From contig OZ176058.1 in assembly GCA_964247055.1 (NCBI GenBank), positions 2,728,001-2,792,000 of the forward strand: 64,000 bases of DNA, read 5' to 3'. Under the pieces are notes generated by a model, which did not search any database, was not told the origin of the DNA, and saw nothing but the letters and a program-made list of their open reading frames with translations. Source of the DNA: Paragordius varius (lineage: Eukaryota; Animalia; Nematomorpha). Positions 1 to 64,000 of the stretch are shown piece by piece (position 1 is the stretch's first letter; every line of letters starts with the position of its first letter). The translations under genes and the position numbers were made by a program.

Positions 1-3
1 TTT

Positions 4-51
4 AATTGCTGAGGAGGGTCAATAATTTAGAATTGTCCGAAACGTACAATT
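4..51 (+). ncRNA. Putative minimal type I hammerhead ribozyme
   Basis: AATTG(4-8) CTGAGGA(9-15) GGGTCAAT-aatttaga-ATTGTCC(16-38) GAAA C G T A(39-46) CAATT(47-51). Shows the CUGANGA core, G-C closed helix II, palindromic ACGU helix III, GUA cleavage triplet and 5-bp helix I. Confidence 0.7.
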
Positions 52-153
52 TTAAATTTTTTTATCTGGAGTTTTAATAATCTATTCTTGTTTCCAAATT
101 TTATCAAAAATATGATTAAATGCTTTTATAAATATGCTTTCTATACCTTTTAG

Positions 154-1477
154 CGGCAAACATGTTAGCAGCCATGAATGGAACGATTGACCCTTGCACA
201 GATTTCTATCAATATGCTTGTGGTCGGTGGGACAAAGAAAATATTATACCTGAGGGTGAACTTAAAATAACACCATTTACGCAGTTGACGCATAGACTGC
301 ATATAAAAGTTAAAGGTGATGACATCTTTTTAACTTTTATTCTTAGATCACAATTGTCCAACACGCCCTCCTAAATATATCTATGCCCGCGAGATATTAT
401 AAATAGAAAATTTTACGAACTATACCATTTTCAACCAGACGCAACATTTTTTTTACAAACGCAACATTACAAATGAGAAAATGTTGCGTTTGCTAGGAAA
501 AAATGCTTTTGATTGAAATATTATAAAATTGATTTTATTAAACAACTTTCCTGAATAAGTCTTTCCGAATTCAGCTATAAACTAAAAAAAATTTGAACAG
601 TCTTATTTTTGGTTAATAAATATTAATGTCCATTTCTTTCACGATAGCGGCCCTCAAAGCGCTTTGTGTTGGACAACCCTAGTAACTGATTATTTTATGA
701 TCGTAATGCGACACTTGTGTAGTTAATATTAATAATTAGAACATTTATATGGGTAATAAAAATTTGCACAATGAATTTGCTAAAGATATGTATTAGGTGT
801 TTGCAAATCACATTATTTGTCACCAAATGGTTATACACTAGCGTATGTTATAAAAGACGACTTGTGCATAATGAAAAAACCAATTTAATATTGTAGGATA
901 GGAAACTAATTGTTTAGTTTCAATTTGTTGTTTTTAACCGTACGCTACTGTATTTTGCCAAAAATAATGTGAATTAGTTAACTAATATTTTGTATGTGAA
1001 AATGTAATGTTTCGGTTTTGGTTAAAATATTTAATTAATACAACTTACTGTTTAATTGAATTCGTCATAAATAAAATCGAGTTTGATTGGTTTTATCTAA
1101 TAAATGTATAAAAATTTGATTTTTTCAAAATCTAACAAATTTGCATTTAATATCATGGATAGTTAAATTTAAAATTATTTAAATTAATTTATTTCGCTAA
1201 TTAAATAACTTAAACTATATTAGCAGAAATCAAAGTTCTAAAAAGTATGGTTGTCTTTTACAAAAATATTTGTCTTACCTTTAACGTTTTATCCGTAAAT
1301 CCATTAGAGTTTATTTGTGGAAAATAAAATGCCCACGTAATATTTACTATGTGAACACACTGAAAATTTTATTTTATTTTTAATTTTTAGGCATTTTAGA
1401 GGAACCGTTTGATGAAAAAGTGGATCGCCCTTCAATCATTAAAGCCAAAAAGTTTTATCAATCTTGCATGAATGAAA

Positions 1478-1517
<40 letters not shown>

Positions 1518-4500
1518 GTTAATTTTTACGATTCCATGTAAACTTAAATATAATTGATTAAAAAAATAAATTGGAAAGTTAAAAACCCTTCAATTGTATT
1601 ATTTATTCACAGAATAATTTGGTGCTACTTAGAACTCGTCAAAAAAATTATTTGATTCCAGTGTGTTGTTCATAAAAAAATTTGCATTAATATTTTTTAT
1701 TTCTTTCTCAGAAAAAATTGTGAAAAAAATCTTTAGAATTTTTAATATAGCGGATGGCGAATATTTAAAATAAATGAATTTCACCTCATGTGAAAATAGA
1801 GAATTGAAATTAAGCCTAAATGATTTGGAAAAAAGAGTATTTATTTTTTATTTTATCGCAAGATTATCCAATTTTCGTAGTTAACTATCAAATTATTGTT
1901 TTCGTTTTTTCTAGAAAATATCGAGAAAATTAAGATAAAACTATAATCGAAAATTTTATGAATAAATTTAAGAAAATAGCGAATATTAGTAAAGTTTCTT
2001 AATGGAAACGGGAAAATATTTATAAAGGCGGACAAACATTATAAAAAGTATTTTATAATTCCTATCCAGTATATATCGAGAAAATGAAACCTAGAATCGC
2101 ATACTTAAAAAATGCCATTGATCTTTTTAAGATCTAAAAAATTAGGATGGACAAAACTATTTTTTTGGTAAATGAAAAACATTTTATAAAGGAATTTCAT
2201 TTTTATCAGAAAACATAGAAAAAATAAAGCTTAAACCATCAATCGAATTTAATCAATATGGGGGATGACTATTATTAGGGGAAATCAAACCAATTAAAAT
2301 TCATAGGATGACCAAATATAATAATTTAAAACTTAAGCTGAGAAGTTTGACCATAAAGATATATTTCACAATAATGATGAGTTATATTGGCCCGAAATCA
2401 CATAATTTTTTTGTGGGGAATTAATAGAATTTTTAAACTATGTGTCAGGAATTGTCTTTATATTTTAAGAAAATAACAATATTAATACCTTTATTTAAGT
2501 CACTAAATGGGAATCAATTTTTTAAAATTATTTTATGTGTATCTTTTTTTTCCATAAAAATTATTTTTTTTTCTAACAGAAAATATTGAGAAAATAAAGA
2601 TTAAACCTTTAATCGAATTCCTGAACCAACATGGGGGATGGCCTATACTGGCAAATTCAAATCGGAATTTCGATAATCACGTGACGGCTTGGAACTCGTC
2701 TGCTTTTGATCCCATTCAGACGATTGCACGTCTCAGGAAACATCGCCTCAATATTCTTATTCATGAATCAGTTAATCCGGATAAAAGAAATTCTTCACAT
2801 TATATAATTGGGGTAAATTTTTACATAAATTTTTTAATTTTTGAAACAATATTATTTTATTGTATAAAATACTGTAACAAAATTTAAAATATACAGACAA
2901 AAAAGTTGCTGAAAAGCACTAATTTTTAAACTTTGTTAAATTTATCGTTATAATTTGGAGATAAATGATTGAGTGTATTACCAATTTATATTACTAAAAA
3001 TTTTACAACCCAAAAACGATAGATTATATTGAAAAAAATCTAGTTTCGAAAAAAATAAATGTAAATAGACTTTTGTCTTTTAGAATAGACTCTTAAATCT
3101 AAAATTTATTAACTACAATTTTGTTTTAGTTTATATATAAAATTATGACAGCTTTGCCTGAATTAAATTTATTACGTTATACTCCAAAACAAAATTTTTT
3201 TGTGGTTAGTTTAAATTTAAAACAACATCTTTTTTGCCATAAAAAAATTAGGTACCATAGAGGTATCCCTGATAACCAAATATTTTTATAGTTTATTATA
3301 ATAAAACTTTTTTATATTGCCTAACACAAACTCAGTTAGATCAACCCAAATTCCCCTACCAACGAGACCTAAGGGCCATGGATAAAAAATTCTTAAATCA
3401 TTACTATGGCTTTATGCTTGAGATTGTGGATTATTTCGGAGTTGAAAGGCATATTAATGAAGCCTCTATGAAAGATGTACTTGCTCTCGAATATCAATTA
3501 GTTAATGTAAGAGAATATTTTTCGTAACACCATTTTTAGTTAGTTAATTTTCAGTTTATTAAACTACCTTATATCATTATACACGGATTTAACAATCAAC
3601 AATATATACATCTCAAATTCACTTTTGAAAATTTTATATTTCACCGTTGAAAAACTCAAACTTAATATAAATTATATTTATTTATGTAAACAAAATTCTT
3701 GTATTATGTTGATTTAATTTTAATAGCCCTTGAATATCAATAAGTTATAAGTATTATGTCATATTTTCATTTTAATTTTTATTAATACCTGGGTAAGCAA
3801 ACCGCGGCCCTAAAAGTATGCTGTTTATGGCCCTAAATTATTTATAATATTTATCTCAGTATGTATATCTGCAAAGGTGTCAAACAGCTATGAAATTTTC
3901 ATTTTCATTATATGGTGCACAGCCTTTGAGGCAATATAAATATATTTTGTGGGGCCCTTTAAAATTTTTTGATATCATTATTTAACGAATTTAATAATTG
4001 TAACTAAACAACAACATTAAAAACTTTAAATTCATCCTAAATCTATTTAAATGAATCCTCAAAAATTTTAGAATCACCTCTAAATTCAAATTCACCCTAA
4101 AATATAATATGGTGTTTTCGGGCTAATATAACTCATCATTGATTTTAATTATTTCTCTATTAGGTTAATTTATATTTTCTTTTTTTAAAAAATATAAAAA
4201 ATAGCTACGAATATTTATTATTAATGAAAGTATTAAAAACAATATTTTACACCTCAAATTCACTCTCGAACATTTCAAATTTCTCCTTAAAATAAATTAG
4301 TTTTTTAGGGCTATTATAACTGTTCATTAACACTCCATTACCTTTTGGGGTAGATTTATATCCCAAGTCATTTGAAATTCGATCTTAAAAAGTATTTAAG
4401 GTAAGCCGAACTATGCCTTTTTTTATCTTTTTTACACATGCTACATAATTCTTTTTAAAACCATGTAAAATTAATAAAAATCCTCATCTCAAACTTTTTA

Positions 4501-7500
4501 TCACCATTTATATATAATATTTTTATTCCATAATATAACAGGCAAATGTATATTATGGCGGAAAAAATGTATATTATTAACTTTAAAAAGATTCAGGCTA
4601 AACTTCACCAGCAAAAACTTGATATATTTTGATTTTAATATCAGCTGTTCGTTTCAATCGTGTTTTGGAGCTGTCTTAATTTTAGACTCAAGAAGTCACA
4701 AAACTGTAAAAAAATATGAGCTTTTTCGTCTAATACATAAGAACCATGTTTGCTAATTAAATTTTAACTAAAATAACTTTAAAAACAGAATTTTATTTAC
4801 AAAATTGAGCTCTGGAATAAAAACTACCCCATAAAAAATGAAAATATTTTTGAGTGTTAATATTAATAATTTCTATTTCCTGTTAATTTTAAGAGAATTT
4901 TTTACTCATAAAAAAAATAATTAATTTAATTTAAGTTTTACCAACCATATTTATATCGCAAATTCACCCCTGAACATCTTCACCAAATATAAATTATGCG
5001 TTTTTTGTGGGTATACAACTCAACATTAACTATGAAAATTTTTTGATAAAATATAAAAAGATATAAGCATTTTAGATATTCAAACATAATTAATTTTGGG
5101 GTAAATTTTGATTTTTTAAGGGTGAATTTGGAATGTTCAAGGATGACATTAAATTGTTGGCTGAAATTGAGGTGTAACTGGTATACATACACAGTTTACA
5201 AATTAAATTAGCATATAAAGAAATAAAACATAAAAAATTAAAAATAAAAATATGCTTATTAGATTATTATGTGATTTGTAATATCAATTTTAATGCTGCA
5301 AATATTTGTTTGTCCACATGATTTCAAAACTGGTCGAAAAATTGATTTTTACTTCTATTAAAAATAAATTAGCATATTAAAGTTTATTTAAGGTATATTT
5401 TTATGCACATTTCTTTTGCATTTGCACATAACGACCAATAATAAGTCACTTAAAATCAAAATAATTTTTGTGGTGAAGCCCCCGGTGTTTTGAGTTTTGA
5501 CTGTTGTTGTGAATCTACATTTTAATTTGATTTTTAAAAATTGCCTTTTTGCGAGCATTGATTAATGCTTTGACGTAATAAAAATCTTTATTAGGTTTCC
5601 AACCAATATTAAATTATGGATTTTAAATTCTATAAGTGATTGAGCCTATAAATTATACATAATCAGCAAACATTAAAAAATACTTTACAAATAAAATGGA
5701 ACTAAAAAACATTAAATGAAAATAAACGATTAAAAATACTTTTGGAGCTAAAGAATCGAAATAACCATTGTAATTACGTTTATATGTGCCTTTATAAAAA
5801 TTCGTAACATTATTTTTCTATTATATCGCCGAATTATATATTCAAATAAAAAGAGATAATTTTTAATAGAAAATAAGGGTTAGAGAAAGGCTAACACGTT
5901 CAATTTAATATATTTTAGAAGAAAAAAATAATAATTTTATAATTTTTTTAATTTCGTCCTCATAATTTTATTTTTTTGTATATTTTAGATTAGTTTCCCC
6001 TTGAGAGCTCGACAATCGGTAGCCAAATATTATCTAAAAATGACGGTTGAAGAATTGCAAAACAAAATTCCCAAAGTAGAAGCTTTAATTTATATGATAT
6101 TTTTTATTCATAAAAAATTAATTTATAAAAAAAATTTTAACTTTATAGAGGGCAGTCTTGACTTAAAAAAATGGTAAAATATATTTTTAAACTTAATTTT
6201 TAGATATATAGTTTATATTAGGGCTGACTGAATATCGAATCGTAAAGTTATAAATATATTAGAAAATAATTTGAAAATATTTTTGTATTAGAAAAAGATT
6301 TTGTTTAATAGGTGAAGGGTTTTTATTTTAAACATCTTACAGATTCATTTTTTGATAGGACTAATATGATATATCTAGAAATTATTTAGTAAAGTTTAAA
6401 ATTATACGGACAAAACTTACATAATTATACATTTTTTTCCCCAAAGATAACATCATTTTTAATCTGAAATCTATATATATTATAAATTGTTTTGCCAATA
6501 TTTTTATTAATTATTTTGGGTCAATTGTCAAGACTGTAGCATATAGGTAAATAACACAAATGGTTGAAATTGTACAATTTTCCCTATCTTACAATATGAA
6601 TTTTTTAAGATATAGGATAAAATTTGTTTTATCCTCATACGCTACTGTATAATCAATTGGCCAATGTTCATTCTTTAAGTTATAAGTTTTGTATTACAGT
6701 AGCGTATGGTAAACAAAAAACTTAATCCATAATTTATACACAAAATTAATGCTATTACGTGGAAATTTTTTTTTAAATACAAGCATTTGTTGTTTGCTAT
6801 CATACGCTACTGTATTACCAATTAACCAAAATTAAAATTTTTTTAAACAAAATACTAAAGATTGATTGGATGAAATATTTGTCAGAATTGGTGCCAAGCA
6901 TAAAAGCTAATGATTCTATTGCTGTCCTATCCTTTACTTACTTTCAAAAGCTTGCGCATATCTTGGAAACTACACCGAAAGAGTTTATATTATAATATTA
7001 ATAAAGATTTTTGATTCGAATTTTCAATATTCAAACTTTCTAAAAGAGGTTATATTTAATGCAAAGAATTAAATTCGTTTTTTAAATGAACGTTAACTGA
7101 AACGCATGAATTTGATTAATTATCAGTAAAACGAAAGAAGCGAAATTTATATGAAAATACATCATTTTTTAACTGAATAATGAATAATTACTATCGCTTA
7201 TAAATGCCTTTTTTGTATTATAAATCTTAAAAAGTACAGTCATGTATCCTTTATTTTATCCAAAATTTATTTTTTTCGTTAAATGGGCCTAATTATTTGG
7301 TAAAGAATGGAAAAGACAAGAGCTCTATGGTAATTCTTGTACTTTTTGATCAGTATGATATTATTAATATCATAGAGCTCTTGTTTTTTCCATTCTTTAC
7401 CAAATATTTATACCCATCTAACGAAAGAAAATAAATTTTTTAAAAAAAAAGGGTACATGACCGTAATAAATATATATTAATTCGATTTGATTTGATTTGA

Positions 7501-10500
7501 TTAATTTAATTATTTTGTATAAATAGTTATCAATTTTTCATACGCCATAATCACTTATTTAGTTATTAATTTCCATAACATACAGATAATATAAAGTTTG
7601 AAATAATGCATTCATTTAAAAGCGGTTATTGCTCATGGGGGTTAAGATTATAAGGAATCTTTTGAATAGTTATATCTATTTATTTAGTTTTTCGTAAAAT
7701 TTATCTAAAAAAGTGTGATATTAAATTTTTAAACCACCATCAGACTTATGCCATACAAGTGTATAAGTTAAAAATGATCATGCATTGCATTTCCATAACT
7801 AATTTCATTAAATAATTGCGATGTTTTTAAGATAATTTTATATGATTTATGTTATATTGGATATATATATCAAATATATCCAGAATAACTCATAATACTT
7901 CTTTTATATTAACGTTTTTAATTCACAAAATGAAACAATCGTATGTGCTGTCAAAGGTAACCTTGTTTCACGGCTATAGTTTATAGGCCAACAGTCTCTT
8001 AAAACTGCGCTAAAATCTAAAAAACAAAAATATTTTATTTTATACTAGCTCCAAGTTTCAAAGTTCTAATTCAATAACTTTTAAAAATCAGCCGTCTTGT
8101 TTTTATTAATAAATTCTGCTAGTCTATTTCTATGAGTTTTATATTATTAAATATGATTATTTAAATATGTTGAGAGGAATTTAAAATATAAAAAAATTAT
8201 AATTCGTTAACAGTTTAAATACTCAAAGAAAAGAACCGGTCTAAAACCCCTTTAAGGAAAAAAAATGTTTTCAAATTTCTTGTTTCTTATTCTTAACAAA
8301 TAAAAGTTAAAACGCTAAATTTTAAAATCTCATATTTTATATAAATAATTTGGGGAAACGGGTTTAAAATATTAAGAAATTATTAACATAAGTTAATATA
8401 ATGGCTTTATTCCAAATTGCGTTTTAAAATCAAAATCGAAAAAAACGGTATTGATTATTTTTACGAATAATGTTCTCAGTCTATATTTTCTTGATTTTAA
8501 TCTCAAGATTAAATGATCAAATTTAAGAGCTCTTATATAAAAATTTTTAGAGTCCTAGCCAATTATATAATGTGGAAAACGGTCCATACCTTGTTGCCAT
8601 ACACTAATCGTGATTTGATAGACATCGAAAAAACTTTCAATAAAGTATGATATTTTATATACATTGTGATACTATTATTATTATTCATCTTATATAGTTT
8701 AAAAATTAATTTATTATAAAAAGGGACACATATTTTTTATCCATGATTTTTTTAATGTAAATTAGAGTAAATGTTTAAATTTATTATTGAGTATTTTTTT
8801 GAAATATTCATGACATTTTTTATTTAAAGCCTCGCTTGTATATCAATATTGAGGTTACGAAAGAAATAGTGGATCTTTTTTTATATTTTAATAAAAGAAA
8901 ACACTAATTATGCAAAAATATTTGGTTTTCGCTATTAAATATATTCGTCGGTTACTTTTTTGTTTAATTTTAATATTTATTTTCTAATTAAAAAAACAAT
9001 TTTTTTAAATAAAAAAACCCATATTTTCACCCTTGATTTTTAGTTGGTAAGCCCCTAAATTGTCGCTTATTTAAATATATTCTTTTTTTCTGTTAATGTT
9101 TTGATTTAAAATATGCTAATCTAAAAAACAGTTTTATTAACTATATATTCTTATATCCATGATATTTAGCCTATGTTACATAACACAATACAGCGTATGA
9201 CATGAAACAATATTAGTCCATACAAGAATTAAAAATGTCTTTATTTTGAAAAAACAAGGGTATATTATGGATATGTATATATACAACTAGGCTTATTTTT
9301 TTAAAACAAAACATTTTTTTATTCATTTTTGGACTAATTATGTTTTATGCTATACACTACTATTATAGTTATTTCACAATTTTAATTACCATGTGAGTTA
9401 ATCTACATTGCATTTTATAAATATGCTGCCAGATTGCATATACGGCAAAGAGCATTATTATTGATTACAGTAAAATAGAAAAAATAATCTATTACAAAAA
9501 TATTTAGGAAAAACTGTTATGTAATTATTAAAACATACTTTGATACATTTTCACGATTGTAATCTGTAAAGTTGATTTATTCACGTATGGCAATATGGTA
9601 TATTAAAATAGCGTTGAGCGATAAAAAGAAAAACCAAAAATAAAAAAGTTACTGGCTATTATATCACAAGTTCTTTTTATGTGTGCATGCCTTATTTGCA
9701 TAGACGTTACACAATGGTTATTCTCAACAACAGATAAGCTTTAACACGAAATATATATATAATATCCAAATACAAAATAACTGATGCAACATGAATTGAG
9801 GGTGTTAACAAAATAGAATATTATAACCTTACATTACTTTCCCCCTAAGTTAACCACGGGGGCTGTCGTGTTCGTACATTATACCTATAAGTTTAAACGA
9901 TCGGGAGGCTGCCATCTTCTTAGCGGATATCTACGCTCGGGTAGGTCAGAAACCTCCTTTACCACGTCGGGTGTGGCCTCTACAGGCGTCAGCGATTCTG
10001 GGGCTACGTCTTGCCATGAGGTAGCAGGAGTTGGGGCATGGACTATTTGAGATTCCGAGGTGGGATGGAAGGTTTGTTCGGAGTGGGCTCCCTCGACATG
10101 ACCCTGGACACTTTCGACGCTGGGATATTTATGCTCTATTAAGGGATTAGTTTCGTATGAATTCCTGACCTACGTCGTAACTGATCTGCATGTTTACGTT
10201 TTCGAATCCCTTCCTCATCTTGCACTTCATACGAGAGTAACCCCCTTCTCTCCCGAATGTGACCTGGCCGCCAGCCTAAGGCCATTTCATTTTTAATATA
10301 GACAGGATCGTCTTGTTGGAATTCGCGTTTCGGTTCATTTTCGTGCTCTATAAATTCGACAGGGGTTGTTTTTACCCAAGAGATAGGATTGTGTACACGC
10401 CGTTTTAGGAATATGGCGGAAGGCGTTTCTTTTAGCGAAGAATGCATGCTAGTTCGATACGAATAAAGGACCGTGTTGATAGCTTCATATGCATGCATTT

Positions 10501-13500
10501 GTTGGGTCTTAGTAGCGGCGTATTTCGTTTTTAATGTCTTTATTACTCTCTCTACTAGACCGTTTGTTTTGGAGTGATAGGGTGCTGCACAGATGTGCTT
10601 TATATTCATCTGATTTAGGAGAGTCGTAAATTCTCTTGAAGTAAAATACGTGGCATTATCGGTCACAATTTGGCGGGGAAAACCAAATCGTGCGATGTGT
10701 TTTGCCAGGCAATTTAAAACGCTTTGACTCGTTATTGATTTAAGAAGATCTATCTCTACCCACCGTGAGGCGCTATCGATAGTCACTAACCAATAATATC
10801 CGTCCACCGGTCCAGCAACATCTATATGTAACCTTTCCCATGTCAAACTGTTAAAATTCCATCGATAGGGAAGATTTTCAGGTGCGTTAGGCCGATAGGT
10901 TTGCAAGCCTCGCACCTTTCCACATAATTCGCTAGATCGGTGTCTAATTCGGGCCAAAATACCGAACACCGGGCTTGGGCTTTCATTGTTTTTAGCCCGC
11001 TGTGTCCCACATGCAGAAGTTTCAATATCGCTTCCTGCATCGCTTGTGGTATCACTAAGCGATCATTCAGGTATATCAGATTATAACAACACTCCAAGTC
11101 GTTTTTATGTTTTAAAAAAGGTTTCAGATCTTCGTCGATTCAACTGTTTTTCCTGAGAGCATTTTTAACTTTTGATAACCGTTGGTCAGTGATCGTTGCC
11201 TCTTCGACCACTTTCTTATTTACATCCAGCGTTTTTAGAGCCAAAAATCGTACCTGCTTGATGGCCGCGTCATCTTCATCATCTGGTTGGCTATGCTCTA
11301 TGGGAAGTCTCGACAACGCGTCGGCTAAGTTTTCTTCCCCTTTCTTGTAAAATATTTCATACTGGTACCCGATGGTATTCGATATCCACCTGAGCAGTTT
11401 GCTATTATTAATGTTGTTGATGTCTCTCTTCCGCCCAAATAGTGACACCAGCGGTTTATGATCTGTATATATCTCGAACGGTCTTCCATATATAAAGTAT
11501 TTAAATTTTTCTAGGGCAAACACTATGGCCTTGGCCTCTTTTTCGATCGTGGAATAACCCTTTTCTGCTATTGAACAAGTTCGTGACGCGTAAAAAATTG
11601 GGCGTTTCCCCTGTGGGGTCTTATGAAACAGTATTGCCCCAAACCCCTTGTTGGAAGCATCGGTTTCGATCAACAAGGGCAAACGGTCGTTAAATGGCAT
11701 TAAAGCGGGGGGCCTGGTTAGCAAGCTTTTTGCTTTCGCGAATTCACTATCATCTGCCGGGGTCCACCGCCAAGGTGTATTCTTTCCACTTAACTTGTGT
11801 AAGGTTGCTAGGTGTGGGTGACAGTTTGGTATAAACCGCTCATGAAAATTTATTAAGCCTAAGAACGAACGTAGCTCAGTTTTGTTTTTAGGTGTCGGAC
11901 AATTTTTAATCGCTTCTAATTTTTCATTGGACGGCTCAATACCTTGGTCAGAAATCACGTACCCCATGTATTTGACTCGTGAGATACCAATTTGCAATTT
12001 GTCTCGGCGCAATCGTAATCCCGCCTCTTGTAACCTTCTAAATACTTCCCTTAATCTTTGATCATGTTCCTCCCTGGTAGCTCCGGAAATTAAGACATCA
12101 TCCAGGTAAACACAAATACCAGGTATGTCCTTTAAAAGATTGTCCATGCATCTTTGAAAGATCATAGGTGCTGAAGTTAATCCGAATGGAAGTCGTTGGT
12201 AAGCATAAAACCCTTTGTGAGTTGTGATGGTTACTAGCGTCTGTGACGCCAGGTCTATCGGAAATTGTAAGTAAGCATCTTTCAGGTCTAAAGTGGAAAA
12301 AATTATCCCATTTGCCACTTTGGTGGCCAACTCGTCAAAAGTAGGTATCAGATGAGAATCCTTTGCTAAATAACGATTGATATTAATTCGGAAATCGGCA
12401 CATATCCTAATTTCTCCATTTCCTTTAATTATATTTACTGCTGAAAAAACATTTTTTGGGAATTCTAACCGAAACGCCCGCATCCAATTCATCCCGAACA
12501 CGGCTGGCGGGTTAGTTTGCGTCGCCACGCAGGGCAGGCACTTCTCCTCTTCGTTCAAAACCACTGAAATCATCGATTCGAGTACTTCTATGGGGCCATC
12601 ATTGTAGGTTCGCAAATTTGGAGCTGGGAGCAAACGAGGTCGACCAATATTTACCCAAGTGCGCTTGCCAATAACGGATACCTCGGCGCCCGTATCGTAG
12701 ATAAACGTTGTTGGTATATTATTTATTAATACTTGGATCCGGGGGGTGTTGTTCGGGCTAGTCATGGTGCGGATTGACGGCCGTCGGAACGTTGCCTTGC
12801 ATACTGTGCTGAAATGATTCCATTTGTCGCAATTGAAACACCGTTTTCCTTTTGCCGGACAGGTGGCGGAACCATGTCGATACCCACAATTACTACATAG
12901 CTTTCGGGTTATTTGATTGATTGTATTATTATTATTAACAACTGGTTGGATACTTGAAGGAAGTTCACTGGTATTATTATTGTTCATATCATTATTATCT
13001 CTGATGTTGTGAACCTTTTTATCTTCTAATTCATAGGAATAAGCGATGTCTACAATCGCTTGAAGGGTTACCGGACCCCCGTCCTTTTTGCCATCTGGAT
13101 ATTTGGATTGAATTTCGCGTTCGACTCTGGGATTTTCAAGACCTACCAGGAATAAATCGCGTAATTTTGACTGAATATCCCCTTCGAATTTCCCGGCTTC
13201 ACACTTTGCTTTCAGACGTTCCAGGAAATCCATGACTGATTCATCTGGCATTTTTTTTAATCGGTAGAATTCAACTCGATTTAACCATAGGCTGCTGATA
13301 TGTGAATATATCTGAGTGGCCAAGGTTGCAATTTCCTCCCATTCCATGTCATCTATGAGTTTTGGGTATGCTAAAGTTTCGATTTTCATTATTACTTGAA
13401 TACCGCCGAAAGCGAGAAAGGTGCGTTTCATAGTGGTGCATTGGATTCGATATTTTTGGAATTTAAGACTCTCCTGATGTGACGTATATATTGCGTAAAA

Positions 13501-16500
13501 TTCATCGGTTCCTTAAAAGGCTCCAAAATCAGTTTTAAAATGTCCAACGCTTGGCTCATTGAAAGCTAACACGGCACCAAATGTAAAGTTGATTTATTCA
13601 CGTATGGCAATATGGTATATTAAAATAGAGTTGAGCGATAAAAAGAAAAACCAAAAATAAAAAAGTGACTGGCTATTATATCACAAGTTCTTTTTATGTG
13701 TGCATGCCTTATTTGCATAGACGTTACACAATGGTTATTCTCAACAACAGATAAGCTTTAACACGAAATATATATATAATATTCAAATACAAAATAACTG
13801 ATGCAACATGAATTGAGGGTGTTAACAAAATAGAATATTATAACCTTACATAATCATATGAGTTTACATATGGCTATCATTACAATATAATAAAATTATT
13901 CCTTTTTTATTACAATTTATGTTTTGTTTTTATAGCTTTAAAATTTTTACTGTATTATACCCTATTTTAGTTAAATAAATTTGGTTCAGTACGAGCCCGA
14001 TGGTATGTATGCGTTTACAATACCATGAAATATTTCCCACTCATAAATGGTCATCTGTTTGTCCAAAAATATTTTGCGGATCAAAATGAAACGCGACAAT
14101 CGGTAAGATTCCAAATTTAATACTTTTTAAAGATTTAACAAAAAATGAGATTCAATTTATAGATTACAGTATGAGAGTAAGTATACATTGCTAGAAAGTT
14201 ATTAATTATTTGCCAAATAGTAAATACAACAAAAGGCACTATTATTGGCTAATAATAGTAAAAAGTAAAAAAAATAACTATAAACCAATAATACTGCCCT
14301 TTGTTGTATTTACTATTTGGAAATAATTAATAACTTTCTAGCAATGTACACTTACTACTGTAATTGCTTAATAGCTACTATAAAAAAGAAATTATTTCAA
14401 ATAAAATAATATTTCAAATTATACTGCTCCTTGTTTAATTATATTAAATATTATTAATATAAACATAAGATTTTGAAATATTTTTTAAAATTTTAATATT
14501 TTAAAATTTTTTATTTTATACAAGTTAATAATCAATTTATTTATAGTTTTTAATTATAATCCTAATTTAACCTTAATATATACAATAAGAATGGTTTTAA
14601 ATTGAATGCTCTCAATTCCGTAAAAGGTGGAAATTATATATGGATTTTTTTGGAACTAATTTGAGAATAAAGACTGTGTCTGTTGTTGTTTAAGTATTTA
14701 CCTATTTTTCAGTTATCAAATTAAACAGGGTTGGTCAACAAGAGCTCTTAGAGACTTTATGCGCGGCCCGCAAATGGAAATCCCTAATTTGTAAAAACAT
14801 GCTCATAAAATCATACGGAATTGATATTTTTTATATAATTTTTTCAAATATATCTATGCAAATACCAAGAAGAACTAGAAAAAAATGTTGTATTACGTTT
14901 AATTTTTCCAGTATTATGTTTGAAAATAAAAATTATTTGAATTCCCATATATTTCTAATGCGGTCTGCTGGATTATCAAACGAAAAATGCGCCCCCGAAG
15001 CCATTTGTGTTAAATACCTCTGGTTTAAAAGTACCGCATCGAAAAAACCTCGTTATTTAATATAAGAATAATGTATTTAATTTTATTATATTCATTTTAA
15101 TAGTATAAACTGTTTTTAAGCAAAAAAAATTGGATATGTAAAAAATGCTAATTTTTAAAACCTTTTACAATTCAAATTCACCCTTAAACAATTCAAATTC
15201 ACCCTTAAACAATTCAAATTCACCCTTGAACAATTCAAATTCACCATCGAACAATTCAAATTCACCCTCAATTAAAATATATGTTTTTCAATATTAAAAA
15301 CCTCTATATTATTATATTTTTAAAAAATAAAAATTTTGATTCAAATTAAAATAATACTAAGAAAATAATAAACTATGCTAAAGATATATTTCATATTAAT
15401 AATGAGTTATATTAGTTCGAAAACACACAATTTATTTTTAGGGTGAATCTGAATTGTTCAAGGGTGAATTTGAATTGCTCGAGGGTGAATTTGAATTGTT
15501 CAAGGGTGAATTTGAACTGTAAATGGTATATTGTCAGGTACATTTACATGATTAAGGCAAAATCCATTTTTTACCAAAAGTTTTATTCCAATAATATTTC
15601 GCTTTACTGCAGTTGCTATTTAGTATTATTTATTAAAATTAATATAAATTTGATCATAGTTAATTTTATCATTAGACTCTAAAATTAATCTATATTAATA
15701 ACACAACAATACCACTAAAAGTTTTTTTGATGCAAAATGTGGTAATTTTGAATTAATCTAGAAAGTTCCAAAAACTCAATAAGAAATCTCACCATAATAA
15801 TTTTGATTGAAAAATATTTTTTTACCTAGATACATAACATATCTAACGAAATTATTCAAATCTTTAATGAACGGTTGCCTCACATTGATTGGATGGATAA
15901 ACAGACACGTGTTTCTGCCCAAAGAAAAGTATTTTCTTTAGAATATATTTAAAGATTGATATAAGATCCATTTTATTTATTAAAAATATATATAAACCCT
16001 TTTCCTTGCTTATATTTATTTCTTAATAAATATTACTTTCGTTATTGAATTAGGCCGATTTTATTATCAAGAAAATTGGATTTCCAGACTTGTTGTACAA
16101 TTTGGATTACATCGATGAATTGAATAGCAAGGTAAATATACCATTTACAGTCAAATTCCCTTGAACAATTCAAATTCACCCTAAAATAAATTATGTGTTT
16201 TTTAAGATTAAAAATTACATATAGTTTTTAGATTTTTAAAAAATGGAATTTTGTTTATAATTAATATAACACTGAAAAAATAATAAACTATGCCATAGGA
16301 ATATATATTTTATTAATTATTAGTTATATAAGCCCGAAAAGACATAATTTATTTTTAGGGTTAATTGAATTGTTTATGGGTAAATTTGAATTTATGGGTG
16401 AATTTGAATTAAATAACCAGGTCACCTTTTTTGTCTATTATTTATTATATATTTTTAATAAACATAATAAGTTAAACGTGACAAATTTTATTGCTGTTAA

Positions 16501-19500
16501 TGTCTTTTATTATTATACAATTTTAAGATAAAATATACACACAGCAAATACCTTTAAAGTGTTCAGATATGCATGCTAAAATCTGAGATTAGGGTTTAAT
16601 TTTTTTAGGGATAGTGTTCATACAAATTGTTATTATGGTATTGTAGATACAATCTGATGAAGAATATTTTTTTAAAGTGGTAAAAAATTAACACCAATTT
16701 ATATTAAATAATTGTGTTCGCAGGTTACAATGAATCCGTTATTAGGATTTCATTTTTTAAGCTTAAAAAAATTCAGTTAACACATTTTACTTACTTTAAT
16801 ATTGTATAGATACAAATAGACGAAGAATATTATTTTGAAAACATTATTGGGTTGGAGAGCCGAATGAGTCAATTAGATCATGCTTATTATCGCAAACCTG
16901 TGGATCGTACGGAGTATATTTTTTATATATTAGTATGCGATGCATTTTAAAATAAATTATTTGATTTTTATTAATTGTTGTTTTTCAAGACAGATTTTAG
17001 CAAAATTATTTGTTTAAAAATGAGAGAAGCATTAATGAAAATTTATATAAATTTTAATTAGTATTTCTGTAAATAATTTTCGCTTTTCTGAGACTTTTGG
17101 AATTTTTTTTGCTTGGTCATTGCTAGTTCATTTATAATTTGAGGTAATATATTAGCAAATAAAAATATTATTGGCTTAACTCAAAGATATTTTTCGGCTT
17201 TTCATAATTATTAGTCAATAATACTGCTGTTTGGTGCATATGATATCTGGCAGTATTTTTAATCAAAACTACCAATAATATCAGTTTTAAAGTTTATTAC
17301 TGTAGAGTCTTATAAAATTACCTTAAAGGTAATTTAACATGTAATAAGGGAAATGCTAAGTTACAATATAAAAATCATTTAAGCCAACATAGACCATTCG
17401 TACTTCAAGTTAGTCCTTGAACATTTCAAGTTAGTTCTTGAAACTCTAAGTTGGTCCTTAAAAATCTAAGTTTGTTAACTAATCTGGATTTATGATATAT
17501 TTATTCATTTAAAATTAATATTTTTAATTAAAAACCAATTTTTTGTTTCTGAATATCAATAAAATTTAATTATTAATGTTTTAAACGAAAAAATGTTATA
17601 AATAACCTAGACTATTTTTTTCAATTGTGTTGAATCTTATTAAAATTAATTATATCTAAAAACTTAATAAAGATATACAGTTTCTGAATGATCAAAGTGA
17701 TTTAACAAGAGCATATGTTAAAAATTATTAAATATTTTATAATGGTTTGATCGATAAAAGTTAAAAACAAATTATAAAAGTTGAACCAACTTGAAGTGTT
17801 CAAGGACACTCATGAAGTTCAAAGGATATAGAATCTATCTATATGTTTATATTTACATAAAACTATTTCATTTTACCAAAAACATATAGATGGAAAGATA
17901 CGATATTGGAAGTGAATGCTTATTACCATTGGAATAAAAACTATATAAGTGCGTGGATTCTCTTATAAATTTTTTAAAAAAATATATGCCTTAACTTTAA
18001 ATAATTTTTACAAACATAAATTTTAGTGATCCCTGCCGGTATATTGCAACCACCATTTTATGAAAACGGTTATCCCAGGTATTCGTTTAATATGTGGTTG
18101 TTAAAATTTTTTAAAAATAGGTAATATATATGTTGTTAAAATTAAAATAATAAAGACAAAACATAAAAAGTAAAAGCTAATAACTTTTTATAAATAAAAC
18201 CACAATTTATAATCTTGACCTTTTAGTACATATAATGTTGGGTGATGAAAGAAAAGAAAAGAAATGTAAATTGGTAAAATTGGATTTTTTTTTCAATTGT
18301 ATTTTCTAATTAGGTTATATTATTAAGATTAGTGTTTAACTTTGTAATATTATAATTTTAATTTTTACTGTATATTCAGGTCCATAAAATATAGTCGAAT
18401 TGGATTTATAATTGGTCATGAAACAACGCATGCTTTTGACATATCTGGTAAAAATTTAAAATTTTTTATAGAATTCACACCTTAAATGAACCCTTGACAC
18501 TTCATGTTTACCCCCTAAACATTTGAAATTCCCCTAAAAATAAATGGTGTTTTTAAATTACCTATATTTTGCACATTTTATAAATAAACTACCAACAGAA
18601 AAAAATGATAAACTATGTTATAAAGATATTTTCATATCAATATTTATTTTAATTAGCCCAATCATGCTTTATTAAATTTGGGGGAATTCGTAATGTTCAA
18701 GGATGAGTTTGAAATGTTTAAGGGTAAATAAAAGATGTAAATTTTATAAATATAATTTACTAACGAATAAATCCTAGGTAGTCAATACAACGAATATGGG
18801 AATCAAAAAGAATGGTGGTCTAAAACTATCACGGAAGATTTTAAGAAGAAAGCTGAATGTATTATCCAACAATATGGAAACTACATTATACCCGATTTAA
18901 ATATTAAGGTTAATTTGATTCTTTGACAAAAAAACTTTTATTTAACACTTTATTACAGGGGTTGATGATAGAAAAAATTATAATTTTATGAGTAATTTTT
19001 TCGGCAATAAAACCAAATAAGACAAATAAATAATTTTTTAAGGTTTTTTAAACCTTATTATTTTTCCTATATTAAATATCATTTAATTAAGATTATAAAA
19101 TGGATAATAAATTGTACCCATACATGTCTTATACTTAATTTGCAATGTAAAACCAGCCAGTGGTCTTTCAAAAAATATCTGCCTTTAAACTTTAACTTTT
19201 TGTAGGTATAATATTAATTATTACTATGTATATATATTCTAGAAAAAAAACAATTTTTTTATTTTTATAATTTTATACAATTTTTTGAATGATTTGCCAA
19301 TCAATCATGAATATTTTTGACTTTAAATTATATTTGCATTTTTAGTTTATTAAATTAATTATTATATAATATGCTAAAATGGATATTTTTAATTTCGGTA
19401 GTGAGTCCGAGAGTAGTAATCCATATGATAAAATGTCGAAATTTATTTATTTTTTTTTAATTTTATTATTACAATAAAGATACCAAATTTTTGAATCATA

Positions 19501-22500
19501 AGACAACCATACTTTAAACCTAATTTTTTTCCTTAAAAATTAATTGGATTACAATTGTTTAAACATAAAATGAATATGTTATCGATATATATTTTCATGT
19601 TTTGTCATTCAAATCGTTGCACTTTAAAAGTATGGTTGTCTATTTGAAAAAAAAATGTCTTTATTTTTTACGTTTTGTAAATATAATTTTAATACTGGAA
19701 AATTATTTTTTGGTATAGTTAAGTGGTTTTAACACACAAAGCGAAAATATTGCTGACAATGGTGGAATCAAACAAGCTTATGCGGTAAATAAATTATAAT
19801 ATAATTTATTTAACTTTATTTAACACTTCATTACCTTTTGGGGTAGTTTTCTATCCTAGAGCGTAAATATATCTTAACAAATATTATATCCAGCCGAATT
19901 TTAAAAAATATAATTAGCCGAATTTGAAATCGCATTATACAGAAATTTTTTTAGTAATGTAAAATTATAAAATCCTCATCTCAAACTTTTTTACTTTTTT
20001 TAAAAATCACTATTGCAACAGTCAAATAAATGTTTTGGCTAACATTATAAAGCTTTCAGGCTACATTTTACCAGCAAAAACTTTATATTTTGGTTTTAAT
20101 ATCAGCTGTTCATTTTAATCGCATATTAAAGCTGTCCCAATTTTAAACTCTAAATGTCATAAGCTGAGAAAATTTTTATTTACTTGCGCCTTTGATATAA
20201 AGTTACCCCAAGATGTCATTTAGGACAAAAAGTGAAAAGGTCACAAAGTGTTAAGCATCATAATAATATTCGCATTATTCAAAACTAGCGCCATTATGCA
20301 CACCAATTAGCAATAATTTATATATATTTATATATATATATATATATATATATAACTATTTTTGTAAAATTCAATCGTAATATATGATTTTAAATTTTTG
20401 GATTTTTTTAATTTTAATTTTGTACAACAAAAAAATCAACGTAACGTATTATTCAAAACTATCCCGCGTTTTATACAAACAAATTATTTTAAAATTTTTT
20501 ACAAATTTTGTTAAAATATTTAAATTATAAAATAACTCTAGTTCAGAGATAAGAAATTTTATAATTAAAAATTTTATTTATATTAGAAACATTAAATTAT
20601 ACAGAAAAACATAAATTTAAAGACGACCATTTTTTTAAGAAAACTCATCATTTTGGTTTTTAGAATGATATAGAAATATATATTCTTAATACAATTGTAA
20701 ATAAACAGTTTATATGGGTAAAATGAATGTTTTAAAAAGTATGGTGCTTATTTCAAAACTATTATTTGTCTTTATATTTTTACCTTTTGTCTGTATAATT
20801 TTATTTTTACTAAATATAATTTATATCTCTATACTTAGGCTTTCAAAAAATCCGAACAAATTTATGGTGAAGATTATACGTTACCCTCACTTACACTCAA
20901 TCCAGACCAAATATTTTTCCTAAGTTTTGCTCAAGTAATTTAACCCGATCCATTTTTTTCCTATCTAAGATTTTATTATGAATTGCAATCTACCAAAAAA
21001 ATTTTGGTTTTAAATTTTTTTGCTAAAAAATCCAATTTCTTATGTCAATTTTGCTTTTCAGTACCTTTTTAATAAAGTGAAATGCCATGTCCAGTTTTTT
21101 AAAAAAAGTATCATACAATTAATTTTTAAGAGCCTATTTATATTATTCTTTTTGTGGCTTTTATGATTAGAATTAAGTATAACACACACATGAAAAATAC
21201 GAACGAAACAAACAATTGTATTTTTAGGTTTCTAAAATGCCTTTTTTGATATTAGGTTGTTGAAAAAAAAATACTAATACGTTAGAATTTTCTTATATTT
21301 TGGTTTTTTTACAAACGCAACATTCAAGCAAACGCCACTTTTTTACTAGCGGCATTTTTTTGAGCAAAGACTACATTTTTTTCCGGGAAACGCTACATTT
21401 TTTCAGTTGCCTTTGGATGAAAAACGTTCGCTTGAATAATGTTGTCTTTGTTTAAAAAATGTTGTCTTTATTGATAAAAATATTGCCTTTGGTTAAAAAA
21501 ATGTGATGTTTGCCTGAAAAAATGCCTTTGTTGATAAAAAATGTTGCTTTTGATTGAAAAATGAATAAGTTAAAAAAAATATATTTTTTAGATTTACTTT
21601 TTTTATGTATAAAAAAAGATATGGTGTGGTTTAACTCATCCGGACAAAGTTAAAAATGATATACCACTCTTATCACACCCTTATGAAAGATTCAGGTATT
21701 ATTATTTTAATATATTATAAAATTTTATTAAGTTTATTATCCATATAATGACCCTTTAAAAATGATATAACTTTTTTCTATAAAAATTTTCTGTAACCAA
21801 AGTAATTTTATTTAAAAATGTAAAAATATAATGACAAACATTGTAAAAAAAATAATTTTAAATTTTGAATTAATGTTTTAATAAGTAAGTAACACTGTCT
21901 TTAAAAAAAATATTTTTTTAGTTAAAAACATCTGACCATTTAACAAAAAAAACTTTTTTTATATATTAAAACTTGTATGTAATGATATTAATTGTTCAAA
22001 CATCTAATTCGATGCTAAAAAATATGCTAAAAAATAAAATATAATAAATCTTTTGTTGTTTTATTCTATGAGTAAAAATATAAAGATTTACGACAGTTTT
22101 TTAGATTAAAACTTCATCTTATTATTTTGAACGCAACATTAGAGCTGATACTAGAAAACAAACTCCTATTTTTTAAAGTTGCATTGGTTAACATTTAATT
22201 ATCAAACCCTCTTGCACACCTGTTACACATAAAAAACATGCAATTTTATTTAGAGTCTCATATTCTAGGTCTAAGATTGCGACCAGATATATAAATCGAA
22301 AATATTTTCTGGTAAAATGTGATTAAAAAGCTTTCCAAATTAATAATTTACATTTTTTACCATATTATAGATTTTAAATTTATAATTTCTAAAAAATTAA
22401 AGAAAGATAAAAAAGTTTGAGAGTTTAATTTACCATTTTTTAGAAAAATTTTTTTAATCATGCGCTAAAAACTAAAGGGTGCAGTGTTAAAGATTAATTT

Positions 22501-22919
22501 ATTAAAATGCATAAAAAATTTATATTTTTTAAGTTTGTTTTATTTTACCTCATATATACAGTAAAAATTTATTTTATACGGACAAAACTTAAAAAGTCAT
22601 AAAAAAATAATTTTTATAAATCACGAACTTACATCATGAGTATGTTACGAATTATAACTCTATGATGTTAGATGCAAAGTTTATATTAAAATAAAGTTGC
22701 GTTCAAATAATATAGTTTATTTTTTATTTTCAAAAAAATTGAAAATATTTACAATTTATCGCTATAATTATGATTTCAATTTGCAAAATAGTTGTTATAT
22801 AGTTTTTTGAATTTTCTAGAGTTATTGGAACTTTATCAAATTTTCCGAGTTTTGCCAAAGCTTACAATTGCCCCTTAGGATCACCCATGAACCCGATTGA
22901 AAAGTGTGCAGTCTGGTGA
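154..22919 (+). CDS. M13 family (neprilysin/ECE-like) zinc metalloendopeptidase, 5'-partial, 19 exons visible
   Basis: Hand-spliced join, all GT-AG with phases consistent: 154-315,1391-1477,2580-2812,3336-3506,5989-6075,6861-6982,8551-8644,13971-14102,15830-15928,16054-16131,16810-16913,17890-17948,18027-18078,18380-18447,18778-18908,19719-19784,20839-20934,21619-21695,22820-22919 (2018 nt, TGA at 22917-22919). Motifs: [53 protein letters not shown] (HExxH), [33 protein letters not shown]. Confidence 0.95.
1479..1514. repeat. (TA)n microsatellite beginning within a 5' splice site
   Basis: Exon ends at 1477; GT(AT)n follows. Confidence 0.9.
2210..2268 (+). pseudogene. Pseudo-exon: copy of the head of peptidase exon 2580-2812
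   Basis: ttttatcag acceptor, then (K)[18 protein letters not shown] versus true (K)[20 protein letters not shown]; TGG>TGA. Confidence 0.8.
4331..4856. mobile_element. Non-autonomous TTAA-target element (piggyBac-like), family H
   Basis: TTAA|CACTC...GAGTG|TTAA with subterminal ttttggggtag/ctacccca. Confidence 0.75.
6697..6812. mobile_element. MITE family F (TA|CAGTAGCGTATG, ~116 bp)
   Basis: Perfect 12-bp TIR with TA flanks; other copies at 836-950, 6533-6647, ~9191-9362. Confidence 0.8.
7237..7463. mobile_element. MITE family C
   Basis: TA|CAGTCATGTATCC...GGGTACATGACCG|TA; internal inverted aagaatggaaaagacaagagctct. Confidence 0.85.
9565..9833 (-). repeat. 3' LTR
   Basis: 269 bp, TGTAAAG...CCTTACA on +; 3 substitutions versus 13582-13850. 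Confidence 0.95.
9834..9846 (-). promoter_or_regulatory. Polypurine tract
   Basis: AGGGGGAAAGTAA on - immediately before the 3' LTR. Confidence 0.85.
9885..13559 (-). pseudogene. Disrupted gag-pol of the LTR element
   Basis: ATG at 13559 ([17 protein letters not shown]) with a frameshift into ORF 13431-11140 (CxxCxxxHxxxxC knuckles, YDTGA protease, YLDD RT, TDAS/TDHKPL RNase H). TGA at 11142-11140 replaces expected TGG, then reading continues in frame (LVIP, HVGHSG, CEAC). Frameshift near 10903 into the IN core (IDVAGP, TDNAT, GLVER). Frameshift near 10170 into the tail ending [16 protein letters not shown] (9885). RT N-terminus deleted near 12430. Confidence 0.9.
13570..13579 (-). promoter_or_regulatory. 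Primer-binding site complementary to tRNA-His 3' end
   Basis: TGGTGCCGTG on -, 2 nt after the 5' LTR; complementary to ...CACGGCACCA-3', the known eukaryotic tRNA-His end. Confidence 0.8.
13582..13850 (-). repeat. 5' LTR
   Basis: 269 bp copy of 9565-9833, followed on - by TT and the PBS. Confidence 0.95.
14167..14360. mobile_element. MITE family D (TA|CAGTATGAG, palindromic)
   Basis: Near-perfect 194-bp foldback; related copy at ~61275-61453, remnants at ~9400-9470 and ~17130-17300. Confidence 0.85.
15161..15526. mobile_element. MITE family A
   Basis: Five left and four right 21-bp repeats; ends GTAAATGG|TATA. Confidence 0.85.
16141..16410. mobile_element. MITE family A, starting 9 nt into an intron
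   Basis: gtaaataTA|CCATTTAC right after donor 16132. Confidence 0.8.
16647..16691 (+). pseudogene. Pseudo-exon: copy of the head of peptidase exon 16810-16913
   Basis: ttgtag acceptor, then [14 protein letters not shown] versus true [13 protein letters not shown]. Confidence 0.6.
19824..20250. mobile_element. TTAA-target element, family H
   Basis: TTAA|CACTT...AAGTG|TTAA; internal similarity to 4331-4856. Other relics at ~52370-52700, ~56345-57118 and ~59950-60630. Confidence 0.75.
21305..21565. repeat. Foldback of ~22-bp tandem repeats (aaacgcaacattttt / aaaaatgttgcctttg)
   Basis: Left units are inverted relative to right units; a shorter relative at ~421-520 starts TATA|CCATTT. Confidence 0.65.
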
Positions 22920-22940
22920 TTTTGAAGTGCAAATTTTAAA

Positions 22941-22946
22941 AATAAA
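22941..22946 (+). promoter_or_regulatory. Candidate polyadenylation signal of the peptidase
   Basis: AATAAA 21 nt after the stop (another at ~22991); weak evidence in such AT-rich DNA. Confidence 0.35.
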
Positions 22947-23112
22947 CTAATTTTATATATTTATATCGTTATACTGTGATGTTAATTTTTAATAAATATC
23001 TTTTTTATAAGATTGATTTTCAATATCAATTTATGTAATATTTTTGAGAGGTTTAACACTTTTCTACCAGCTAAAAATATTAACTGACAGCTTATTAAAA
23101 ATATTACATATA

Positions 23113-23450
23113 CCATTTACAATTTAAATTGATCCTTAAACAATTTAAATTCACTCTTGAACAATTTAAATTCACCGTTGAAAAATTCAAATACCCTTAA
23201 ATAATTAATATGTTTTTTAAAATTCAAATTTACCTATATTTCTATATTTTTTGAAAATAAAATTATGTTTTAAATTAATGTATTATTTAAAACATTATAA
23301 AGTATGCCATAGAAATATTATATTATTAATGAGTTATATTAGTTCGAATACACATAATTTGTTTTTAGGGTGAATTTGAATTGTTTGAGGGTGAATTTGA
23401 ATTGTACGAGGGTGAATTAAATTTGTTCAAGGGTAAAATACTGTAAATGG
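23113..23450. mobile_element. MITE family A
   Basis: TA|CCATTTAC...GTAAATGG with inverted 21-bp arrays. Confidence 0.85.
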
Positions 23451-24690
23451 ATTAATAAATATAAAAAATTCAATACCGGATACTCTTAAATTATTTGAGA
23501 TCTATATTACATGTTATACATAAAAATACATATTAATTATCCTTGATAACAGAGCTTGTACCCGAGCTTAAATTTGAAACGGTCGAACAACGGTTTCATC
23601 AAAGAACCGCAAGAACAGGTTATTGCAGTTTTGATTCCCTATCCTGGTTAATTTAATTAATGACAAAATCTCTACTTATTAAGTAAATTAAAATTATACG
23701 GACAATACATAAAAATATAAAGACAAATTTTTTTTTAAAAAAACCATCCTTTATGAATCATAATCACTTATATATATTGCAAAGTGTGAAATAGAAATAT
23801 ATATTACTAAAACAATCAATTATGTATTTTAAAATTGTAATTTAATAGCTACAGGAAAAATTAAGGTTTGAAAATGTATGGCTGTCTTTTGAAAACAACT
23901 AATTGTCCTTATATTTTTACGTCTTGTTCGCATATATTCAATATTTACTATAAACCAAATTTTATTCATTAGGTTTTATGAGAAAATATGACTGGTTATT
24001 TTGAAAGCGGATGCTTTCTTTGCCTTGAACCAAACCTTTTTATATTTAACAAAACTAAAAACTTAAGTCAATTTTTTTAAAACAAACTTTTTCCCATATA
24101 AATTATATTATTCTCATATATAATTATTTACATGTTTACATAATATTTCGTAATGAAAACATGGTAATTCGAAAAATTGTCTTTTAAATAAAAATTTTTG
24201 CATTTATGTTAATAAATTAAATTTTACATCTAAACATTTCACATAAATAAAAATTGAATTTATACGGACGAAACCTAAAAATATAAAGATTTTATCTAAA
24301 AGACCATACTTTTAAAAATTTAACTGATTGTTTAAAATTGTAAAGTATAAAATTGATAGGTATATTGGTGACACAATCAATTATTTGTAATTATATATTA
24401 TATAATTTATATGATTACAATTAAGTATTAATATATTTGTCTTTTGAAAAATATTTGTCCTTATATTTTTACTTTTGGTCCATATAATTTAAGTTTTTAC
24501 TGTAAAATTAATGGTAAAATTTCAAAATTTTTTAATAATTAAGTTCATTTACTCAAATATATGGTATTTGTAAAATAAAATTTTTAAATAAATTTTTACA
24601 GAAATAGTTGTTATTTAATATAATATTTAAGCGATAAGTTTGCTTAATTAAAGTTGATAACTATTTGCGCACCTCAAACTTTCTTTTTAA

Positions 24691-25261
24691 CACTTCAATT
24701 TAAATTGGGGTATCTAAATACCCCAGACTTAATTTAAGTTAGAATTTTTTTAAAACTACTGAAGGAAACGGTCCCAAATTAAATTTATGCTTCTATCCTA
24801 ATAAAAATTATATAAATATGCCAAAATATCTAAATAAAATTTTGTTTTGAAAAAAAGTTGCATGTCAAACTACTTTGAAGCTATTTTTATTTTGTAAATA
24901 TTTTGCAAAATATCGTCTTGATTTAATTTTAAGGGTAGAATTAAAGCTAATTTTTTATTTAAATTACTTTTAACATTGATGGAAATAGAAGCGGGTTATT
25001 TTGTATTATATTTAAATTTTATCATTGCCCACATGTTACGTTGACTAAATTTTTACCTTTCGGTTTTAGCTTAAAATGAGTAATACAAGTATTTTTGAAT
25101 ACAATTTTTTATATATTTCGGTTTATTAATATTATATAAGTGCAAAATTTTGCCATCGTTTTGATCCCTTCCATATTTTTAAAGAATTTAATTTTAAACA
25201 CGCCTGGGGTATTACCCCAATTTGAATCGAAAGACTAAAATGAATGTGTTGTATCCAAGTG
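24691..25261. mobile_element. TTAA-target element, related subfamily
   Basis: TTAA|CACTT...AAGTG|TTAA; ggggta/tacccc palindromes near both ends. Confidence 0.65.
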
Positions 25262-25349
25262 TTAAACTTGATTTATTTAAATGGAACTCATTATTTTAGT
25301 GAGAGTTTAAAATATGAAATAGAGAAATGTAAATTGACACATTTTATAA

Positions 25350-25646
25350 TTCTATTTGACACCAATTCAAATTGACCCTCGAAAATTCAAATTCACCCTG
25401 AAATTATAGTTTTCGGGCTAATATAACTTATCATTTATAACGAATATATCTTTATGACAAAATTTAATATTTTTCGGTATTATTTTAATTTTAAACAAAA
25501 TTTCATTTTTTAAAAATATAAAAAAATACAGGTTATTTTTAATTTTAAAAAAGACATACTTTATTTTAGGGTAAAATTAAATGTAAGGGGAAACTTAATT
25601 GTTCAAGAATTAGAATTATTTAAGGGTGAATTTGAAGTGTAAATGG
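25350..25646. mobile_element. MITE family A (degenerate left end)
   Basis: 21-bp repeats and GTAAATGG|TATA. Further degenerate copies at ~4015-4320, 4946-5183, 17392-17835, 18470-18742, 27838-28050, 45417-45692. Confidence 0.7.
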
Positions 25647-26397
25647 TATATTTAAGAAATTCGAAATTGTCATTAAAAAGTTTATGTTGGAAAAATCAAA
25701 TTAGGTTTTGAAAAAGTATGGTTGCTTTTTTACATACTGTCCCTATATTTTAAATTTAATCGAATTATGAGTATTCTTGGCTAATTATTGCTAAAAGGTT
25801 AATCAGATTTCTTGACATATAATTTTTAAATCAAAATACCGCATTTTTGAGTCGAAAAATGAGACCATCGGCAATAACAAATATTTTATTAGATTTTAAA
25901 CATAAAACTGTATCTATATTTATTCGAACATTTATTACCAGTTCTTTGCCAATATTCAGTAAAGCTTACAGCGAAAACTTAAATTATACGGACAAATTGT
26001 AAATTAAGATAATTTTTCTAAAAAACCATATAAATCTTATTTTATCAAAATAACTAGATATATATATTACTAAATAATGAATTTTATATATTACAATTCT
26101 AACTTAATAGCTAATATAGGAAAATTAAGGTTTTAAAAAATATGGTTTACTTTTAAATAAAAATATTTTTCTTGATATTTTCACGTTTTGTCCGCATAAA
26201 TCATAATTATTTAGATTACGTAATTTTATATTTAAAATTTCTCGCGGGCTGCAAAAATATTTGGCCACCCCTGTATTAAATAAATAGAATATTTGTTATA
26301 ATGGCGTTTTTCATAATTTTTATGGTTGATTATGAGCGTAATTATCAAGTAATATCGCAAATTCAATCCATATTTTTTTAAATAAAATACTATTTTA

Positions 26398-27684
26398 CAG
26401 GGGTGGCCCACCTTACTTTCCCGCAGGCTACTTTTTTGGGACAAAATTTCACGAGTATGAATATTATAAATTTCATTTATCACTTTAACAGAAATGATGC
26501 ATATACACATTTACAGATCGGGGTGACTAGCGCAATTATAAAATAAATACCAAAAATAATTATTTTTATAAATAATCATTTTATCAAAATACCTAAATAA
26601 TATTGAGAAGACCTCTGGTTGCCACATCAGTACAATTACTAAATTATTTACATTATTCAATTCATTGAATTTCTAAAGGATATTAACTGCGCATCTTGTG
26701 ACGAATTTTAGATGATCGATTAAATAATGGATTTGTAGCTCTTGACAAAGATCTTTGTGATTTACTAGATTTTATGGATTATGCATACCAAGTTTTAAAT
26801 AATAGACATATGCTTCAAGATAGTAAATTCCATCAAATCAAAAAGAGTGTCGCTCCGCATTTTTTAATTTAGTAAAAGGAATCGGTGTTGGTATAGCGGT
26901 TAATACAGATGTAAGGTGGTTATGTCTTATGCATTTATAGAACGATTAAGACTATTCAAATGTATTTTTTTATGCGATACCTCATTCTAACTTGACGTCT
27001 AAAATTCTGCTCTTAAAAATATGCTAAATTTCGGTAAAATTTTATTTAATCATCACCTCTCCGCATATTTATGTTTTTAAGCCTTTATTCATAATATTCT
27101 CTTAGTCTTTATAATTCTCAAACAGCACTTCAAAGATTTATATCTTCTTTCCGAATTTCTCAGTCTTAAAAAGATTTTGTTATTTTTTGATATTTAGTAC
27201 ACATACTTGCAATTATGAAATTTTTTTGCGATTTTGGCTATATTTCACAATTCAATGTTTCTGAAAATTTCGCTTTTTCAATAGCTTGTTGATTTGGGGA
27301 TATCGGAATTTATTTTTGATATTTCTGTAATGAGCCGTAAAATTTGTTTGGACAACTTTTATTTTAAGCAACACGCATTTATATAAAAAATCTTCTGCTC
27401 ATTCATTTCTATAACGTATTTTAACATTTTGCTTCTATAATTATTACTAAAATATAAGTTAGAAGGATACCTGCTTGTTTTAACAAATTTAAACTATATT
27501 CTAAGGAAATCACAAATATTAATAAAATAATAAATTAATTTATTAAATATAAATTTTGTTAACAAGTAAATATTTTTAAACACAAAATAAAATTAATTAG
27601 GAAAAATAAATTATAATTTTGTGGAGAAAAAAAATATTTAAAAAATTTTAGGAGGTCCCGAAGTCGACCGTTTGGCCACCCCTG
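26398..27684. mobile_element. hAT (Charlie-like termini) non-autonomous element
   Basis: CAGGGGTGGCCCA...TTGGCCACCCCTG; 8-bp flanks CTATTTTA / CTATATTA (7/8). Confidence 0.72.
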
Positions 27685-28649
27685 CTATATTAAAAAAGAC
27701 AAGGTTTTATTTGACGCTTTTTCAATTTCAAAATACCGAATATGTAAGATGTTTTTATAAACAAGACCTCCACATTTTTTCAAGAGGTTTATCATGACAA
27801 AACCTTTTTGCATTTCGAGGCTTCATATGTAAAATAAACCATCAAATCCACCCTTAAACAACTCAAGTATACCCTTAATTCCAAATCCCCCTTGAACAAT
27901 TCAAATTCACCCTAAAATAATTTATATGAAAAATACAAGAATATATTATGCCATAAATAAATATTTCATTAAATATTGAGTTATATTAGCTTAAAAAATT
28001 ATTTTTACGGTAAATTTGAATTGTTCAAGGGTGAATTTTTATTTGTGTAATATATTTTATGGGATCTTCAAAAAATATTATTTAACCATACTGAATAATA
28101 TATAACATATAGTATTATGAATTTATTAACGCACAATCAATTATTTAATAGCAAAAGAAAATATAGGTTGATTATTATGTAATTTATATAAGAAAATCTA
28201 ATGGGCCAAAATAAAAGATAAATTTAGGGAAAAAATTAATCTCGAAAAAAATAATCGATACAATCAGATACATATACATATATATATAATTATTGACTAA
28301 ATTTAATTAATTATTTTGTGGGTATATCTCATGACAAAAGCACTGCAAATTTCGTATATATAAATATATGATTAAAAACTAAATTATGCAATTATACTAT
28401 ATCACATTAACAAACTATTTTAATTAGCCATCTTGATAAAAAATTTATAGATATTTTTCTAAGCAAAACTTGTAAATTATATATCTATGAATCTACGTAA
28501 AAACTGTTTGTGATTTGTAGGATGTAAATTTTTAGATTTTTAAACTACTATTTTAAACATTATAGAATACAAATTTTAATATAAAAAAGGCAATTTACAA
28601 AAAAAGTTATTTTAAATAAATATTTTAAGCGAAAATTATAAATTTCGTT

Positions 28650-51505
<22,856 letters not shown>

Positions 51506-52889
51506 TTTTTATAGGTGTTTTTATTAATAAATATTTCTGAATTCTAATATAACATATAAAAAATTACCTGGATCAAAAAATGAGATTACCGTTATAATGC
51601 GATATTAATTTTATTATTAAACGATGACTCAGGGAAAATCAAGTTTATCAATGACTTTAAGGTCTTTAGGGTGTCAAATGTGTGTGGTGATTAGATTGTA
51701 AAATGTGCCCCCCAGCTGGTTAAAATATTTTATTTATGAAAATTGCAAAAAATATATTTTTTAAAAATGTTTTATATTTTGGTATTTTTTTATAATATAA
51801 TAAAGCATATTGAACAATGCGCATGGTATTAGATAGGTTTTAAAAAATTCTATTAAAAAAGTGGGATTAGAAGCTAAATTTTACACATGTTTTTTTATAA
51901 AATAATTCTTAAAATTGCGATTATGCGAACTTTCAATTTAATTGTGTCATATTTAATAGGTTTATACTTAAAACTCAGGAAAAAAACGTTTAAATTTAAA
52001 TTTATGGTATCCATATTATTTTATAAATAAGCCAAAACATCTAAATAATATTTAGTTATAAAAAATCCCTACTTTGACGCGATTTTCTATAAAATATTGA
52101 AAAATTGGGTTTGCTTGGTTGTAGCGCTATTTAGGCTAATTTTCTATTTAAAATCCAACCTTGGTAAAAACAGAAAAAAATGGAATTTACATTATTTAAT
52201 ATTTAACCAATTCACACATATAAATTTTTTAAGATATATCCTCAAAATAAGTATTAAAATTTTTATAAAGAGATTTTGGAATGCTATATGAATGCAAACT
52301 TTTACAATGGTTTATACATTATAAATATTAGATTTTTAAATGCTTAAAGTCCCCACCCCAATTCAGATCGGAGGACTGTGTGTTGTCAAGTGTTAAGGAA
52401 GAATATTTATCTATTCTAAAACTTATTAGCCTTTTTTTGTCGAGGATGATGTATTGGTCTAATTTTATATCGGGGCTAATCTTGTAAATAGTTTTGAAAG
52501 TTATTTTGGTCTCCTTTATTAGTTAAAAAAGCTTATATTTTTACAGTTTGTGACATCTAGAGTCTAAAGTTGGGCTCCAGAACACAGTTATTTAAAAATT
52601 AATATATATCAAGTGCCTTTTAATTTCCAGAGGTATTGGCAATAATTTTTAAATATTGCGGTGTGAAATTTAGAGATGAGGATTTTTACAATTTAACATT
52701 TTTAAAAAATAATAATTCCTCTCTCAAAAGGTAATTGTATGTTAAATTTGGCATTATCGTAAACACTTTTATGATATTGAAATTAAAATCGCTCTGTGGT
52801 AAACTCCTCCCAAAGGGCAGAAAAATTAATTAGGATTTAGGCATTTTACATTTTACATTTTTAAATTTTTCTAATTACTCTGAGTTTAA

Positions 52890-54250
52890 GAATGCATATC
52901 ATTTGATTTGGCCCAATATCTTAAAATTTAAATATATTTGAACAGAATCTCTTATATTTACAGTGTCCACAGAAAATAAGCTGATGAAATATATATATAT
53001 ATATATATGATGTATCAGGATAATCTTGGCGCTTTTGGTTTTGGCTTTTACGTGTGATATAAGAATATTTTTACATTGTGAGTGTTCCGTACCAATGACA
53101 AAAATTGCGCACAATTATTTACATATGGTGAAAGCTAATTGTTTCCTTCTAAAAATCTAACTGAATATATCGAATTCTATTTATAAAAAGCAAAACATAT
53201 CTTTAGAATATTTTAATTTTTAGACGGAAATTTAGAAGGTCGTTTTTTGCTCTTATATGGGGTTCAAAAATAAACGCAAAAATCCCGAACGCGATAAAAT
53301 TTTAAATATGCGCTAAATTTTGACAACAAAAGTAAAATTTTGTTGAAGCGTACTTCATCCTATTTTTAAGCATGATGGAAACGGTATATAAACTCTGTTA
53401 AATATTATACTATTTTATATTGATGTCGCTGAATATTTTTATCATTTTAAAATTTTAATATTCATTCCTTTAATTTATACCTTATAAAAATTGTTTTTTT
53501 ATAAAAATTAGCCAAATTTGAAAGTAAACCAACCATTAAATTGAAATTCTAGGCAATAGAAAGGTTCGGCTTCATCTAATTATATAAAAAAGTGTTTTTA
53601 TTATTTCTAAAGCGTTTTTATATCGTTTCCATGATTCCTAAAAGTAGTATTAATTACGTTTCAGCAAAGTTTTGCCAAAAAAATTTTGTTAAAAGATTAT
53701 TTAAATATTTTATGTCAAAATTTAGCATAAATTTAAAATTTTTTATCGTGTCAAGCATTTTTGCGTTTATTTTAAAACTAACATCTATTAGAAGAGAAAA
53801 AAATTGGGACTTTTTGCGACATCATTTTTGCTTTTTTATAGGTAGTCATGATATATTTTAATGATATGATTTAAAACTAATCATTTATATTTCTGTGCGG
53901 ATATTTAGCCATTTTCTCATATTAAGCACAAAAGTTTAAACTTTCTTATATCACTCGTAAGCCCCAAAACTAATAAGATGATAATCCTGATACATTATCT
54001 TTTCATTATAAAAATATTTAACATGCTTTTGTATATCCGATTTTGGACGCAATGTAATTAGAAGGTTGGTTATATTAAGAAAAAAATTTTCTATTACTTT
54101 TTATATTTTCACAAAATTTAACTCATCATGTAATAAATATATTTAAACATGTTTGTTAAATAAGAGATTCCCATTAAATGATAGGTTAACTTATATAGAA
54201 TAAGTTTTGAATTTAGGATTTTTTATATATTTTTGCAAATTATGTCTTTT
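52890..54250. repeat. Long degenerate inverted repeat (foldback-like)
   Basis: Paired blocks: gaatctcttat (~52944) with ataagagattc (~54160); tgtatcaggat...gtgatataaga (~53010-53065) with tcttatatcac...atcctgataca (~53945-53992); aaataaacgcaaaaat...ctaaattttgaca (~53268-53325) with tgtcaaaatttag...tttttgcgtttattt (~53713-53772). Confidence 0.75.
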
Positions 54251-54393
54251 GGTTATAATTTATTTTTTAAAATTTTTGGGTTGCAATCGGACGCTCATGA
54301 TACCTCCCATAAATTATATCAAAAATGTATGAAAGTTTTACGACTAACCTATTTTTAATTCTATTAAATTGTTATCAATCCAATTATATGAAT

Positions 54394-55758
54394 TAGGGTT
54401 GTGATTTTGACCCCCTTTTTTTGAAAAAGGGGGTCAGACCTAGGTCATACCATATGTTATTGCCAATAATAAATAACTACATACATAAATACTTGATTAA
54501 ATCACATAAAAAAAGGTTTTTACATAAAGTATATATTTTTTAAAATTATACTTTCACCAATCCTGATAATTTAAATTTCTACAATTGACGATCTTTCCTG
54601 GAATCATACATAAAGACTTATAGAAAGTTTCAAATCACAGAAAGCTAAGACTAACGAGAAAATATGGACTTATTAAAACCTATTTATGCTCAATTTAGAT
54701 TGTTTAAAAACGAGTCCTTGTCCATGAACTTAACGTTAACTTAGGATGGTTCAAAAAATTTTTATCTTTGAAATTTTTTATACGATTTATTAGATTTAAT
54801 ATATAATCGTGCTCACTTCATTTAAAATTTCAGTAATCTTAGTGAGTTTAATATATTCTTTGATCAAATTATTTAAAATATGACATTGACATCCACCATA
54901 TTATATTAGGATATTCTTTATTAATCATATTTTCAGCAGCCTTCATGTTCGCTGCATTATCGGTCACAATGGTATTAATTTAAATTTATCTTTTATTAGT
55001 TCCATTATGTTATAGATACATTCGGCAGTCTTACTATGATAAGATGTGTCAATAGTTAATAAAAATGATTTTTGGGATCCTTGACCAATAAATATTTTCT
55101 TCCTACGAATATTGGTAAAGGTATAATGAAATGTTATTTTTACATATTCCAATAACTTCTATTTTTATATCTTATGACATGAATCTAGTAATTCATTGGA
55201 AATCTGTTTTCTATGAATAGCGTAATTAGGTTTAAAGTATAAATGAAACTCCGTAAATGTTTATTTTCAACTATGTTAAGAGTTGAGGATGTAAAAATAA
55301 ATTTTGCTAAATATTTCTGACTAAATTCTCTTAAAAACATAAATTAAATAGTAAACTTAAGAAATTAAATAATTAGCTTGCGCGAGCATCACCCTCTGTC
55401 ATATAATTTATTTCATGAACTTCTTTTAGATGTTTCTTCATTCGGTTTATATAAATATATATAGTGTAATTGCAATTTTTTGCATGTAACTTGATCTTTT
55501 TGATCGAAAAATTTGCACAAGGCTGATTTCATTATGATTTAGGAAGTAAAGAAAAGATGTGTATCATATGATATTTAAAACAAAATAATACATATATAGA
55601 TAATATAAGGTTTGGTTTCCTAAAAATTGTAAAAATAAAAAATTAAAAAATTTAAAAAAATAAAAAAAATTGACCTAGGTCATTTTTTTTCGTAGTCATG
55701 ACCTAGGGTCATGACCTAGGTCATGACCCTAGGTCATTGACTAATGGGCACAACCCTA
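54394..55758 (-). mobile_element. hAT (Ac/Tip100-like) element with decayed transposase
   Basis: TIR TAGGGTTGTG/CACAACCCTA and perfect 8-bp TSD ATATGAAT. Subterminal TGACCTAGGTCA palindromes. Minus-strand relics: NRMKKHLKEVH (BED finger), TNIRRK...IDTS...KTAE, VTDNAANMKAA, CQCHILN. Confidence 0.88.
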
Positions 55759-58049
55759 ATATGAATATTTAAATGATGTTTTTTTATTTGTGGAAAGGCA
55801 TTTTTAAAAACCAATAGATGGGTCGCTGTATTGTATTTCTGTATTATTAAAATTAATTAGGACCTACAAATAATATTTGGACATATATCTGTTTTTATTA
55901 TCTGAGATGTCGAACTAGAAAGTAATACCTACTGCCATATAAAAAAGCAATTTTAAACAGCTGAAAAATTTAAATAGTTTGATATAAATTATTATTTGAA
56001 GAATTATTTAGATATGAATAAAAAAAAACATCGTTACAAATTCTGGAACAAAAATTTGTTAAAATTATTTTGTGTTCATAGATTTCCCTCTCAATTACAA
56101 AGTTAATATAAATAGATGGCTCATTTTTATATACAATTGTATAGTAATAAAGGATTTATAATATTTAATAATTAAAATAAATTAAAGCTGATTCGCCAAT
56201 CTAATTAGTGAATGAAAGACAAAATACCCAATATTCTAACTTTTAATATTTTATATATCCTCTCTGACTTTTTTTTATAAGAAAAAAAATAAAATAAAAT
56301 AAAATAAAGTAAAATTTTTACCCTAATTTTTATCTATTAAAAAAAATAAGTCAATTACCTTTTGGGGTAGTTTTATTTAAATAGTTTGAAATGTTAAAAA
56401 TATGCATTATTTAGCTTAGGCTCATTATGCAGTAAAAATTGAAATTATACGGACAAACGTTAAATTATAAAGGCAAATATATTTTTTCAAAAGACAACAC
56501 TACTTTGTCTTAAGTTTTCCTATATATGCTATTTAATTATAATTATACGGACAAACGTTAATATATAAAGACAAATATTTTTTTGAAGACAACCCTACTG
56601 TTTTAAACCTGTTTTCCTAAGTAAGCTATTAATACAAATTATAATATATAATTGATTGTGTTACTAATATATATTTCTATTTCATACTTTTTTAAAAAAC
56701 AATGTATAATTTTAAAAATCAAGATTGGTTGCGTTTTTAAAAAAGATATTCTTTGTATTATTAGGTATTTCTAATTCAATTTCCGCACAATTTTTTTCAA
56801 AAGAAAATGTAAATTTTTAAAAAAACCTCTCTCAAACTTTTTCGCCTGACTACATTATACCAATAAAAACCTAATATGCATATAAATCAGCTGTTCGTTC
56901 AGAAAATGTTTTGGAAATGTGCCGGTTTTGACTCTATAAGTCACAAAACAGTACAAATATAAGTTTTTTATATAATACATGAGAAAGGTGTTTGATATTA
57001 AATATAAATTAAAAAAACTTTAAAAACAGTAAATTATTTTCAAGATTGAGCTTTGGGAAATTAAATTACCCCAATAAGTCATAGTGGTCAAAAAGGTCAA
57101 TATGTAATGAATTGTTAATAATACTTTACTGTAATCATTTAAGCTTAGAGAAAATAAAATGCTATTTATGTAATTATTGCCGGTATAAGCCCAATGATAT
57201 TTCACTCTTTACTGTGTAAATGTTCTATCTGGTTATATTTTACACTTGAAACAACACATTTATTTTAGTCTTTCAACTATATGGGGTGGTCGTTGGTGAT
57301 CCGAAGTTGTTTAAAAGCAAATATTATAAATTAAAACTATTGATTGCATTGAATACAATGATGCACCGAAATATAAAAAACGATTTATTGAATAAAACTT
57401 GGTATTACATAATTGAATAAACTTGAATATTTAGTCTACATGACATGTGTGAATCAGCTAAATATGGAAATAATGCAAAATAAATTTTTTTTTCTGTTTA
57501 TATTAATATTAAATGTCATTTTGATGAAAAAATTTCAATTTTAGCGTCAAAAATAAGGTACAAAAAAGTAAGATTCTATATTGAAAAATAATATTTGTCT
57601 TAATATGTTTTCGTTTTGTCCGTATAAATTCAATTTTTAGTGCACATTTGAGGATAGTAGTACAATTTATTTATGTTTATAATATGATTCAAAATTAATA
57701 GTAAATAGATGGCAAACTTATTACCGTAACTGACATATTAGCAAAGGAAAAATACTTTATAAATTTTTTTAATTGGAAATAATCACAAGAAGAATATTAG
57801 TAATTAAAAAGGCGAAAGAACCCATTCGTTGCAACTTTTAACATTTAATATATCGTCTGTGGATTATTGAAATCATCATATACAATAAAAACAAAAAAAG
57901 AATATTAAATTTAAAATATATGTTTATTTTACTAATTTTTATCCCAATGGCAATAAATAGTACGCACTACAAACATGGTGCATAATTTCATATCTATATT
58001 TTCAGCATGATTAGATTTAAACATATGACTGTGAAAACTACTATTATTA

Positions 58050-58307
58050 CAGTAGAAAGTGAAATTATATGAGTGAAACATAAAATTATAAAGTCAATTA
58101 TCTCTAAAATACAACCTCACTTTTTAAATTATAATGAAAACTCATTGTTTCAAACAGTGGAAATAAAGATGTAAATTGATAATACAAGCAATTAATGTAT
58201 TTTATACGATTAAAATTAAATGACAAAGGTTTTAAATCTCATTGTCTTTGAGAAAAAAATTGTCTTTATACTTTTACGTTTTGTCCGTATAATTTCAATT
58301 ATTACTG
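58050..58307. mobile_element. MITE family B
   Basis: TA|CAGTAG...TTACTG|TA. Confidence 0.8.
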
Positions 58308-61300
58308 TAACATTTTTTGCTAGCTAATTACGTAAATTCGTTAAAAACTTATTTAAATTTTTTTAAAAATATCATTTCTAATTAAATTTATTATTTCTAG
58401 CGGAGTGAACAAATATTTTGGAGGTATGTAATAACAACTGATCATAACATAACTTAAACTTGTAATTTTTTATATTTCTATGCAATATTCCTACTAAATT
58501 TTGGAAATCAACTAAATTCTTAAAATAAATAGTGTTTTGTTGGTAATTTGAGTCTTATGTTTGAAATTTAAAACTCTGAAATGGCTATTTATTTTTCAAA
58601 TACGGCCCCTGAGGCGATTTGTGCTGGCCCCTGCTCTAAGAAATATGAATTGAAAAATAAAAAGAGAATATGAAAAAGACGCAATTAAACAGATTGCAAA
58701 AAATGTTTTGAGAAAGATTATTTTATAATTATACAGTCCGGTTCATATGTGTGGAACCGGATAAGTAGATATACAGTATAAATTAAACAATACAGACAAA
58801 ATGTGAAAAATACACAAAGTCAAATATCATTTTTGAAATATAACCTATCATTTTAGATTTCACAGATAAGTAATAGTAAAATGTAAATTGATGACACGTT
58901 CTCAATCAATTATATAATTTAATGCAAATAATTTGCTGTTTAACAGTAATTGTAAATCTGAATAAATATATAAAACTTATATTTTCTAGAGGATATGAAT
59001 ACGGGAAGTTTAAAACGGTATATAAGAGGGAGAAAATACCAGACCAAAATTTAAAGATGTTTACGAGAAACATTTAAAACTTTTAAAATGAATAGGATTT
59101 TTCAAACACATGTGACCGTTTTGCTAAAATAAATATATTTATTTGACGATAAAATACAATATTATATAATAAAATTATTTAAATTTAATAAAATAAATGT
59201 TTCTATTTAAACTATCATCACAAATCGATAGGATACATATATATATATAATATATATAATTCGTAAAATAATAAAATTTGTGGACCGATGGTTATAATCT
59301 CAGTATCATTACAGAAAATTTTTTATAACAATACCACATTAAATTAACATCTCTACTATTTAAACAATTTAATCAGTTTAAATATTTTATTTTTTTAATT
59401 GTGGGGGGGGGACGATTTTAAAAGCCAATAGATGGGTAGCTGTATTGTATTTCTGTATTAATAAAATTAATTAAGACCTATTAAATAATATTTGGACATA
59501 TATTTGTTTTTATTATCTGAGATGTCGAACTAGAAAGTAATACCTACTGCCATATAAAAAAAGTAATTTCAAACAGCTGAAAAATTTAAATAGTTTGATT
59601 TAAAATTTTATTTGAAGGATTATTTAGCTATGAATAAAAAAACATCGTTACAAATTATGGAACAAAAATTTGTTAAATTCATATTGTCATAGATTTCCCT
59701 CTCATTTACAAAGTTAATTAGATGGCTCATTTTTACAAGTGAACTGTTTTATCTATAAATTAAAATAAATTGAAGTTGATTTGCCAAACTAATAGTGAAT
59801 GAAAGGCAAAATACCCAATATTCTAACTTTTAATATTTTATATATCCTCTGTGACTTTTTTTTATAAGTGAAAAAAATTTAAAAAATAAAATAAAATAAA
59901 ATAAAAAAAATAAAATAAAATAAAATTATTGCTCTAATTTTATCTAATAAAAAAATTAGCATTACATCATATTTTATTTCATATAAAAGATTTCAATGTT
60001 AAAAATATTCTTTCTTTAACCTTTTAAACTCATTATGCAGTATGAATGGAAATTATACGCACAAACGTTAATATATAAAGACAAATATATTTTTTATAAA
60101 GACAACCCTACTGTTTAAAACCTTAAGTTTTCCCATACAAACTATTTAATGACAATTGTAGAATATATAATTGATTGTGTTACTAATAAATATTTCTATT
60201 TCAAACTTTTCGACTTAAAACAATGTATAATTTAAAAAATCAAGACTGGTTCCGTTTTGAAAAAATGTATTACTACTTTTTTCTGTATTTCAATTTCCGC
60301 ACAATTTTTTCAAAATTTAAATTTGTAAAAAAATATCATCTCAAATTTTCGCCTGACTACATTAAACCAAAAAAAACTTAATATGTATATTAATTATTTA
60401 TCAAATATTCGTTCCGAATGTGTTTTTGAGTGCCGATTAGAGACTCTAGAAATCACAAAACGGTAAAAAATATAAATTTTTTTATCTAATACATATGAAA
60501 GGTGAGTTTGAAAATTGAATATAAATTAAAATAACTTTAAAAACAGTAAATTATTTACAAGATTGAGCTTTAGGACATTAAACTACCCATGTCATAGTGG
60601 TCAAAAAAGTGAATATGGAATCAATTGTTAATAACTTTACTTTAATCATTTAAGCTAAAAGAAAATGAAATGCTAGTTTTTTGTGGAATCATTGCTGGTA
60701 TAAGCCCAATGATATTTCACACTTTACTGTGTAAATGTGCTATCTGGTTATATTTTACACTTGGATAGAACACATTTATTTTATTCCTTTAAATATATGG
60801 GGTGATCGTCCCGAAGTTGTTTAAAATCAAATATTTTAAAAATATGGAATAAATTAAAACTATTGTGCGCACCGAATACAATGATGCACCGAAATATAAA
60901 AAACGATTTATTGAAAAAAACTTGATGTTAATTAATTGAATAAGCTTGACGATCAAAATTTAGTTTACATGACATGTGTGAATTAAAATATGAAAACAAT
61001 GCAAATTGTCTTTTTACTGTTTATATTAATAATAAATGTGATTTTATTGAAAAATTATAAAAAACAGATATTTGGCGAAAATGTTTCTGAATGAAAATGG
61101 CGTCGAAGTAGTTTGATACAGAGCTTTTTTCAAAACTTAACTTTATTTAGATATTTTTATTTATAATTTATATAAGGATAGAAGTATAAATTTATATTGT
61201 TTTTTAAATAGATTTAAATAAGGTCTCGGGTTACTAGTTAGTCTTCATAAACTAGCAATTTTACACTAGATGAATTATGAGTAGGTATATATTGCATAAA

Positions 61301-62467
61301 GGTTATTAATTATTGCCAAATATATGCAGCAAAGAGAATTAATATTAATAATAATTAAAAGTGAAAAAAATATACCAATAATTCTGCCCTTTGTTGTATA
61401 TGCTATTTGATAAGAGATAATAACTTTCTAGCTATGTATACTTACTCATACTGTATAATTGCTTCAATTTTAACCCCTATTTATTTTGCAAAAAACAAGT
61501 TAATAAATAAAAAATTTTCTTAAAAAAATATAGTTGTCTATTTATATGTTTTGTCTGTGTAATTAGTAATATTACAGTAAAAAAACGACAAAATCGCATC
61601 CTTTATGTTTGAATGCAGAGTTCGAATTGCAAATAAATAGACAAAATTATTTTATATTCAGCCCTGGTTTTATATGTTTTCTTAACATAATTAAAGTTTT
61701 TCCATATTAATTATTATATAAAAGGGAGAAGAGAACTTAATAAAACACTATCGAACTGAAACCTAAAAAAATATATATTTGAAACTATACAACCTAGTGT
61801 ATATGTGAAACCAGAAAATATAGAAAAACTAGACTAATATATTAAAGTTGGTTAAATGGTTTTATTAAGGTATTAGGTTAATAGCAAAACCATTTCTTTG
61901 TTCATAGCACACCAAAGATTTTACTGTTAAAATTAATATTATACGGACAAAACGTAAAAATATAGAGACAAATATTTTTTTTCAAAAGATCCCTGTACTT
62001 ACTTAAACTTGTTTATAATGAAAAGTGTGAGAAAGAAATGTTATTATAAATTGAAATTAAAAAATTTATTAAGTTTAAAAACAGTATGATTGTCCATTGA
62101 AAAAAAATATTTGTGTTTATATTTTTTCGTATTGTCCGTATAAATTCAATTTTTACTGTACATTTGAGATACTAATACAAGTATTTTTGTGTTTATAGTA
62201 TAATTTAAAATTAATAGTAAATAGATGGCAATTTTATACCTTAACTGATATATTAGTAAAGGAAAAATATTTTATACATTTTTTTGAATTGGAAATAATC
62301 ACAAGAAAAATATTAGTAATTGAAAAGGGAAAAAACCCATTCGTTGTAACTTTTAACATTTAATATATCGTCTGTGGCTTATTCCCATATCATCATATAC
62401 AGTAAAAACAAAAAAGAATAGTAAATATTAAAATATGTTTATTACTAATTTTTATCCAATGGCAATA

Positions 62468-62649
62468 CAGTATACATTTTGATGGTTGCTTATTTCACAC
62501 TATAGTAGGGCAATTTGCAACACATGAATGTATGGAGAAAAGATAAGAAATAATTGTTTATTTAACATTTTGGTGTTTTCCATACATTCCTGTGTTGCAA
62601 ATTGCCCCCTACTAAAGTGTGAAATAAGCAACCATTAAAGTGCATACTG
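62468..62649. mobile_element. MITE family E (TA|CAGTATRCA, palindromic)
   Basis: TA TSD confirmed by the empty site ggcaaTAaata at ~57950 in the paralogous duplicated unit; second copy at 49101-49299. Confidence 0.88.
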
Positions 62650-62725
62650 TAAATAATTATAATACCTAATTTTACAAGTGTGATTAGATTTAAACATATG
62701 ACTGTAAACACTACTATTTATATTA

Positions 62726-62978
62726 CAGTTGTTAAAATCCGTAATATAACGATAAAGGATAATTAAATAGATATTAAATGAAATTATAAATAGAAATTAT
62801 AAACGATATGTGAAACCCTTCGTCAATAGTAATCGCAGACTAGTTTCGTGCTTGTTAGCACTCATCAGTACGACACAACTATTTGACTTGGGATTTTCAC
62901 ATATCGATTTCGTATATTTATCCAACTTTGCAATTTTGGTATAAATGCAGTTGGTTCTATTACGGATTTAGACAACTG
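62726..62978. mobile_element. Foldback/MITE-like element (TA|CAGT termini) carrying the hammerhead
   Basis: 25-bp TIR CAGTTGTTAAAATCCGTAATATAAC / GTTCTATTACGGATTTAGACAACTG (22/25). Inner inverted arms 62801-62818 with 62890-62910 and 62822-62830 with 62878-62887. Confidence 0.8.
62832..62874 (-). ncRNA. Putative minimal type I hammerhead ribozyme
   Basis: On -: GTCGTA CTGATGA GTGCT-AACA-AGCAC GAA ACTAGT C TGCGAT. Perfect core, 5-bp helix II, palindromic ACUAGU helix III, GUC cleavage (C at 62838), 6-bp helix I. Confidence 0.88.
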
Positions 62979-64000
62979 TTATTACAAAACATAAACAATC
63001 CGTTCATTACCATTACTACTATTTACAGTAAAAATTGAAATTATACGGACAAAACGTGAAAATATAAAGACAAATATTTTTTTTAAAAGACAACCCAATA
63101 CACTTTAAATTATAATGATAACTCATTGTTTCAAACTATAAATAGGAAATAAAGATGTAAATTGATAACACAAGCAAAAGCAATTTATGTATTATACGAT
63201 AATATTAAATGTTTTTATGGGTAAAATGAGGTTTAAAAAATTATCATTGTCTTTGAGAAAAAAATTGTCCTTTTATTTTGTTTTTGTCCGTATAATTTTA
63301 ATTCTACCATAACATTTTATGCTAGCTCATTGCGAAAATTTGGTAAAAACCTATTTTATTTTTTTTAAAAAAACACTTCTAATGTATTTAGGGTGAAGAA
63401 ACATTTTGAAGGCATATAATAACCTTTAAACAACTATATATTAAACTTCTAATTATTGATGTTCCTATACAAATATTCTGAATAAAACTTTACAAACTTT
63501 GGCAATTAACTTAATTATTAAAATAAATAGTAATTTATTTTTTTGGTAAATTTTTTACAATTTTATGTTCGAAGTCTACATCAACTTATTAATACCCATT
63601 TATTTTTCAAATACGGCTCCTGAAACGATTTGTGTTGGCCTCTTCTCTAAAAATTATCAAAGTGTTTCCGTACACTTTTATAAAGAAAAAATAAAAAGAG
63701 AATATATAATATACGCAATTAAACAGAAACCAAAAAATGTTTTAAAAAAAAATATTTTAAAATTATACTGTCGGTTCATTTGTGGGACCGGTTATATAAA
63801 AAAACCGTATGATATACAGTAAAAATTAAACAATACAGTCAAAATGTAAAAACACAAAAAATATTATTTTCGAAATATAACCCGTTGTAGATTGCAGATA
63901 AGGAAGAGAAATGTATATTGATAACACGTTAAATTAATTATATAATTTATTGTAAAATGTGTTTATGTAGATTAAAATCAAACTCATGAAGGTTTGATTG

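Follow-up and report, generated by a model that had tools for sequence, protein, structure and literature searches.

A solitary hammerhead ribozyme-bearing hairpin in Paragordius varius is probably a roughly unit-length copy of a high-copy retrozyme-type retroelement family

What kind of mobile element carries a hammerhead ribozyme exactly at the tip of a long fold-back with CAGT-starting inverted ends? The question is raised by a locus near the end of a 64,000-nt stretch of Paragordius varius DNA (contig OZ176058.1, positions 2,728,001 to 2,792,000; hereinafter the window, in whose numbering all positions are given). For this locus an earlier note, made from the sequence alone, had offered two options: a DNA-transposon MITE or hybrid whose transcript self-cleaves at the hairpin apex, or a retrozyme-like RNA that spread inside a TIR shell. 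We find that the element's boundaries, long target-site duplication, copy number and conservation profile all agree with the retrozyme-like option. In our view, 62721–63013 probably represents one copy, of about unit length, from a high-copy retroelement family that is non-autonomous, bears a hammerhead and is of the animal non-LTR retrozyme or Penelope-dependent kind. It looks like a known kind of element and not like a new cut-and-paste transposon hybrid.

On the minus strand, 62828–62879 reads as the complete type I hammerhead that had been recognized there, with the RNA GUCGUA-CUGAUGA-GUGCU(AACA)AGCAC-GAA-ACUAGU-C/UGCGAU (Table 1). All positions required of a type I core are in place—C3–A9 (CUGAUGA), G12–A14 (GAA), A15.1–U16.1 and a C17 at H17—together with an open helix I of 6 bp, including two G–U pairs, and a closed helix II of 5 bp with an AACA loop. 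Since C17 lies at 62838, the predicted cut is C62838/U62837. A search with the Rfam hammerhead models, which the earlier note had proposed, aligns HH9 to this segment with 26.7 bits (E of 1.3e-4 in a 401-nt search and of 0.021 for the whole window). This is under the curated gathering score of 52 bits, chiefly owing to the almost missing helix III, of which five positions are deleted. The HH9 alignment retains the 6-bp helix I and the loop-1 'UAC'; at the level of the sequence alignment, the 3′ side of loop 1, UAC, equals the HH9 consensus, while its 5′ side is UUGU versus the consensus UUAC. The core pattern occurs once in the 64-kb window and in 0 of 100 shuffles, and the exact hammerhead pattern had 0 matches in viral, metagenome and prokaryotic genome collections. 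Canonical metazoan type I hammerheads combine a helix I of 6 bp and a short helix II with a helix III of 1–2 bp and a small palindromic loop, and show poor activity alone but are active as dimers (PMC4209133). Judged by its sequence, the ribozyme is complete and of this canonical metazoan type I design, and it is predicted to self-cleave, efficiently only as a dimer.

Table 1. Features of the hammerhead element and its insertion site (window positions; ribozyme parts are given in RNA direction)
Feature	Position	Strand	Basis
Left target-site duplication copy, 11 bp ACTACTATTTA	62710..62720		Repeat search; single copy in paralogous unit 1
Left distal inverted repeat (the TIR of the earlier note, CAGT at 62726), distal stem of rod	62722..62750		29 nt, 86% complementary
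3′ arm of rod (RNA sense), pairs with 5′ arm, extends helix I	62726..62827	-	Folds; arm-to-arm alignment
Type I hammerhead ribozyme (predicted)	62828..62879	-	Sequence; Rfam HH9 alignment 26.7 bits; motif unique in window, 0/100 shuffles
Helix I 5′ strand GUCGUA	62874-62869	-	Sequence
Hammerhead core CUGAUGA	62868-62862	-	Sequence
Helix II hairpin GUGCU/AGCAC, loop AACA, opening pair G10.1-C11.1	62861-62848	-	Sequence
Hammerhead GAA	62847-62845	-	Sequence
Palindromic helix III ACUAGU (A15.1...U16.1)	62844-62839	-	Sequence
Hammerhead C17	62838	-	Sequence
Helix I 3′ strand UGCGAU	62837-62832	-	Sequence
Loop-1 'UAC'	62831-62829	-	Sequence
5′ arm of rod (RNA sense)	62880..62978	-	Folds; alignments of paralogous contigs that cross the centre and reach both arms
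Right distal inverted repeat, non-terminal	62954..62982		29 nt, 86% complementary; lowest family depth bin of the element
35-nt one-sided tail, inside the insertion; distal loop in circular fold	62979..63013	-	Paralogue comparison; depth bin 62976-63007; contig 62831-63003; circular fold
Right target-site duplication copy, 11 bp ACTACTATTTA	63014..63024		Repeat search; paralogue comparison

The surroundings of the element at 55.8–63.8 kb are nested segmental duplications of non-coding, MITE-rich DNA with 83–94% identity, with unit offsets of ~3.5–3.6 kb and 4.5–5.0 kb; these duplications supply paralogous empty sites for dating insertions. Within them, 57.5–58.7 kb (unit 1) is an older paralogue of 62.1–63.8 kb (unit 2) with ~85% identity, and the hammerhead element is missing from unit 1 near 58040, as had been read from the sequence earlier. 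Excising 62726–62978, the bounds first assigned to the element, leaves ~48 surplus bases relative to unit 1; when the stretch enclosed by the ACTACTATTTA repeats is excised instead, the sequence of unit 1 is recovered. Hence, the insertion is 62721–63013, a segment of 293 bp and 29% GC made up of the hairpin and a one-sided 35-nt tail (62979–63013), and the former bounds are corrected to it. The 11-bp direct repeat, previously described as flanking the element, occurs only once at the paralogous site. An internal control comes from the neighbouring MITE-A (62468–62649, 182 bp), a high-copy element of Tc1/mariner type with the structure TA/CAGTATACATTTTG...GCATACTG/TA (TA/CAGT...ACTG/TA) and ends more conserved than its centre: in unit 2 it shows a clean TA duplication versus GGCAATAAATA in unit 1.

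Compared with its empty site, the hammerhead element thus has an 11-bp duplication and no TA duplication. As the chance odds of an 11-mer shared by such flanks are ~4% in this repeat-rich window, the argument rests mainly on the paralogue comparison. The description of the element as bounded by CAGT-ended TIRs with a TA on the left stands in part: the inverted ends, the CAGT and the left TA are there, but the right repeat is internal to the insertion and the flank of the supposed TIR on that side is TT. A match of the tail to part of the left arm is not significant (p 0.2–0.3), so that terminal redundancy offers no proof of copying from a circle, and such redundancy from rolling-circle copying was dropped as a candidate. 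TTACAGT occurs both at the junction and where the neighbouring MITE-B begins (63026 onward), which may reflect microhomology at integration. Coding capacity is absent from 62721–63013, in which the only stop-bounded frames have ≤59 codons; as queries in the protein collection, these spurious ORFs yielded no candidates. The 293-nt segment is a short, low-GC, non-coding unit free of LTRs, PBS and PPT.

As minus-strand RNA, 62726–62978 is predicted to fold into an imperfect 253-nt hairpin with the ribozyme at its tip (−73.5 kcal/mol, z −7.85). In this fold helix I is extended, across a 3/1 internal loop, by a 9-bp helix containing one bulge, matching the asymmetric internal loop and 9-bp helix drawn in the earlier note. 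The opposite strand reaches −70.2 kcal/mol (z −7.28), with 3 G–U pairs on each strand. Comparison of the two strands found no asymmetry in the fold or in G–U pairs of the sort that would be a sign of RNA-level selection. As both strands fold equally well, the fold is silent on whether symmetry of the RNA or of the DNA is selected. Folded as a circle, the 293-nt unit forms a rod (−74.3 kcal/mol, z −6.4) with the ribozyme at one end and the inverted-repeat stem and 35-nt tail as the far loop; the unit RNA is highly self-paired in both its linear and its circular form. The hairpin has one ribozyme, and its symmetry centre is the loop of helix II.

Such a hairpin could in principle have been created at insertion, by Penelope-style head-to-head joining of 5′-truncated 3′ ends (inverted and direct pLTR fragments) or by snap-back synthesis. 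Penelope-like insertions often come with an inverted truncated copy, a junction palindrome, an 8–10-bp duplication and a 31-bp outer tail (PMC3846280, PMC8557442). The tail of the present element is likewise on one side only, and at both of its outer ends ...CAACTG precedes T(A/T)AT(A/T)A. However, aligned over their whole length, the arms match in only 80 of 122 columns (66%, z 7.3), yet the copy is close to the family majority at the positions listed; moreover, paralogous contigs have the same imperfect arms across the centre, and a single ribozyme lies astride a symmetry centre in the helix II loop. The weak match of the arms, together with paralogues that have the same arms, indicates that the imperfect hairpin was inherited and not made here. 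We therefore reject an inverted duplication made at this insertion and consider a fold-back origin of this type unlikely.

To place the copy in its family, contigs of four public runs were aligned on 62400–63350, the resulting values being summed word depths and not copy numbers. In the two runs of the best-matching organism, the summed contig depth is 1,100–3,600 in the flanks, 150,000–740,000 in the element, 185,000–970,000 in MITE-A and up to 12 million at the MITE-B end. Across the four runs the element has ~100–400 times the summed depth of its flanks, a ratio of depth sums and not of copy numbers. With depths so far above those of the flanks, the hammerhead element belongs to a high-copy family. 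The two runs under other organism labels have the same repeat pattern at lower depth. These runs (X5 and X7) contain the locus itself, X5 with a 157-base piece showing zero differences, and carry both repeat families at low depth; they could stem from this species filed under a different name, from a host-associated sample or from library carry-over. Within the 64-kb window, a search for other copies returned only AT-rich noise, and neither a second ribozyme nor a tandem unit was found there.

The depth profile of the hammerhead element peaks at 62816–62879, that is at the ribozyme, and has its minimum at 62944–62975, in the right inverted end, whereas in the same runs MITE-A and MITE-B are high at their ends and low in their centres. 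In all four runs, the ribozyme segment is the most abundant part of the family and, among the variants listed, the least variable. The tail bin 62976–63007 has a summed depth of 379,000, and one paralogous contig spans 62831–63003, with element and tail contiguous. The tail is thus part of the family and the right 'TIR' is internal. Spill-over from MITE-B as the source of the tail depth was ruled out, spill-over beside MITE-A being <0.3%. Among the contigs listed, the long paralogous ones (390–1,964 nt) have only ~62805–62956 in common, from which it follows that the distal arms vary between subfamilies.

Between 62792 and 62892, the sole variant among those listed is 62836 (91 less-supported ones lie outside that list), which turns a U–G pair of helix I into U–A; variants 62791 and 62906 give wobble pairs in the rod. 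These paired-position variants keep their pairs, which lends weak support to the predicted fold but is not a covariation test. The copy differs from the family majority at a few of the positions listed, and at 62971 the majority base improves the complementarity of the inverted ends. At least two paralogous contigs break at 62836/62837, the predicted cleavage site; copies of self-cleaved RNA would show such breaks, but the palindrome makes the alignments uncertain.

The family data also bear on whether the hammerhead is a chance motif within an ordinary palindromic repeat. Its score under the Rfam gathering threshold and its whole-window E of 0.021 would allow for this. Such a coincidence would nonetheless have to account for all the core positions, the G10.1–C11.1 and A15.1–U16.1 pairs, C17, the 6-bp helix I and the loop-1 UAC, for their absence from the shuffles, and for the abundance and constancy of precisely this segment in four runs. 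We regard it as extremely unlikely.

The same data weigh on the first option of the earlier note, a Tc1/mariner-type MITE or a hybrid rod with transposase-recognised CAGT ends, which would move as cut-and-paste DNA and have a transcript self-cleaving at the tip. The 29-nt inverted ends start with CAGT as in two real MITE families within 400 bp, a TA stands at the left end, the 253-bp size and high copy number are fitting, and the family majority base at 62971 raises the complementarity of the ends. On the right, though, the flank is TT, and the empty paralogous site demands an extra 35 nt and an 11-bp duplication; this extra tail is high-copy as well and, in a paralogue, adjoins the element without a break. 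Conservation is greatest in the centre and smallest at the right end, the reverse of MITE-A and MITE-B in the same runs, and the long paralogous contigs among those listed share only the central portion. TACAGT is, moreover, a common string, with 51 occurrences in the window versus ~36 expected from base composition. With no TA duplication, a right 'TIR' that is internal and followed by a 35-nt tail, and termini that are least conserved, the MITE or hybrid option does not hold up, and we consider it quite unlikely.

Several other elements lie in the window. The MITE-B family, with ends of the form TA/CAGTAAAAATTGAAATTATACGGACAAAACG..., is represented at 63026–63308 and also at 58050–58309, 56430, 49556 and 35057; its terminal 80 bp have a summed contig depth of 2–12 million, the highest in the stretch, and some contigs have 58–61-bp joints at which the alignment goes back, suggesting tandem copies of the terminal part. 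The palindrome of MITE-A has a weak, below-threshold Rfam hairpin match (MIR1507, 29 bits). A palindromic hairpin at 7301–7399 matches the mir-3202 model on both strands with 43–46 bits, below the gathering score of 90, and is probably another inverted-repeat element. On the minus strand, 10139–13431 is a Ty3/gypsy-type LTR retrotransposon with a 763-aa gag-protease-RT-RNase H ORF and a 276-aa integrase ORF in separate frames; the best relative of its pol region (11140–13431, minus strand) in a large protein collection is 46% identical. The end of an ORF at 51275–51505 (minus strand) resembles the N-terminal exon of glucose-6-phosphate isomerase (GPI), the gene for which would then start near 51.5 kb and run along the minus strand. 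The hammerhead element is ~11 kb upstream of this first GPI exon, the GPI assignment being by resemblance.

This neighbourhood raises the prospect of a hairpin locus used by the host, in which a read-through hairpin RNA with a ribozyme-cut tip would feed small RNAs or control a gene nearby. Either strand can form a stable hairpin, and the ribozyme strand is that of the putative GPI gene with its first exon ~11 kb away. Against such a role, the locus is one of very many copies, a recent insertion missing from its paralogue and set in non-coding, MITE-rich surroundings; the element is in no RNA run searched; and the monomeric helix III would be too weak for efficient cleavage (PMC4209133). Host use thus appears very unlikely.

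We therefore return to the retrozyme or Penelope-dependent copy, for which the following course can be proposed. Master copies, present as tandem arrays or Penelope-like-linked elements, would be transcribed on the hammerhead strand, with an expected tandem unit junction of ...CCATT/TATTACAGTTG and a period near 290 nt. Neighbouring ribozymes in the transcript would pair via the palindromic ACUAGU into a dimeric helix III, and a unit-length RNA would be cut out. This unit RNA, whether linear or ligated into a circle, would fold into a rod with the ribozyme at one end and the inverted-repeat stem and 35-nt loop at the other. A reverse transcriptase acting in trans could then copy it at a staggered nick in AT-rich DNA, leaving a long duplication and a one-sided tail. 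The 'TIRs' would accordingly be the distal stem of the RNA rod and not transposase-binding sites, and the structure observed is what would result if a circle were opened at the far loop and copied for one turn.

Under this reading the copy at 62721–63013 is most likely an inert offspring in non-coding, MITE-rich DNA: with one ribozyme and an unstable helix III, the locus cannot release a unit RNA. A Penelope-like reverse transcriptase, or an ORF combining RT and GIY-YIG, was not seen in the 64-kb window. A more elaborate idea is that the hammerhead rod family has acquired Tc1/mariner-like CAGT ends and is dual-mode, some copies being moved as DNA by transposase and others via RNA. In a milder variant of it, reverse transcription of a circular RNA would always enter at the distal stem-loop, with solo copies being exact one-turn copies opened there. 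We deem this idea decidedly unlikely.

As a single locus the element is ordinary, a dead copy of a known element kind. Beyond the locus, it reveals an abundant and recently active family of hammerhead-bearing repeats in this very AT-rich animal genome, and the paralogous empty site gives the insertion boundaries directly, with the 11-bp duplication and the one-sided 35-nt tail. If confirmed genome-wide, solo copies of this kind could mark the start and end points of reverse transcription on a retrozyme RNA and could tie animal retrozymes more firmly to Penelope-type machinery.

Among known systems, the Tc1/mariner-type MITEs exemplified by MITE-A and MITE-B are similar in their size of ~250 bp, CAGT-starting inverted ends, AT-richness and high copy number. 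The hammerhead element differs from them in having no TA duplication, an internal right inverted end, ends less conserved than the centre and a ribozyme core. Newt satellite 2 and Schistosoma Sm-alpha (cited in PMC7229834 and PMC4209133) are also short, abundant, non-coding repeats of ~300 nt with a type I hammerhead of weak helix III. These are tandem satellites or SINE-like, while the copy at 62721–63013 is solitary; no Pol III boxes were seen in it by eye.

Penelope-type insertions can have an optional 'tail' of 30–40 bp at one end (PMC8557442), show 8–10-bp duplications and inverted-repeat arrangements (PMC3846280), and involve cleavage of AT-rich targets, with reverse transcription starting internally, ~100 nt downstream from the ribozyme (PMC11167929). 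The present element resembles them in its tiny palindromic helix III with expected action as a dimer, its one-sided 35-nt extension, its duplication of ~10 bp, its AT-rich target and its inverted repeats. Its ribozyme, too, is ~110 nt from the 3′ end, which lies 112–117 nt downstream of the cut. Unlike Penelope-like elements, it has no RT/GIY-YIG ORF, either within itself or in the 64-kb window, and its tail is on the 5′ side of the ribozyme strand. Further, in contrast to the 'minimal' Penelope motif with a helix II of 7–8 bp, its helix I of 6 bp and helix II of 5 bp are of the canonical retrozyme type. A recent preprint argues that retrozymes are non-autonomous Penelope-like derivatives, of which monomer copies are common (10.64898/2026.07.22.740005).

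Animal non-LTR retrozymes are low-GC, self-paired units of 170–400 nt with a type I hammerhead and duplications of >4 bp (PMC7229834, Cervera & de la Pena 2020). The view in the earlier note that the architecture was undescribed is consequently too strong, for that study describes self-paired hammerhead RNAs of this very size range, and one such RNA unit, if written out so that its ribozyme is central, is a fold-back with the hammerhead at the tip. Retrozymes have been defined on tandem repeats, whereas this locus has a single unit with one ribozyme. In its type I hammerhead, length of ~290 nt, low GC, freedom from ORF, LTR, PBS and PPT, self-paired RNA, 11-bp duplication and high copy number, it is nonetheless like the animal non-LTR retrozymes.
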